From a virus (lineage: Duplodnaviria > Caudoviricetes): a stretch of 64,000 nucleotides of DNA. Under the pieces are notes generated by a model. That model saw only the letters and a program-made list of their open reading frames with translations. It ran no database searches and had not been told where the DNA came from. Below are positions 1 through 64,000 of the stretch, one piece after another. The stretch spans positions 1,135 to 65,134 of IMG/VR virus record IMGVR_UViG_3300050498_000117; one strand, given 5' to 3'. Every line of letters starts with the position of its first letter. The first letter of the stretch is position 1. Both the position numbers and the translations under genes were made by a program.

Positions 1-3
1 GTC

Positions 4-117
4 ATGCGTACCAAGGCTCAGATGAAGGGATGCGCCGGTACTGCCGTTGGCGTCTTGGGCGTCATCGTCGCGTTCTTCGTGTTCGCGATGCTGGTAGCAA
101 GCGGGGTGATCAAGTGA
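4..117 (+). CDS. Membrane microprotein (37 aa)
   Basis: Manual translation MRTKAQMKGCAGTAVGVLGVIVAFFVFAMLVASGVIK; GTGA overlap with next ORF. Confidence 0.6.
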   Translation: MRTKAQMKGCAGTAVGVLGVIVAFFVFAMLVASGVIK

Positions 118-212
118 CCACAGCGCGGGTCCTTCTGATCCTCGCCTGTCTCTGCGCCATCGGCGCGGTGATCCTGTGCGCTATCGCGGGCCCTCCGGGG
201 GTGACGCAGTGA
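114..212 (+). CDS. Membrane microprotein (32 aa)
   Basis: MTTARVLLILACLCAIGAVILCAIAGPPGVTQ; 4-bp overlaps on both sides. Confidence 0.6.
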   Translation: MTTARVLLILACLCAIGAVILCAIAGPPGVTQ

Positions 213-307
213 GGGGAATTGCGATCTTCGTGTGCTTGCTCATCGCAGCAGGGTCCGGGGTAGCGCTCGGGTATGTGATGGGTGTTGGGGCGGTGGTGTG
301 TCCGTGA
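209..307 (+). CDS. Membrane microprotein (32 aa)
   Basis: MRGIAIFVCLLIAAGSGVALGYVMGVGAVVCP; not in ORF track; 4-bp overlaps. Confidence 0.6.
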   Translation: MRGIAIFVCLLIAAGSGVALGYVMGVGAVVCP

Positions 308-564
308 GCGCCCCCGCACCTACGCCCGCGCCGCGCCGCGAGGTGACGGCTGACTTGTCGTTCCTGGACCGGATCAAGGAATGGGTCGGGGACGCTTTCG
401 GCACGCTGATTGTTCAGCCGTGGTTCTGGACGGCGATCGGGGCAATTGTGGTCATGCTGTTGATCCGCAGTTTCCTCATGTCCCTCGGGCTTAAGTTGAA
501 GCCTGTGATCATCGTTGTGGTGACGGTAGCCGCCACGCTCATCGTGCTGGGGTTGACCCGGTGA
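304..564 (+). CDS. Two-TM membrane protein (86 aa)
   Basis: GTG start overlapping previous stop; two hydrophobic segments. Confidence 0.7.
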   Translation: MSAPAPTPAPRREVTADLSFLDRIKEWVGDAFGTLIVQPWFWTAIGAIVVMLLIRSFLMSLGLKLKPVIIVVVTVAATLIVLGLTR

Positions 565-719
565 CCCGCAAGCTGCTCCTGTGGTTTGGCATCTGCTTCC
601 TGATCTTCTTCGTGGCCTTCCGGCCAACCGCAGCCGCCAACGTGTTCAGCAGCCTCGGCGCCGGGATCATGAACGTCTGGCACGGCTTTGTCGCCTTCTG
701 GCAGAGCCTGTTCGGATGA
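561..719 (+). CDS. Small membrane protein (52 aa) resembling a conserved Micromonosporaceae small protein
   Basis: MTRKLLLWFGICFLIFFVAFRPTAAANVFSSLGAGIMNVWHGFVAFWQSLFG; resemblance recalled, not searched. Confidence 0.7.
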   Translation: MTRKLLLWFGICFLIFFVAFRPTAAANVFSSLGAGIMNVWHGFVAFWQSLFG

Positions 720-877
720 GGCGCATCGTCCTCGCCGCAGCCGTGGGGGTGACAGCAGCCGCCTGGTTTCTGTTCCTCTACGCATGGCAGGGGAAAGGGC
801 ACCTCGACCCTGGGGTCGGGGTGCTCTGCCTGCTATTGACCTACCTCACCTACCGAATTGGAAGGAGCAAGAGCTGA
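716..877 (+). CDS. Two-TM microprotein (53 aa)
   Basis: MRRIVLAAAVGVTAAAWFLFLYAW...; ATGA overlap. Confidence 0.65.
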   Translation: MRRIVLAAAVGVTAAAWFLFLYAWQGKGHLDPGVGVLCLLLTYLTYRIGRSKS

Positions 878-1047
878 TGCCGGCGTTCGTCGCCCTCGTT
901 ATGTGGATGGCCGGACTGGGAATGGTGATCAGCTACGCCGTGGTGCCGGAGGACGACGTGAAACGGGGGGACTTCCTCACCCTCGGCATCATCTTCTTCG
1001 TCATCGCCGCTGTAGCCACCTACGCGTCTACTCGGAGGGAGCCGTGA
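877..1047 (+). CDS. Two-TM microprotein (56 aa)
   Basis: MPAFVALVMWMAGLGMVISYAV...; TGATG overlap. Confidence 0.65.
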   Translation: MPAFVALVMWMAGLGMVISYAVVPEDDVKRGDFLTLGIIFFVIAAVATYASTRREP

Positions 1048-1151
1048 GCAACTGGGGCGGGCCGGGCAAGGGTTGGGGAGGCACGAGCCTCCTCGTCAGC
1101 ATGCTGATTGTCGCGGTGGTTAGCGTCGCGGTCCTGGTGCTCTGCGCATGA
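1044..1151 (+). CDS. Membrane microprotein (35 aa)
   Basis: MSNWGGPGKGWGGTSLLVSMLIVAVVSVAVLVLCA. Confidence 0.6.
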   Translation: MSNWGGPGKGWGGTSLLVSMLIVAVVSVAVLVLCA

Positions 1152-1246
1152 CAGGCTTCTACCGGTTCCTTGCAGTCCTTCTGACCGCGATCCTGCTCGC
1201 GGCCGGCGCGGCGTACGCCTGCGACGTGATCACCTTCGGGGCATGA
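1148..1246 (+). CDS. Membrane microprotein (32 aa)
   Basis: MTGFYRFLAVLLTAILLAAGAAYACDVITFGA; ends just before a terminator hairpin. Confidence 0.6.
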   Translation: MTGFYRFLAVLLTAILLAAGAAYACDVITFGA

Positions 1247-1247
1247 C

Positions 1248-1291
1248 CCAAGACTGTGGCCCCCAGCAAGTGCTGGGGGCCACAGTCTTGG
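1248..1291. terminator. Bidirectional terminator hairpin
   Basis: Perfect 21-bp inverted repeat CCAAGACTGTGGCCCCCAGCA-AG-TGCTGGGGGCCACAGTCTTGG between convergent genes. Confidence 0.85.
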
Positions 1292-1301
1292 CCGGACAGA
1301 G

Positions 1302-1706
1302 CTAGGGGACAGGGTACGACACGGACGTCTCCACCCCGACGCGCCTCATCTGCCGGATAGGCGTCACCACGTACCCCTGGTTAGAGATCCAGATCCGGGT
1401 GAACGACTTCGCCTCCTGCGAGTACCGCATAGTCACCACCTGCCCGCGACGTACACCGGGAACGAGGATCGACCCGGTGTACGTAACCGGAAAGGGGTCG
1501 AACTCCGTTTCGTCAACGGTGATCCACACCGTGCCCTTAGGTTTTTCCGGGCCGGGGGCCACCTCGTAGTGAGCAACGATCAGCGGGGGCCTGTCGAGGT
1601 CGACCTGTGGCTCTACCGGCTTCCGTGCCTGATGGGACAGGACGGTGAAGGCGACGAGCAGCGCGGTAGTGAACGCTACCCAGCCAGCCAGTTTCTTCAC
1701 GTGCAC
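1302..1706 (-). CDS. Membrane-anchored beta-rich protein
   Basis: N-terminal TM helix then alternating beta-strand pattern. Confidence 0.65.
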   Translation of the reverse strand: MHVKKLAGWVAFTTALLVAFTVLSHQARKPVEPQVDLDRPPLIVAHYEVAPGPEKPKGTVWITVDETEFDPFPVTYTGSILVPGVRRGQVVTMRYSQEAKSFTRIWISNQGYVVTPIRQMRRVGVETSVSYPVP

Positions 1707-1711
1707 TCCTT

Positions 1712-2170
1712 CTACTTGGTCAACGGGGGGACGAGCACCGAAGCGGCGCAGGGGTTGGGGGGGTCACCGGGGTAGCTGACGCGTACCTCGGGTGAGCGCG
1801 GGGCGTGCTTGCCGGACACGAGGATCGTGCAGGTGACGGACCTACGCTGGCTGATCGAGCCGAGAGGGGCGGCGGTAAGGAAGAACTCGACGGACTCGAA
1901 CGCGGGTACCGTAATGTCTTCCTTGTAGGTCTTGGACCAGCTTGCCTCGGTCCACTCCTGCCGTCCGTTGAGGGAGCTGAGGCTGTGGGCGCTGACGTAG
2001 GCGCTGGCCGCCTTGCCGGCTACGTCGCTGACCTCGACCTGGAGGGTGACGATCCGCTCGTCGCTGGTTGAGGTCTGCGTCACGTACCAGATGCTGCCGC
2101 CGCCGAGCAGCGCCACGACGGCAAGGATCTTGAGTTTCGTGCCGAACCTGATGCCGGTCTGCGTGGTCAT
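1712..2170 (-). CDS. Membrane-anchored Ig/MmpS-like protein
   Basis: ATG 2170 with AAGGAGG RBS; TM helix; VTCTILVSGK...C motif reminiscent of MmpS. Confidence 0.6.
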   Translation of the reverse strand: MTTQTGIRFGTKLKILAVVALLGGGSIWYVTQTSTSDERIVTLQVEVSDVAGKAASAYVSAHSLSSLNGRQEWTEASWSKTYKEDITVPAFESVEFFLTAAPLGSISQRRSVTCTILVSGKHAPRSPEVRVSYPGDPPNPCAASVLVPPLTK

Positions 2171-2193
2171 TTGATCGATGACCTCCTTTCTCT

Positions 2194-2212
2194 TGTATGA
2201 CGCTAACATACA
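2194..2212. promoter_or_regulatory. Operator TGTATG-N7-CATACA (perfect) in divergent promoter region
   Basis: TGTATG-ACGCTAA-CATACA; repeated elsewhere in the window. Confidence 0.75.
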
Positions 2213-2291
2213 CCCCTGACACTTTCTGTCCCCCGGCGGTGGTAGCGTCCGGCGTATCCGTGATGGAGACCCGCGAGAGGGGTGGGGCGCG

Positions 2292-2552
2292 ATGCCCAAA
2301 GAGATCATCCACGATCAAGTCGGACAGTTTGATCTTGTCGTGACCTGGTCAGCCGACGACGAGTACGTCCAGATCGGCATGCAGACCCGCGACGGTGTAT
2401 CGATAGCTGAGGTGCTCACCCCGGCCGACGTCCGCGCCGGGATCGTCCCTCTCTTCGAAAGCATCTGGGGGACGTTCAACCGACCTCAGCTTCAGCGCAC
2501 CCTCGCGGCTATCAAGCGCGCACGTAACAACGTCTACGGAGCTGACGAGTGA
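2292..2552 (+). CDS. Hypothetical actinophage protein
   Basis: 86-aa ORF with RBS; C-terminal AIKRARNNVYGADE typical of a recurrent actinophage family. Confidence 0.65.
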   Translation: MPKEIIHDQVGQFDLVVTWSADDEYVQIGMQTRDGVSIAEVLTPADVRAGIVPLFESIWGTFNRPQLQRTLAAIKRARNNVYGADE

Positions 2553-3382
2553 CCACCTACACGATCGACGCCACAGCGCCGGACGGCTCGGAGCTGACTG
2601 GGATACTGACGCACACCGCCACGCCGGAGCCAAACCCGCCGGAGCTGCACCTCGGGGTCAACTGTTCCGACGCGAACCTGGCCCGGGACCTGGGCTGGTA
2701 TCCACGCATGCGTTACCAGCGCGCGTTTGGGCCGACGAAGTGGCCCACCTCCCGACTGGCGTCCCTGCCGCGTCACATCCTGGTGCACGCCTCCTGCGAC
2801 GGGCCCTGGGTACCGGCGGAGTACCGGGCCTGGTGCGAGAAGCTGACCCGCCCGGTGCTGACGTCGTGGAAGCATGAGCCGCACGCGGGCAAGATCGCGC
2901 CGTCGGAATTCGTGGACACCTGCGAGGAGCTGGCGGAGATCTCCGCTGACTACCCGCTGGTGCTTGGGGCGGGGCCGGTGCTCACCCGCGCGTGGGTGCA
3001 GAACGGCGGCGACCCGCAGGTGTACCTGTTCAGGGGCGCGAAGTTCCTTGGGTTGGACACGTACAACAACCACTCCACCCTGTACCGGGAACCGCCGGAC
3101 ATGTTCGACCCGCGCCGGGCTGTGCTGTCGCTGGCGAAGGAGCACGACATCCAGGTCGTGTGGCCGGAGTGGGGGATCGAGAAGATCGGTTCGGACCCGT
3201 CGGGTGAGGGCCGCGCCCGCGCTATCCGCGATCAGGTGTACTACCTGCGGCTGTGGGCGGACAACGCCCCCGAGTACCTCATCCCGCCGTGTGTTGCCTG
3301 GTGGGACTTCGGGGGGGATGAGCTGGTAGGGGCGGATCCGGGGCGCCCAACCCTGATGACGCTGGTCGACCAACAGCGGTAG
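2549..3382 (+). CDS. Putative glycoside hydrolase (GH26-like TIM barrel)
   Basis: Motifs WKHEP, GLDTYN, PEWG, AWWD in clan GH-A order. Confidence 0.6.
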   Translation: MTTYTIDATAPDGSELTGILTHTATPEPNPPELHLGVNCSDANLARDLGWYPRMRYQRAFGPTKWPTSRLASLPRHILVHASCDGPWVPAEYRAWCEKLTRPVLTSWKHEPHAGKIAPSEFVDTCEELAEISADYPLVLGAGPVLTRAWVQNGGDPQVYLFRGAKFLGLDTYNNHSTLYREPPDMFDPRRAVLSLAKEHDIQVVWPEWGIEKIGSDPSGEGRARAIRDQVYYLRLWADNAPEYLIPPCVAWWDFGGDELVGADPGRPTLMTLVDQQR

Positions 3383-3461
3383 CCTGTTACTTCCCGGGTA
3401 GGTGCACCCTCGGGCGCGCGTCACGTGCACGTGACAGCGTCTGAGCCGGCCCGGGATTCAG

Positions 3462-3535
3462 AGCGCGATGGAGCAGCTCGGTAGCTCGCCAGCCTCATAA
3501 GCTGGAGGTCAGCGGTTCAAATCCGCTTCGCGCCA
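3462..3535 (+). tRNA. tRNA-Met(CAT), initiator-like body
   Basis: Full cloverleaf; D arm GAGC-AGCTCGGTA-GCTC, loop CTCATAA, T arm AGCGG-TTCAAAT-CCGCT; A1:C72 mismatch; no encoded CCA. Confidence 0.9.
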
Positions 3536-3536
3536 C

Positions 3537-3638
3537 GCCGGAAGTACCCGAAGTGGACACAACGGACTAGCTGCGTAGAGCCGCAGTGAAGGGGCTGGGT
3601 AGCGTCGGCCCACGCGGGTTCGAGTCCCGCCGCCGGTA
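3537..3638 (+). ncRNA. tRNA-like RNA (class II-like) with aberrant anticodon arm
   Basis: T arm GCGGG-TTCGAGT-CCCGC, variable-arm hairpin GGGCTG/CGGCCC, CTGCG/CGCAG stem with 6-nt loop TAGAGC, 5 of 7 acceptor pairs. Confidence 0.55.
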
Positions 3639-3641
3639 CAA

Positions 3642-3779
3642 GGGTTGACCTGTGTGCAGATTGGGGCTACTTCTCCTGTTAAGAGGGTGGTCCAGGTTCA
3701 AATCCTGGCGGGGGCTTCGGCTCCCGTAGCTCAACGGCAGAGCACCATGTACCTCGGTCGACTGGTTCTAGGTCAACCC
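3642..3779 (+). ncRNA. yrlA: YrlA-like Y RNA / circularly permuted tRNA-Asn mimic
   Basis: Terminal stem GGGTTGACCT/AGGTCAACCC; order anticodon-like arm (CTGTTAA), T arm, acceptor stem closed by TTCG, D arm; GGTCGA in lower stem. Confidence 0.75.
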
Positions 3780-3782
3780 GTC

Positions 3783-3884
3783 AGCTTGTGGCTCGGACCC
3801 CGTAGTCGGGGATAGGACGCAGCGGGAAGACCCAGCCGTAGGTTCGGTACCGGGACCTGCGGCTGGGCTCCGAGCGACCAAGCT
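3783..3884. ncRNA. Structured RNA of unknown class (or complex terminator)
   Basis: Stems AGCTTG/CAAGCT, GCTCGGA/TCCGAGC, CCCCG/CGGGG and 13-bp CCCAGCCGTAGGT/ACCTGCGGCTGGG. Confidence 0.45.
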
Positions 3885-4266
3885 AGGCGTGCGCTACGTA
3901 GGAACACTCGGCCGGTGACGGCGGGGCCTCATCCGCAACGATCTCCGCCCCACCGTGGTCGAGGATGTCTGCGGTGATCTGGCCAGGGCCTGCCGCATGG
4001 ACTACGAGAACGTCACCCTCGGACAGGACGTACACCCGGTTGAAGCCCCGGGTGTACCGCTGCGGGCCGGGCGGGTTGGGTACGCCGTTGACTGTGATGA
4101 GGACGGACACGGCCTGCGCGGCGGGGCGGTCCTTCGGGAACCAGTACACGCGGGCGGTGACGATCAGCCCTCTGCGGTCCAGGTTGGTGCGAGTGGCGTA
4201 GACGGCGACACTGCCCGCGAGGAGCAGTACAACAGCAGCTCCAGCGAGGCGGGTACGGACAGACAT
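3883..4266 (-). CDS. Membrane-anchored beta-rich protein
   Basis: N-terminal signal/TM segment, beta-rich remainder; RBS AAGGGGAG. Confidence 0.65.
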   Translation of the reverse strand: MSVRTRLAGAAVVLLLAGSVAVYATRTNLDRRGLIVTARVYWFPKDRPAAQAVSVLITVNGVPNPPGPQRYTRGFNRVYVLSEGDVLVVHAAGPGQITADILDHGGAEIVADEAPPSPAECSYVAHA

Positions 4267-4294
4267 GTCTCCCCTTCTGTTGTCTGTCGCGACG

Positions 4295-4594
4295 CTACAG
4301 CGGGTAGTGCTGGTAGTGGTTGTCGATCAGTGCGGTGAGCTGATCGCGCAGCAGCCTGGCATTTTCGAGGGTGAGGTGAACGGGGGCCTCGACCTTCGGC
4401 CCGTCGGGGTTGTTGAGGTTCTCCGGGGCGCAAGCGCGCAGCCAGATATGCGGTCCTTCCGCTGCGCTGGACTCGTAGACACTCACGGTGCTGCCGGTGG
4501 GTCGGGCGCCGTAGGAGCCGAGGATCTCGGGCATGTGGGTGAAGCCCCGGTCGGTAGTAGTGGCTTTCAGGTGAGCAAGCTCTGTATTGTCCAT
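4295..4594 (-). CDS. Hypothetical actinomycete phage protein
   Basis: MDNTELAHLK...RGFTHMP...VYESSAAEGPHIWL; operator-like site overlaps the start. Confidence 0.65.
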   Translation of the reverse strand: MDNTELAHLKATTTDRGFTHMPEILGSYGARPTGSTVSVYESSAAEGPHIWLRACAPENLNNPDGPKVEAPVHLTLENARLLRDQLTALIDNHYQHYPL

Positions 4595-4638
4595 GCAGAC
4601 AATGCTCCCCGAGTTTGACGGCGCCGTCAACACGACGA

Positions 4639-4953
4639 CTAGCTCAACTCCCCCGGGCGGGCCACCACCCAACGGCCACCGCGACGCACCTCGACCTTCA
4701 GCTCCTCCTCGGGGATGGCCAGCCGCTGCGCCTCGGCCTCTACCACGGCCAGCCGGCCGGTCTGAATGGCCAGCCACAGCCGGAACTCACGGGTGTCGAC
4801 CATCCGGCGGAACGCGGCCCGCTTGTTTTGAAGCTGGGACCGCTGCTCGCGGGCTTCACCCCGAGCACCGGAAGGGTGGTGGATGACCCGCGTCCCGGTG
4901 TCGCGTTTGTTCTGGTTCTGCCCACCATGGCCGCCGGCCCGGAAGTGCTGCAC
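4639..4953 (-). CDS. RF-1 domain peptidyl-tRNA hydrolase (GGQ, ArfB-like)
   Basis: FRAGGHGGQNQNKRDTG motif; the natural-looking ATG at 5005 is out of frame by one base. Confidence 0.85.
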   Translation of the reverse strand: MQHFRAGGHGGQNQNKRDTGTRVIHHPSGARGEAREQRSQLQNKRAAFRRMVDTREFRLWLAIQTGRLAVVEAEAQRLAIPEEELKVEVRRGGRWVVARPGELS

Positions 4954-5023
4954 TTCGCAGTCATGGATCGAGACGGACAGGATCCGCTGCCGCTCACCCC
5001 TTCATATAGTCACGCCATACAGC

Positions 5024-6639
5024 CTACAGCTGCCCAGGGCGGAGCGCCCAGCCAAGGCCGTCCCGCTGGCTTTCCTGGAGGCGGAACTGCTGGCCACAGG
5101 AACACTCCACGATGGTGCCCACTCCGATCTCCCGAGCGGCCACCAGAGCAGCGAATTCCGCATCCAGCTCAGGGCGGCAGTTGTGCTGCGGCCTGACCAG
5201 CTTGACGATCTTAGCCATCAACCCTCCAGAGAATCTGCGGGCCGTACATCCGATCGACTGTCCGGCGCCAGCGTCTATGTAGGTAGGCGCAGCGGACGCT
5301 CTGGCGCACAGCCCAAGGCACAACCCCCACGCCGCGCCGCCGCTGGAAACGTCGCTCGAGCCAGTACAGGAGCCGGTGGGTCAGCCTCTCCCAGACGTGG
5401 TGGTACAGGAACGCGACCAGGTAGGAGTGCCACGGCTGCGTGTAGACAGCCGTGTAGGTCTGCCGGTAGTCCCTCCCGTATAGGTGCCCGGTTTCATACC
5501 GGGCTGCCCGCAGCAGAGTAGGGCGCAGCCAGCCGTTGCGGCTGGCTGGTGCGTTGCCCGACCAGGTCATGACGCTTGTCCGGCCTGCCACAGCACCTCC
5601 GAACCGGCGGCCGGCTGCCCATTGCGTTCCCAGTGATGGTCGCTTTCCTCGCCGGGCCGGTCCAACCACAAGTTGTAGTAGTCGCCGACGCCGGACCGGC
5701 GGAAGCTGAGCACTTCCCGGTCGGGGTCCCACATGATCTGGTCGAAGGCCGGGTTGCCGGAGGCGAGAAGCGACAGCGCTGTAGCAATGCGATCAGTCAT
5801 CGACGGCCACCGACATCGACTCGATGTCGGTGGCGGAGAGCAGCCGGTCCCGCCACTGCGGCCCCCAGGTGTCTAACGGGAACGGCCCCGTCGTGGCGAT
5901 CTGCCCACCGGGGTTGATACCCAACTTATGGGAGACGAGCATCGCCCCAACCGGACTCGCTGCTGTAACGATGCAGACACCGAGGAAGCTGCGGCCCCCG
6001 GGGCGTATCTCGCCGGGCGGTACCCAAACGCTCGGATCGACGAACGACAGCCACCACAAAAATTTGGCAGCGCCGCTCTCCTCCAACGCCATCGCGGTAG
6101 CCACTGCCGCCTCGCGCCGCGCCTCGCGCCGCTGCTCCGCTCCATCGGTCACCTCGGCAGCTCCTGCATGTCCTCGACCAGGTCCAGCAGTCGGGCACGC
6201 CAACGAGCGCCTTCCCGGTCCTGCGCGATGTGCACGTGAAGATCAGCCAGGACGGGGGTCACGCTGACGACACCTTTGGTCAGCTCCAGCGCCTGCCTGA
6301 TCTGCTCGGCGTCGTCTTCGTGGAGGTCCCGATCCAGGATCACCACGTATCCAGAGTGCCGGTCGGTCACCGCACACCCCAGTCATCACCCACAAGGACA
6401 GGCTGCGTCGCGTCTACCGGCTCGGTGTGACGCTTAGTGGTAGCCCACGGAACCCCATAGGGGCCCAGCTCCTCGAGCTTCGCCACCACATACCTGAGCT
6501 GCGCCAGCAGCATCATCCGCTCCAGGGGGCGCATGTCGTCGAGGGTGTCATCTTCGGCCTTCTCGACGATCGGGACCATACCCTTACCGTCGCGGCCGGT
6601 GTAGTACAGCTCGAACGCGGGACGCTGCCTAGTCGACAT
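5024..6639 (-). other. Run of coupled small hypothetical CDSs (5024-5218, 5211-5570, 5567-5800, 5793-6152, 6149-6370, 6367-6639)
   Basis: Consecutive start/stop overlaps and protein-like composition; no function recognised. Confidence 0.6.
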
Positions 6640-7182
6640 CGTGGTCCTCCCTGATCGCTTCGCGTACGGCCGGGCCCTGCACCTCGAGGGTCAACGCGCC
6701 GATGTCCAGCCGGATGGCCTTGTGGTAGTACTGCCGGTAGTTCAGCCTGAGGTACACGTCGGTCTGGTCAGCCATGAGGGCCCGCATCGATCAGGCGGAA
6801 CTGGACCTGGGCACCGTCCAGCTCGGTCAGATCACGACCCTGGAACCTGAGGTCCATGTGCGTAGCAAGCCGAGGCTCCCGACCATCGCGGGTCTCCTGA
6901 ACGACGCGAACGAGGGGCGAGTTGCTGCCCCACGTGTACTCCATCCACTTGCCGGACGGTCCGCCCGCTGCGGAGACAGCCATGCAGATCTTGAAGGTGT
7001 CGGCGTCGAGCCGCTCACAGGTGAATCGCTCGATGCGTCCCCAGATAGGAGCGTGCCTGATGACGTCGTCAGCCTCATGTTCGGTCACTGTGCGTGTCTC
7101 TCCTTCGGTCTCGGCCCGGTGATCCGGGGCACTCCTACCCGCCAGTAACAACGTTTCGTACGGGTATAGCCACACTTCCTGG

Positions 7183-7755
7183 TCACGCTGCGTTGACATG
7201 GAACTCGCCTTCGATCGCGGTGCGCCGGGCCTCCACCTCCGCGAGGCCCTCCAGCACCCGCTGCCGCCGGACGGACAGCTCCTCGGATGCGATGACGACC
7301 GTAGTGTGTTCCTCGACCTGCACCGGGGCGTCGAGGCCGAGTACCCGCGCCTCCCGTTCCATGACCTTCAGCACAATCTCGGCTGCTTTCGGGTCTGGGG
7401 GGACACCCTGCGCTACCGATCCGAGCGCCATAGGCAGCCAGCGGCGGTACAGGGACTCCAGCCTGTCGACGTAGAGGGCCCGCGCCTGCGCGAGGGTGGT
7501 GGCGGAGAACTCGACAGCCCGTTTCGCGAGGGCCCGCTGGCAGAGCTGCACGGCGCTGCCAGCGCCCCGAAGCCCGAGGACGGTCGCGATCTGCTTGTAT
7601 GTGGCGCCGGCCACCATCAGGTCGAGCGCGCGGCGTTCCCGCTCGTTGATGGTGGAGGAGTTGGCGCGGGTCTTGGTGATGGCCTGCCGCAGGTCGATCC
7701 CAACCGCGTCGCGGATCTCCGGGACGGTCATCGCTGAGGTGTCCATGTCAGGCAC
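7183..7755 (-). CDS. Terminase small subunit-like HTH protein
   Basis: RALDLMVAGATYKQIATVLG HTH plus KAAEIVLKVMEREARVLGLDAP motif of actinophage TerS. Confidence 0.7.
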   Translation of the reverse strand: MPDMDTSAMTVPEIRDAVGIDLRQAITKTRANSSTINERERRALDLMVAGATYKQIATVLGLRGAGSAVQLCQRALAKRAVEFSATTLAQARALYVDRLESLYRRWLPMALGSVAQGVPPDPKAAEIVLKVMEREARVLGLDAPVQVEEHTTVVIASEELSVRRQRVLEGLAEVEARRTAIEGEFHVNAA

Positions 7756-8225
7756 CGAACCTGCGGCGGGACGCCTCGTACGCGGCCGGGGGAGCGCTGC
7801 CCTGCGGGGCGACGTACCGGATGCAGGCGGAGCAGGGGGTGGGGTGCTTGAACTGGACGACGAGCTGGTAGCAGTCCATGCCCTGCTCGGGGTGGCACAG
7901 GTCGAGCCAGGTCTGGTCGTCGTCGGCTGCCCTGTCGTCGAGGGCCACCCAGGCTACCCGCGCGTGCCCGCGCGCAGGCTGCCGGCAGTGCGCGCAGAAC
8001 ACCAGGTCAGCCATCAGGCAGCACCCGCTTACGGACCTCATCGGGTTCGCAGCTGTACACCACGTAGGAGACCTGCCCCGGGAACAGCCGGCGCAGCGCG
8101 GCGGCTACCTCGTCATGCCGGGGCAGGTACCGGCCGGGGAGGTACAGCTCGAACGGCTCCCGCTGCGCATAGCTCTCCCGGAGCTGCGCGGCGGTGCGCT
8201 GAGCTGCCTCGGTTGCGTCAGCCAC
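7748..8225 (-). other. Two small hypothetical CDSs (7748-8014 Cys-rich; 8007-8225)
   Basis: ORF track; CxxC motifs; coupled overlaps. Confidence 0.5.
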
Positions 8226-9108
8226 TGTCCACCTTCTCCCGGGTGCGCCGGGTACGGGTCGCCTCCTGTTCAGCGTCTCCGCACTCCGCCATCCTTGTAC
8301 GGAAGTACGATACAACGCTGATCCGTTCCGCGCCGCAGAGGTCGCACGGACCGAACAGCCGTGTCCCGCAGGGGCAGACGATAGCCGCGTTGGCGTGCCA
8401 GTCGTGCGCGTCCATCAGCAGCAGGTCTCCGTCGTGCATGTCCACCGCCACCCGGTACTCCGGGAACATGAGCTGCCCGCCCATGTAGGTCCCGCGTCGC
8501 AGGCAGGCGATGGTGGAGAACCCAGCGTCCAGGTCCCCTTTGTCTGTGTGCATCCCGGTTGAGTACGTGTTGTTGACCGTGACGGTCGTGAACGGGGTGC
8601 CGGGCACTACCCATGCCTTGTCGGTGCGGGAAGCGACGGATGCCTGCGCGGCGTACCGGTCGGGGACGTGCGCGCGGAGCTGCGCGGCTACAGCGCGTAG
8701 CAGCGGCGCGAGAGCTTGCCATGAGGGCACGTTTTTGCCTGTCCAGGCGCTGAGCCGGCAGAACTTTTGGTGTGCGGTGGGGTCTAGGGCGCCGACGACG
8801 ATGCTGGGGGTGCGTTTGCTGTCGGCGTGGCCGGTGGTGCCGTAGGGGATGGCGCGGGTTGCGGAGGCTAGTTCACGGTTGGTTGTCTTCAGCTTGCGCA
8901 AGTCGTGAAGTATGCCGTATATGGTTGGGTTTTGGGTGTATTCGGTGAGGGTGTTGGGGAGGTAGGCGGCGAGGGGGCGTCCGTCTGGTTTGTAGATGCG
9001 GGTGGGGCCGGTGAGGAGTATGTCGTAGTCGTGGGGGCCGAGGACTTTGCCGATTTTGGGGGTGAGGTCTGCGGGGCGGAGGCGGTTACGGAGGCGGATT
9101 TCGATCAT
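8218..9108 (-). CDS. TET/JBP-family 2OG-Fe(II) dioxygenase (DNA base hydroxylase)
   Basis: FTTVTVNN...GMHTDKGD (HxD), AHDWHANA (distal His), ERISVVSYFR (2OG Arg); ATG 9108 with GGAGG RBS. Confidence 0.85.
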   Translation of the reverse strand: MIEIRLRNRLRPADLTPKIGKVLGPHDYDILLTGPTRIYKPDGRPLAAYLPNTLTEYTQNPTIYGILHDLRKLKTTNRELASATRAIPYGTTGHADSKRTPSIVVGALDPTAHQKFCRLSAWTGKNVPSWQALAPLLRAVAAQLRAHVPDRYAAQASVASRTDKAWVVPGTPFTTVTVNNTYSTGMHTDKGDLDAGFSTIACLRRGTYMGGQLMFPEYRVAVDMHDGDLLLMDAHDWHANAAIVCPCGTRLFGPCDLCGAERISVVSYFRTRMAECGDAEQEATRTRRTREKVDSG

Positions 9109-10140
9109 GTGAGCCTCCGCTCTATCCATTCCCGCCGTTTGGCGGTGTCGTTGGGTCCGGCTTCGTTCCACTTTCTGCGGGCTTCGGCGGTGGCTTCTTT
9201 CCGCCAGCCTCGCCGGGCGGGGCGGGTTTTGCGGCCTTCTTCGGTCCAGGTGTCTCCACAGCCGCAGCAGGTGAAGGCGACCCCGTACCAGAGGGTGTCA
9301 ACTTCGACGAAGCGGCGGCGTTGCCGGCAGGTGCCGCAGGTGAGGATCCTCCGGCGGAGATAGGACTCGGGGACGCAGACGATGATGTTGGGTCCACCGT
9401 GCGGGTCGGTGAGGGTGACACAGCCCATTCAGGTCTCCTATCAGCGTGGCACCAGCGGAGGCTGTCGCCAGCGCGGAGGTCACGGCGGGCCAGCCGGGTG
9501 GTCACCAGCTCGTCGGCGAGCCCCAGCACCTCGGCGAGCAGCTCACCAATGGTCTTCATGTCCCTTTTCCTTTGGTTACCCGCCGCCTGCGTGGCGGTAG
9601 CCGGTGCTGTCCGTGTCTTTCCATAGTCGCTTCCTGCGGGCCCGTTCGGCACGTTTCCGGGCTAGCGGGCGGGTGGCTTTGGTGAGGTGGTGGCGGAGGC
9701 ACCAGCGGCACAGGTAGCGGGTCATGGGGTAGAGGGTGCCGCGTCGGTTGATTTCGTCGACGGCCTTTTCGGCTTCTTCCCGGGTGACGTAGTTGAGCTT
9801 CGACTTGCAGACGGCCCGCGAGCGTGCACACATCCAGCATTCTTCGAAGGGCCACGGGCCGTGGTTCTTGGTGTGGTACTTCTCGGGGGACGTAGGGGGC
9901 ATCAGTCCTCCGGGTCTCTGTAGTCGGCTACTACCTTCAACCTGACAACTAGGCCGTTGGCGGCTTGCGCGTACCGCCGGGCGTCTTCCTCGTCGAGCCA
10001 GATGCCGGCTAGTCCTCCCCGAACGGGGTACACCACCAGCCACACGTACCGCAGGCGGGCGGCTTCGCGGGCGGCAAGTTCCGTGAGGCGCCTTTCCTCC
10101 TGCCACTCCCGCATCATGGGTGAGCCAGGCGCCGGGACGA
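9105..10140 (-). other. Small hypothetical CDSs including Zn-finger proteins (9105-9428, ~9576-9903, ~9902-10140)
   Basis: CxxC motifs; C-K-Y...YxCxxC..HLT motif. Confidence 0.55.
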
Positions 10141-10146
10141 ACGCTG

Positions 10147-10941
10147 TCACTGCTTCCTGATCTTCTGGCAGGTGGGGCAGTTGTCGGCCTGGCAGGGGTA
10201 GTCGTGGCCTCGGACGTGCGGGTGCCAGCCGGGGGGGATCTTCAGCAGGATCTCGTTGGCGCGGCGCGGGTTGTCTCTGATCACATCGCCCCATTTCGCT
10301 TTCAGTCGGTCGATGTTGTCCTGCTCGGTGTAGGGGTTGCGGATGTCGACAGCCCCGCCGGGGTTGTCGCGGTGCGCGAAGTCGGCGAGGAGGCTGCCTA
10401 CCCGGGCGACGCGTCCATGCCAGGCGATGTGCTGCAAGGTGTAGTCGTAGTCCTCCTTCAGCGTGAGGGTGGTGTCGAACCGTAGCGGGGTGCCGTGCCG
10501 GACGTACAGCAGGTCCCCGACGATGAAGTGGCTGAGCTGCACCTGCGCGGGGGCGGCGTAGAAGGCGTTGGCGGTGGGCATAGCCCCGGCGAGGAACGCA
10601 CCGTGTTGGGTGCAGGCGTGCCTGAGGTGCGCTACCGCAGCGCGGAGGCTGATCGGGAGGGTCTCGTTGGTGGTCTTGCCGAACGCCCATCGCAGCCCTT
10701 TGAGGTCGTCGGAAAGCTGTACGCAGTCCGCGCCGTTTAGCCAGGCGTCGCCGAGCGCCGCGTTCCGGGAGGTGCACAGGTCTCCGGACTCGACTACGTT
10801 CACAGCGCCGGCCGTCAGGTAGTCCTTGGCGTCGCCTTTGGCGACGTACCAGGTGACGGGCCCCAGGTCAGCGAGGTGTTTCTTCATCCGCGCTACAGCG
10901 CCGGGGCGTCGGGCCGAGATGACCGCGATGCGCCTGACCAT
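10147..10941 (-). CDS. TET-associated glycosyltransferase (TAGT/GREB1-like, GT-A fold)
   Basis: RIAVISARRP, SRNAAL, QLSDDL, LKEDYDYTLQ, NPGG motifs; neighbours TET/JBP and ParB. Confidence 0.75.
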   Translation of the reverse strand: MVRRIAVISARRPGAVARMKKHLADLGPVTWYVAKGDAKDYLTAGAVNVVESGDLCTSRNAALGDAWLNGADCVQLSDDLKGLRWAFGKTTNETLPISLRAAVAHLRHACTQHGAFLAGAMPTANAFYAAPAQVQLSHFIVGDLLYVRHGTPLRFDTTLTLKEDYDYTLQHIAWHGRVARVGSLLADFAHRDNPGGAVDIRNPYTEQDNIDRLKAKWGDVIRDNPRRANEILLKIPPGWHPHVRGHDYPCQADNCPTCQKIRKQ

Positions 10942-10943
10942 CG

Positions 10944-11654
10944 CTACCCCAACTGCCTCATGGCCGCGTCGAGTGCTCGGTACACGATGTCCCCGTTGGT
11001 CAGTTCCTTGCCCCATTCACTGCGCAACCGCTCGCACCACGTCAACGCGTGGATCTTCTGGTCCGCAGGCATGACCAGGATCAGCTCCGCGAGCCCTTTC
11101 TCCTTCAGGGAGGTGTAGGCGCCGATCTGCGCCTCGCGGGCAGCTTCCTGCTCTGCGGTCTCGTTCATGTGAGCGTCGGTAGTTGGGTACTCGATGTCCT
11201 GCATGCCTTCCAGCACGAACCGCAGGTCTTCCACATCCTCCGGGGTGTACCCGGTGCCCTCGAGGTCTGCCAGCTCGGACAGCAACGCCAGCAGCTTTTC
11301 GTCTTCGTAGGTGGCGAGGTCTTGGATCCGGTTGTCGGCAGCGAGGATCCGCTTCTCGGCTTCGGGGGACAGGTTGTCCAAGAACGTCACCGCGATCTGC
11401 CCCCACGCCCCGGTGGGGTCTTCGACGTCCAGCTCCCGCATCGCGCGGAAGGTGTGGTTACCGGCGAGGACGTAGCTGGTGCGGCGGGACGCGACAATCG
11501 CCTTGTACTGCCGGGACTTCAGCAGGGACGCCTTGATCGCGGCAACGTCGCCCTTGTGTGGGTTGTCCGGGTACTCCGTCAACGCGCTGAGCGGCACATA
11601 CTCGACGGTCAGCGGATGATCGACGGTGATGGTCAAGTCAATCTTCTTCGGCAT
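10944..11654 (-). CDS. ParB/Srx-like domain protein
   Basis: LTEYPDNPHKGD...IVA...VLAGNHTFRA...RILAADN. Confidence 0.85.
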   Translation of the reverse strand: MPKKIDLTITVDHPLTVEYVPLSALTEYPDNPHKGDVAAIKASLLKSRQYKAIVASRRTSYVLAGNHTFRAMRELDVEDPTGAWGQIAVTFLDNLSPEAEKRILAADNRIQDLATYEDEKLLALLSELADLEGTGYTPEDVEDLRFVLEGMQDIEYPTTDAHMNETAEQEAAREAQIGAYTSLKEKGLAELILVMPADQKIHALTWCERLRSEWGKELTNGDIVYRALDAAMRQLG

Positions 11655-11663
11655 GGCGGTACC

Positions 11664-12329
11664 CTACCGGGCTGTCTTGCCGGGCGGGACACGTGTCGTG
11701 TCGAGCCACGCCGGAGGGCGAACGACGGTCATCGCGTACCGGCCCGAACCCCAATCCAGATCCTGCGGACCATGGCTGATCATGACCTGGAGGGTTTCGT
11801 ACGGTACCGGGGCATACCGCCACACGTCCTGCCCCACGTTGATCTGCCGGCCGCGCTGCACCCAGCTCCCGTGCACGTGCCCGTGGATCAGCCACTCCCC
11901 CGTGTTGACGGCGGGTCGCCACCCGGCGAAGCGGTCTTCGCCTTGGCTGTCGCCCTGCACGGGGAAGTGGCTCAGGTGCGCGCCGAGTCCCCGGTGGAAG
12001 GTCTGCTCCGGCAGGATCTCGAAGCCAACATCGACGTACCGCTGGTAGTCGGCGGGGCGCACCTTCCGATGCCCGCGCCAGCAGCGATCATGGTTGCCGG
12101 GCACGAGCTTCTTCCTGCCGTTGAGCCGCCGCGCCAACGGCAAGGTAGCCGCGAGACTACCAAGGGCGAAGTCACCCAGCACGAACACCGTGTCGGGTCT
12201 GCGCACCAGCGCATTCCATCGCCCGATGATCGACTCGTTCATGTCGTCGACGGACCGGAACGGCCTGTCGCAGAGCTGGATGATCCTCTCGTGGCCCAGG
12301 TGCAGGTCCGAAGTGAAGAACACTGTCAC
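11664..12329 (-). CDS. Calcineurin-like metallophosphoesterase
   Basis: SDLHLGH, LGD, GNHD, SHFP, HGHVH motifs. Confidence 0.9.
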   Translation of the reverse strand: MTVFFTSDLHLGHERIIQLCDRPFRSVDDMNESIIGRWNALVRRPDTVFVLGDFALGSLAATLPLARRLNGRKKLVPGNHDRCWRGHRKVRPADYQRYVDVGFEILPEQTFHRGLGAHLSHFPVQGDSQGEDRFAGWRPAVNTGEWLIHGHVHGSWVQRGRQINVGQDVWRYAPVPYETLQVMISHGPQDLDWGSGRYAMTVVRPPAWLDTTRVPPGKTAR

Positions 12330-12518
12330 AGCTCCCCCCGTTGCCGCAGGTACCAACCTTGGATGTTGTAGATCACCACCGCGAGGGTGAACAGGATCAA
12401 CAGACCAACCCAGTCGTTCATGGGGTCACCGGCTGACACTGGGCGAGCAGCGTGATCCCCACCAGCGACAGCGCCGCGATCGCGAGGAACGCCAGGGCCA
12501 TCATCCGGAACCGTCCCA

Positions 12519-13295
12519 CTAGCTCACCTCCTGGTCGCGGACCTCGGCGTCCATGGCGTCCTGCATCGCCTTGGCGGTGTCTTCGGGGCGGGTCTCGCCG
12601 GCCGCGTAGCTACGGGTAACACCCGCAGCGGCGGTGTAGAAGGACTGGGTACCCGCCCGGTCGGGGCGGACGTTGACGGAGTTGGAGTGCATGCCGTAGG
12701 CGTGACGTTCGTGCCAGGCGGCAATACCCTGCCCGGCGTAGACGACGCTCCAGCCTTCCTGCTGCACCTGCCGCAACAGCTCCGCGATGTCTTCCTTGGT
12801 GTTCTCCTGGGAACTGTTCTCCTCGCCGTCGGTCTGGATCATCATGTGTACCTTGTCGCCGGGCTGCACGAACCGACCCTGACGGAACCGAGCAATCCCC
12901 ATCGAGACCGCGTCGAGCAGCGCGGTGTTGCCATTGGCCCAGTAGTTGACGTTGGTCAGCTCCGGGCTTCGCTCGACAGGCACGTTCTCGCAGAGGAGCC
13001 GAACGTCCGTGTTGAACAGGACGATGGTCATCGTGTACCTGTTCTCGCGGTCTTCGATCAGTGAAGCGCGGTAGGCGTTGTGCCCGCCGCGCACATCGGA
13101 CGCGAGATGCGCCATCGAGCCCGACATGTCCGTGATCGCCAGCACGTGCGTGGTCTGCTGCTGCATAGATTCCCTCCCGACCTCGGCCCAGCCGAGGCAT
13201 TCTGTGTCCCCACTGCGGTAGTGCTTGTAGAACTCCCCATCGAGGCGGAGCTTGCGGAGTGTGTTGCAGCCGGGGCAGACGGCGATGCGTAGCAC
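12519..13295 (-). CDS. vWA-domain protein, possible N-terminal Zn-binding extension (alternative start 13166)
   Basis: MIDAS DMSGS, TALLDA, QTDGEEN. Confidence 0.85.
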   Translation of the reverse strand: MLRIAVCPGCNTLRKLRLDGEFYKHYRSGDTECLGWAEVGRESMQQQTTHVLAITDMSGSMAHLASDVRGGHNAYRASLIEDRENRYTMTIVLFNTDVRLLCENVPVERSPELTNVNYWANGNTALLDAVSMGIARFRQGRFVQPGDKVHMMIQTDGEENSSQENTKEDIAELLRQVQQEGWSVVYAGQGIAAWHERHAYGMHSNSVNVRPDRAGTQSFYTAAAGVTRSYAAGETRPEDTAKAMQDAMDAEVRDQEVS

Positions 13296-13296
13296 C

Positions 13297-14346
13297 TCAC
13301 TCCTTCCCGTGCGGATGTCTCCTCACACCATACAGGTACCAGTCGGGCCAGTGCCCCAACTCCCACTTCTCTTCCAGCGCGAACCCGTAGGTAGCGAGCC
13401 CGTTGGGGCATCGCAGCCGGTTCAGCGGACCGAGGGTGAACGGGAACCAGTCGAGGGTCCAACAGACCCAACTGAGCATGCTGACGTAGCGCCTGCGCAG
13501 GAAGCGAATCACGCGTGCCTCTCGCGGACGAGGTGGTACCGGACCGCGTACCCGGGTCCCGTCGGGCAAGGAACGAACTCGACAGGGTCGCGGAAGACCC
13601 AACCGTCATCTATCAGGCGGGTGACCTCATGGATAGCTGCACGGCCGTTGTCCCGGGCGCAGGTGTCGACAACGACAGTACGTTCGGTCACATAGTGGGT
13701 GCATGCGCTGCGGAACTCCTTGGCCTCGGACAGGAGACGCATCACCGTGTCGCAGAGCATCTCGCCGGGCTTCGCCGCTAGCGGGATCAGCTCGTCCCGA
13801 GAAGCGCTGCACGAGCCGGGATACTCCCGGTCCAGATACGCCTTGATGATCCGGATCTGGTCGGCTGTGGTCGTCACGTCGCCTCCGGGAGGGTGTCGCA
13901 AGGGGGTGTAGTGCGGTCCTTGCCGCAGGCGCGCATCAGGTCGAGGAGACGTTCCAGCTCATGCTGACGCGCGTCTTCAGGTGAAGCCGGGCGAGCCGGG
14001 CGGGTGTTACCGCCCGGCTCGCCCCCCACGAACCCCACATACGCCAGGAACAAGCCCAGCGCGATCAACACGATCCCATACACCCAGCGAGTCACAGTCT
14101 CAGCCCCAGCAACACCACAGCGGTCAGGAGCGCGGACGTGAGGGCTTCCCGGGACGCCTCCCCGAGGATGTCGTCCATGAGCTGCGCGACGGCGCGGGCT
14201 TGCTCGTCTTCGCCGCATTCAGTGTGCACACCCCACGCCATGTGCATGTCCCGCAGCCGACGCAGCACCTGCGTCCCGTCGAGATACTCGAGGCGAGCTG
14301 TGCAGGTGTAGACGGTCCCAGCCTGCACCGGAAGGGTGACAGTCAC
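13297..14346 (-). other. Four small hypothetical CDSs (13297-13512, 13509-13877, 13874-14095 TM, 14092-14346)
   Basis: GTGA-coupled ORFs. Confidence 0.55.
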
Positions 14347-15224
14347 CGCGCTACCGCCAGCCCGGACGCCTCGGCGATGACCTGCGCCGGCTCACCCTCC
14401 ACCCAGGGCCGCCGGACCTGGTAGTTGGCGCGACTCTCCCACACGTCGAACACGTACTTAGCCCAGAAGATCGCCTCGTCGCCGGCTGTGCCGTTCAACG
14501 CCAACCCAATGGCCTTCTGTACGCCGCTCCGACGGCTAGCCGTCTTCGGCTCTTCGTTCATCATCATCAGTTGGCAGACCTGCCGCATTGCCTGCACGAG
14601 ACCGTTGTCGTCGTACTCGCCGATCGAAGCCAGGCTGAGGACACCATCCAGGTGCCCCACCTTGCCCCACGGGGCCCTCCTGGTGATGATGAACGCTTCG
14701 ACGGCTTGGTGGAGCTGCCACGCAACCCGGGAGAGCATGGTGGTCATCCGGTCACCGGCCCTGCGCGCGATGATCCGGTCGAATCGACTCCTGATGACCT
14801 CATCGACAACCATGAGGTGACAATTCTGCTGCAACCGGTCAGGACGGTCTTTCCACACATCCGCCGTGCCGATGATCCGGGTACCGAGCTGCCACATGAG
14901 GGCGGAGCAGGCGTTACACAGCAGCGCCGCGTCTTCCGTAAGCGCAGGGTCCATCACCCACACTTCCTGCTCCGGATTGAGGTGAGCGAACTGGGAGGCA
15001 ACCTCGGCGAGCTTCACCTTGATGCGGCGCATGCCCCGGTGAGTGCACAGGTTGTCGTTGGTGCGCATCGCTACAGCGGCGAGCAGCTTGTCCGCGCAGG
15101 AAGGCATATCGGTGATGATCGCGTCGCCGTTGAGGTAGCTGATCGCGTTCATGATGCATGCCATGCCGGTTCCCCGACCGTGGGAACCTACGGCCAGGCG
15201 GGGCAGTGCGTCGGGAAAGGTCAT
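14343..15224 (-). CDS. Hypothetical actinophage protein
   Basis: N-terminal LxxGSH...ACIMNAISYLNGD...DMPSC motif of a recurrent phage family. Confidence 0.65.
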   Translation of the reverse strand: MTFPDALPRLAVGSHGRGTGMACIMNAISYLNGDAIITDMPSCADKLLAAVAMRTNDNLCTHRGMRRIKVKLAEVASQFAHLNPEQEVWVMDPALTEDAALLCNACSALMWQLGTRIIGTADVWKDRPDRLQQNCHLMVVDEVIRSRFDRIIARRAGDRMTTMLSRVAWQLHQAVEAFIITRRAPWGKVGHLDGVLSLASIGEYDDNGLVQAMRQVCQLMMMNEEPKTASRRSGVQKAIGLALNGTAGDEAIFWAKYVFDVWESRANYQVRRPWVEGEPAQVIAEASGLAVAR

Positions 15225-15847
15225 GACGCCTCCTGATGTGACGGCAGGTCCGGGCGGACCTCCCGGGGGGTGCTGTCCCACCACGCCAGCCACTGATCAA
15301 CGTCCCTGTTCCATCGGGCGTCAGCGAGAGCGTGGTGTTCGATGCCTGACTTCTGCACGGGTACCCGCAGGTTGCCCCGGCGGTGGACCTCCTGCCGCAG
15401 GTCGTTGGTCCACATCGGGATGCCGTCCGGGAGCTGCGCCATCGTGCCCCAGAGCTGCGCGAAGACGACATGGTCGTAGGCGCCGTACCAGGCCCACAGC
15501 TCCGGGGGTGTGGGGCCGGACATGAGGAACGTTCGGACCTGCGCGGCGAGCTGCGCGCGGGACATCACGGCCTGCATACCGTCGGGGTTGGTGTCGTCCC
15601 AACGCAGCCGGGGCTGGTAGCCCTGATCGCCGGAGGCCCACACCACGACTTCCTGCTCGACCCGCACAGGCAGGTTGGGCACCACGTTCTCCATCAACCA
15701 CGGGTGTTGAGCAACGAACCTCAGCACCAGCTCACCGTTGATGCCATAGAACTCTCGGCCGTCTTCCGTCACCATCCCGATGCTGATCAGGTCGATGGGG
15801 TACTCGGGGCCGCGCTCCAGGAACTCGGTGTCGTAGTAGATCTTCAC
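15221..15847 (-). CDS. DEDDh 3'-5' exoribonuclease (RNase AS/Rv2179c-like)
   Basis: YYDTEF, LISIG, WAWYGAYDHV, DLRQ, HHALADA. Confidence 0.9.
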   Translation of the reverse strand: MKIYYDTEFLERGPEYPIDLISIGMVTEDGREFYGINGELVLRFVAQHPWLMENVVPNLPVRVEQEVVVWASGDQGYQPRLRWDDTNPDGMQAVMSRAQLAAQVRTFLMSGPTPPELWAWYGAYDHVVFAQLWGTMAQLPDGIPMWTNDLRQEVHRRGNLRVPVQKSGIEHHALADARWNRDVDQWLAWWDSTPREVRPDLPSHQEAS

Positions 15848-16176
15848 TGGGCGCTCCTGTTCGCGCGTGCCTTGGCCTGGTTCTCTTTACGCCGGATGTT
15901 CCGGAGCTGCCTTGGGGTCAGCGTCCGCCGGCCGGTCTGCCTCCGGTAGTTGGCCTCCCGCTGCGCTGTGCTGAGCATGAGCCTCCTTGGGTTGATATCT
16001 CTCAGGGCATTCGATGAACGCGCAGGGACGCGCTGCGATACGCCGCTGGTATTCGTCTATGACGGAGGGGATGCCCCGGACGGTGATGCGGTTACCGTGC
16101 CATCCGCATACCGCCCGGAGCAGTTCCCACCCTTCCTGATCAGGGTCGGGGCTGCGTGTCACCTCGGGTGGGTTGA

Positions 16177-17433
16177 TCAACCAGCCAAGGCGGGGTTCGG
16201 GGTCACCCGGGGGAACTCCTCGTGGGTGGAGAGCCTGATCGCGTGACGCTCTGCGCCGGTAACCCATCCGTTCCACGCCTTCACGAACAGGGCAAAGTGC
16301 TCCACGTTGTCCCGCTTGCGCTTGATCTTTCCCCGCTGCTTCACCAGGAAGTTCCGCAGCGCCAGGATGGGGCTGCCTGCGGACAGATCCTCCCCGGTGC
16401 ACAGCGCCTCGATGAACCTCTCCGCGTCTACCTCCGGCCACTCCCGACGGCAGACGTGCAACCCCGCCGCCGCGCCGGCCGCGAGCAGCAGCCGGTCCCG
16501 CTTGGCGATGTTGGCACCGAGACGTACCGCGTCGGTGATGGACGGCTCACGCTCCACATACTCGACGATCTCTTCGACTGAGGGCCAGTCACGGCGCCAC
16601 TGGCCGATCGGGAGCTGAGTGTCGTAGAGGATGCACAGCCGGGTTGCGACCGCGAGGAGCGCGGCGTTGGCGTGGCCTTCCATCTGAAGGAAGTCGGAGT
16701 TGGTCTTCCTCCGGCCGGTGTCGATCAGGCGCCGGGTGTCCGGGGGGAGATCGTAGGTGATCTGCACCGGGAAGGACAGGTCGGGGACCTCTTCGGTGGC
16801 GAGGACGAGCGCGGCGCAGCGGTGCTGCCCGTCCAGGAAGTGCCCATTCCAGTCCAGGGCGAAGCCCTGATGGGTCAGCCGCCACCTGCCCGCGACCATG
16901 TCACGGGCGTACCTGCGTGCCAGCTCCGGGTAGTAGCGACGATTGGAGCCCTGCTCGCCGCCGGGCTCGTACCAATGGTTGGCCTTCAGCAGCGCGGCGG
17001 CGAACTCCGCGTCCAAGGTGATGATCTCGACGCGCGGGTCGGGCCGCCCGTTGGCTTCCGCAGGCGTAAGGGCGGGGGCGGGAGGAACGGCGGCGGGCCG
17101 CAGGTCGTCCCTGAGAGGTGCCCTGCGCATCTTCGCGGCCACCTCGGCGATCTCGATGAGCTTCTTGGCTGCGGCCCGGTCGACGGAGATCCGCTTCTGC
17201 CGGGCCTTCTCCCTGGCTGCGAGCGCGTTGTCCTTGTCGAAGCCGATGCTGAGCAGCCCCGACATAACTCCCTTCATGGTTGCTCCACGCACGAGCCGCT
17301 TCGGCATGAACGCTGGCGGGCCTCCGTCAGGGTTGGTGATCCGGTACCGCGTGCCGATGTCGACAACGTCGAACTCTGCAAGCTTCAGCAGGTCGAGCAC
17401 TTCTTCAATTGCCTTGGTGCCTGAGTCGGGCAT
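16177..17433 (-). CDS. ParB-like/DGQHR-domain protein
   Basis: NRR...YARDM...W...QG...LDGQHR...DTG motifs; AAGGAGG RBS. Confidence 0.75.
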   Translation of the reverse strand: MPDSGTKAIEEVLDLLKLAEFDVVDIGTRYRITNPDGGPPAFMPKRLVRGATMKGVMSGLLSIGFDKDNALAAREKARQKRISVDRAAAKKLIEIAEVAAKMRRAPLRDDLRPAAVPPAPALTPAEANGRPDPRVEIITLDAEFAAALLKANHWYEPGGEQGSNRRYYPELARRYARDMVAGRWRLTHQGFALDWNGHFLDGQHRCAALVLATEEVPDLSFPVQITYDLPPDTRRLIDTGRRKTNSDFLQMEGHANAALLAVATRLCILYDTQLPIGQWRRDWPSVEEIVEYVEREPSITDAVRLGANIAKRDRLLLAAGAAAGLHVCRREWPEVDAERFIEALCTGEDLSAGSPILALRNFLVKQRGKIKRKRDNVEHFALFVKAWNGWVTGAERHAIRLSTHEEFPRVTPNPALAG

Positions 17434-17455
17434 GTGTGTCCTCCTTAGCTGCCCG

Positions 17456-17498
17456 TGTATAGCGCGGCTATACTGTCACAGGTTATCTCATGCGTCAA
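17456..17498 (-). promoter_or_regulatory. Promoter (TTGACG -35) with operator TGTATA-N7-TATACT
   Basis: Minus strand TTGACGCATGAGATAACCTGTGACAGTATAGCCGCGCTATACA. Confidence 0.65.
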
Positions 17499-17994
17499 AC
17501 AGTGGGTTCGCGCAGCTCAGCACGCATCACCCAGAACAGTTCCTGAGCTTCCTGAAACGTTGATCTCCACTGGACCTCGCTGTCATAGCCATCGATCGCA
17601 ACCACGACGGAGCCTCGAGTGAGTTGGTACAGGCCGATCGCCTTGTGGGGCTCGATGATGTCGATGGCCGCGCAGCCGCGCACCTTGTAGTCGAGCTGCT
17701 GCGCGGCGGACATCAGACGGGCCTGAGTGGTGCGAGGGTCGTAAGGCGGCGGTTCTTTAGCCATCCAGCTTCCCGGCGGGGTCCTCGTCGACTGGGCCGG
17801 GGGTCAGGTAGCCGTTGTCGACGTAGCCGAACACCCTCCAGCCGCAGCAGCACTCCAGCCGGGCGTAGGCGCGAGGCCGGCCCCCCTCCGTGGGTTGATA
17901 CATCAGCACGTCGCAGGTCATGAGCCGGAAGTGCTGCCGGGATGACCGATGGCACTGCGGGCAGGTAGCCATATGCGTTCCTCCTATGAACATC

Positions 17995-18026
17995 GTGGGG
18001 GGAGACGGTTGCCCGCCTCCCCCCAC
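17995..18026 (-). terminator. Terminator hairpin
   Basis: GTGGGGGGAGGCGG-GCAA-CCGTCTCCCCCCAC just after the DUF932 gene. Confidence 0.75.
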
Positions 18027-18049
18027 ACTTGCAACCCCCGGAGTTGTGC

Positions 18050-19054
18050 CTACCGGGTCGCGAACTTCACGACCTTGAGAAGCTCTCCCTTCCGGTCCCG
18101 CCGGCCCATAGCGTCGCTCAGGGACCGCTCGAACCGGGCAGCGTCCTCGTCGTCGGCGCCGCGCACGCCCCGGTACCAGTCGTCGAACTCGATCAGGGTC
18201 TGAAGCGCGCCCCACGCAGTGTTCTTGATCTCCGCCTGGGTCTCCGCGTTCCACAGGCCCCACAGGGTGTCCCGCTTGGTCTCCCACGCGGTGACAACAG
18301 CCTTCCCGGCGTCCTCAGCCGGCCCGTACAGCTCTGCGATGATCGCGTCGAACCGCTTGTCGGTGCAGGTCTTCGCGATCAGCTTCTCGGCCTCGGCGGT
18401 GAACGCGTCGACGTACGCGTAGGTCAGTTCGAGCACCTGCCGGGCCTGCTCGACCTGAAGCTTGGCGTTGGCGGTGTGGCGCACCTTGTAGAGACGAGTC
18501 GTGTTGGCGAGCATCAGGTCCCAGGTGTTCCGGCAGACAACGCGAATGCCGGTCGCGGCAACGGTGACGCTCATGGAACCGTCGTGGCCCATGCCGCCGA
18601 CGAGGAACATCTCGACCGCGTCCCGCCCACCGATGAGGATCTCCCGGTCGAGGCGCATGGTGCAGAACGCCCGCCGCCCGCCGTTGAGGAGACCTGCGGC
18701 GCTGACCCGGGCGCCTCCGGCGTCGATCATGTTGTCCATGAACGCGAAGGCGTCGGCCTCGCTGATCACGGTGTAGTCCTTGCCGACGATCCCGAGCTTG
18801 ACAACGCCGGAAGGGCGGACCCGCACGGTCATTTTGTGCGCGGGGTCTTCGATGATCTCTACGCCGTCGTCGGTCATCCGGACGCCCTGGACGGGGATGG
18901 TCTCGATGGTTCCGGCGTCGAGCCCGGCAAGCGCCTCGGCGGTGGTGAGACCGTCCCGGTCGTAGTAGGTGACGCCGAGCTTGTGCCATGCGTCTTCCCT
19001 TGCTCCTACGTAGGAGGCGGTGCCGTCTGCGCGGATCTCGAGGTCGTGGCTCAC
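18050..19054 (-). CDS. DUF932 / TIGR03299 phage-plasmid protein
   Basis: AWHKLG, HDGS, IRVVCRNT, RHT motifs. Confidence 0.85.
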   Translation of the reverse strand: MSHDLEIRADGTASYVGAREDAWHKLGVTYYDRDGLTTAEALAGLDAGTIETIPVQGVRMTDDGVEIIEDPAHKMTVRVRPSGVVKLGIVGKDYTVISEADAFAFMDNMIDAGGARVSAAGLLNGGRRAFCTMRLDREILIGGRDAVEMFLVGGMGHDGSMSVTVAATGIRVVCRNTWDLMLANTTRLYKVRHTANAKLQVEQARQVLELTYAYVDAFTAEAEKLIAKTCTDKRFDAIIAELYGPAEDAGKAVVTAWETKRDTLWGLWNAETQAEIKNTAWGALQTLIEFDDWYRGVRGADDEDAARFERSLSDAMGRRDRKGELLKVVKFATR

Positions 19055-19084
19055 GGTGTTCTCCCTGGTTGGTAGGGCTTGTCT

Positions 19085-19135
19085 TGTATGGCTAGACCAT
19101 ACACACGCTGTCTGGAGTGTGTCAAGTCCCGCCGC
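19085..19135 (-). promoter_or_regulatory. Promoter TTGACA...TATGGT overlapped by perfect operator (19085-19103)
   Basis: TGTATG-GCTAGAC-CATACA; TGTCAA on + strand upstream. Confidence 0.8.
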
Positions 19136-19187
19136 ACAGATAGGCGTGGGGGCCGATCGACCAACCCTCGACCGGCCCCCCACACGT

Positions 19188-20129
19188 CTACTTCTGAACG
19201 ATCAACCCACCCGGGTTGCCACCAATAAACACTGTGCAGTTCGGCGAAGCGGCGCATGCCTGCACCTGCGCGAGCTGAAGCTTGGCCTTCTCCAGCTCCA
19301 TCCACGCCGCGTTGCGGTACAGGGCCTCCTGAGCCGCCGCCGCGCGCACCTTGCCCTCCGCCTCGGCCACCGCCGCTGCCGCCGCCTCGATCGCCTGCTG
19401 CTTGGCGTTCCGCGCCTGCTGAATGCCCGGGTCGGTGTAGTCCACGTCCTTGACCAACACCTGGACCTCCGGGCAAGCCGAGTTACCCCGCACGAACGCC
19501 GGGCCACAGAAGAAGTCGAAGCCGCCCACCAGTCGCTTCAGCTCCGTCTGGAACGCGGACGAGATCGCCGCCTGAACCTCGTTCTGGACCGTGCCGGCCA
19601 CCAGGGGGTCAGCGTTGAACTTCCGCACGCTCACGCGCGTGGCCGTCTCCAGCGCCGGCACGACCGTCGCGCCGAGCATGTCCTTCCAGCCCTGCTCGGT
19701 GTCAGCGCTGTAGCGCTTACCGATGCGCTCCCACCACTGCACGATCGGACTGTTCTCCTTGTCTGCGCAGTTCGTGTTCAGCATGAAATTGGTCTGGGTC
19801 CACACGTTCACCTGAACCCCGCTGGGCTGGTCCTTCTCTGGCGCCGACTGGACGGTGATGGGGGTGTTCGTGTCAGCGCCAGGCGTCCCCGGCGCCGCAA
19901 TGTTCCAGGTGCGCAGGTTGTTGGGCAGCCAGACGATCGAGTCGTTGATGGGCTGCTTGTCGACCGCGCCGGGGGTCGTGCAGTGATCGAACTTGAATCC
20001 CTCGGACGGGCCCTGGTTGTAATACAGCCCGAGCTTGTCCGGATCGGTGATGGCTCCGCAGCCGGTGAGCGTGAGAGCCACCGCCGCCGCAGCGGCGAGC
20101 AGACCTCCCCGCAGGATGCTCTTACGCAT
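19188..20129 (-). CDS. SPFH/band-7 domain lipoprotein
   Basis: Lipobox LTGC, SPFH-like core, C-terminal AxQxAxxA coiled coil. Confidence 0.75.
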   Translation of the reverse strand: MRKSILRGGLLAAAAAVALTLTGCGAITDPDKLGLYYNQGPSEGFKFDHCTTPGAVDKQPINDSIVWLPNNLRTWNIAAPGTPGADTNTPITVQSAPEKDQPSGVQVNVWTQTNFMLNTNCADKENSPIVQWWERIGKRYSADTEQGWKDMLGATVVPALETATRVSVRKFNADPLVAGTVQNEVQAAISSAFQTELKRLVGGFDFFCGPAFVRGNSACPEVQVLVKDVDYTDPGIQQARNAKQQAIEAAAAAVAEAEGKVRAAAAQEALYRNAAWMELEKAKLQLAQVQACAASPNCTVFIGGNPGGLIVQK

Positions 20130-20623
20130 TGATGCTCCTTCCGTGGTAGCGCCGCAGCCACTGCTTGACTGCGGCGTCGGACTCTTCGGTGAGGAAGTCG
20201 ACCCGCCCCTCCAGCGGGTTACCTGCCCCGAGTGAGCGCATGACTTCGGCTGCGTCCACCAAGAGGGCCCGCAGCTCGTTCTCCTGCGCGCGGTTGAGGT
20301 CCCCGCGCACGGGACGTCCGGCCTTGATGTCTTCCCGCCGGGCGTTGTGCCGCTTCCACCACACGACCCCGGCAAACACCAAAAACGCCAGGATCACAAC
20401 AACGGTGGCGGTGATGAGTGCCCTACCCACGGCAGTCCTCCACTCCCACGCGCCCGTCGCCCGGGGCGTCACTTTCGATGTTCATGATCACCAGTCCGAC
20501 GACGAGCGCTACCACGGCAAGCATGCCGAGCGCAATCAGCGCCAGGGTGACGAGGGTCGACCTGTGCTTGTCGGTGATGCGCTTCTCGTGCTGGGGGTAG
20601 ACGTCTGCCGGCTCCATGCTCAT
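20126..20623 (-). other. Two small TM proteins in the SPFH operon
   Basis: Single TM helices (ORFs 20122-20472 and 20423-20623). Confidence 0.6.
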
Positions 20624-20916
20624 CGCCCTACACAGGTCGGGTCAGCCGGCACAACCGTGATAGCCGCGTAGGCGCTGTCGCCGTGGAACGCGACGTAGAG
20701 CCGGTTACCGTGATCGCACTTGGTGGCTACGTTGCTGAAGCCGTCCGGGTTGGTGATGATGTCGGCCGGGGCGTTGTTCTCGATGCCGCGCGGGGCGTCG
20801 TTGAACGGCTCGGCGAGCTTCTCACAGCCGCCGAGCAGGGCCATGGTGGTCAGCAGGGCAACAGCCGCGCCGGCTCCCATCAGCAGCCCGGAGCGGCGGG
20901 GGTTGTCATCACGCAC
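20620..20916 (-). CDS. Small lipoprotein
   Basis: Lipobox LGGC; PDGFSNVATKCD motif typical of actinophage lipoproteins. Confidence 0.7.
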   Translation of the reverse strand: MRDDNPRRSGLLMGAGAAVALLTTMALLGGCEKLAEPFNDAPRGIENNAPADIITNPDGFSNVATKCDHGNRLYVAFHGDSAYAAITVVPADPTCVGR

Positions 20917-20940
20917 GTTCTTCTCCTTCAGCCTAGACGG

Positions 20941-20971
20941 TGTACGGACCGACCATACAACGTGCTGTCAA
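20941..20971 (-). promoter_or_regulatory. Operator TGTACG-N7-CATACA next to TTGACA
   Basis: One mismatch to consensus; -35-like hexamer adjacent. Confidence 0.7.
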
Positions 20972-21011
20972 GAGAGGGAGAGCACCTGCGCGAGTGTGCT
21001 CTCCCTCTCAA

Positions 21012-21117
21012 TGAGGGGGGGTGAGGATTCGAACCTCACTCGAGAGGAGTCCGGCCAGAGCCGGCTACGCGGGACTCCTCACTGTGCAGCCGCTAGCCTG
21101 TGCGGGCTAGCCCCCCC
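21012..21117 (-). ncRNA. tRNA-like RNA without anticodon loop
   Basis: G7/C7 acceptor, 6-bp hairpin CTAGCC/GGCTAG, long stem GAGGAGTCC/GGACTCCTC, canonical T arm TGAGG-TTCGAAT-CCTCA. Confidence 0.6.
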
Positions 21118-21665
21118 ACGTCCTGTTCGGCACACGCGGCCCGGAGGCAAGGACGGGTTCGCACCGACCACCCCCCGGGGTGTTCCGCGTGTGTCTTTCA
21201 CCCGACCACTTCGCCGACAAGCGCCTGCGGGCGGCGCCTGCCATGCTGCCCTTTCCGCTTCGAGGTCGCCGGAAGCATCCGGTGCGGATCGGGGTGGTCG
21301 GCGTTGTACTGAGCGGCTATCTGGCTGGCCGGCTCGAAGTGCAGTTCATAGAGCGTACCGTCCCAGTCGTCTGTGGTGGTCAGCCGAACGATCTCTTCAA
21401 CCGTCAGCTCTCCCCCGTTGCTCTTGTAGGGCTGCCCGTTGCGGGCGATTCGCTGTACGTCTTCTGCCTTCAGCACTGCTCAGCTCCTTCCGCGCGTGTG
21501 ACGGGAGACCGGTGCCTGGCCGCCTTAGCCGGACGCCTCCGGAACAGGTGCGGCTTGAACCCTACGGACCTAGCGGCCAGATCCGTCCCTGAGTTGGCAC
21601 CGGGCACTCCCGGCAGGTGAGCCCCAGGTTCGTCGCGAAACCCCCTGAGTTGTGTTCACACTGCG

Positions 21666-21730
21666 TACCTCGTTCCGGAATCGAACCGGCCTTCCGCCTA
21701 GGACGGACGCTCACCTGAGATCTACGAGGC
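21666..21730 (-). tRNA. Compact degenerate tRNA with CTA (amber) anticodon
   Basis: GCCTCGT/ACGAGGT acceptor, reduced D arm, TCCG/CGGA stem with loop TCCTAGG, CCGG-TTCGATT-CCGG T arm; 65 nt. Confidence 0.5.
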
Positions 21731-21732
21731 CC

Positions 21733-21780
21733 TGAGGTTGGGGAGGGCGGCAGGGAAGTGCGCTGCCCTCCCCAACCTCA
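21733..21780. terminator. Long hairpin (terminator or processing site)
   Basis: 19-bp stem TGAGGTTGGGGAGGGCGGC/GCTGCCCTCCCCAACCTCA. Confidence 0.7.
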
Positions 21781-21794
21781 TTTCGAGGATGCCT

Positions 21795-22139
21795 CTACGC
21801 CGCGCGCTCTGTCAAGTCGGACATGACAGGCTCGGCAGCGGACGCGGAGTCGTCGGGCTCCGCGTCGGGCTCCTCGTCCGGCAGCGATTCGATACGCGCC
21901 GGGTGGAACGCAACAGGGTGCTGGGCACGGCTGATGGTGATGGTTTCGAACGGCACGCCATCGAGCGCGAAGATGGCCGTCTGCGCCTCGGCGCCGGTCG
22001 CGTAGTCCCGGAAACGGTTGCGGACGGTGTCCCACACGAGCCGATGTGCCTCGTCGACCTCATAGACGGTGCCGACGTTCAGCGGGAGATTGGACTGGGT
22101 ACCACCAATCCCGTAGACGACGTAAGCCGTGAGCTTCAC
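21795..22139 (-). CDS. Hypothetical protein
   Basis: Coupled to upstream gene; GGAGGAG RBS. Confidence 0.6.
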   Translation of the reverse strand: MKLTAYVVYGIGGTQSNLPLNVGTVYEVDEAHRLVWDTVRNRFRDYATGAEAQTAIFALDGVPFETITISRAQHPVAFHPARIESLPDEEPDAEPDDSASAAEPVMSDLTERAA

Positions 22140-22888
22140 GCGCTCTCCTCCGTGTTCTCCGCCGGGGCGGTGTCGGTGGTGCTGGCTTCGGTAGTGCTGG
22201 CGGCGACGCGGGCGGCGGCGAGCCGCTCGTACGCGGCCGTCCGCAGGTCCGGGTAGTCCGCGAGGTTGTGGTCCTTCTGGTACCCGCCCCGAATGTTGGC
22301 GCCGTACCAGTCGAAGCCCTCGAAGGTGCGCCCGGTGCGGTCGAAGATGTAGAGGTGCGCCTCTTCGGCCTCGTGACGAGCCTGGTCCGCGCGGGTGCGA
22401 CGGGTGCCCTGGTTGATGCCGTTGCGGTCCCAGCCGTCGATGGTGCGCCCGTTGCGGTCGTACATGTAACGCCCGAGGTCGCCCCGGTGCACACCGTTGG
22501 CGTCGAAGCCGTCCCGGTTGAACCCGTCCTGGTCCATGCCGTTGGCGTCGAAGCCGTCCCGGTCGTAGCCGCGTTCGTTGTACCCGTTCTTGTCGTAGCC
22601 CTCGCCGTCGACCCAGCGCCGATGCCAGCAGTCGACTCCGTCGGTGTCGTAGAAGCTGCGGCGCTGATCGTCACCGAGGATGGTCACGCCGAGCACGGCG
22701 CGCATGATGGGCAGCGCCGCGTCGCAGTGCCCGGAAGTCCGGACGGTGCGGACGATGATGTCTTCCGCCTTGGCGCGGATCGCCAAGGTCTGCTCATCGG
22801 TGAGACCTTCGGCGCCTTCCAAGAACGGGATGACCGGGACCGGGACTACCTTCGTACGGGTCTTCCGGGCGGCTGTAACTGTGGCCAT
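22136..22888 (-). CDS. G-[YF]-D-x-x pentapeptide repeat protein
   Basis: GYDKNGYNERGYDRDGFDANGMDQDGFNRDGFDANG. Confidence 0.75.
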   Translation of the reverse strand: MATVTAARKTRTKVVPVPVIPFLEGAEGLTDEQTLAIRAKAEDIIVRTVRTSGHCDAALPIMRAVLGVTILGDDQRRSFYDTDGVDCWHRRWVDGEGYDKNGYNERGYDRDGFDANGMDQDGFNRDGFDANGVHRGDLGRYMYDRNGRTIDGWDRNGINQGTRRTRADQARHEAEEAHLYIFDRTGRTFEGFDWYGANIRGGYQKDHNLADYPDLRTAAYERLAAARVAASTTEASTTDTAPAENTEESA

Positions 22889-22955
22889 GTCTGTGTCTTC
22901 TCCCTTCCGCTGCGGTTCCAACAAGGGAGAATCCTGCACCCTCCGTCACCGCTTG

Positions 22956-23312
22956 TCAAGCCATGCCATACAACCGGATGACGGCTAGCGCGGTCTCTTC
23001 CTCTGTCCACACATAGCCCGCGTCGTCCCGCAAGTACCACCATCCGACGCCATTGACCGTCACCATCCGTGCTGGGACATCGAGCGGCTGGGCAACGCCA
23101 TGCGGCACGATCCAACCGAGCCGCCGACACTGCACGGGATCGGTGAGGGTGAAGTCATGGCAGGTCCCGCACAGGCCCATCAGGTTGGAGCAGGCGTGCG
23201 CGGCGACAGCCCCCAGGCCGAGCACGCCGCCCATACCTCGAGGCTGCCGGTGGTGTACGTCGCGTATGCCGCTGCCGCAGCCTTCACACATGCCGTAGCA
23301 GCGGCTACGCAC
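22956..23312 (-). CDS. HNH endonuclease-like protein
   Basis: CEGCG...HHRQPR...NLMGLCGTCH; true start may lie upstream. Confidence 0.75.
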   Translation of the reverse strand: MRSRCYGMCEGCGSGIRDVHHRQPRGMGGVLGLGAVAAHACSNLMGLCGTCHDFTLTDPVQCRRLGWIVPHGVAQPLDVPARMVTVNGVGWWYLRDDAGYVWTEEETALAVIRLYGMA

Positions 23313-23352
23313 TAGCCCTTTTGCGTGCTCCCAAGCACTCCACGCCCGCGTA

Positions 23353-24127
23353 TCAAGCCACCGCCACGTCAGCCCTACGGCGGTCCCGCAGGGCCTTCTC
23401 CCACTCCATCTTCACCTGCGCGCGAAGCCGCAGAACTTCCTCGTCGAGCCAGGCGCTGATGTCCCGGGGCGACGGACGCCCCTCGCCGGGACGGTGGCGG
23501 GCGGTGTAGGCGCGAGCGAACTGGAGTCGCCTCCACCACCCCGGCGCGAACACCATGAACAGCAGAGTGAACCCGGTTACGAACATCGCGTAGGCGACCC
23601 ATGGCATCAGGTCAACGAACATCGGTGCCTCCTTCGATCTGCGGCACAACCCGTCCCAGCATCTCGTCGAGCAGCGCCGTCGCACGTTGTCTGGCTTCAG
23701 ATGTCTTACGGATGGTGAAGGTGCCGGGCACCCGGGCGGCTTCTATACCGGGGATCCGCGCCCCCGTGTCCCGGTCGATCGGGTACGGGCCGGGGCCTTC
23801 CGGGTCACGGGCGTTGGCCTCCGCCTGCGCCTTCAACGCGTTGATGTAGGCGGGCCGGACCATCTGCACAATCTCGCTGGGCCGGTTCCGCGTCACCCAC
23901 TCCAGCAGGGCGGCTTCGTTGGTGACCTGCGCGTCCCAGTGGGGTGCCCCAATCGTCAACGTGCCCATGTCGTTGTCGGCGGCGTCGGTGACCCGTTGCC
24001 GTTCGCTGCCTACCTTCAGCATCGCGTTGAGTGCCGCCATCCGCGACCACGTCTTGATTTCCCTGACGGCATCGTCAATCGAAGCCCAGAACAGAGCTTC
24101 TTCGCCGGCACGGCGTAGCTCACTCAA
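23353..24127 (-). other. TM protein (23353-23622) and hypothetical protein (23612-24127)
   Basis: ORF track; coupled to recT. Confidence 0.55.
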
Positions 24128-25118
24128 CGATCTCTCCCTCCAGGGACTTTTCGTCCCAGCTTGCCGCTGCCGCCTCCCGCAGCTCACGCGCGTTGTCTGT
24201 GTCGATGTCCTCCGCTGCGGGGGCGGGTGGGTTCATCAGCTCCTGCGCCTTACGGGTGAGGTAGTCACCGAGGGGAACCTTCTGCTGCCCGGCGGTGATA
24301 GGCACGGCGAGCACCTTGCAGACCGAAGCCAGCTTCCACAGCTCCCGCAGCTCGTCGGGGAGGGTGCAGTCGAGACTGTCCAAACCGATCCTCATCGCGA
24401 GGGTGTCTGTCAGGGTGTCGTCCCGACCGGGCGGCTTGCGGTCCTGCGCGGCCCTACCGACAATCTCCGCCCACACCACCGGCAACTCCTCCGGGCCGCT
24501 GACAGCGAGGGCCTCCGCCCAGGTGTTGACTTCCTCGTCGGTGGCAGCCTCTACTACCTCGCCGTCGACTACCTTCGACGGGTCGATGGGTGCACCGTCA
24601 GCGTCGGTGACCGCGCCCATCTCGTCGGGGGTGTAGATGATGCCGAACAGGACATCGGGGCATTCATCGCGGACGGCGATGGCCGTTGCTCGGGCTACCA
24701 GCATCGCCTGCGGGTACTGCTGGTAGCTGTCCTTGTCGACCAACTTGGCGGTGACCGCGTCGTCCCAGGTGAACGCGGACCGGTACGGCTTGTCTTTGTC
24801 GCTGCGCTGGATCTCGACGACAGCACGGGTGCGGCTACGTTCGACGACGCTGATCCTGTGACCGGCGCGGATGACCAGGGCGCGCATCAGCTCCGCTGCC
24901 TGGGTCAGCTTGCCCTTGATGACGTGCATCGACTGAAGGGCCCAGAACGCCGGTACATCCAACGCCCGCGCGCCCATCAGGATCACCAACACGTTGGCGG
25001 GTTGGCGCCGCAGATGGTCAGGCAGCAGGGACGACTCGGCCAACACCCGCGCCATCTCCATCTGCTGTGTGAAGGAGGCGGGAACGTCGGTGCTACGGAG
25101 GACGATGTCGCTGGTCAC
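24120..25118 (-). CDS. recT: RecT-like ssDNA annealing protein
   Basis: PANVL..., VIKGK, FTWDDA..A.L...YP.AML.ARA....R...PDVLFG.IYTPDEMG. Confidence 0.8.
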   Translation of the reverse strand: MTSDIVLRSTDVPASFTQQMEMARVLAESSLLPDHLRRQPANVLVILMGARALDVPAFWALQSMHVIKGKLTQAAELMRALVIRAGHRISVVERSRTRAVVEIQRSDKDKPYRSAFTWDDAVTAKLVDKDSYQQYPQAMLVARATAIAVRDECPDVLFGIIYTPDEMGAVTDADGAPIDPSKVVDGEVVEAATDEEVNTWAEALAVSGPEELPVVWAEIVGRAAQDRKPPGRDDTLTDTLAMRIGLDSLDCTLPDELRELWKLASVCKVLAVPITAGQQKVPLGDYLTRKAQELMNPPAPAAEDIDTDNARELREAAAASWDEKSLEGEIVE

Positions 25119-25495
25119 GGCTTCCTCCACCGCCCGGCCTGCGGGCAGGTCACGAAGTGGCTGACGTACCGGACGGCGCCGGCTGTCTCCTGCGTAACGA
25201 ACACCGCAACTGGCGCGACGACCTTGGGGTGCTGCTCCAACACCAGGTTGCCGGTAGGCACCGGGTCGGGGTCGATGGGGATGGGGGTATGCGCGGCTGC
25301 GGTCAGGGCCCAGATCACCGGGGCCTGGCAGCTACGACACTTGCCCCGGGTACGGTCGGTCACAGCTCTACCTCCACCGTGCAGCCGTCCTGGTCGTGTT
25401 CGTCCTGATCGTGCCCGCACTCGCACATCGGCGGGTCGTACTCGCCTAGGTCGTCGTCTTCCGCGCTGAACCACGTGCAGGGACACTCACGCATG
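25115..25495 (-). other. Two small Cys-rich CDSs
   Basis: CRSCQAPVIW...SHFVTCP; CPC...CECGH...HDQDGC. Confidence 0.55.
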
Positions 25496-25531
25496 CCGCC
25501 TCCTGATCAACCTGTCTGCCGTGACCCTACA

Positions 25532-26839
25532 TCAGCGCTCGAGGTCCCGGAACCGCATGTAGGCAAGGTCGGCGAACACGGCGATATCCCCCGTGGGGCC
25601 GTTGCGTTGCTTCGCGACAATCACGTCGGCCTCCCGGGGCCGGTCGTTCTCGTCGTAGTAGTCGGGGCGGTGCAGCAGGATCACGATGTCAGCGTCCTGC
25701 TCGACCGCGCCGGATTCCCGCAGGTCCGCCAGATAAGGGCGTTTGTCGGAACGCTGCTCCGGTCCCCGGTTGAGCTGAGCCGCCGCCACCACCACGCAGT
25801 TCAGTTCCTTGGCGAGGAGCTTCAACCCCCGGGACATGTCGGAAACCTCCTGCTGGCGGGATTCCCGCCGGCCGGGGGTGCTGATGAGCTGAAGGTAATC
25901 CACGAAGATCATTGCTAGGCCGGTGGTCGCGGCGCGCTGACGGGACACGGTACGGATGTACGCCATGTCGACGTAGGGGTTATCGTCAATGAACACGGGG
26001 GCGTCGGCTACCCGGCCGGTGAGCTGCATCACCAGGTTCCAGTCGTCCTGACCTAGCCTGCCGTCCCGTAGCCGGGTGAAGGGGATGGACAGCTCTGCGG
26101 CCAGCAGCCTGCGGAAGATCTCGTCGCGGGTCATCTCGAGGGAGAACATCTGGCAGGGATGGTCACGAGAGATCCCGTTGAGCCGCACCAGGTCGAGCCC
26201 GAAGACGCTCTTGCCCATGCCGGGACGCCCAGCTATCACCACCAGTTGCCCGGCGCGTAGCCCGGATGTCATCCGGTTGAGATCACCAATGTAGGTGGGT
26301 AACCCGCGCAGCCCTACGTGTTGGGAGTCGGCCTCGATCGCGTCGAGCGCCTCCGCTAGCGCCTGCCCGAAGCTGATGTCGGCTTGCCGGTGCCGAGGAG
26401 AGGTGGCGGTGAAGATCTCCTCCTGCGCGCGTGAGCACAGCTCCTCCAGGGGACGTTCGGGGGTGTCGGCCTGCTGCACGATCCGGATGCCGGCTTCGCG
26501 GATCCGCCGCCGAACTGCCAGGTCCCGCACCATCCGTGCGTAGTAGCTGCCATTCGCGGCGGTGGGCACCGTCTCCAGGCAGTGGTGCAGGTAGGTGCCC
26601 CCACCCACCCGGGCGAGGTCCCCGGTCTCCAGTAGCGCGGCGGCCAGCGCCACCGGGTCGAGAGGCTTGCCGTCCGTGTATTGCCGGCGCAGCGCGGCGT
26701 AGATGATCGTGTGGGCTGCGGTGTAGAAGTCCTCCGGGGTGAGGATGTCCAGCACCTGCCCGGCGGCTTCCCTGCTGAGCATCATCGCCCCAAGGACAAC
26801 CTGTTCGGCGGCGGGGTCGGCGGCTTCAGCCCCGGCCAA
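25532..26839 (-). CDS. dnaB: Replicative DNA helicase
   Basis: AEQVVLGAM, Walker A GRPGMGKS, FSLEM, DYLQL, QLNR, DLRESGAVEQDAD, KQRNGP; start uncertain. Confidence 0.95.
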   Translation of the reverse strand: MAGAEAADPAAEQVVLGAMMLSREAAGQVLDILTPEDFYTAAHTIIYAALRRQYTDGKPLDPVALAAALLETGDLARVGGGTYLHHCLETVPTAANGSYYARMVRDLAVRRRIREAGIRIVQQADTPERPLEELCSRAQEEIFTATSPRHRQADISFGQALAEALDAIEADSQHVGLRGLPTYIGDLNRMTSGLRAGQLVVIAGRPGMGKSVFGLDLVRLNGISRDHPCQMFSLEMTRDEIFRRLLAAELSIPFTRLRDGRLGQDDWNLVMQLTGRVADAPVFIDDNPYVDMAYIRTVSRQRAATTGLAMIFVDYLQLISTPGRRESRQQEVSDMSRGLKLLAKELNCVVVAAAQLNRGPEQRSDKRPYLADLRESGAVEQDADIVILLHRPDYYDENDRPREADVIVAKQRNGPTGDIAVFADLAYMRFRDLER

Positions 26840-27719
26840 AGCCGGCCCCCAGCTCCCCCAACCCGGCGATGATCGACATGTCCGGGGACGGTACCGGAGT
26901 CTGGGCGTCTGCGGTGCAGTCTGGGCAGTGCCCTCCGCCGGGCTGGTGGGGGTGATCGTCACAGGCGCCATGCGCCCGGATGAGTGCTCGCCTGCGGTCG
27001 CGGGCACGCTGAGCTTGCTGCTGCCGGGCCTCCTCGGGGGTGACGGGCCTCTGGCGAACCTCAGGGCCGGTCTGGAGTCGGACGATGACGTTGGGCAGCT
27101 CCGACGGGCGGGGTGTGGCGCCGGCCGCGAACATAGCCGCGAGCGCTCGCTTGATGTCCCGTTCGGTGAATCCGGACGCCAACAACGCTTTGATCTCCCG
27201 GCCGTACCGGGCTTTATGTACCGACGGGAGCTTGACGTCCTGCCCGGTGCAGTAGTCGATCCAATCGCTGAGGATGGTGCGTGCTGTGACTTCCTGCGGA
27301 GCGGCTTCGGAGGAGCCGCCTGCTGAGCGTAGCGAAGCAGGGTTCTTGGTGTTTGGTTCTTGATTGGGGTCCGTCAGCGGACCCCCGGGGGGTCCGCTGA
27401 CGGACCCCCCCCTACCGTTTTCCACAGGCTCATTGAAGATCACCTCGTACATGGAGGGTAGGCTGCCGCCGTCCGGCGCGTGCCTCAGGTGCCGGACCAC
27501 CGCCCCCACACTCAGCAGCTCCTCCAGCGCCCGCTTGATGGTGGTTTCGGAGAGCCCGGTGCGCTGCACCAAGGTGGCCATCGCCGGTCGGCACTCCACG
27601 TATCTGCCGGTGGCGGGCTGGAAGTGTCCGTACATGGCGAGCGTGCCGTACAGCACCCAGGCCGTGGGGGTGACCCGCTTCTCTATCAGCCAAGTAGGGA
27701 TCATTACGAAGGAACCCAC
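26826..27719 (-). CDS. HTH replication initiator (lambda O-like position)
   Basis: FVMIPTWL...LYGTL...PAMATLVQRTGLSETTIKRALEEL; directly upstream of dnaB. Confidence 0.75.
   Translation of the reverse strand: MGSFVMIPTWLIEKRVTPTAWVLYGTLAMYGHFQPATGRYVECRPAMATLVQRTGLSETTIKRALEELLSVGAVVRHLRHAPDGGSLPSMYEVIFNEPVENGRGGSVSGPPGGPLTDPNQEPNTKNPASLRSAGGSSEAAPQEVTARTILSDWIDYCTGQDVKLPSVHKARYGREIKALLASGFTERDIKRALAAMFAAGATPRPSELPNVIVRLQTGPEVRQRPVTPEEARQQQAQRARDRRRALIRAHGACDDHPHQPGGGHCPDCTADAQTPVPSPDMSIIAGLGELGAGFGRG
27366..27408. repeat. Nested inverted repeat inside initiator gene (candidate ori iterons)
   Basis: GGGGTCCGTCAGCGGACCCC-CGG-GGGGTCCGCTGACGGACCCC. Confidence 0.7.
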
Positions 27720-28073
27720 CCGACTCTCCCTTCGCGTAGTTGAAATCGAAGGCGGTCGCGGGTTACCGTGCCCGGTGCCGCCTTGTGCGGAACGGCGCCA
27801 TGCCCGGTTGCGCGACACACGCTCCGGCTCCTCCACCCCCCGTGGATGACCCATCGGCGCCGCAGGGCCCCCGGCTTGATCACACCGGGGGCCCTGCCTT
27901 CGCTACAGGGGTACGCAGGAACATACCGCTGGCGGCGACGTCCGGGGAAGAGAACACCCCCGGGTCATACCCGGGGGTGTTGCGACCTCACGGTCAGGTA
28001 CCGCTTGCCAACGGCTCAGCACACTTGTCTGGCGTAAGGCTATGAGAAACGAGGCGGGAAGGACAACAGCCTC

Positions 28074-28298
28074 TTACGAGGCGCGTGCGCGGGGACGCGC
28101 TACGCGGCCGGGTGGCCACCTGTCTGTGGCCTTGGCCCACTTGATGATCGTCTCGGTGTACCACAGCGGCTTGTCGGGGAAGTCAGGTTCGTCAGGGTCT
28201 GGTAGCTGGTTACGCATGCGCCACTGCTGAGGCGTAGTAGGCGCGACGCCGAGCAGGCGGGCGATGCCAGCTAGGTCGATGAGCTTTCTGGTGTTCAT
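28074..28298 (-). CDS. AlpA/excisionase-like HTH DNA-binding protein
   Basis: LIDLAGIARLLGV...QQWR...LPDPD...KPLW...IIKW; own TTGACA promoter at about 28332. Confidence 0.7.
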   Translation of the reverse strand: MNTRKLIDLAGIARLLGVAPTTPQQWRMRNQLPDPDEPDFPDKPLWYTETIIKWAKATDRWPPGRVARPRARAS

Positions 28299-28375
28299 CA
28301 CCCTCCCAACTCCAGGTCGGTTCCATCCGGTTGTCAAGGTCAACGATACACCCCCGGGGGGCCGCTGGAAGTGAT

Positions 28376-28705
28376 CTAGACCAGGGAAAGCGCCCGAACG
28401 CTGAGGTCCGCATGGTCGATGTTGACCAGCAGATTGTCGCCGTAGATCTGCCGGGGGTACGGGCCCAGCGGCACAGTGGACGTGGCGGGGATGACGTAGT
28501 CGACCGGCGTAGGAGTCTCCCCATCCACCGTCTGCTCGATCACAGCCTGCGCGTTGTGCGGCGCCCCGCCTGCGTTGGTGATGAGGATCAGCGTCGACCC
28601 GTTGTTCGGCACAGTGTGATCGTTGGCGGGATCGGAGACACCTGCCGCCAACGCGGTAACCGTCAGCCGGCTAACCCGGGTGACGGGGACAGCTACCCGT
28701 GCCAC
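28376..28705 (-). CDS. Hypothetical beta-rich protein after holin
   Basis: GTG start with GAAG RBS. Confidence 0.6.
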   Translation of the reverse strand: MARVAVPVTRVSRLTVTALAAGVSDPANDHTVPNNGSTLILITNAGGAPHNAQAVIEQTVDGETPTPVDYVIPATSTVPLGPYPRQIYGDNLLVNIDHADLSVRALSLV

Positions 28706-28706
28706 T

Positions 28707-28925
28707 TCAGACCACCGAAGGGCTGTTCTTGTTGGGACCGAGCTGGGAACTGACGATGGAGGTGAAGACACTCACCGCTGCCGCCAGCCCGGCGACAGAG
28801 AACAGCTTGCCCCAATCGACATCCACCAACCCCATGCCATCCCCAGCGAGCAGGCCGATAGCCGCCTGCGCGAACGTCTTCACTGCCCGTTCGGCTGTCT
28901 CTGACCAAAACTGCCTGGTCCACAT
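28707..28925 (-). CDS. Holin (r1t-like)
   Basis: FW..TAERAVKTFAQ...VDW...AAAVSVFTSI. Confidence 0.9.
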   Translation of the reverse strand: MWTRQFWSETAERAVKTFAQAAIGLLAGDGMGLVDVDWGKLFSVAGLAAAVSVFTSIVSSQLGPNKNSPSVV

Positions 28926-28931
28926 GTCTGT

Positions 28932-29939
28932 CTACCCTTCGTTGAACGCATCGGCGACGGCCTGCGCCTGCGCGGCCTCACCTGCCTGCATCGCCGCCTT
29001 GATCCGATCCAGCTCCTGGTTGGCTTCGGTCAACTCCGCCGTCAGTTGATCAATCGTTGTCTGCATGGCGGTCCGGTCCGCATCGGCCTCGGCGGCCAAC
29101 TCGTTCATCCGGGCGATGATTACCGCAGTGTCCACCGATCCGCCGCCGGACGCTAGATCGTTCAAGATCTCCGCCATAGCCGCTAGCATCACGGTCATCG
29201 CGGAGAGCTGAGCCGCCATCGCCGTTTCGGCTGCGGCGCGATCATGCTGCTGGCCGGGCAGCCAACTGATAGGACGCCCCGCCACGGTCTGGTTAGCAGC
29301 CGGGTCGATGAGCTGCGGTGCGTTACCGCGCTTGCCCTGCGTCAGGATGAGCAGCACCTCACCGAGCGCCGCGCGTTCGTCGGGCAGCATGTCGTCTCCT
29401 ATCGGTCCAGGGGCGGAGCCTCCGCCGGCCAGCCAGTCCTCCAGCGACTGGCCGGACAGCACAGACAGCATGGCCTGTTTGTTGTGCCACGATTCGACCA
29501 TGCCCCGGTCTTCACTGAGGTGGATGTGCCAAAGGTGCGAACTGTCCGGGGTGCGCTCGCGGTGGTACCGGAAGTCGTAGCCCTCGGCCAAAAGATCACT
29601 GTCGGACTGGCCGAGAGCTTCCCGCCATCCGCTGACCCTGGGGTCGTCCCGTTCCCACGCCGCCTGCAACCGGTCGGTGTACAGCCGGATCCGGCCGTAG
29701 TTCCCCGCGTGCGCCTCCGGGAACGTCCAGTCGTAGGCCGCGCATTTGTCAGCCGGGCCTTGCTTGTCCTCTTCGTCCCTGATCGAGTAGTCGTTGCGCC
29801 ATTCCGGTTCGGCAAGCAAGTTGCCCCGGGTGTTGTGGTAACCGGGCTTGTACGCGTACATCCCACCGGACTGCGTCCCGGGCTCCAATGCCAGCAGCGC
29901 GGCCATGAACCGCTCCTGGGCTGCTGTCGTTGGAGCCAC
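28932..29939 (-). CDS. Endolysin, M15/LAS-like peptidase with C-terminal coiled coil
   Basis: KPGYH, AAYD, SHLWHIH Zn-ligand pattern; upstream of holin. Confidence 0.65.
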   Translation of the reverse strand: MAPTTAAQERFMAALLALEPGTQSGGMYAYKPGYHNTRGNLLAEPEWRNDYSIRDEEDKQGPADKCAAYDWTFPEAHAGNYGRIRLYTDRLQAAWERDDPRVSGWREALGQSDSDLLAEGYDFRYHRERTPDSSHLWHIHLSEDRGMVESWHNKQAMLSVLSGQSLEDWLAGGGSAPGPIGDDMLPDERAALGEVLLILTQGKRGNAPQLIDPAANQTVAGRPISWLPGQQHDRAAAETAMAAQLSAMTVMLAAMAEILNDLASGGGSVDTAVIIARMNELAAEADADRTAMQTTIDQLTAELTEANQELDRIKAAMQAGEAAQAQAVADAFNEG

Positions 29940-29943
29940 GCCA

Positions 29944-30602
29944 TCACCGACCCATGCTGATGACTGTCAACCAGACCGCAGACAGGACCAGCAGCACCAT
30001 CGCCAACGCCAGTAGCCAGCTCGACCGCCGGAATGCCTGTTCGATGCGGGTCAGACTCGCAACCCGTCGGGCCGTGCTGGGGGACTCACTCCTCGGTTCG
30101 CGAGCATCGTCTCTAGGCGGAAGATGTGGCGGAGGGCTAGCAGGGCCACCCCCCGGTAGTCCTCCCCCTCCGCCTCCGTCGCCTCCAGCTCCCTCCGGCA
30201 CTCCTCCAGTTGGGCGGAGATCCGCTGCGAACGGACGGTCAGCAAGCCTGCGATGGCCGCCACTAGCCCAGCCAGGCCGGTAGCGATCGGCCCAATCAGC
30301 TCCGGCCACACCCCTGCTCCTCCCGGGCACGTGTCATGGCCGAATCATGCCACGCAGGGTTACGGGGAGAGCGCATCTCCGCGCTGCGAGATGTAACGCC
30401 GGTTCGCGAAGATCGTCGCTGTAGGGTATGCCGCCTGAAGGTGATCGATCAACGCCTCGCAGGCAGCGGTGAACCCCGCATCGGCGATGTCCAGGTCAGG
30501 GGTCCCCTCCAAGGTGAACGTCAACGACCCGTACGAGCCAATCTCCTCCACGGTGAAGCTGACCTGAACTTGCATGCCGGAGTAGCCATCGGTAGGAACC
30601 AT
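29944..30602 (-). other. Small lysis-region membrane proteins and a hypothetical (30051-30311 TM, 30360-30602)
   Basis: TM segments; position between tail and lysin genes. Confidence 0.5.
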
Positions 30603-30609
30603 TCCCGCA

Positions 30610-31299
30610 TCATCCCACGCGGTCGAGCCGCAGCCACGAGTCCGTCTTCATGCGGGTGTTCACAGCCTCCGAGGCGTTCTGCGCCCACTGAAGCTGAAGG
30701 TTACCGGCGGTGCCGGCGACGACCAGGAGGCCGGTCATCCGTACCGCGACGAACGTTCCAATGCCTGCACCGTTGCGGGTCATAGTGGAGGTGAGCGCGG
30801 CGCCCGGTACAGCGCTGAAGTTACCGACCTGGGTGCCTACCGCGTTGTCCAAACCCTGCACCGTCCACCGGGGCATAGTCGCGCCGGCCGGCGCGGTCCA
30901 CTGCCACTTGATGTCCGCTGTGGTGCCGGAGTCATAGACCCAAAGCCCGGACACGTCGTACACGCCGTTGACCTGCACGGGGAGGACCAGGTGCGAATCG
31001 TTCACAAAGACGGTAGAGGCGTTGACAACCTGCGTTTCCGTCGCCTTGCGAACGAATAGCGGGTAAGCCTCCATCCACACCCCGGCCTGCCTCCGGTCGA
31101 AACGGCCGGGTGCGGCCAGGAAGGAGAACTCACCGTTGGGCGGTGCCGGGTTCCGGGCGGTGCGGTCGGCCTCGTCGACGTACCGCTTCACCAGCCGGGT
31201 TTCCACATCGGCCAGGAAGTCGAGGAAGTCCTGCGGTGCGACAGCCGCATCCGGGCCGTTCGGGGTGGTGACTTGCTGGTCAGGAGAGTTGGTGGGCAT
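30610..31299 (-). CDS. Minor tail / receptor-binding protein
   Basis: Beta-rich; GNLQLQWAQ...SWL motif; position. Confidence 0.65.
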   Translation of the reverse strand: MPTNSPDQQVTTPNGPDAAVAPQDFLDFLADVETRLVKRYVDEADRTARNPAPPNGEFSFLAAPGRFDRRQAGVWMEAYPLFVRKATETQVVNASTVFVNDSHLVLPVQVNGVYDVSGLWVYDSGTTADIKWQWTAPAGATMPRWTVQGLDNAVGTQVGNFSAVPGAALTSTMTRNGAGIGTFVAVRMTGLLVVAGTAGNLQLQWAQNASEAVNTRMKTDSWLRLDRVG

Positions 31300-31309
31300 G
31301 ACAGGACTC

Positions 31310-31876
31310 CTAGCTGATCACGGTCAGCGGGCAGATGCGGAACGCCTGGAGGGAACATCCAACAGCGGTGCCCGGTCCCCCGGTTCCGGTCCAGATGCCC
31401 CGGTGTTGGATGGTGTCGCCGACCTGGCAGGCGATCAGCCCCGAAAGCGACGTCTGCATCCCGAAGCCACCCGATGTTGCTTCGTTCTTCCGCTCGGCGA
31501 ACTTACGGACCCCGTTTTGGAACACGCCGATCCGCCACGACGTCAAGGTGGCGAAGTCGCTGATGGCCCCGTCGATGTGGACGAGGTACACGCCGGGAGT
31601 CACCACAGTGAACTGTGTCGGGGTGCCCAGGGAGAACATGCCGTCGTTGTCGTAGCGGATGCTGGAGAAGGACACCGTCGTCTCGGTGTTGATGACCATG
31701 GCCTGCGAGTTGGTGGTGACCCACGCAGCCGGCCGGTCGAGCAGCCCCGCGACGGTCGTCTCCATACCGTTGACTAGTCCGTCGATGGTCTCGGCGAAGT
31801 CCTGCCAGATCGACGGGTCTACCACCTCTCCCACGAACGGGTAGGGGATGCCGAACACCGGGGTAGCGCCGGGCAT
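31310..31876 (-). CDS. Minor tail protein (C1q-like beta sandwich)
   Basis: FTVVTPGVYLV...GD pattern. Confidence 0.65.
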   Translation of the reverse strand: MPGATPVFGIPYPFVGEVVDPSIWQDFAETIDGLVNGMETTVAGLLDRPAAWVTTNSQAMVINTETTVSFSSIRYDNDGMFSLGTPTQFTVVTPGVYLVHIDGAISDFATLTSWRIGVFQNGVRKFAERKNEATSGGFGMQTSLSGLIACQVGDTIQHRGIWTGTGGPGTAVGCSLQAFRICPLTVIS

Positions 31877-31877
31877 C

Positions 31878-32528
31878 TCACACCACCTCGATCGCTTCGA
31901 CGGAGCCGACGCGGGTCAACCAGATCCAGTAGCCGCCAACCGGGATCTGGACCATCGACGCAACGTTTCCGTGTAGCCAGGTGATCTGGACGACGTAGTC
32001 GCCGAAGTCTTCATCAACCACGAAGGTGCCTTCCGAGCCGAAGAACGACCCACCCGCGATGTTTTCCGCCTGAACGGCCCGGTTGAACTCAGCGACGATC
32101 AGCGGACCTCCGGGCACGTTCTTTTCGATGATGCAGTTGGCGCGCCGGAGGCTGTCGTTGGTAACCGCCCCCACCTCGACGGTGTTGATCGACCAGCCGA
32201 TGTGGTAGATGCCGGGCTCCAGGAACGTCCCCGGGTTGGTGCCGATGTTCAGCCCGTTGAGGGGAAACGGGAACGGCGGCTGGACGTTGGAGAACACGAC
32301 GTCGCTGCTGGTCTGCTGGAGGCTCGCGAAGCCGGTTGTGTCGATCGGGCCGATGATCTCGTCGTTGTTCCAAATCGTTGTGCGGGGCATGTCGAAGGTC
32401 GTTGCCAACTCCTGCTGCGCCAGGAGATGCGCCTCGACCATCTCAGCCACGCGTTGCATGTAGAGCGCGTAGGCGCCGTAGTCCTCCGGGTCGGGGCACG
32501 GCAGACCGAGGCATTCGGTGAAGTTCAT
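31878..32528 (-). CDS. Minor tail protein
   Basis: N-terminus similar to neighbours; PGIYHIG motif. Confidence 0.6.
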   Translation of the reverse strand: MNFTECLGLPCPDPEDYGAYALYMQRVAEMVEAHLLAQQELATTFDMPRTTIWNNDEIIGPIDTTGFASLQQTSSDVVFSNVQPPFPFPLNGLNIGTNPGTFLEPGIYHIGWSINTVEVGAVTNDSLRRANCIIEKNVPGGPLIVAEFNRAVQAENIAGGSFFGSEGTFVVDEDFGDYVVQITWLHGNVASMVQIPVGGYWIWLTRVGSVEAIEVV

Positions 32529-33136
32529 AGGTTGTTGATCCGATCGTTGGCCCAGTGCACGGCCAGGTTCGCCCGCCCAACGGTCACGTTGATGTTGGTG
32601 GCTTGGAACGCCAGCCCAAACTGCAAACCCTCGTTGGCGAAGGCCGGATTGAGGATGGCGTGACCGGAGGTGCGGAGGAAGTAGTTGCCCGACGCGGGAG
32701 CGCGGAACTCGTCGGACACGACCGCCGAAAGTCCCGTAGCGCCGGAGGCCGGGACGAACCCGAGGCTGATGTAGATCAGAACAACCTCACCCGACGTCAC
32801 CCCGCTGATCATGGCGTCACCCACCGCGTACCAGGTACCCGGACGCCGGGCGGTGATCAGGTACTCGTTTTGCAGCAGGTCCGCCATGTTGTCGGTGTCG
32901 TAACTGACCGACTCGAACGGCACCGGGACGATGTTGTCGGAGGTGAGGACAAGGTCCGTTTCACGACGGATCTGGGCGGCGGGAACAGCAGGGGTGAGCC
33001 GGCCGAAGGTGGTGTCGAGGGCACACAGTTCGGTGTCGAGCTGCGCGACGAAGTCGCACCACGCGTCGGGCATGTCGCAGGGCCGGTCCGAGCCGACCGG
33101 GTAGGGGAAGAACTGGGTGGAGGTGAACGCGACCAT
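32525..33136 (-). CDS. Minor tail protein
   Basis: FFPYP N-terminus; ITARRPGTWY motif. Confidence 0.6.
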   Translation of the reverse strand: MVAFTSTQFFPYPVGSDRPCDMPDAWCDFVAQLDTELCALDTTFGRLTPAVPAAQIRRETDLVLTSDNIVPVPFESVSYDTDNMADLLQNEYLITARRPGTWYAVGDAMISGVTSGEVVLIYISLGFVPASGATGLSAVVSDEFRAPASGNYFLRTSGHAILNPAFANEGLQFGLAFQATNINVTVGRANLAVHWANDRINNL

Positions 33137-33351
33137 CAGCCGGGGAGCACCTCCCCCAACACGAGCCACGTCGAACGCTGCCGCATCAGCGCGACGGTGT
33201 CCCCGACCCCCGGGGTGTAGCTGGCCAGCCGGCCGGGCGTTGCTATCCCACCGCCTTGCAGCAGGACAGTCAACGGTGAAGTGGCGGTGACTGTGCCTAC
33301 CCTGATCGAGTTGGGGGCGGGGTGAGCGGCTACCGCTTGGGCCATCGTCAT
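33136..33351 (-). CDS. Small tail-tip protein
   Basis: GTVTATSPLTV...YTPGVGDTV...WLVLG. Confidence 0.65.
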   Translation of the reverse strand: MTMAQAVAAHPAPNSIRVGTVTATSPLTVLLQGGGIATPGRLASYTPGVGDTVALMRQRSTWLVLGEVLPG

Positions 33352-34451
33352 AACGTCTCCAGACTGCCAACGACCTGGGCCCGACAGGAAACCGACATCA
33401 TCTCCGTAGTATCCAGCGGCATGGAGAACTGGGCGACTACCTGCCGGATGTCGACCCGGCCACGCACGTCGAGCCGTTGAATGTCGCCCAGTTCGACAGA
33501 CGCGTCAGGGATGCAGACGTAAGACCACGACTCAGTGAAGGCAGTTGTGCGCCTCAGGAAGTCCTCCGCCGCCTGCCGGGCAGCGTCCGGCGTAGAGGGA
33601 GTCTGCAAGTTGATCAGTGTGTTGCGTCGACCGAACGGCCCATCCACGAAGGTCGGCGAGGCGGGGTTGAGGTCTTCAGCGGTGTGGAACACAGGCGCGG
33701 TGCCGTCGGTGCGCTCACCCGTGACCGTGACGGAGTTGTAGACCTTCGCCCGACCGCGTCCGGGCCGGGCCCGCAGCACCGTCCCACCTTCGGTATCCGT
33801 GAGCGTCACCACCGGGTCACCCGCCACCGTCCAGGGAACTTTCCGCATCACGAACCGCCCGTCCGCCAGCGGGTACCAGAACGCGCCCACCGAGACGGCG
33901 ATCTCGTCGAGTGCACCTGCCCGGTCATGCTCCCAGGTTTCGATGGGCATCGTTTGGAAGAAGGAGTCGGAGGGGCCGAAGGTAGCGTCGGGCAGGCCAT
34001 CGGAGACGAGCCGTTGAAACTCGTCGAAGACCGGGATGCCGGGCACGCTGTTCTCCGGTGCCACGAACGCCGCGTCCGCGACGTCCGCCGCCCGGTCTTG
34101 CGCGACGACGTAGCAGGCGCCTTCGTCCTGCTCGACCTCCGTGATCCGGCCGGTGAACACCCGCCACACGTACCGCTCGCCGTCAGCGAAGATCAACCCC
34201 CGGTAGGCGCGGATCACATTACCGAACGGGGCGAACAGGCCATCGTCCTCAACGGGGTAGTCGCCCTTGGGCAGGGTGAGAGACAGAGTGCGAGACACGC
34301 GGGATGTGAGGGTCGCGTCGACTGACCCGGCCAGGAACACCACATCAGTAGCGAGCCGGACAGCGCCGCGCCACACTTCCACCCGCACATAGGGTTCGTG
34401 TCCGGCCGCGAGCGCCTGCCGGTACAGGAGGTCCGTGCCGCCGGGCAGCAT
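33348..34451 (-). CDS. Minor tail (hub-type) protein
   Basis: Position after Dit-like gene; WRVFTGRI, YNSVTVTG. Confidence 0.7.
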   Translation of the reverse strand: MLPGGTDLLYRQALAAGHEPYVRVEVWRGAVRLATDVVFLAGSVDATLTSRVSRTLSLTLPKGDYPVEDDGLFAPFGNVIRAYRGLIFADGERYVWRVFTGRITEVEQDEGACYVVAQDRAADVADAAFVAPENSVPGIPVFDEFQRLVSDGLPDATFGPSDSFFQTMPIETWEHDRAGALDEIAVSVGAFWYPLADGRFVMRKVPWTVAGDPVVTLTDTEGGTVLRARPGRGRAKVYNSVTVTGERTDGTAPVFHTAEDLNPASPTFVDGPFGRRNTLINLQTPSTPDAARQAAEDFLRRTTAFTESWSYVCIPDASVELGDIQRLDVRGRVDIRQVVAQFSMPLDTTEMMSVSCRAQVVGSLETL

Positions 34452-36040
34452 CAGCCACCGTCCATCAGGTCGTCCCATGTGCCGTTGGCTGCTACCGCGT
34501 CCCAGTCGGCGAATTCGGCGTCGACCTCGTCCCAGGTGCGGAATCCGGTGTCTACTACGCCGCCGGCCGCGCCCGCCAGGATGTCCGTGCCGGTGATCCC
34601 GGCCGCCGCCATCTCGTCCCAGGTCGCGTAGACAGCGCACAGGTCCATGAACCGTGAACCACACACACCCTGCGTGGTACCTACCGGCCGCGCGACTGTC
34701 GTGTAGGGGAGCTGATGCAGCCGGGGCTGGTAGCGGTGATCGGGGGACACCCTGCCGATGTCCACCGGGGGAACGAACATGTACCGGTCGGGGATGCCGT
34801 AGTTGGGCGGGCCGGAGAACAGCAGTTCGCCTCCAGGCGCGAGGGTTTCGATCAACGCGTCTCTGTCGGTGAACATGCGGGTGGCCAACGTGAGGGTGCT
34901 GTCGGCGTCCCGGCGCTGCCGCCGCACCGGGATGGGGAACTTGGCGTTGGACGGGTTGACCAGTGTGCCGTTGTTCGGGTAGCTCTCCGTGCCCATCTCC
35001 ACGAAGAAGATTCCCGGGCCGGGCAGGCATGCTGGGTGCGGCGCGTAGCACAGCTCGACCCTGCGGTCGTTGCAGGGCCGTACCGGGTCACGCAGCCAAA
35101 AGCCCTCATCGGAGGGGAGGGTCAAGACGTCACTGTCGAAGCCGGTGAAGTCGACCGTGGCGAAGAAGTTGTCGACCTGGAAGACGACCGGTAGCGCGTT
35201 GGTGTTGCCGGCAGACAGGATGATCCGGATGCCGACCTTGCCGGTCAGCAGCGTCGCGTCGGGGGTACCCGTCAGCATCCATGCCGCAGGTTCCGGGGTG
35301 CCGCGCCGCCACACCTTGGCCATGTGTGTCGAGCCGAAGTTACGGCCCCGTACCCGGAACCAGTCACCCGGGGCGTACGCGAGCCCGGTCGCGAGTGTGC
35401 CCAACGAGGTGTCGACCGCGCCGACCCGCTTGATGATCGACAGCGTGACGGTGCCTGCGGTCTCGAACTCGAGCTGGTACCGGTACATGTTGCCGGTGTC
35501 CAGGTAGCGGGTCATCGCGGCCATGTGAATGTCCGCGCCGGTCGCGGTGACCGGGATCTGGAAGTCGACGTACACGTCAGCGTCGTTGATGTTGTCGCCG
35601 ATCGACCCGCGCCGGCTGTTGTTTACCGCACCAACTTCGACCGTGCCAACGGTGCCGTTCACGTCCCAGTTCGCGGCGGTTGCTTCCACGGTCCACGGCT
35701 GAAGCGTGTCGGCATTGTTCCAGGTGTCCACGTTGATCCGGGAGAAGGAGTCCCGGATGGAATGATCGACGGCGGTGAACTCCGCCGAACGGGTCCGATA
35801 GAAGAACGACGTGTCGAGCGGCGCCTCCGTGTCCCAAAAGATCGCCTTGTGGTCCGAGGCCACAATGAACTCCCCGGCCTCACCGCAGGGATAGATGTAG
35901 GGCCGCAGCGGGGTCTCTTCCCCCGTGTCGACCCGCACCCGGACAACCTGGATGCAGCGCGCGTACGGCACATCGCCCCAGTTGGCCTGGACTAGGACGT
36001 GTCCCACGTTGGGGAACGGGGTGGCGGTGATGGTCGGCAT
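34451..36040 (-). CDS. Minor tail protein (Dit-like with inserted carbohydrate-binding-like domain)
   Basis: Follows TMP; WDTEAPLD; RDSF...W insertion. Confidence 0.7.
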   Translation of the reverse strand: MPTITATPFPNVGHVLVQANWGDVPYARCIQVVRVRVDTGEETPLRPYIYPCGEAGEFIVASDHKAIFWDTEAPLDTSFFYRTRSAEFTAVDHSIRDSFSRINVDTWNNADTLQPWTVEATAANWDVNGTVGTVEVGAVNNSRRGSIGDNINDADVYVDFQIPVTATGADIHMAAMTRYLDTGNMYRYQLEFETAGTVTLSIIKRVGAVDTSLGTLATGLAYAPGDWFRVRGRNFGSTHMAKVWRRGTPEPAAWMLTGTPDATLLTGKVGIRIILSAGNTNALPVVFQVDNFFATVDFTGFDSDVLTLPSDEGFWLRDPVRPCNDRRVELCYAPHPACLPGPGIFFVEMGTESYPNNGTLVNPSNAKFPIPVRRQRRDADSTLTLATRMFTDRDALIETLAPGGELLFSGPPNYGIPDRYMFVPPVDIGRVSPDHRYQPRLHQLPYTTVARPVGTTQGVCGSRFMDLCAVYATWDEMAAAGITGTDILAGAAGGVVDTGFRTWDEVDAEFADWDAVAANGTWDDLMDGG

Positions 36041-36043
36041 GGG

Positions 36044-37765
36044 TCACGCTGCCCTGGGTCCGTTGGCCAACGCCCGGGACTCCGCGCCTAGAGCGCGTAC
36101 GACCCGCACGTCGAGAATGTCGGTGATCTCCCGGGTCCCCAGGAACACCTGGACGGTGGGCGCTCCGCCTCCGCCCCCGAACCCCATGTTCAGCAGCCCC
36201 GCACGACTCATGACCTCCCGGGCCCGCTTCGGGTTGTTGAGCGGCACGACCGCCTCCGGCCCGGCCTCGCCAATCATCGCCAACGTGGGGCGCCTCACCA
36301 CATCACCCTCAGCCAGCAGCGCCGGCAGGACGGGCGAGACGACGAACGACCGGATGACACCGAGGATCTTGCTCTTGCCGACGAGCCGGTCCAGCCAGCC
36401 GAGCAACTCCCGGACCTTAGCGATCACGAACCCGATGAACAGGGAGATCGAGGTGAACGCCAGGCCGATGGCGAGCACCTGCCCCAAGATCAGCGAGAAC
36501 ATCTGGAGCAGGCCCTTCAGGGCCTCCCGGATAGTCGGGTCCTTCAGATAGGAGTTGAGGGTAGCCAGCCCGGCGTTGAGATCCTCCAGGAACTTCTTAC
36601 CCTCTTCGCGGGTCAGCCCGAACAGGAGAGTGACAAACTCCCACAGCAACTGGAACGTCTTCACCAGCTCAGCCCCGGTGGCCAGCGCCTCGTCGATCCA
36701 GCGTTGAAACTCCCCCGACTCGACCGCCGCGATCAGCTTGTCGCCGACGGTGGTGAGTAGTTGCCCGAACAGGCCCAGCAGCTTCTCTACGACCGGCAGG
36801 CTAGCGACTACAACCGCTAGGAACCCTTCCATCAGCCGCATGCCGCCTGCGCCAAGCGCGGTGATGATCCGGCCGGTGGCTTCGAAGATCCGTGCTATCT
36901 GGTCCGCGACGGCTGGGGTGGCAAGTCTGCGGGAGAACGCATCCAGCAGCTCTCCCATCGCTGTAGCGACGTTGGCTAGCCCTCCCGCGAGCGCAGGCCC
37001 CAGCGCGCGCATGAGGCGGGTCAGCGCGCCGGTGACCTCTTGGAAGAACGCCTGCTGGACGAGCTGCCGCAGTTCGCGGAACTGCGGCACGAGCTTCTGG
37101 AATTCCTTGGCGACGGCGCGGGCGGCGGGGGACAGACCTTTGAGGGCTTCCCTGATCTTGTCGGGGTCGCCGTCCATGATCGCTTCGAGCGCGTCCCCGA
37201 AGCCCTGGAAGGCGATCACCAACGGAACGAAGGCCGTAACCAAGGTGGCGATCATGCCGGGGAGGACGCCTACCAACCCGGCGAGGGTGGAGAGCTGCGC
37301 CACGATCCCGATCAGACCCAAGACCAGCGGGGGTCCCACCGTGACCAAGGCCGCAAGCTTCGCGGCTAGCTCCGGGCCCTTCTGGATCAGGCTGGCAACC
37401 TGCGCGAGTAGACCGGTGAACCCCTTACCAACGGAGGACAGCAGGCCCCCGAAGAATTCGGACACCTGACTCGAGGTGTTCCGTACTCCGTCGAGCGCAT
37501 CGTCGATGGCGTTCTTCATCGTGCGGGCGAGGAGCTTGCCGTGCTTCCGTCCACCCCGCAGAACCGCATCACCGAACTCGTCGGTGAACTCCTGACCGGC
37601 GTCTTCCCCGGCCTCGGCGGCGGCTTCGATCAGCTCCGTGAAGTCGGCGCGCCGGCCGACGTGCTTGAGTTCGTCGTTCAGCTCCTTTTCGGCGGTACGG
37701 CGGAACCGCGTCCAGTCGGCGAGGATCTCGACGAACGCCTGGCCTACCTGCCGAGGTGTAGCCAT
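36044..37765 (-). CDS. Tape measure protein (short, 573 aa)
   Basis: Ala/Leu/Gly-rich helical; C-terminal VVRRPTLAMIGEAGPEAVVPL. Confidence 0.9.
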   Translation of the reverse strand: MATPRQVGQAFVEILADWTRFRRTAEKELNDELKHVGRRADFTELIEAAAEAGEDAGQEFTDEFGDAVLRGGRKHGKLLARTMKNAIDDALDGVRNTSSQVSEFFGGLLSSVGKGFTGLLAQVASLIQKGPELAAKLAALVTVGPPLVLGLIGIVAQLSTLAGLVGVLPGMIATLVTAFVPLVIAFQGFGDALEAIMDGDPDKIREALKGLSPAARAVAKEFQKLVPQFRELRQLVQQAFFQEVTGALTRLMRALGPALAGGLANVATAMGELLDAFSRRLATPAVADQIARIFEATGRIITALGAGGMRLMEGFLAVVVASLPVVEKLLGLFGQLLTTVGDKLIAAVESGEFQRWIDEALATGAELVKTFQLLWEFVTLLFGLTREEGKKFLEDLNAGLATLNSYLKDPTIREALKGLLQMFSLILGQVLAIGLAFTSISLFIGFVIAKVRELLGWLDRLVGKSKILGVIRSFVVSPVLPALLAEGDVVRRPTLAMIGEAGPEAVVPLNNPKRAREVMSRAGLLNMGFGGGGGAPTVQVFLGTREITDILDVRVVRALGAESRALANGPRAA

Positions 37766-37814
37766 GGCGCGGAAGATAGCCGATCAGCCACAGGCGGAGC
37801 CAGCGCTTGACGCG

Positions 37815-38366
37815 TCATGGAAGTGGCTTACCTTCCTCCGCAAGCATCTCTTCGAACGCCTGCGCGTAGAAGTCCTCATCGAACCACTCCGCCCCCGAAA
37901 CCCCCGCCGGGGGTGTGGAGAGTTGACCGTCGAAGGTAAAGCGTTGCTCCTTGGTCATGTTGCGGACGGCCAGGGCGTAAATGGCGTTGAGCGCAGCCCC
38001 CAGCGGGGCCGCGTCCAGATCGACTCCATGGACGGTCAGCTCGCCGCCGACATGCCGCCACTCCGCTGCCGCGCTGCGGATCAGCCGATCGGCTTCCCAC
38101 CACTTCCACCCCGATGCCGCCGCCAGGGCTTCCCGGTGCACCCTGATCAACTCTTCGACGGTGAACAGGCCATCCAGAAGCCCCTCCAGGATGGCTTCCT
38201 CGTCGTCGGGGCCTAGGAGTCCCGGGACGATTGGCATCGGCTGCTCGTCGTCCAGGATGGCCAGGAACCACCTTCCCGCCGGCAAGGGAGGGATGGTGTA
38301 GGTGCGTCCGCCCAAGTCGACCTCGACCGCCCAGACGGTCAAGGCGGCGCGGGCGGCATCCGTCAC
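37815..38366 (-). CDS. Tail assembly chaperone (second)
   Basis: Position before TMP. Confidence 0.6.
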   Translation of the reverse strand: MTDAARAALTVWAVEVDLGGRTYTIPPLPAGRWFLAILDDEQPMPIVPGLLGPDDEEAILEGLLDGLFTVEELIRVHREALAAASGWKWWEADRLIRSAAAEWRHVGGELTVHGVDLDAAPLGAALNAIYALAVRNMTKEQRFTFDGQLSTPPAGVSGAEWFDEDFYAQAFEEMLAEEGKPLP

Positions 38367-38773
38367 GACGCCCTACCGTCGACCGGGGGCAGGGTAGTGA
38401 TCCGGCGGGCGGAGGTCTTCTTCGCCCGCCGGGCCGCCCGGTTGTCGTCCGCCCCGTCGCTCCACAGCCGCAGGATTGTGATCAGTAGGCCCATGACTTC
38501 TTCACCTGTGAAGGTCGAGTCGGCCATCCTGTCCTCGATCCAATCCCAGTCGGCCTGGTCGTGGATGAGGGCAGCGATGAGGGTGAACAGCCGATTGAGC
38601 GCCGAAAGCTGACGCGCGAACTGGGCGGCGTTCGCCGGGTCGGCCTCCTCGCCGTAGTTCCGGCGCCAGAAGCCCATCCGCACCAGCACAGCCAACTGAC
38701 CTTCGTTGGGCTTGACGGTCTGGATGGTGCGGCCCCCGAACTCGACCGGCCGGGTCTCCGTCTGCTCTGTCAT
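38363..38773 (-). CDS. Tail assembly chaperone
   Basis: Position; coupled GTGA overlap. Confidence 0.6.
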   Translation of the reverse strand: MTEQTETRPVEFGGRTIQTVKPNEGQLAVLVRMGFWRRNYGEEADPANAAQFARQLSALNRLFTLIAALIHDQADWDWIEDRMADSTFTGEEVMGLLITILRLWSDGADDNRAARRAKKTSARRITTLPPVDGRAS

Positions 38774-38782
38774 GACAGCAGC

Positions 38783-39238
38783 TTACGACCCTGGAGGCCG
38801 GGTCACATGCAGCCGGAACCCTGCCGGTCCGGCGATCTCGTACAGCGCGGTACGCAGCCAAGGGCGCCCCCGCGCGGGTGGGATCCGCACCTGGAGCCGG
38901 TAGTAGACCTTCCCGCCAACAACGAACCGCAGCGCCGCCCGTCGGCGAGGGTTCCGCCGGGACCGGAACCGCTTCGGTAGGACGACGTAGCCGCCGTGCC
39001 CCTCATGGACAACGGCTGCATAGTTGACCTTCACGGTTACCGTGCCGATGACCCTGTCCCCCCGTGTGCGGACGTTGGGGGTGTGTCTGCTACGGAGGGT
39101 CCCTGTACGGACCGGGGACAGCACCTTGGCCCGGTTGTTTACCCGGTTGGTCAGGAGGGTGATGTACCGACCGGAGTCAGCCGCCAGTACCCTCCGCAGC
39201 TCCTCCCGGGCCATCCGCACCCGTATCTTCGCTGGCAT
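38783..39238 (-). CDS. HK97 gp10-like neck protein
   Basis: AKVLSPVRTGTLR...YAAVVHEG...PWLRTAL. Confidence 0.8.
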   Translation of the reverse strand: MPAKIRVRMAREELRRVLAADSGRYITLLTNRVNNRAKVLSPVRTGTLRSRHTPNVRTRGDRVIGTVTVKVNYAAVVHEGHGGYVVLPKRFRSRRNPRRRAALRFVVGGKVYYRLQVRIPPARGRPWLRTALYEIAGPAGFRLHVTRPPGS

Positions 39239-39391
39239 CCCAGACCACCTCCAGGTAGCCGGCCGCGATCCGGGCTTCGATGAACGGTTCCAGCTCGACG
39301 GTGGCCTGCTCACCCTCATCCATCAGATCGAAACTGCGGGTAGCACGCACCCGCACCATCTTCGGCTCCTCCGGCGGCTTTGCCTTGACTG

Positions 39392-39922
39392 TCACGGTGC
39401 TGGCTCCTCACACTCGTCGCAGGGCAGCACCTCGACCGTAATCGACAGCGTCCCCCCGACACACCTGCCTTCCGGGCCTATCGGTTGCCACTCCCCGAAG
39501 CTGACCAGCCGGTTGGGGTCTCCGGTAGCGAAGCAGCACGCTACTGCCTGCCGCATCGCCATCGCGTCTTCCATCATCAGGTTGTGGGCTGCGGTCCACT
39601 CCTCACACGTCGGGAGCGTCTCCGCTGTACCAACCGGGGCACAGCGGACCGCCCCCAGCTCCAGATCCAACCGCCACTGCGTCGGCAGGCAGCGGGTGGG
39701 CTGCTCCTCCGGGCCGGGGAATCCCGCGCCCCAATTCACCACCCGCACCCACCCCAACCCGGAGCAGCATTCATCTTGGGTGAGGGAGATCCCGTAAGCG
39801 ACCTCCCCCGGACGTATGCAGCAATCGGCTACCGGGGTGCTGACGAGCTGAAGCTGTGTGCAGTAGCAGTCCTTCAACGCCTGGACAACCGGCGCGAAGG
39901 TGAGATCGATCAGCGCCATCAC
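39392..39922 (-). CDS. Tail terminator-like protein
   Basis: Cys-rich cluster-B-like sequence; position. Confidence 0.6.
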   Translation of the reverse strand: MMALIDLTFAPVVQALKDCYCTQLQLVSTPVADCCIRPGEVAYGISLTQDECCSGLGWVRVVNWGAGFPGPEEQPTRCLPTQWRLDLELGAVRCAPVGTAETLPTCEEWTAAHNLMMEDAMAMRQAVACCFATGDPNRLVSFGEWQPIGPEGRCVGGTLSITVEVLPCDECEEPAP

Positions 39923-40767
39923 GCGGTCCAGGTCGTGATACGCGGCTCAGGCATGTCGATGTTGGACACCCGGGGACGCTGCCGCAACCGGTTCGGGTTG
40001 ACAGCCACTAGCCACCGGTCAGCAGTGAGCAGCCCAGTGCGGTATTCGCTGAACTCGTCGGCGGCGGCGATCAGCTCCATCGACACCCCCTGCCGGGTCA
40101 ACGACGACACCCGTTCCGGGAGGAGACAGTCACCGGCCGCGCAAGCCTTAGCGAAGGAGCACGCCAGTGCGCCCGCCGCAAGCTGCCCACCTACCGGCAC
40201 CGGGGTGCCGCGCGTGTAGGTCACCACGAACGTGTTCTCCGCCGACCCGGCCGGAACGTCGAAGTTCTGGCACTCCGGCCAACACTCACCATCCTGCCGC
40301 ACCAGCAGGTAGCCGTTGTCGATCCGGTAAGCCGCTTCGGGGATGACCGCGTTGTCGACGCGCACCTCGATGACGGAGCTGGCCGGGCCGGGCAGGGCTA
40401 CCTCGCAGGAGGCGCCGCAGCAGCAGACACCGCAACATCCGCAGTTACGCCAATCGCCTCCAGAGTCGACCCACGGCCACCAGCTCCTGCCGCCACCGTC
40501 TCCCCAGTGTGAGTCCATCCACACGCCCCACGTTTCGTAGCTGCGGCCGGTGCAGCGGCTGTAGCAGGGGCGGACGGTGAGCTGACACAGACCGAACTGC
40601 CGGCCCGACAACGCCCACAGGATCTCCGTTGCGTAGGCGGTAGCCGTCTCCTGCTGATCGACTGTGTACGCCGTCTCCCAGTCGGGGCAACACGAGGTGT
40701 TGATGGTCCAGGCGCATGGCGCCGCGCCCGCTGCGGACGGGGCACCAAGGGGGGGCAGGACAGGCAT
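39919..40767 (-). CDS. Head-to-tail adaptor
   Basis: ATEILWALSGRQFGLC..TVRPC, LTRQGVS. Confidence 0.7.
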   Translation of the reverse strand: MPVLPPLGAPSAAGAAPCAWTINTSCCPDWETAYTVDQQETATAYATEILWALSGRQFGLCQLTVRPCYSRCTGRSYETWGVWMDSHWGDGGGRSWWPWVDSGGDWRNCGCCGVCCCGASCEVALPGPASSVIEVRVDNAVIPEAAYRIDNGYLLVRQDGECWPECQNFDVPAGSAENTFVVTYTRGTPVPVGGQLAAGALACSFAKACAAGDCLLPERVSSLTRQGVSMELIAAADEFSEYRTGLLTADRWLVAVNPNRLRQRPRVSNIDMPEPRITTWTA

Positions 40768-40782
40768 GGGTCACCTCCTGGC

Positions 40783-41697
40783 TCAGGCTAGCGGGAAGGT
40801 GAGGCCATCAAGGTTGATCTCGGCGTTGAGTCCTATCGCCGCGCGGACGGAGATGGTGCCGTCGGGGTCGATGTCGAGGAACGTGCCGACAGCTCCAGCG
40901 CCGCCGGTTCGGAAGCTGTACGTGTTCCGGAACGGTGGGCGATGCGTAGGTGGGCCAGCCGTAAGGGTGACCAGCGTCGCGTCCCCGGCGATAGCGCCGC
41001 CGATCGCCAACGCCCCCCGCAGCCGCACCACAGCCAGTAGCGGGTCTAGGCGACTACTGGCTTGCGGGTATACGCCTCCAGTGGAGGTGACGTTGACTCC
41101 TAGCGCCAACGCAACCCAGGCGCCGGGTGGGGTGTTGGAGCCGGCAACCGTCCCCACCGCCACCATGTCCCCAGCCGCCGTCACATGCCAGCGAACGGTG
41201 TTGTCGGACAGGGTTGCCTCGAGGATGTGCACGGTCGGGTTGTCGACCTCAGCGTTGGGGAACGCCTGGAAGCGGGCGGCTACCCGGTTGTTCGCGGAGG
41301 CGCGGGAGCGGATCTCGCCGAACTCGTTGAAGTAGCCGGTGCGGGTACCGGCGTTCTGCATCTTCAGCAGGTCTTCCGCCGTGCCCGGGTCGACCATCGT
41401 GGGTCGATCCAAGATCACGCTGTGGTCTTCGTCGATGCTCATCTGCCGCAGCCCGTCGTTACCGACCACCCGGAAGGTGTGGCCTTCCGCGTGCATCCAG
41501 TATTCGTCCGGGGCGGCATGGAACATGATCATCCCCGCGCCATCCGTGATCAGCGGGTTAGGCGCGGGGATGGTCATGGCGACGTCGGAGAAGATCGTTG
41601 CGGGGGCGGCGACGTTACGGCGGAAGATCCGGACCGGTACACCCGACGCGATGGTGCCGTCGGTGCGCGTGAAGATCTCCGGCCCGTACTGCGCCAT
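40783..41697 (-). CDS. Virion structural/fibre-like protein
   Basis: Beta-rich; C-terminal VVRLRG...LDG..F domain. Confidence 0.55.
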   Translation of the reverse strand: MAQYGPEIFTRTDGTIASGVPVRIFRRNVAAPATIFSDVAMTIPAPNPLITDGAGMIMFHAAPDEYWMHAEGHTFRVVGNDGLRQMSIDEDHSVILDRPTMVDPGTAEDLLKMQNAGTRTGYFNEFGEIRSRASANNRVAARFQAFPNAEVDNPTVHILEATLSDNTVRWHVTAAGDMVAVGTVAGSNTPPGAWVALALGVNVTSTGGVYPQASSRLDPLLAVVRLRGALAIGGAIAGDATLVTLTAGPPTHRPPFRNTYSFRTGGAGAVGTFLDIDPDGTISVRAAIGLNAEINLDGLTFPLA

Positions 41698-41703
41698 CAG
41701 AAC

Positions 41704-42264
41704 TCACACGTTGTACGGCAGGCGGATGGTGAAGCTGCCGAACTGGGTGGGCGCGTCCGCGTCGGTGATGGTGATGGTGAACTCACCCGGGCCGGGGTAA
41801 GTGTGGTTCGCGGTGCCGGTCTGCGCCACACCCAACGTGGACGTGTTGTCACCCCAGTCGACGTTGACGTTGCCCGCCGCCAGGTTGTCCACCGTCAGGG
41901 TCACCGTGTACGGATTGCCGGCCACGTTGAACGCGCTGATCGACCCGTTGGGCTGCGCCGCGCTCGACGGGCAGGTGTTCACGTTCTGCGTGGTCGTTCC
42001 CGTGGCCACCCCGCCGTTCACCGCGTTGTAGATCACGTTGGAGCCGGCCACATAGCCGGCCACGACATCCGTCCCGCCCCGCTTCAGCAGCAGCGCGCCC
42101 TTGCCCGCGATCACCGCTTCCGGGATCACAATCATCGGGTAGCGCCCCGCCGTGTCGAGGCCGATCTTGCCCTTGTCGGTCAGCGCCCAACAGAGGACAC
42201 GCTGCGCCACGGCCGTGAGCTGGCCGTACGCGTCGACCGCAATGCGAACAGATCCACCAGCCAT
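41704..42264 (-). CDS. PKD/Ig-like domain virion protein
   Basis: VDWGDNT...HTYPGPGEFTITITD. Confidence 0.7.
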   Translation of the reverse strand: MAGGSVRIAVDAYGQLTAVAQRVLCWALTDKGKIGLDTAGRYPMIVIPEAVIAGKGALLLKRGGTDVVAGYVAGSNVIYNAVNGGVATGTTTQNVNTCPSSAAQPNGSISAFNVAGNPYTVTLTVDNLAAGNVNVDWGDNTSTLGVAQTGTANHTYPGPGEFTITITDADAPTQFGSFTIRLPYNV

Positions 42265-42274
42265 GTCGATCTCC

Positions 42275-42982
42275 TTACGCGAGAGTGGTGCAGCCGCAGG
42301 CAGCGGCGGGAGGAGCGGCGGTGACCCGCTCGAAATGGTCGTGGTCGAGGGGGCCGATCGCGGTCAGCAGCGGTTCCAGTACACCCGTCATCGCGTCCCG
42401 CCGCACCAGGTACGTCGAGTGTCCCGTACCCCACGGGCTGCCAATCTGCGTACGGGCATTGGTGACGTTGAACGACACGGCGCCGTTTTCGAACGTCAAG
42501 TCACCGGGGGTGCCTTCCACAATCCACGGCGCCAGGTAGTAGCCGTAGGGCTGGTTGGTGGCGGAGCACGCCTCCTGGGCCAGGCGGGTCCACACCTCCA
42601 ACCCGAAGCTTGTGGTGCCTACCCCGGCGTCACCTTCCCGTGTGCGGAACCCCACCGCCTGCGCGGTGGGGGTGGCGTCGTTGAGGACAACAGTCGACCC
42701 GGTGACCATCGAGTACAGCTCGGGGTCGACCTCACAGAACGTGATGTTGAACGTGAACCACTTGAACTGGGCCCGACGCCGATCTTTCAGGCAGATGTCG
42801 CCGTTGGCGTTGAGCACCACGATCTCGGTCGGGTCCTCGTACTCGGCCGTCCGCTCGATCGACACAAAGCCGCTAGACACGATCGAGCAAGACGGCGCGC
42901 CTGTGAGGATCGTGCCGCACGAGTCGAGCTTGGTGGCACGCATCCGCGTGCCCCCCACCGGCTTCATGCAGATAGACGGCAT
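42275..42982 (-). CDS. Major tail protein
   Basis: RATKLDSCG, NANGDIC, FCEVDP; cluster-B-like. Confidence 0.8.
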   Translation of the reverse strand: MPSICMKPVGGTRMRATKLDSCGTILTGAPSCSIVSSGFVSIERTAEYEDPTEIVVLNANGDICLKDRRRAQFKWFTFNITFCEVDPELYSMVTGSTVVLNDATPTAQAVGFRTREGDAGVGTTSFGLEVWTRLAQEACSATNQPYGYYLAPWIVEGTPGDLTFENGAVSFNVTNARTQIGSPWGTGHSTYLVRRDAMTGVLEPLLTAIGPLDHDHFERVTAAPPAAACGCTTLA

Positions 42983-42986
42983 GGCG

Positions 42987-43301
42987 TTACTCCTTGGCTT
43001 CCTCGGCAAGGGCGATTTCGGCCTTCAGCCGCTCCTCACCCCAACGCCCGTCGACCTTGCCGCCCAGCTCCTCCAGCCGGGCCCGCAGCGCGGGCACATC
43101 CGCGTTGTCGGCGTCGGCGTCGGGGGTCTGCTGTTCCTCCACCGTGCCGGCGTACTTCGCGGCAAGGTCGTCGGGTACGTCGATCGCATGCACGTCCGGC
43201 ACCCAGACCACCACGCGCGGGTTGTCCGGCACCATCGCCAGCAGCTTGCCCAACACCTCGGCGGGGTCTTGGTCCTGTCCCAGGTAGATACGACTAGTCA
43301 T
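42987..43301 (-). CDS. Small protein with C-terminal VDGRW helix-turn motif
   Basis: LGGKVDGRWGEERLKAEI. Confidence 0.6.
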   Translation of the reverse strand: MTSRIYLGQDQDPAEVLGKLLAMVPDNPRVVVWVPDVHAIDVPDDLAAKYAGTVEEQQTPDADADNADVPALRARLEELGGKVDGRWGEERLKAEIALAEEAKE

Positions 43302-44134
43302 GCCGGAAGGGTCACCTCCACCGCTGCAATGCAGCACTCAACGGTGATCGCGTAGTTGCGTTCGACGAGAACGAAGTGCTGGTTGAGGGTGCGGTTGAAC
43401 GTCTGCCGGGCCGGTGGGATGTGCACGTCGTCGGAAGCCCAGATGATCACGCGTCCGGTGGCGTACATCCACTCTGTCGTCGCGGTAGGAGGATCGTTGG
43501 CTACACCGTTGCCGGAGTAGCCATCGCCGAAGACCACCGTGTTGCCCCGGTACGTCTTGACCAACTGCCCGTCCTGCCGGAGCTGGTTCGCGAACGCTAG
43601 ATGCGCCGCCATCCGAGGCCGGGCGTGGATCAGGCCAGGCAGCCCGTAACAGTCCGCGATGTGCTGCTCGAGCAGCGCCATCCCGTTGACGGGGGACGTC
43701 GCCGCGCCCAGGTTGGTGACAGCCGGGGCGGTTACATCGTGCAGGTAGTCCGGGACGTCGACCGCGTCCACGCCCCAAAACGCCGTTTCGATACCGCGCT
43801 GCTCGGCTGCTTTGAACCTGCGGAGCGCGCGACCTTCCAACCCTTCCCAAGCGTCAGCTCCAAGGCTGCCGCAGTTGAGGGTCGCGTAGACAATGAACGG
43901 CATCGACGTGTTGAAGGCATCGGCGCCGTCGAAGGTCTTCGCTGGTGGGGTGGCGTCGCACAGCGCCGGGTACACCCGGGCGTCAGCGCAAACCTCCGGT
44001 ACGAACTGCGTCCCCCCGCCAATCCCGTGCGGAGGCAGCGGGATTGGGCCTAGGGCCGCCGTCAGCAGCCCGTAGCTGGCCGCCGGCGCGGGAGGAACCG
44101 GAACCCGGAACGGCGGAAGCAGTGGACTCGTCAC
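43298..44134 (-). CDS. Capsid-associated structural protein
   Basis: Directly after MCP; cluster-B-like. Confidence 0.65.
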   Translation of the reverse strand: MTSPLLPPFRVPVPPAPAASYGLLTAALGPIPLPPHGIGGGTQFVPEVCADARVYPALCDATPPAKTFDGADAFNTSMPFIVYATLNCGSLGADAWEGLEGRALRRFKAAEQRGIETAFWGVDAVDVPDYLHDVTAPAVTNLGAATSPVNGMALLEQHIADCYGLPGLIHARPRMAAHLAFANQLRQDGQLVKTYRGNTVVFGDGYSGNGVANDPPTATTEWMYATGRVIIWASDDVHIPPARQTFNRTLNQHFVLVERNYAITVECCIAAVEVTLPA

Positions 44135-44195
44135 CTACGCCCCTCCTTCCCGGGGCCGGGCCCCCGGGTTGCCCCGGGGGCTTCAACCGTCAGGG

Positions 44196-45854
44196 TCACG
44201 CGCAGACGAACGCGGTAGTGCTGGAGGTGGTGCCGGACGCGCAGAAGGTGACCTCGACAACACGGCTGCCGCCGTTGCACACCTGCGCAACGAGCACGCC
44301 TTCCTCCGTGAACAGCGCGGTGTAGCGGTTCGTGGAGAGGTTGGTGCTGTCGTAGATGGTGTCGAGGCGAATGGTGTCGTCGGAGCCCCGCAGCCACGTG
44401 CCGGCCGGGTAGGCGAGGAAGAAGACGCTGTTCGGCCAGGAGGTCAGCGGGGCCGCGCCGCCGGGGCCCGCCGCCAGACCGCTGAACGCGTCCTGCCAGT
44501 CGTACACGTACTGGAGCCGCGCGCCTCGGGTGGTGAAGTGCGCGGCGATCATCGCGTCAGTGACGTTGACGAACTCGACGCCCGTCCGCCGGCTGAGGTC
44601 CGCTCGCATGACTGCGGTGGCCCAGTGCGGCAGCACAATCTCCACCGTCTGCCCGAACCCCATCCGGTTGCGGTACCGGATGTCCTCGACCGTCAACTCG
44701 ACAGCGGCCAGGAGGCCGGAGGTGGCGGAGGTGTCCAGCGGCACGTCGATCGGCGGGTTGAGGTCGACCACCGTGCTGCCGGCGACCATCTGCGCAATCA
44801 CAAACGCGTTGAGCCGGTGCATGTGTGCAACCAGCGCGCCCCGGATGAACCGCTGCACCAGCTCTGGGTAGCCCCGGCGCTGGAGGATGCTGCCGGTGAT
44901 GCAGACACCTTCGACTTCCAGCCGGGTGTCGGTGAACGCCGGGCAGGGGATCTCCATGCAGGGCTTGACCGTGTTGGCGATGACCTGCGCCTCGGTCTGG
45001 TGGAAGTAGCCGGCGCCACCGAAGATCGTCGCGAAGTCCGGGCCGGGCGTGAACCGCAGACCACCCCGCGTGATCTGGACCTCAGGAATGTCGATCATTC
45101 CCTCGCCGGTCTCCAGCTCACACAGGTCGTAGATGGTCTGGGAGGGGGCGCACCAGCCGGCCGCCGCCGTCAGGGAACCGCCGGGAAGCCGACTCTCGTC
45201 AACGGCGAACTGGACGAGCTTCTCGTCGTCGTCGCCCTTGGAGATCAGATCCTCCTGGAAGTTCCGCTTGATGACCGCGATGCCGTGCCGGCCAGGCGAG
45301 ACACCGTAGGTGGCGAGCCGGCGCTCTGCGGCCTTCGCCACATCCAGCCAAGACCCGAACGCCATCGCACCCGCATCAGGGGACGTCAGGACCATGTCGC
45401 TGAAGTTCAGGTCGCTCACGGGGGCGGGAGCTGCCGGGGCGCGCCGAGCGACGGCAGCAACACGAGGGGCGGTGCGGGCCCGCGCGCCGGCCGTGACCGC
45501 AGCAGGTTCCTCCACGGGCCGGTCGGACTCCTCGGTCTCTTCGACCTCCTCGGTCTCCGGCTCCAGTTCGGCGGCGAGGGAGGCGTGCGCGGACGCACGC
45601 GAGGCGCGTGCGGTGCGTTCCGCCTGCACGCCGCGCACGATGTCACGCAAAGACTCCAGAGAGCTGATGTCGTCATCGGTGACGGTGTCGGGGGCCTTGT
45701 CCCGGATAGGACCGGCGGTGGCCTTGGCCTGGGTCTCCAGGTCGGCCAGCTCGGCGACGGTCAATCCGCCAAGGTGTGCAGAACGCTCGTCCGGCGTCAT
45801 GCCGGCAAACGACGCAAGGAACTCGGAGAAGTCCACGGGGGTGCTCCTGGGCAT
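44196..45854 (-). CDS. Major capsid protein with N-terminal scaffold region
   Basis: AAAGWCAPSQTIYDLC...PEVQITRGG motif of cluster-B-type capsids. Confidence 0.9.
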   Translation of the reverse strand: MPRSTPVDFSEFLASFAGMTPDERSAHLGGLTVAELADLETQAKATAGPIRDKAPDTVTDDDISSLESLRDIVRGVQAERTARASRASAHASLAAELEPETEEVEETEESDRPVEEPAAVTAGARARTAPRVAAVARRAPAAPAPVSDLNFSDMVLTSPDAGAMAFGSWLDVAKAAERRLATYGVSPGRHGIAVIKRNFQEDLISKGDDDEKLVQFAVDESRLPGGSLTAAAGWCAPSQTIYDLCELETGEGMIDIPEVQITRGGLRFTPGPDFATIFGGAGYFHQTEAQVIANTVKPCMEIPCPAFTDTRLEVEGVCITGSILQRRGYPELVQRFIRGALVAHMHRLNAFVIAQMVAGSTVVDLNPPIDVPLDTSATSGLLAAVELTVEDIRYRNRMGFGQTVEIVLPHWATAVMRADLSRRTGVEFVNVTDAMIAAHFTTRGARLQYVYDWQDAFSGLAAGPGGAAPLTSWPNSVFFLAYPAGTWLRGSDDTIRLDTIYDSTNLSTNRYTALFTEEGVLVAQVCNGGSRVVEVTFCASGTTSSTTAFVCA

Positions 45855-45952
45855 GGTTGAGCGAACGGAAGGAGGTTCCGGTCACTGTCCCCGGCCGGCT
45901 CACAGCTCAGCACCCGCGACGTGATCTGGATGGAGAGTAGCCCTTTGGGCAC

Positions 45953-45997
45953 AAAAAAAGCCAGCTCCCGGCCGCGCGGCGCGCGGGGGAGCTGGCT
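45953..45997 (-). terminator. Rho-independent terminator
   Basis: AGCCAGCTCCC/GGGAGCTGGCT stem followed by 7 T on the minus strand. Confidence 0.85.
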
Positions 45998-46056
45998 CTT
46001 GGGAAGATACGGGCGGAAGGAGGACCGCCCGTCGCGGCCCGTCCTGGTCAGTCTAG

Positions 46057-46278
46057 CTAGTCGGTGGTGTCCCGGCGGGACGGCGACCCGGCGTGAATCT
46101 GGTTGGGATCGTTTCGGCTGAGCGTGGCCGCGAACCCACGGGGCATGTGGGTGAGGGCGTAGACGAGCGCGCCACGCATCCACTCTGACCGGTTGACGCC
46201 TTCCGCCTCCACGGCCGCGTCGAGCAGGTCCAGCAACGTGCTGTCGATCTTTGTTCCCACGATGAACGTCTTAGCCAT
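46057..46278 (-). CDS. Ribbon-helix-helix (CopG-like) DNA-binding protein
   Basis: FIVGTKID..LL..LD..VEAEGVNRSEWMRGAL. Confidence 0.75.
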   Translation of the reverse strand: MAKTFIVGTKIDSTLLDLLDAAVEAEGVNRSEWMRGALVYALTHMPRGFAATLSRNDPNQIHAGSPSRRDTTD

Positions 46279-46281
46279 GCG

Positions 46282-46722
46282 TCAGACGTTCCCCTCGTTC
46301 CGGTAGAACTCATTCCGTTGATACAGGTACGCCCCGACATACACGGTCAGGAAGCCAACGGGTTCGCTCAGCTCCCGGACGGTCTGACGCACGTACCGCT
46401 CGGTAGCCCCGGAGATGGTGAAGTCATCGACGAACAGCCAGCGCTGCCCGAGCGTGCCCTCCGCGCGTTGGTTGTGCGCGTCCGCGTGACGGGAATGCCC
46501 GGAGCGCCGGACGATGCACCAGTTCAGGTTCAGCAGCCGGCCGAGGCACGGCACAACCAACGCCCCCGACAGTCCGGTCCCTACGAGGGTGTCGTAGGTG
46601 TGGCCCTGCGTCTCGTCCTGCATGCGCAGGGCGAGGTCGCGGGGGTCGTCGAAGGCGCGGGGGAAGTAGGTGTCGGGGCGGAAGCTGAGGTGATCCTCGC
46701 CCACGATGTACGTGACTGTCAT
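46282..46722 (-). CDS. Type I phosphoribosyltransferase-like protein
   Basis: VGTGLSG and PRPP-binding LFVDDFTISGAT; AGGAGG RBS. Confidence 0.8.
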   Translation of the reverse strand: MTVTYIVGEDHLSFRPDTYFPRAFDDPRDLALRMQDETQGHTYDTLVGTGLSGALVVPCLGRLLNLNWCIVRRSGHSRHADAHNQRAEGTLGQRWLFVDDFTISGATERYVRQTVRELSEPVGFLTVYVGAYLYQRNEFYRNEGNV

Positions 46723-46792
46723 TGACACCTCCTGTATGTCTAAGGCAGACAGCATACAGCCCCCGGGTCCTCACAGACACGGGGGCTGCAAA

Positions 46793-47331
46793 CTAGCTCA
46801 CGTCGACTGGACGGACGGTCAACTCCACACTGACGGGCTGCCCCATCAGGTCCCACGCCCAACCCTTCAAGTAGAAGACATGCACAACCGGCTTCTGACC
46901 GGGCTCGGGCCGGTCCTCGTAGAACGCGGCGCTACCCGCCTTGGTGACGTGAGAGAGGTAGAACGTCGCCCTGACTTCCTCCATTCACAGCTCCTCATGC
47001 GATTCGAGCCAACGGAGCACAGCGCGCCGCGTCTCGGGAACTCCGCCCGTTGACAGCACGTCGGCCAGCAGGCCCAGCTCCTGCCGGGCAGCGTCAGTAG
47101 GCAAAGCTGCGTACACCGTGTCGAGACGCTCGTAGATCTCCTTTCCGCTCATCGGACCTTCTCGTCGATCTGGATCACGACGGCCACCCGGCCGCCGTCG
47201 AACTGACCTGTCGAGATAGTCCCGACGTTGAACCACTGGCCGTCGTGCGACTCAATGACCACGGGCAGGTGCCCGCCATAGTTGTCCAGGCCATCACGCA
47301 CGTTGTCGACGGTGTTCTCCTCGTTGATCAC
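46793..47331 (-). other. Three small hypothetical CDSs (46793-46984, 46985-47152, 47149-47331)
   Basis: Coupled ORFs. Confidence 0.55.
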
Positions 47332-47358
47332 GAACCCCTCCTTAGGTTCTTGCTGAGC

Positions 47359-47435
47359 GTGTGACGACGGGATTCGAACCCGCACCCGGTACCGGCCAAC
47401 GGCTTTCCCTGTGCTGCCACTTACACCACGTCACG
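47359..47435 (-). ncRNA. tRNA-like RNA with remodelled anticodon arm
   Basis: CGTGACG/CGTCACA acceptor, D arm GTGT-AAGTGGCA-GCAC, T arm GCGGG-TTCGAAT-CCCGT; 22-nt irregular central arm. Confidence 0.65.
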
Positions 47436-48109
47436 GTCCCCGGAGTCCCTGGCCTTCAGCGTCGCGACAGGGCCCCTTCGCGTACGCCTACCCTCCAGTC
47501 CCCAGGGAGCTATCTGTGTCTTCGACGCAGGCCAGCTCATACCAGCGCCGGCCTCGCTCGTTGCCCTCCCGTAGGAGCGAGGGCAGTCTGTACGCAAACA
47601 AGGTCGCCAACACTGCGTAGAGGACATTGGCCCACGGAACCCAGCCCATCACGGAACCTTGCCAGTCGTACCCTCGCTCGGGTCTGCCCTGAGCGCCTCG
47701 ATCATCTCCGGGTGGTTGAGTTCGGCCTGGAGCCTGTCAGCGGCCCTGCGCAGGGCCGCCTTCCGTTCCTCTGGCGTCATCTCACCAAACGTCTTGCCGC
47801 TCATCCGATGGCTCCCCGAAGCAACCGCGCATCGGCCAACAGGAACTGGTAGACCTGATCGCAGGTAACCAGCTCCGGATCATGGAACTCGGCACACCCG
47901 TAGCACAGAGGGTGAGCCAGCGGCCTGCCCTCGGCGGCGGCTGCCTCCGCGCGCAGCTCTTGGTGGGCGATAGCCAACCCGTGCAGGTACGCGTCCTCCG
48001 CCGCATAAGCGGCAGCGCACTCGTCGTTCATGTCGTGCTCCTTCTGTTGGTCGCTGATTGACCTGGGACGTGCCCGGCGAGAATCCTCGCCGGGCACTAC
48101 CCTCCGGGC

Positions 48110-48967
48110 TCAGTGACCGATCTTGGTGGCGTGCGCCGGGCTGGTCGGAGCAATCGCATCGACGTAGTCCGGGTCCAGCAGGAGCGCAGCCTCCGCGAAC
48201 GCCTCCGCGTCGCGGGCCTTCGCGTCGAGCTGGTCGATCTGGGCCTTCGCCTCGGCGGCAGCCTTGTCGGCGGCGCGCTTGTCCTTGCGGGCCTGCGCCG
48301 CGTCGACCTTCGCCTGAACGGCAGCGGCCTTGTTGGCTGCGCGGGTCGCGGCGGCGGTGACCTTACGGGCGCACTGCGCGGCGGTGGTGCAGGTCTTGGG
48401 ATGGGTGCAACCGGCCACCGTGACGATGATCTGCGCCGGGGCGGCGATGGCCTGCTCCTCGTTCTCCAGCTCGGTGAAGTCGACACCAATCGCGGTGGCG
48501 GCCCACTTGATGGCACCGACGGCGGCGACGGTGATCGCGAACACGGCCGCCTCGACAACCCAGCCGAGGTGGGCCAGCTCGATCGGCAGCGAGGCCAGCA
48601 CGTTGATGAGCATGCTGACCACGATCAGGCCGACGAAGACCCGGGTGGCGCGGCGCTTGGCTTCGTGCTTCATGGCCACGGTCTGCGCCTGGATCATCAT
48701 GGCGATCATGCCGAGGTCGAAGACACCCGGGATGAGCAGGCCAAGCTTGCCGACGATGGCGGCGAGGAACTCGGCCTGGTGGCCGTAGGTGGCGATGAGG
48801 CCAACGAACAGAACGACCGTGGTGATCAGGCCGACCCGCTCGATCGCCTTGACGGCGTTCGGAGCGGCTTTCTTCGATTGGATCCGACGGTACTCAGCGG
48901 CAGGGCTGACCACGTCAGCGGTGGCGGCCTGGGCGATCTGGGCGACCTGACGGGCGAAGCGGAACAT
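48110..48967 (-). CDS. Multi-TM DUF2637/SpdA-like protein with coiled-coil tail
   Basis: Four TM helices, LLIPGVFD, SMLINV; resembles actinomycete plasmid spread proteins. Confidence 0.55.
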   Translation of the reverse strand: MFRFARQVAQIAQAATADVVSPAAEYRRIQSKKAAPNAVKAIERVGLITTVVLFVGLIATYGHQAEFLAAIVGKLGLLIPGVFDLGMIAMMIQAQTVAMKHEAKRRATRVFVGLIVVSMLINVLASLPIELAHLGWVVEAAVFAITVAAVGAIKWAATAIGVDFTELENEEQAIAAPAQIIVTVAGCTHPKTCTTAAQCARKVTAAATRAANKAAAVQAKVDAAQARKDKRAADKAAAEAKAQIDQLDAKARDAEAFAEAALLLDPDYVDAIAPTSPAHATKIGH

Positions 48968-49061
48968 GATGTGTCCTCCAAGGACTGGGACGGTTCCGGG
49001 TGCTGCTCGCGTGGGAGCACTCGGCGGAACCGAAGACTGTGGGGTGCCCGAACGGGCCCCG

Positions 49062-49137
49062 TGGAACGCGCCGGAATCGAACCGACCCCCTCCCGGGGGC
49101 TATCGCCCTCGGAGCACCACCAGGTGCTTTGCGTCCC
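49062..49137 (-). ncRNA. Anticodon-less tRNA-like RNA with alanine identity
   Basis: GGGACGC/GCGTTCC-A (G3:U70, A73), D-like hairpin, central stem capped by GATA tetraloop, T arm GTCGG-TTCGATT-CCGGC. Confidence 0.7.
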
Positions 49138-49305
49138 GTGTACCGATTTTCTCCAGCGAGCGCCTTGTCTAGGGGCTTCCGGTTGACTGTGGTCTCGGCT
49201 ACAGGCGGTCAGTGGATTTCGGTATCCGGGGTTCGCTCCCCCGGCCTTCCCCTGCCGTTTCCCCTGTGCGTCCGTGTCCCGGCTCGGTCTGGAGTTGTGT
49301 CTTGC

Positions 49306-49420
49306 TGTCTTGCTTTCCTATACAGTGTAACCCGCTTACCCTGACTGTCAAGCCCTGTATTGCTGTGAACTACATCACACCTTGACAGACTCAGTAAGCT
49401 GTGTATGGTGACAACATACA
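49306..49420. promoter_or_regulatory. Divergent promoters with operators
   Basis: + TTGACA-N16-TATGGT with perfect operator 49402-49420; - TTGACA-N16-TACACT with degenerate operators. Confidence 0.85.
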
Positions 49421-49446
49421 GCACGGCCACAAGGAAGGACACACCC

Positions 49447-49659
49447 ATGAGCCGGCTACAGGAACTGATCAACGCACTACACAGGCAAGGCTTCACCCTC
49501 CGCCACAGCGGATCCGGCCACTACCAGGTACGCAACGCCGACGGCCAGGCGGTAGGGGCCCTGCCATGCAGCCCCTCGGATCATCGCAGCCTGAAGAACG
49601 CCGTAACGGCCCTGCGGAAGGGAGGGTTCGTCTGGGACCCCAAGCACGGCAGCAAGTAG
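49447..49659 (+). CDS. HicA-like toxin-fold protein
   Basis: LINALHRQGF....GSGHYQV......PSD.R...N...LRK.G. Confidence 0.75.
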   Translation: MSRLQELINALHRQGFTLRHSGSGHYQVRNADGQAVGALPCSPSDHRSLKNAVTALRKGGFVWDPKHGSK

Positions 49660-49720
49660 GCAGCTAGGATCGACGCAGCGGCCCGGAGGCCAAGCCTCCG
49701 GGCCGCTGCCTTGTACCCCG

Positions 49721-50161
49721 CTACCGTTTACGACCGTACACCGCAAGATGCTCCCGCAGCGATGCTGGGGAAACCCCCTCCGGCTCCCCGTACATGGCGA
49801 CCCGCCGCAGCTTGCCCTGATCGCAGAGCTGATAGACCCGCTGCCGGGACACGTTGAGGATCGCGGCAGCGGCCATGTACGGGGTGACCGCACGGTGGTA
49901 GCCAATCGCGCAGGCAACCGCCTGCCCTGTACTCGTGTTCCAGAACTCGCGGGGCGGTTCGCTGCACGGGTACAGCGCCCCCATGAGCCGCTCAGCCGCC
50001 TCGACCCGGGTCTCCGGATCCTCGAGGAAGTCACCGAGTTGGGACACGGCGTGCACCAGTTCACTCCCGAGACCGAGTCGCCGGCCGAGGAGTCTCTCCA
50101 GCCGGTTCAGCAGGTCGTACGCCTCGACCGCGACCAGCCCAACATGCTCCGCTTTGTCCAT
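49721..50161 (-). CDS. HTH DNA-binding protein
   Basis: C-terminal YMAAAAILNVSRQRVYQLCDQGKL. Confidence 0.7.
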   Translation of the reverse strand: MDKAEHVGLVAVEAYDLLNRLERLLGRRLGLGSELVHAVSQLGDFLEDPETRVEAAERLMGALYPCSEPPREFWNTSTGQAVACAIGYHRAVTPYMAAAAILNVSRQRVYQLCDQGKLRRVAMYGEPEGVSPASLREHLAVYGRKR

Positions 50162-50613
50162 CTACTCTCCCTCGTCCAGATCTTGTACGTGGTCTAGGCA
50201 GGTGAAGCCCCCATGTCCGTCGGGGATGGTGCCGGGCCGCCGGCAGCGCAGGCAGCGCGGCGGGAGGTCCGTGTGTTGTGCAGCGCGTGCCGCCCGGCGC
50301 GCGTGCGCCGGGCGGTTGGCACCTTGCTTCACATGCTTGGTCACGCGACTACCTCCCAGCCCTCTGCGTTGTCTGGCAGACACTTACAGTCTGCATTGCC
50401 CTTACTCCCGTTGTCAAGTATCCTGTCCGTACGGGACATACAGAGAGGGGTGAAGGGTGCGGGACTGGGACAACGAAGACGACCGACCCGAGATCAACCT
50501 GCCGGGCTGCGCTGAAGTCATCTTGCGGTGGATGGGGAGGGTGTTGCTGACCGCAGCGGTCGTCCTGTGCCTGTACGAAGCCGTGCGGATACTCGCACGG
50601 TGGTGAAACATCA

Positions 50614-50649
50614 GGAAGGGGAGTCCCGCTAGCTCGGGACTCCCCTTCC
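50614..50649. terminator. Terminator hairpin
   Basis: Perfect 15-bp stem GGAAGGGGAGTCCCG/CGGGACTCCCCTTCC. Confidence 0.8.
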
Positions 50650-50679
50650 GTGTCTCCCCCCACGGGAACGCGCCTCAGC

Positions 50680-50838
50680 CTACTTCGGCAAGACCTTCCC
50701 TGCGCGCCCGCTGCGTGCCAGCGCCACCCGGGCGGACGTCTCGTCCACGTAGGCCGTCGACACGGTGCCATCGTTGAACTTGATCACGAACTGGGCGCCA
50801 GCCGTCGCCTGCGCCCCCTTGCTACCGCAGCCGCACAT
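50680..50838 (-). CDS. Small MCGCG-type protein after protease
   Basis: Manual translation MCGCGSKGAQATAGAQFVIKFNDG...; not in ORF track. Confidence 0.65.
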   Translation of the reverse strand: MCGCGSKGAQATAGAQFVIKFNDGTVSTAYVDETSARVALARSGRAGKVLPK

Positions 50839-50841
50839 AGC

Positions 50842-53010
50842 TCACTCCATCCCCACCAGCAGGGCCTGCCGCTTCGCGGCTCGCTCCTGCTGCTCCAGGG
50901 TACGGAACTCCTCCGTCAGTTCGCGGTAGACAGCGCGGCGCCGCTTCCGCTTCCGCGCGAACTCGTCCTCCTCGGTGATCTTCTCCGCCAGTCCCCGCAC
51001 CACATCAAGGCTGCGGGTCGCCTCGGTGAGGAGCTGCCGCAGCCCACCCGCATCCACCGCGAGCGGCTCCTCCTCGACCACCACAAGACCCTTCGGCATC
51101 GCGCCGGCCGCCACGAGTGAGGTCTGAAGCCCGGAGGTGACGTGCGCGCGGGGCGCCGGGAACGCGGGAGCTGTAGTGGAGACAGCCATCACCTCCACCA
51201 GCGACAGCTCCCGGCCGTCATGGCGCCAATCGCCGGACACGCCGCGCTCCAACACAGGCGCCAGGTCCACCTCGGCCACCGGCACACCCGACACCCAGAT
51301 CCCGTGCGCGTCCTTACCCGCCCGCGCGTACGCGAACGTAGTGAGCTGGTCGTAGTGGCGAATCGTCGCGGCCAGGTTCAACCAGCCGCAGGCGTGGTCG
51401 TCGGAGTCACACGGTGGGGTGTGGGATGTGCAGGTACGAGCGAACCTGCCGTACCCCACCGTGAGCCGTCCCGCCTTGACCCAACCCTCAGCCGTGTCCA
51501 CGGCGTAACGGTGGAACTCGCTGAAGTTCTCACCCTCCGGCGGGGTGACGCACACCCGGTATTCGCTGTGGCAGACACCCCACGCGGCGATGTGCCCCTT
51601 CAGCCGTCCCTCGTCGGTGAGGCGCAGCGGGGTGTACTGGTCCAGCTTCGGGTCGGTGAACCATGCCTCGGGCGGGCCCATCTCGGCGGCGGCGGTGACG
51701 GCGCCACGCCGACGAGCGTCACGGCGGTTCCGCGCCCGCTTCCGCGCCCGCTGCGCCTCAACGCCAATCGCGTCCTCCAGCTCCATCAGGAACCGCAAGT
51801 GAATCCGCAGGGTGCTCAACTGCGTGTCCAGGTTGTCCATGGTGTTGGTGTCGCCGCGTTCCTCCGCCGCGTCCAGCCGGTCGATCAGCTCATCCTCTTC
51901 GATCCGGGCGGTATCGATGTTCTCCCGAACCCAGCCCTGAACCTTCGCCGGCTTGTCCCCGTTGCGGAGCATGTCCTTAGCGCGGTCGTACGTGTGGCCG
52001 CTGCCCACCGGAGGAGTCATCTTGATCTCTCGGGCGATGTCCGGTCCCAGGTTGATCCGCCGGCCATGGTCCTTCTGATCATGAAGACCCTGGAGGTGGA
52101 ACTGATCGCAGCCGCAGCCCTCCGAGGCGACGTCCTCTACGCCCAGCTCCAGCGCCATCGCGGCCTCGTCGGGTTCCTCGAACAGCTCGAAGTTGACCTC
52201 CGCGAAGGCCGGGATGGCGACGAGTGTGGCGCCGGAGATTCGGCCCTGGGTGATCACGAACTGGCTGGGCTTACACCCGTCATGCTCCGTGCAGTGCTGC
52301 AACGGATCGAACTTCTCCCCGGAGACCGGCTCGCGGATCTCGAAGGTGACATCGTCCAGATCAACAGACGGCTTTGCTACACCCGCCTTCGCCAGCTCCT
52401 GCGCGCGTTCCACCTCGGGCACGATGCCCATGTCCAACCAGTCGCCGATGGCGAAGATCTCGCCCTCACGGATGTCGATCTCGGTGATCCGCCCGACCGT
52501 GACCGAAGACGAATGCCCCTCGCCGGTCTCCAACTGGAACAGCAGAGGCAGCGGAAGGTCCCGGTGCGAGATGCTGCCCGGGGCGAAGATCCGCCGGTCC
52601 CCGGTGACCTTATCGATCGGGGCCAGCGTCGACCTCCAGCGCTTCACCATAGGCACCAACGCACGCTCCTCCGCGTCGTCGTCATCGACGGACAGGGCGT
52701 ACTCGTCATCGTCGTCGACAGGAACGCAGGTGCCGTCCCGCAGCTCCTGCCCGGGGGGGCACTTCCGCGCCAGCTCCTCAGGATCCATCGCATGCCCCTT
52801 TCCGGGTGGCTTGCCTAGCGCGCGGGTGTGGAGCCGGTTACACAGGCCCTCAGGGTTCTTCGGGAAATACTTGCGGAGGTTCCGGACGCACCGGTCGAAG
52901 TCGCCGTCGGTGCCCCAGCGGATCTTCTTCGCGCCCTTCCCGTGCACCCAATACTCGATCAACTGCTGCGGCATCGTGCCGGGCACAAACAGGTCGATGG
53001 GTGCGGTCAC
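50842..53010 (-). CDS. Capsid maturation protease (multidomain)
   Basis: GDRRIF..., VTVGRI, PSVDLD, ATLVAIPAF; C-terminal GHIAAWGVCH domain of cluster-B type. Confidence 0.8.
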   Translation of the reverse strand: MTAPIDLFVPGTMPQQLIEYWVHGKGAKKIRWGTDGDFDRCVRNLRKYFPKNPEGLCNRLHTRALGKPPGKGHAMDPEELARKCPPGQELRDGTCVPVDDDDEYALSVDDDDAEERALVPMVKRWRSTLAPIDKVTGDRRIFAPGSISHRDLPLPLLFQLETGEGHSSSVTVGRITEIDIREGEIFAIGDWLDMGIVPEVERAQELAKAGVAKPSVDLDDVTFEIREPVSGEKFDPLQHCTEHDGCKPSQFVITQGRISGATLVAIPAFAEVNFELFEEPDEAAMALELGVEDVASEGCGCDQFHLQGLHDQKDHGRRINLGPDIAREIKMTPPVGSGHTYDRAKDMLRNGDKPAKVQGWVRENIDTARIEEDELIDRLDAAEERGDTNTMDNLDTQLSTLRIHLRFLMELEDAIGVEAQRARKRARNRRDARRRGAVTAAAEMGPPEAWFTDPKLDQYTPLRLTDEGRLKGHIAAWGVCHSEYRVCVTPPEGENFSEFHRYAVDTAEGWVKAGRLTVGYGRFARTCTSHTPPCDSDDHACGWLNLAATIRHYDQLTTFAYARAGKDAHGIWVSGVPVAEVDLAPVLERGVSGDWRHDGRELSLVEVMAVSTTAPAFPAPRAHVTSGLQTSLVAAGAMPKGLVVVEEEPLAVDAGGLRQLLTEATRSLDVVRGLAEKITEEDEFARKRKRRRAVYRELTEEFRTLEQQERAAKRQALLVGME

Positions 53011-53012
53011 AG

Positions 53013-53300
53013 CTACTCCTGAGCGAGGTCCGGCGGGTTGACTACGTTCTCCGGACGCGGGACCGAGCCGGCCCGGCCGGTCCGGCTGCGGATGCCAGCA
53101 CGAACCGCGCTGTCCTTGGCCGCGACGAGCTGATTGATGGCCGTGGTCAGCTCGGGGCTGTCCGTCTCGATCTCGGCGAGGATGGCCACCGCCGCGTCAT
53201 AGAACGGCTTACTAAACGGCTGGAGCGCCTCAGGCAGGTGGTCGTACGCGAGCCACGACAGTCCATCCCGCACACCCGGGTACCGATGATCGAGATTCAC
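53013..53300 (-). CDS. Small helical-hairpin phage protein
   Basis: AYDHLPEALQPFSKPF...PELTTAINQLVAAKDSAVRA. Confidence 0.7.
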   Translation of the reverse strand: MNLDHRYPGVRDGLSWLAYDHLPEALQPFSKPFYDAAVAILAEIETDSPELTTAINQLVAAKDSAVRAGIRSRTGRAGSVPRPENVVNPPDLAQE

Positions 53301-54181
53301 GCGTTGATCCCTTCGTCTCGTGCCCTGATGATCCCACGCGCGGCCCGCGCCTCGACCTCCGCTGTGGTTTCGGATGCAGCCTTCCACCCCCGGTTAGCCA
53401 TGTCCACGTTCTCCCCGGGCTCGACGACGAGCATGGTGCACCGGCACTGGATCCGTTCAGCCGCCGGCAGGGTCGGGTCGCCCGGGAACAGGGCTGAGGC
53501 GCCACCGACGCTGAACACTCCGTCGAGCGCGGCGCGCTGCCCGTCGGCGATGAAGTGACTGTCGCGGGTACGCGGATCCATCGTCGCTAGCCAAACCTTC
53601 TCCAGCGGCTCGCCCAGCTCGTCCTCGAGGATCTGGAACGCGTCGTAGCTGCCGCCGTTGTAGGCGGACAGGGACTCGGTGCGTGCCACCACCACCGCCC
53701 TGTTCCGCCACCGCTCGCTGTCTGTAGACAGGAGGGTGGCGTCGATCCGGTCCGCCAGCTCCGGGATGCCTTCCCCGGCGTTGATGCCGTCGTCAAGCTC
53801 GCGGCGGATCAGCCCGAACACCTCATCCGGTGTCCGCACCATCCTGTTACGGACTTCCTCGAGGTGCCGCTGCACGTACGGCCGGGCGGAGAACGGCACG
53901 CTTTCGCCCGCGACCCGCTGGTAGGCGTTGCGGAGAACCCAGGTGACACCTCCGGTCAGGAAGTCCGTCAGCAGCCGCCCAAAGCGGATGAGCCCGGAGA
54001 ACACCCCGAACGGGTCGATGATCCGCCAAGCCGGTCGGAGGACAGCTCCCCGCACCGCGTCGAAGAACCCATCCATGAGCCGGATGTAGTCCTCGTAGAC
54101 CTTCCGCTCACCTTGGATGAGGAAGCCCAGCGCGGCCATCCTGTCCGGCAGCCACAGGTCTTCACCGAGACCTTCGGGCAT
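53297..54181 (-). CDS. MuF (SPP1 gp7-like) head morphogenesis protein
   Basis: VVARTE, KVWLATMDPRTRDSH...DGQ, FPGDP, IQCRC. Confidence 0.9.
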   Translation of the reverse strand: MPEGLGEDLWLPDRMAALGFLIQGERKVYEDYIRLMDGFFDAVRGAVLRPAWRIIDPFGVFSGLIRFGRLLTDFLTGGVTWVLRNAYQRVAGESVPFSARPYVQRHLEEVRNRMVRTPDEVFGLIRRELDDGINAGEGIPELADRIDATLLSTDSERWRNRAVVVARTESLSAYNGGSYDAFQILEDELGEPLEKVWLATMDPRTRDSHFIADGQRAALDGVFSVGGASALFPGDPTLPAAERIQCRCTMLVVEPGENVDMANRGWKAASETTAEVEARAARGIIRARDEGINA

Positions 54182-54183
54182 GG

Positions 54184-54411
54184 CTACACCTGACCATCCG
54201 GCATGTCCATTGGGTCACCCCAGGACTCCTGCGGCAGGTCGGTCTCCAGCTCGACGATCCTGTCCTTGATCTCCTGCGGCAACGCGTCCCAGGTCAGATA
54301 CTTGTCAAACGCTGCCCGTAGTTCCATCCGGTCCTGCGGGTGGACGTCGTGCATGCCGAACAACGCGGTAAGCCGCTGCTCCAGGTCAATCTCTGCCGGG
54401 GTAGTCATCAC
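54184..54411 (-). CDS. Small acidic protein after ART-like domain (candidate immunity/partner)
   Basis: Overlaps portal-fusion stop; 75 aa. Confidence 0.55.
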   Translation of the reverse strand: MMTTPAEIDLEQRLTALFGMHDVHPQDRMELRAAFDKYLTWDALPQEIKDRIVELETDLPQESWGDPMDMPDGQV

Positions 54412-57400
54412 GCCTCCTGGACGATCATCACCGAACGGTTCAGGACGTTGAACGCCTCATGCCCTTGACGCGGAACGGCAGCGTTAGAACCGGGGTAACC
54501 GTAACGAATCCGGATCGCGTCGTGTCCGCGCGCCGCCGCGTACCGGCCTTCGTCGTACAAGGTGCCTTCCTCGTAGACGCCCTTCGCCTTCGATCGCGGT
54601 GCACTGGCGGCGTGGGCCTCCCGTTCGATGGTGGCAATCTTCGCGATCTTGGCGTCTTTAGGGATGAGCGCCCGGACAACGCTGCCAACCGTGCCGTCCG
54701 AGTAGTTCTTTGCCACCCGTTCATCCGTCGCGAAGTAGTAGCCGTTACCGAACATGCCCAACCCGTAGTAGGCAGCGCCAGTGCGGAACTCCTCATGGAT
54801 GTCGGCGGCAGACTTGGTCTGCGACACGGCGCCGCCCCGCCCGGCGCGGTAGCCATGAACTCCCGTCGCTCCTCTGACACCCCGGAACACTTCGATGTAG
54901 TCGCCCGTCGCGAGCAGCCGGTCAAACTCCGCCCGGTCCACGACAGTGGGTGTCTCGTCGAAGCCCTGCATAGCACCGATGGCGGCGAGCCGGCCGTCTG
55001 CCGTCTTGCCGTCGAAGTTCACCCGTGCGTGTTTGATGTCCTGCCGCAGCTTGTCCTTAGCCGCCTTGTCCGGCATCAGGTCAGTAGCGCGGGACACCTT
55101 GTGAGGCTTCTTCGGCTTAGCTGGAGCAGCAGGGGTAACGGTGGTCTGGCCGGGCACTAGGCGCGGTGGGCGAGTAGTGGGCCCGCCCCACGTGTTGGGG
55201 CGACCTGGGGCTGTGGTTACGGCGCTCGTGGGGAACAGGGTCATGACGTTTCCCTGAAGCTGCCCGCCGGCTAGCGGCCTGAGTAGCTTCCCCCCACTGT
55301 CCAGCGCATCAATCTCTGCCCGGGTCATCCACTTCGCGTCGGCTGTCTCCAGTCGTGCATGGTGTGAGGACAGGTCCGGCGTCAACTGCGTGTCGACAGT
55401 TGCGGCGATGGAGGTGTAGGACCAGCCACCGGGGATGGAGGTCTCGTGGGTGCCATGAACCCGCGCCTTCTGAAGGTCGCGGGTCTTGAAACCCAGTTCC
55501 TCGACTACCTCACGGGCGCCACCCGTGTATGGATTCTCGTTTTCGTCTTGCGCGCCGCCGGGGAACTGCCACTTACCTGGGTCGCTGATCCCAGGGCCGC
55601 GCTGCACCATCAAGAACCGTTCGGTTCCGTCAGCCGGGTCGACATGGCGAAGCAGGATGCCACTGGCGCCGTACTGACCCCAAGGTCCGGTACCGCCGCC
55701 CGGTGTACGGAACCAGCCGTCACCGCTCCTGCCGCGTTTGCTGGCCGGCATGACAGTCAACAACCCGGCCGTACCGTTCGGATCGGCCACCAGGGTCTGG
55801 CCCGCGCCGGCACCCGCAGGCGGGTAGACGGCCTGCGAGCTGACTTGTCCCGCCGGGGTACCGGGAGGGGTGAACCGGTCGATCAGCTTTTGCGCTCGGG
55901 TGGTGGAGGCGGAGCTGCGGGACGTTGTCGCGATGTACGCCAAGTCACCGAGGAGGGTCGACTGTTCGGCCGGGCTGAGACCTGCGTACTGGGTGCGGCG
56001 TAGCTTGGCGTAGACAGTGAGCTGTCGGGCCGCCGTGCCAGCCTTGGGGTCACGGCCGTAGATCACGTCCCGGGCGGCATCGAGCGCGGGATCGGGTTTA
56101 GTGCTGGGGGGGACTGGTGCCCAAGGGGAAGCCGTAGCGGCTGGTGGTACGCGGGCAGCCTTTCGGGGCGCAGCCTTCTTCGCTACCGGCGCGGGGACGG
56201 GTGGCGGGGTTGGGATCGCAGGAACAGCCTTCTTCTTACGGCCATGATCTGCCTGGTTATGCCTACCGGGAAGGTGGAACGCCTCCAGGAAGGTAGGAGT
56301 CACCCTCGTCGTGGCCGGTAGACCATCGTTAGAACGAAAGGGGGCCCCACCTGCTCGGTTACGGTGCAGCGCGAAGGTCGACTTGCCGGACCTGGCGGGG
56401 ATGACCGCACTGCCGGGCAGCTCCTCCGCCTTACTGAGCAGGGTCCGCAAGCTGTCGGCAAGCTGCTCGCCGTCTTCACGGTCGAGGCTGATCGGGTAGC
56501 CCAGCGGAGTCGCCACTACGAAGCTGCCGTCGGTAAGGAGGCTGACACCCAGGTCGTCGGTGATGTCTTCGCCGTCGAGTACGTCGGCGTCGTCCGGATC
56601 CACGTCTTCGTCGGGCAGCTCGACCTTCATCAGCTTCTCGACGGCCTCTGCGAGATCCTCAGCCTCACCGAGGGTCAGCGTCGGCGGGTCCGATACGACG
56701 CCTCCCTCGAGGATCTGGATTGTGTGGTCGGTCATGAGCGACAGGTCGACGTTGCCCGCACCTACGGTTTCAAACTCCTGAGGCGGGTTGTTGTCCCGGA
56801 GCGCCGTCAGGTTGTCGATCATGTTGTCGAGGCCCTCTTCGTCGAGGTCCAGCTCCAGGAAGTCCGGGTCGTCGTTGGTGTGCTTCGCTGTCGGGATGCC
56901 TACGGTGATAGCCGGCCCGATCCCGTCCTCGTCGTCGGGGTCGTCCGGGTCGGCGGTGTAGACCTGCTTCTGGCTGATTGCCAGATAGATAGGGCCGCCT
57001 TCGGTTTGCACAATCGTGTCGTCGATGAGGCCCACGTCTGCCGTTTCGTCCCGCTTGCGCCAGAGCGCGAACGCCGCGTCGTCGATCTTTTCGACGTCCC
57101 GGTAGGAGAAGTGGACGGTAGCGCCACCCTCGTTGCCGACACCAATGTCCATCGTGCCGTCTTCACGGATCGCGACGTACATGGTGCGGTCGTCGCCGCC
57201 GAGGGTGTCGAAGGAGACATCGTCGAGGACGTCGGCCAGGCGAGCAGCCTTACCGTGTTGCCCGTGGTCATCCTGCCGATGTTTCCCCGGCAGGTGGAAC
57301 ACCCCGTGGCCCGTGCTGCGGACCCGCATGGAGACCGACCGCCGACCGCGACAAACGCCGGGGTGTAGTGGGTTGTGACAGGTCCGGCCGCAGTCCCCAT

Positions 57401-59198
57401 GTCCAATCAGGTCCAACGCTTTACTGACGTACAGCGCGAACCGGTCGTACTCGTGCCGTTCCCCATGCACCATCAACGCCTGCGTGTAGGTGCGCAGCAT
57501 GTCTGTAACGGTGTCGACGTTCATACCTAGCCGCTGCGCCAGCGCTGCCACCGGCACCCAGGCGTCCGCGAGGATCCGCTGCGCGTCCCCTTCCGACACC
57601 TCCATCCGGGTGTGCAGCTCTCCCGCCGGTACGCCGGGGAGCCGGCCCCGAACCTTCGCGGTGAGGAGCCTCTTGCCGCCCAACTCCAGCGCCCGCTTCA
57701 CGATCAGGTCAGCGCCAATCAGCAGCGCTGCCTCCTGCGCAGGTGTCTCTGTGGACTTGGGTGCGGACGGCAGAGCCCGTGGCTTCGGCGCCCCCGTGTT
57801 GAGCGGCGGAGGCGGAGGCGGGCTGATACCCGCCGCCTGCTCCTCGATGGTCCACTTGACCCCGATCGCGCTCTGAATGTCCTTGTTGGTGATCAGAGTC
57901 GGTTGGGTGAGGACGAGTTGGATAGCGAACTTCCGGATCTGCTCCTCAGGGGCGGGGGCGTCGTCTTCGCTCCAGTTGCCAGCCTTCCGTACTGCCGCAT
58001 CGGACAGGAGGCCCTTTTCTGCGAGGGCCAGGGCGTCAGCTTGCCGATCGGGGCGGATCGCGAGCGCGGACGTGTCATACCAGAAGGTGTAGGCGTCGGG
58101 GTCCTGCCCGAGGATGGTCAAGGCGGGACGTAGGTAGGCGGTGGTGAGCGCGTCAGCGATCCGCCCCAGCAGCGGTTCGATCTGAAGCTTGATGGTGGAT
58201 TCTTCGATCTGCCAGGCGCTCCAGTGGTTGGAGTCACCTTGCCCGAGGAGGACTTCCGGGGGCAGGTCCAGCCCCACCGCTACTTGCCGTAGGGCCTCCT
58301 TCCGCAGCTCGAGGGTTTCCGCCTGGAACGGGGTCTCGAACGTCAGCCACTTGATCTTGTCGATGTACTCGCCGGCTACCTGCACGATGATCGGCACCAG
58401 CGCGGCAGGGTCGGACTGGTCGATCAACGCCCGCGCCATCGCGGCCTCGATCAGCTTCATCAGCCCAGCGGAGCCCGACGACTCCGCGTCCGAGCCGGGG
58501 AACTCCAGCTCGTCGGGAAGGAACATCAGCCCCGCGCCGGCCAGCCGGGAGTCGATCTGCGCGAAGACCTTCTTCCGCAACTGCTCCAGCTCGCGCAGGT
58601 CCGGGAGGGTTGAACGCATGGAGCTGTCGGCGGCGTCGTAGCGGCGCGGGTGCGGGGTCCACACCCGGATCAGTAGGTCTTTGCCGGGCACCAGCGCGTG
58701 CCGGCCTCCGCCGTAGACGTGGCTACGGTCGACAATCACCTGCCCGCCTTGACGACGGATCTCCGACGTAGAAACGATGTACCAGATGTCCGTGTCGGCG
58801 TTTTCGACTGCCTCGGCGACGATGTACGACTCGCCAACCACATAGAGCTGCGTGCCCAGGATCTTCTGCGCTTCCGCCTTGTTGGCGGGGCCGCCGAACA
58901 TCGTCTCCGCGATGACCGCAAGCTCCGGGTCGGTGACCTCGTCGCCGGGCTTCTTGGACTGGTCCAGCTCCGCGATGAACAGCCGGCAGCGGCTGATCGC
59001 GTTGCCCATCCACGTCGCTGCGTAGTGCGCTGAACCAATCTGATCGAACTGCCGCCACGCTTCCTCTTGCCAGCGCTGGTCGCCTAGCTTCCAGTTCTTC
59101 CACGACGTTCCGTCGAGCGCGATAGCGGAGGCTGCTGCTACTACAGCCCGGGGGCGGGGCACCACCAGCGCGGTGCTCTTGCGCCGGCCCAACGCCAT
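54408..59198 (-). CDS. Portal protein fused to acidic, Nudix and ADP-ribosyltransferase-like domains
   Basis: Cluster-B-like portal (IRVWTPHP, IDSRLAGAG) in the N-terminal ~600 aa; perfect Nudix box near 55491-55559; C-terminal FRG...GLGMFGNGYYFA...E. Confidence 0.85.
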   Translation of the reverse strand: MALGRRKSTALVVPRPRAVVAAASAIALDGTSWKNWKLGDQRWQEEAWRQFDQIGSAHYAATWMGNAISRCRLFIAELDQSKKPGDEVTDPELAVIAETMFGGPANKAEAQKILGTQLYVVGESYIVAEAVENADTDIWYIVSTSEIRRQGGQVIVDRSHVYGGGRHALVPGKDLLIRVWTPHPRRYDAADSSMRSTLPDLRELEQLRKKVFAQIDSRLAGAGLMFLPDELEFPGSDAESSGSAGLMKLIEAAMARALIDQSDPAALVPIIVQVAGEYIDKIKWLTFETPFQAETLELRKEALRQVAVGLDLPPEVLLGQGDSNHWSAWQIEESTIKLQIEPLLGRIADALTTAYLRPALTILGQDPDAYTFWYDTSALAIRPDRQADALALAEKGLLSDAAVRKAGNWSEDDAPAPEEQIRKFAIQLVLTQPTLITNKDIQSAIGVKWTIEEQAAGISPPPPPPLNTGAPKPRALPSAPKSTETPAQEAALLIGADLIVKRALELGGKRLLTAKVRGRLPGVPAGELHTRMEVSEGDAQRILADAWVPVAALAQRLGMNVDTVTDMLRTYTQALMVHGERHEYDRFALYVSKALDLIGHGDCGRTCHNPLHPGVCRGRRSVSMRVRSTGHGVFHLPGKHRQDDHGQHGKAARLADVLDDVSFDTLGGDDRTMYVAIREDGTMDIGVGNEGGATVHFSYRDVEKIDDAAFALWRKRDETADVGLIDDTIVQTEGGPIYLAISQKQVYTADPDDPDDEDGIGPAITVGIPTAKHTNDDPDFLELDLDEEGLDNMIDNLTALRDNNPPQEFETVGAGNVDLSLMTDHTIQILEGGVVSDPPTLTLGEAEDLAEAVEKLMKVELPDEDVDPDDADVLDGEDITDDLGVSLLTDGSFVVATPLGYPISLDREDGEQLADSLRTLLSKAEELPGSAVIPARSGKSTFALHRNRAGGAPFRSNDGLPATTRVTPTFLEAFHLPGRHNQADHGRKKKAVPAIPTPPPVPAPVAKKAAPRKAARVPPAATASPWAPVPPSTKPDPALDAARDVIYGRDPKAGTAARQLTVYAKLRRTQYAGLSPAEQSTLLGDLAYIATTSRSSASTTRAQKLIDRFTPPGTPAGQVSSQAVYPPAGAGAGQTLVADPNGTAGLLTVMPASKRGRSGDGWFRTPGGGTGPWGQYGASGILLRHVDPADGTERFLMVQRGPGISDPGKWQFPGGAQDENENPYTGGAREVVEELGFKTRDLQKARVHGTHETSIPGGWSYTSIAATVDTQLTPDLSSHHARLETADAKWMTRAEIDALDSGGKLLRPLAGGQLQGNVMTLFPTSAVTTAPGRPNTWGGPTTRPPRLVPGQTTVTPAAPAKPKKPHKVSRATDLMPDKAAKDKLRQDIKHARVNFDGKTADGRLAAIGAMQGFDETPTVVDRAEFDRLLATGDYIEVFRGVRGATGVHGYRAGRGGAVSQTKSAADIHEEFRTGAAYYGLGMFGNGYYFATDERVAKNYSDGTVGSVVRALIPKDAKIAKIATIEREAHAASAPRSKAKGVYEEGTLYDEGRYAAARGHDAIRIRYGYPGSNAAVPRQGHEAFNVLNRSVMIVQEA

Positions 59199-59201
59199 GG
59201 G

Positions 59202-59510
59202 TCACCTTCCCGAACTGGAGAGCATGCCGGTTATCTGGCTGAACGCCAGCAGAGCTGCCGGCACTAGGAACCACGGGGACGCTCCGCCCCACCACCATGC
59301 GGCGGCGAACGGGGCCGCTACCCAGATACTCATGCACCACTGGCACATCAGGAGGTACGCGCGCCAGTCGGTGCAGTCGTCCTCGGGTGCGTCCCTACAC
59401 CAACGTCTGATCAGCCGGGCCCTGAGCTGTTCAGTGATGCGGTCCGCTGTGATGAGGCCCGTTACCCGTGCACACGCAAGCGCGTACACGCCGAACGTAA
59501 ACCACATCAT
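59202..59510 (-). CDS. DUF1360-like membrane protein
   Basis: ARVTGLITADRITEQLR...LLMCQWCMSIW. Confidence 0.75.
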   Translation of the reverse strand: MMWFTFGVYALACARVTGLITADRITEQLRARLIRRWCRDAPEDDCTDWRAYLLMCQWCMSIWVAAPFAAAWWWGGASPWFLVPAALLAFSQITGMLSSSGR

Positions 59511-59548
59511 GTGGGGAAGGGTAGCGATCTACCTGGCAAGTTGTAACG

Positions 59549-60991
59549 TCACCCGGCCGAAACGCCAGCAACGGGCATCCTGCCCCGGGCCTCCCCTCCG
59601 CCACCCGGAAGCGCGATGTTGGCCCGGCCGCGCTCGCGGGAACGGAGGTACGCCTGCGCATGGACCAGGGCGTCTACCCGGTCGGGGGAGTCGACGTCCT
59701 CATCCGGCACCCAGGTGCACATTTGGTCTTCCAGCTCGAGAAACATGCCGACGTGATGCACCCGGCCTTGCTCGTAACGCATCGAGCAGGGCTCCGCGCG
59801 GAGGCGCTTGCCGTGCAGCGCGTGAACGTCTTTCATCGGCGGGGCGCCGCCGGGGGGGAACAGACCTTCGCGCTGCATCTCCTTATAGGCGTCGCCCATG
59901 ACCTGCGTCAGCCACTGCTTACCGAAATTGTCCTCATAGATGAGGACAGACGCGTCCAGCTCCAGGAACAGCTCCCAAGCCCTTCGGGCGCCGGGCCGCC
60001 CCGCGATCTGCTTCGACAGGTCCGCCAGCACGTAATCCTCGTTGTCGACACCCCTGCCTACCCCCACGATCCCCATCTCGTCTGCGGTGCCGGTGCCGGC
60101 CGGGTCGACCCCTACCGCGATCATCTTCATGGCCGGCTGCATGCCCGGCGTTACCCGGTACTTCTCGATCAACGCGTGGTTCCACAGCGCACCTTCGACG
60201 TCCTCGAGAAGCTCCCCGTGTAGCTCCTGCCGGCCGACCGTGGTGCCTTCGTACTCCCGCCGGAACTCGGCGATGGTGTCGGGGGACAGGTTGACGAAGT
60301 TCTCGTAGGTGGAGCCGGTGGTGACACGCACGGCGGGGTCGCCGGACTTGAACCGCCGGTACCAGTCCTTGATCAGCTTGATGGGTTTGGGGGTGGTGGT
60401 GACTACGCAACGGGGACGCCCGCCGGGAATGTCGGCGCGGAGTGAGGGCATGATGCCCTCCAGCCACACCTTGTGCGTGTACCGCCACTTGCCCAGCTCG
60501 TCGAGCCACGCTCCGGCCGCGTTGTAGCCCCGGCCGGTGTTCTCGTCGTCGACACCCTCGAAGTAGATGATCTGGCCCTCGTCCTGGAGGGTGATCATCG
60601 GCTTGGGTGCCTTGGTGTAGTGGTGGCGGACACCCCGGCGTTTCAGTACCGCGATGATCCCGGAGGGGCCTTCGATGCAGAAGGTGCGGGTGTCTGTGAG
60701 GGTCTGCCCAACCACCAGCCACTGGGTGGCGTTGCCTGCACGATCGCGGGGGAACTTCAACGCCTGATCGACTATCCACTCAGCTCCGGTGCGGGTCTTG
60801 CCCCAGCCCCGGCCAGTGAGCATCAGCCAGATGAACCAGTCGCCGGGTGGCTCGTGCTGCTCCGGCCGCGCTACCCACCACCACTCGCCCTTCTCGATGT
60901 CGGCGAGGACCCACTCCTCCTGCTCCGCGAGCCAGTCCTCGGCGATCACCGCAGGCAGGGATGCGAGCCGTTCCTTGGGGGACAGGGACAC
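59549..60991 (-). CDS. terL: Terminase large subunit
   Basis: Walker A GRGWGKT, AWLDE, TTTP, VGVDPA, PDRVDA. Confidence 0.95.
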   Translation of the reverse strand: MSLSPKERLASLPAVIAEDWLAEQEEWVLADIEKGEWWWVARPEQHEPPGDWFIWLMLTGRGWGKTRTGAEWIVDQALKFPRDRAGNATQWLVVGQTLTDTRTFCIEGPSGIIAVLKRRGVRHHYTKAPKPMITLQDEGQIIYFEGVDDENTGRGYNAAGAWLDELGKWRYTHKVWLEGIMPSLRADIPGGRPRCVVTTTPKPIKLIKDWYRRFKSGDPAVRVTTGSTYENFVNLSPDTIAEFRREYEGTTVGRQELHGELLEDVEGALWNHALIEKYRVTPGMQPAMKMIAVGVDPAGTGTADEMGIVGVGRGVDNEDYVLADLSKQIAGRPGARRAWELFLELDASVLIYEDNFGKQWLTQVMGDAYKEMQREGLFPPGGAPPMKDVHALHGKRLRAEPCSMRYEQGRVHHVGMFLELEDQMCTWVPDEDVDSPDRVDALVHAQAYLRSRERGRANIALPGGGGEARGRMPVAGVSAG

Positions 60992-61087
60992 GCGTACCTC
61001 CGGTGTTGATCTGGCCGCCAGGGTAGCCGAGCCGCCCGGAGCAGGATGTATGATCAGGCAACACAACGACCCCCGGGAGGAAGACGC

Positions 61088-61543
61088 ATGATCAAGATCA
61101 CGGTCCCGATCGCGCAGGGCCTGCTCGCTCGAGCTGTCCTCACGCAGGGCCCCGACTTCATCTACAACCCGCCGGTCAATGCCGGAGAGCGGACAAAGAA
61201 CTGCCGTAACTCACCGAACCCGGACGCCCCTGAGGATCACCCGATGCGGATCACCGGCTGCCTCGTCGGCACGGCGCTGACCCTGCACGGGCTCACCGCA
61301 CACACCAACGAGTACAACAACAACGGGAACGTTCTCGACTTCCAGTCGAGACACCCCGAGGCGCTGACCGAACAGGCTGCCTACTACTTCTTCGCCGCGC
61401 AGGCGACGCAAGACGGTGGGGAGAGCTGGGGCGCCGCCTACGCGGGGGCGGAGGAGCAGGCAGCTTCGCTGGCCACCGCCGAGCGGATGATTGCCGAACA
61501 GCTCGCCGCCGGACAGGAGACCAAGGAGGACACGGAGAAGTGA
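61088..61543 (+). CDS. Hypothetical protein, paralog A
   Basis: GPDFIYN, RITGCLVGTALTLHG, AAQATQDGGESWG. Confidence 0.75.
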   Translation: MIKITVPIAQGLLARAVLTQGPDFIYNPPVNAGERTKNCRNSPNPDAPEDHPMRITGCLVGTALTLHGLTAHTNEYNNNGNVLDFQSRHPEALTEQAAYYFFAAQATQDGGESWGAAYAGAEEQAASLATAERMIAEQLAAGQETKEDTEK

Positions 61544-61622
61544 GGGAAGGTAACCGGTCCTACTCGAAACGCCTGGCCCGCCGCCGGGAACGGCGGGAGG
61601 GGAAGAAGGAGGCGCGTACCGG

Positions 61623-61826
61623 GTGAGGTCCAGACTGCTCACCCCCTACGAGGTAGGGGCCGTGTTCGGTGTTGGTGAAGCGACTGTGAACCGATGGGCG
61701 GTGCGCCGGCTGTTGCCGTACGTGGAGACGGCTAACGGCCGGCGCTTCGCCGAGGAGGACGTGCTCGCGCTGCTGCACGTGCGCGCGGAACTAGGCGAAG
61801 GTGGCGGCCGGGAGGTGGCGTGGTGA
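61623..61826 (+). CDS. BldC/MerR-like HTH protein
   Basis: LLTPYEVGAVFGV...TVNRWA...RRFAEEDVLALL. Confidence 0.75.
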   Translation: MRSRLLTPYEVGAVFGVGEATVNRWAVRRLLPYVETANGRRFAEEDVLALLHVRAELGEGGGREVAW

Positions 61827-62629
61827 GTGAAGTTCCGTTCTACATCAACCCGAGTGAGCTGACCGCCCAGCAGGTATTTCGAGTGGATCAGAACGTGGCG
61901 CAAGCCTCAGAGATCCTCGACCAGGTCGTCGCCGGGGCCGTCGAGCATCTACGGGAACATCGTCTACCGGGGCACAGCCCTATCTGCCTAGGTGAGGCGA
62001 CGGTGGTGTTGATTGGTGAGGGGTTGAGCCCCGGCGCGCTCCAGCGGCTGCTTACCTTGGCTGTGCATCGACTAGCGGAACGGAAGCTCAGGGGGGAGCG
62101 GCAGGGTGGAGATAGGTAACGTGCGATCCACGGGGCAGCGGTACGAGGCGGGAGGGCGCTGGCGGGGCCAGATGCCTCCGTTCGACGGTAGACATCTGTG
62201 GATCGTTTTGGCGGTGTACCGGGTTACTGACCCCGCCCGCGTGCGGCAGCTCATGGGACCGGGCAACCTGCTGACTGTTGAAGGGGTGGGGTGTTTCTGG
62301 TGCGGAAAGGAGTGGACCGCAACCGTGGGCGCCCACTGCGCAGGCGGGTCCGGCGTGACAGAAGGGTCACAGTCTGCCGACTAGACGGGAAGACCACATT
62401 CCGGACATGGGATCAGGCGGTAGGCGCGGCGCACAGACTCGCCGCGTCTACTCGTATCCCGGCCACTAATCCGTACTGGTGTGTGGCCGCAGGGGGCTAT
62501 CACCTGACGCGTAGCAGCCGGGCGGAGTACGACGCCCGGCGTGCGGCATGGGTAGAAGACGAGGAGAGCGATGAACAGGATTCCACTGCTGTTCCTCAGG
62601 GACCCGCAGTCGATGCGGGTGAGGGATGA
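61820..62629 (+). other. Three small hypothetical CDSs
   Basis: ORF track 61820-62119, 62106-62384, part of 62291-62629. Confidence 0.55.
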
Positions 62630-62678
62630 GGTGCGGCCGACGCGTACGAGATCGACGAGAGAAAAGGGAGAAGAGACC

Positions 62679-63197
62679 ATGACCGACACCATCACCGAGT
62701 GGACGTCTCCCCGGCCGACGATCAACCTGGAGTTGGCCCGGGAACTGCTGGCCTCGGCCGAGGCCACGCAGGGCCCCGAATTCCGGTACAACGCGACGGG
62801 GAAGAAGACGGCCTGCTTCAATGCGCCCCTGGCTGATGACGCCCTGACGGCCGCCTACTTCTCGGACTTTGGCATGCCCGCCAAGGACGACCCGAGACGC
62901 ATCACCGGCTGTCTCATCGGAACGGCGTTGACGCTGCACGGGGAAACCCGCCACGCCGTGTGGCCGTGGCTGAATTCGCCCATCACCAGCTTCGCCATCG
63001 CCCACCGGGACGAACAGGTGATGACGCCGGCCGCGTCCCGGTACTTCGCCGCAGCGCAGAACGTCCAGGATCGCGGCGGGACGTGGGGTGAGGCCCGCGC
63101 AGCGGCGGAGGCCCTGGTGAAGGTGCTGACCGCTGCTGAGCTGGCCGGTGTACCGCAATGGTTCGACGAACAGGCCACGACGGAGGGCCCGGCGTGA
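62679..63197 (+). CDS. Hypothetical protein, paralog B
   Basis: GPEFRYN, RITGCLIGTALTLHG, AAQNVQDRGGTWG. Confidence 0.75.
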   Translation: MTDTITEWTSPRPTINLELARELLASAEATQGPEFRYNATGKKTACFNAPLADDALTAAYFSDFGMPAKDDPRRITGCLIGTALTLHGETRHAVWPWLNSPITSFAIAHRDEQVMTPAASRYFAAAQNVQDRGGTWGEARAAAEALVKVLTAAELAGVPQWFDEQATTEGPA

Positions 63198-63327
63198 ACC
63201 CGGACGGGGACCGGCCAACGGACCATGACTGTGACACCGTCGGCTGGCCGTACGTGGCGTGGCGGCTGATCGGCGCCGTGGTGTTCCTGGCCATCGTCGC
63301 TATGTGCCTGGGCTGGAGGCCGTGGCA

Positions 63328-63750
63328 GTGAGACTGTCCAGGCCCTGCTACGACAAGATGCACCGCTGCCCCGGGTGGGCCGGTGGCGGTAACCGGCACG
63401 CCCGGGTGCAGCGGTGCGACAACGGCCGGTTGCGCGGCTCGATCGACGGCAGCCTGTACGAACGCCGGTTGTGGCGGTGGCGGTTCAACCGCTGCACCGT
63501 GTGCGACGTGCTGGTCCTGCCGTGCGCGGTGCGGTACGTGGACCCGTCGAACTGGTGGTTGGAGATCCGGCTGTGGCTGATGCGCCACGACGGCACCAAC
63601 AAAGGGTTCTATGTCGAACGGGCCGAGGACATGGACTACGGCGGGTTTGCGGTGGCGTTCAACGCCGGTCGGGTCGGGGCCCGGGAACGGCAGGTGGAAC
63701 TGGGCGTCCAGTGGGGCCGCCGCGTGTGGGCCATCGGATACGCGTGGTGA
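63328..63750 (+). CDS. Hypothetical Cys/Trp-rich protein
   Basis: GTGA-coupled; CYDKMHRCPGWAGGG. Confidence 0.55.
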   Translation: MRLSRPCYDKMHRCPGWAGGGNRHARVQRCDNGRLRGSIDGSLYERRLWRWRFNRCTVCDVLVLPCAVRYVDPSNWWLEIRLWLMRHDGTNKGFYVERAEDMDYGGFAVAFNAGRVGARERQVELGVQWGRRVWAIGYAW

Positions 63751-64000
63751 GGCTTCTCGATGCGTATCAGGTGGGAGCGGTGTTCGGTGTCAACGAGGCC
63801 ACGGTGCGTCGTTGGGTCGCCGCGCGGCTCCTGCCGTTCATCCGCACAGCAGACGGCTACCGCTTCCGTGAGGAGGACGAGGAGTCGGCGTGGATCCGGC
63901 CGGGCTGGTTCGTCGCGGTCTGTGGGTACGGGCGGTGTCGTGAGGCGGCCGGGTTCCGTAGCCGCGAGAAACGCGACCGGTGGGCTTTCGATCATGGGTT
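63744..64000 (+). CDS. Second BldC/MerR-like HTH protein (truncated by window end)
   Basis: Manual translation VVRLLDAYQVGAVFGVNEATVRRWVAARLLPFIRTADGYRFREE. Confidence 0.7.
   Translation, partial: MVRLLDAYQVGAVFGVNEATVRRWVAARLLPFIRTADGYRFREEDEESAWIRPGWFVAVCGYGRCREAAGFRSREKRDRWAFDHG

Follow-up and report, generated by a model that had tools for sequence, protein, structure and literature searches.

The window, i.e. the whole 64,000-nt stretch of DNA that was analyzed, comprises nearly all of a 65,134-bp virus record in IMG/VR and has a G+C content of 66%. Its capsid protein is closest to those of Actinoplanes, Microbacterium, Gordonia, and Mycobacterium phages, and the host is presumably an actinobacterium of high G+C content. 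The public runs that contain the window sequence are of DNA only (rhizosphere metagenomes); no RNA run was listed.

The features considered here are collected in Table 1. On the minus strand, a sigma-70-type promoter is followed by a non-coding leader, a 76-nt tRNA-shaped element (denoted E1), a GC-rich hairpin, a conserved block that includes the ribosome-binding site, and the gene for a 285-aa protein. Leftward of this gene, the operon extends as far as the major capsid gene (45854-44196). An earlier, sequence-only reading had called a leftward promoter near 49350, upstream of E1, and a membrane protein gene after it, and both were recovered. The scan for sigma-70-type promoters returned two sites, compared to 0.2 expected. 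E1 starts about 180 nt behind the leftward promoter and lies 95 nt ahead of the start codon. None of the open reading frames between 48968 and 49404 passed the codon-position GC filter. The 285-aa protein matched no family, and a search of viral contigs with its back-translated sequence yielded short, spurious matches only.

The hairpin directly after E1 had a z-score of only -1 to -2 when compared to shuffles of the same GC-rich sequence. It is followed by no U tract, and the terminator scan reported no terminator there. When the whole leader was folded, the cloverleaf of E1 was not preserved and the result (z = -1.0) was no better than that of shuffled sequences, folds of such length being uninformative.

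The gene behind the rightward promoter (49405-49659, plus strand) is a solitary, small, divergent gene with a sub-threshold match to the HicA toxin (26.3 bits; threshold, 27); it also matches PHROG 2089, which has no assigned function. A HicB-like partner was not visible beside it. In lineage K (see below), three small genes are found on that strand.

Table 1. Coordinates of the features described in the text (window positions unless a contig is named).
Feature	Position	Strand	Remarks
Rightward promoter	49382-49409	+	back to back with the leftward promoter; precedes the small HicA-like gene
Leftward sigma-70-type promoter	49351..49324	-	TTGACA-16-TACACT; 10/12 consensus positions
Non-coding 5' leader before E1	49138..49317	-	purine-rich; blocks conserved in K and M; presumed transcription start
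E1, entire	49137..49062	-	76-nt cloverleaf
E1 acceptor, 5' strand	49137-49131	-	GGGACGC
E1 linker	49130-49129	-	AA
E1 D arm	49128-49113	-	AGCACC-UGGU-GGUGCU; 6-bp stem, UGGU loop
E1 central hairpin	49112-49093	-	CCGAGGGC-GAUA-GCCCCCGG
E1 variable stretch	49092-49087	-	6 nt, unpaired
E1 T arm	49086-49070	-	GUCGG-UUCGAUU-CCGGC; canonical
E1 acceptor, 3' strand	49069-49063	-	GCGUUCC
E1 discriminator	49062	-	A73
GC-rich hairpin	49042..49060	-	starts 2 nt past the discriminator (one base between); -13.1 kcal/mol
Conserved leader block	48968..49041	-	second stem-loop and ribosome-binding site GGAGGA
285-aa protein gene	48110..48967	-	ATG at 48967; four hydrophobic segments, Ala/Lys-rich tail
E2	47359-47435	-	tRNA-shaped, no normal anticodon arm
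E3	21014-21117	-	104 nt; followed by a 16-bp hairpin (z = -5.6), then a TTGACA box
E4	21666-21730	-	tRNA-shaped, no normal anticodon arm
Weaker tRNA-shaped element	3537-3638	+	no normal anticodon arm
Two tandem tRNA mimics of lineage K	L007:6406-6492, L007:6661-6757	+	in the spacer equivalent to that of E2

Fold of E1

E1 adopts the normal topology of a tRNA. The seven acceptor pairs are G1:C72, G2:C71, G3:U70, A4:U69, C5:G68, G6:C67, and C7:G66, and in the central arm, a GAUA loop of 4 nt caps a stem of 8 bp that includes one A.C mismatch. All four stems are intact (26 pairs, one mismatch). The minimum-energy fold was exactly this cloverleaf (-43 kcal/mol, z = -3.0), and it was equaled by 2 of 200 shuffles. 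A strict descriptor was also used, in which a T loop of the form GTTCRANNC, a 5/5 T stem, and an adjoining 7-nt strand that pairs 7/7 with a partner located 60-110 nt upstream were stipulated. Two sites in the window matched it, namely E1 and E3; the mean for shuffled sequences was 0.02, and two matches were reached in none of 300 shuffles. The tRNA shape of E1 is real and far beyond chance.

The acceptor pairs G1:C72, G2:C71, and G3:U70, A73, and the canonical T arm that had been described for E1 were thus borne out. It had further been proposed that the anticodon loop is replaced by a GNRA tetraloop. A hairpin with a GAUA cap does stand in its place, but because the third residue of this cap is a pyrimidine (U), it does not strictly qualify as a GNRA tetraloop. 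After A73, the DNA encodes CGG rather than CCA.

Comparison of E1 with known RNA classes

E1 was not called when the window was scanned with ARAGORN, and no Rfam match to it reached the gathering score. The features of canonical tRNA (RF00005) that are present in E1 are the 7-bp acceptor, the 5-bp T stem, a T loop that fits UUCRANY, and the GG of the D loop; the anticodon arm (a 5-bp stem and a 7-nt loop with U33 and an anticodon) is not present. The element can be called a tRNA mimic that is unable to decode, as the sequence-only reading had it. The best Rfam match was to tRNA-Sec (RF01852), with 30.3 bits against a gathering score of 47, and it rested on a Sec-like D arm. Both RNAs have a 6-bp D stem with a 4-nt UGGU loop as well as an extended central stem. 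However, the acceptor/T arrangement of E1 is 7/5 rather than 8/5, and E1 lacks both the UCA anticodon loop and the long variable arm of tRNA-Sec.

In tmRNA, the tRNA-like domain is formed by distant 5' and 3' ends, which lie around a tag reading frame and pseudoknots. No tmRNA was found in the window by ARAGORN, and the Rfam tmRNA models had no match at E1. E1 shares with this domain the missing anticodon and the AlaRS set of G1:C72, G2:C71, G3:U70, and A73; it differs from tmRNA and tRNA-Ala in that its counterparts in lineages K and M lack G3:U70. The 76 nt of E1 form a single uninterrupted cloverleaf that includes a full D arm and no tag reading frame; this is not the architecture of tmRNA, and it does not support the suggestion that E1 mimics tmRNA.

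The identification of E1 as a Y RNA was rejected: the YrlA model (RF02553) had no match at E1 in a 500-nt search with E-values of up to 10, and the phage has no TROVE gene. The Ro60-binding motif GNCGAAN0-1G (PMC4201824) occurs with one mismatch in the central arm of W and with one in that of K/M, which is not significant. Like E1, YrlA is a non-decoding tRNA mimic known from Actinobacteria and from phages that infect them (Chen et al. 2014, PMC4201824). YrlA is circularly permuted, has both of its termini in the Ro60-binding stem, has an acceptor stem closed by a loop, and adjoins the Ro60 gene (PMC4201824), and E1 has none of these characteristics. [quoted passage not shown]

An attP site overlapping a tRNA gene was likewise rejected, since the phage has no tyrosine or serine recombinase and E1 is a complete cloverleaf rather than a partial copy. 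The tRNA-like decoys described in the AcrIIIA1 and jumbo-phage papers had no bearing on E1.

A DNA search of a phage collection with the E1 region, in near and distant modes, gave no match, and exact-pattern scans for the W-type D arm, alone or together with the T loop, found none in viral or metagenome contigs. With a Python descriptor for a 6-bp D stem and an NGGN loop, E1 and the lineage K element K-B were the only intergenic elements of such a build; the two could not be aligned by MAFFT.

Homologous leaders in three lineages

Homologues were sought via the capsid protein, the 285-aa protein, and the conserved leader block, and three versions of the leader resulted: W (the window and the near-identical contig L060), K (L007 and many contigs identical to it), and M (L071 and L072). 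No new variant of E1 was contributed by the contigs that matched the E1 region, and the W-type element is known only from the window phage and L060. A genome scan with the capsid protein returned distant Streptomyces prophages only (34-43% identity).

Common to W, K, and M are the promoter, the leader blocks, a tRNA-shaped element, a hairpin directly after it, and a conserved block before the start codon. The -35 box of the leftward promoter is conserved in K and M, as is the ensuing TGTATAGG. Identity in the leader blocks amounts to 72% for W and K and to 87% for K and M; for the block before the start codon, it is 81-85% among the three. Some blocks within the leader (49138-49317, minus strand), such as GGCAGGGGAAG and CGAAAUCCACUGA, hardly differ among W, K, and M. 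Such near-invariance suggests that the leader itself may be a functional RNA that RNase P could release.

The K and M elements are cloverleaves of 96-99 nt that feature a long central arm, a canonical T arm, and the acceptor GGGUCCG/CAGACCC with one C.A mismatch. Both have G3:C70 as the third acceptor pair; the K element carries a G as its discriminator and the M element an A. The D-like hairpin is capped by UACG in K and by GUGA in M. The GG of the D loop is missing from both elements, so a canonical elbow would not be expected in them, and Rfam found nothing tRNA-like in the K element. The central arm is nearly invariant in sequence between K and M, and that of W has a CGA-containing core in common with it. 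In all three variants, a GC hairpin, differing in sequence, is located 1-3 nt after the element. Overall, the M element is 85% identical to that of K and about 60% identical to that of W.

Ten pairs of the acceptor and T stems could be aligned in W, K, and M. All 30 of the resulting cells are paired, compared to 25-67% when the partners are slid, and both sides have changed at three pairs: 4:69 (A:U/U:A), 50:64 (U:G/G:C/A:U), and 51:63 (C:G/A:U). The diverged acceptor and T stems of K and M are kept by compensatory change, and the covariation statistics are thin, as there are only three independent variants. The T loop UUCGA is invariant across W, K, and M.

The M lineage is a mosaic. Over residues 1-199, its 285-aa product is 99.5% identical to that of the window, yet the element upstream of the gene is of the K type. 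Two differing tRNA-shaped modules thus serve one site and are interchangeable, i.e. the site needs the shape rather than a particular sequence or alanine identity. When L072:90-590 was compared to window positions 48950-49360, a sharp mosaic boundary was evident, with the promoter, leader, and mimic of M being K-type. The recombination joint therefore falls between the mimic and the start codon.

Other tRNA-like elements in the window and in related phages

The window contains at least three further tRNA mimics that have no anticodon (Table 1). They lie between genes on the coding strand, and none was called by ARAGORN. E2 is a discrete, conserved unit: contigs in three runs match exactly 47359-47435 and have unlike flanks. 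In the M copy of E2, the central hairpin is kept by a paired insertion (GCC-GUU-GGC to GCCC-CUAU-GGGC). Both E2 and the lineage K element K-C end about 16 nt ahead of a ribosome-binding site, with no hairpin between. K-B, the first of the tandem K mimics, has a 6-bp D stem, a UGGU loop, a 9-bp central hairpin, and A73, and it has little sequence identity to E1. In a variant of K-B in contig L064, the fifth acceptor pair is broken. In G002, a complete relative, another long tRNA mimic precedes a co-oriented gene by 36 nt. More distant relatives (L010, L020, and L034) have true tRNA genes just upstream of the capsid gene, which indicates that the mimics probably descend from a tRNA island.

Other tRNA fragments occur in the window around 3537-3780. 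A weak Rfam match to YrlA (3642-3779, plus strand; 30 bits, below the 69-bit threshold) lies beside a tRNA-Met. A second match to YrlA, also beside a tRNA-Met, was found in G002 (L069:835-949, minus strand) and extended over the full model with 38 bits, again below 69. If real, such an RNA would have to use the Ro60 of the host, since the phage has no TROVE/Ro60 gene. Next to this pair, G002 has a tRNA with a CUA (amber) anticodon (L069:745-816, minus strand), which was labeled tRNA-Pyl by ARAGORN and scored 40 bits with the Rfam tRNA model. Elsewhere in the window (38495-38675, plus strand), there is a sub-threshold Rfam match to group II intron D1-D4-6 (29.9 bits against 49, E = 1e-4), which is situated inside a leftward block of structural genes.

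E1 as a candidate RNA-processing handle

E1 is more likely a cut-here signal for the tRNA-trimming enzymes of the host than an alanine carrier, because its counterparts in related phages lack the alanine marks. In its full form, this reading holds that E1 is a tRNA-derived processing and stability handle that would be cut by host RNase P/RNase Z, by analogy to the t-elements of plant mitochondria; we give it about an even chance of being correct. The acceptor/T-arm helix and the T loop are the features that are read by RNase P, RNase Z, and the CCA-adding enzyme. As judged from the aligned sequences, selection keeps precisely this helix and loop, and the decoding arm is rebuilt into stable hairpins. 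The D and central arms of K and M, with their D-like hairpins capped by UACG or GUGA, are likewise rebuilt rather than decayed.

The fold, the position, the compensatory conservation, and the interchangeability of the modules were observed; the following series of cleavages and effects on the message is what we infer. The operon extends from the 285-aa gene towards the capsid gene, and the module would be transcribed as part of its leader of ca. 350 nt. Cleavage by RNase P at G1 would detach the conserved upstream leader, which would perhaps be matured as a separate RNA, and the 3' end would be generated after A73, either by RNase Z or by trimming. The message left downstream would have the GC hairpin at its start, or the tRNA-shaped fold if RNase P alone cuts, and either 5' structure would shield the message from decay that depends on the 5' end. 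The released 76-nt RNA would probably gain CCA; in the W lineage, it may be alanylated as a by-product of G3:U70.

Immediately 5' of the element, K and M show no sequence conservation, whereas their elements are 85% identical; a flank that is free to vary, unlike the element and the block after it, is as expected of an RNase P leader. The presence of a hairpin after each of the three elements and the intergenic, coding-strand location of the sister elements are also consistent with a processing handle. The lack of a GG D loop in K and M, the lack of anything tRNA-like in K according to Rfam, and the low z-score of the hairpin after the element argue against it. The near-invariance of the K/M central arm hints at a specific binding partner, which would speak against a pure cut-here signal, and the hairpin after E1 could instead be a terminator that has no U tract.

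Alternative readings

E1 might act in trans as a free small RNA, i.e. it might sequester a host protein with affinity for the acceptor/T arm, as a decoy or sponge, or serve as a Y-RNA-like partner of host Ro60; this is unlikely. A defence nuclease, RNase P or Z, the CCA enzyme, and EF-Tu were considered as targets of a decoy. The YrlA-like RNAs beside tRNA-Met (30 and 38 bits in Rfam), if they are real, place trans-acting tRNA-mimic RNAs in this phage group. A partner that reads the central arm would fit both its near-invariance in K/M and the CGA-containing core common to W, and the hairpin after E1 suits the layout of a stand-alone RNA gene. A Ro60 partner is disfavored by the lack of a TROVE/Ro60 gene in the phage, by the failure of the Rfam YrlA model to match E1 even at E-values of up to 10 in the 500-nt search, and by the normal, unpermuted tRNA topology. 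For partners in general, W and K/M differ at about 40% of their aligned positions, chiefly in the arms that a partner could read.

It is similarly improbable that E1 is a functionless relic, that is, a decaying but not yet eroded tRNA gene left over from the island of tRNA genes that precedes the capsid gene in related phages. The true tRNA genes at this location in L010, L020, and L034, the other tRNA fragments of the window (around 3537-3780), and the restriction of the W type to the window phage and one near-identical contig would all suit a relic. A decaying gene would not, however, be expected to retain four intact stems with a single mismatch among 26 pairs. The anticodon arm of E1 is 3 nt longer than a real one and makes a better hairpin, which indicates that it was rebuilt, not eroded. 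The compensatory changes in the T stem of K/M and the paired insertion by which the E2 hairpin is kept point in the same direction, as does the existence of at least four elements in which only the decoding loop is lost.

A further proposal is that transcription from the leftward promoter stops at the hairpin after E1, giving a short leader RNA of about 280 nt, and that a phage factor brings about read-through into the operon, as in the PR'-6S-tR' system of lambda. In its favor are the strong promoter, the length and conservation of the non-coding leader, and a GC hairpin whose structure is maintained in all three variants, and the promoters are overlapped by operator-like palindromes. U tracts are often missing from actinobacterial terminators. 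But no canonical terminator was detected, and E2 and K-C stand directly before ribosome-binding sites without any hairpin. The tRNA shape is also left without a reason, and we regard this proposal as quite improbable.

Finally, the sequence-only reading had proposed that E1 is a chargeable, non-decoding alanine carrier that could feed transferases, mimic the tRNA-like domain of tmRNA, or titrate EF-Tu/SmpB. E1 would then be selected for alanine acceptance and would be processed, gain CCA, and be charged by the AlaRS of the host. G3:U70 in the acceptor helix suffices for AlaRS, which ignores the anticodon. Both G3:U70 and A73 are present in E1, together with G1:C72, G2:C71, an intact T arm, and the GG of the D loop, and no other tRNA mimic of the window phage or of K has G3:U70. 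Once it bears CCA, the W-type RNA would probably be a fair substrate for AlaRS, given the sufficiency of G3:U70. Conservation of G3:U70 in homologues had been named as one check on the proposal, and its loss as one ground for abandoning it; at the same site, K and M have G3:C70, and K has G73 in addition. The M phage combines its G3:C70 module with a downstream gene 99.5% identical to that of the window. The phage genes were searched for a FemAB-type transferase, a TROVE/Ro60 protein, a CCA-adding enzyme, and an integrase, and none was present; ARAGORN found no tmRNA in the window. In a genome with at least five tRNA mimics, chance alone could well place one G:U at the third acceptor pair. The absence of G3:U70 in K/M and the lack of a Fem-type transferase, CCA enzyme, and Ro60 indicate that alanylation is not the selected trait; in W-type E1, it is plausible but probably incidental, and selection of E1 as an alanine carrier is very improbable. 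Equally slim is the possibility that the complete AlaRS set is a recent acquisition of this lineage and that the processed, CCA-bearing, alanylated, non-decoding RNA has been put to use. If so, it could titrate AlaRS/EF-Tu or provide alanine outside of translation, and it would be a phage-made aminoacyl-RNA with a non-ribosomal role.

Should the processing-handle reading be correct, phages of high-GC bacteria would split and stabilize their long transcripts by mitochondria-like punctuation at tRNA mimics. Such elements are missed by tRNA finders and are consequently left unannotated, and the reading would explain many of the "broken" phage tRNAs in which only the acceptor and T half is retained. 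The W (G3:U70) and M (G3:C70) modules, standing before genes whose products are 99.5% identical, constitute a natural experiment, and this pair can separate a role in processing from any role in alanylation.

Comparison with known systems

The use of non-decoding tRNA mimics as processing signals is already known. The tRNA-punctuation principle of mitochondria is a kindred system. Among phages, tRNA-shaped RNase P/RNase Z handles are represented by the C4 RNA precursor of P1/P7, which is processed by RNase P, and by the stable tRNA-like RNAs of T4 and T5; further examples are the tRNA-like/pre-miRNA units of murine gammaherpesvirus 68 (MHV68) and the mascRNA of MALAT1. In each of them, RNase P or RNase Z is recruited by the tRNA-shaped fold and thereby sets the ends of an adjacent RNA. 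The MHV68 units resemble E1 in that a hairpin directly follows the tRNA-like fold. All of these RNAs belong to other hosts and lineages and have no sequence relationship to E1, and to our knowledge none has been described for the operon leader of an actinophage. A literature search found no paper on elements of this kind in actinophage operon leaders, nor on a tRNA in the late operon of phiC31; it is the location in such a leader for which no paper was found.

The closest counterparts are the t-elements of plant mitochondria, tRNA-like folds that set the ends of mRNAs (Forner et al. 2007, PMC1920247). As a candidate signal of this kind, E1 differs from them in that it occurs in a phage of a presumed actinobacterial host and is a complete, four-arm cloverleaf. 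Like the t-elements, which are non-decoding, tRNA-like folds in mRNA leaders and spacers that keep the acceptor and T-arm features for RNase P/RNase Z (PMC1920247), E1 does not decode, lies within an mRNA leader on its sense strand, and has a tRNA-like fold in which selection has kept the acceptor and T arm.
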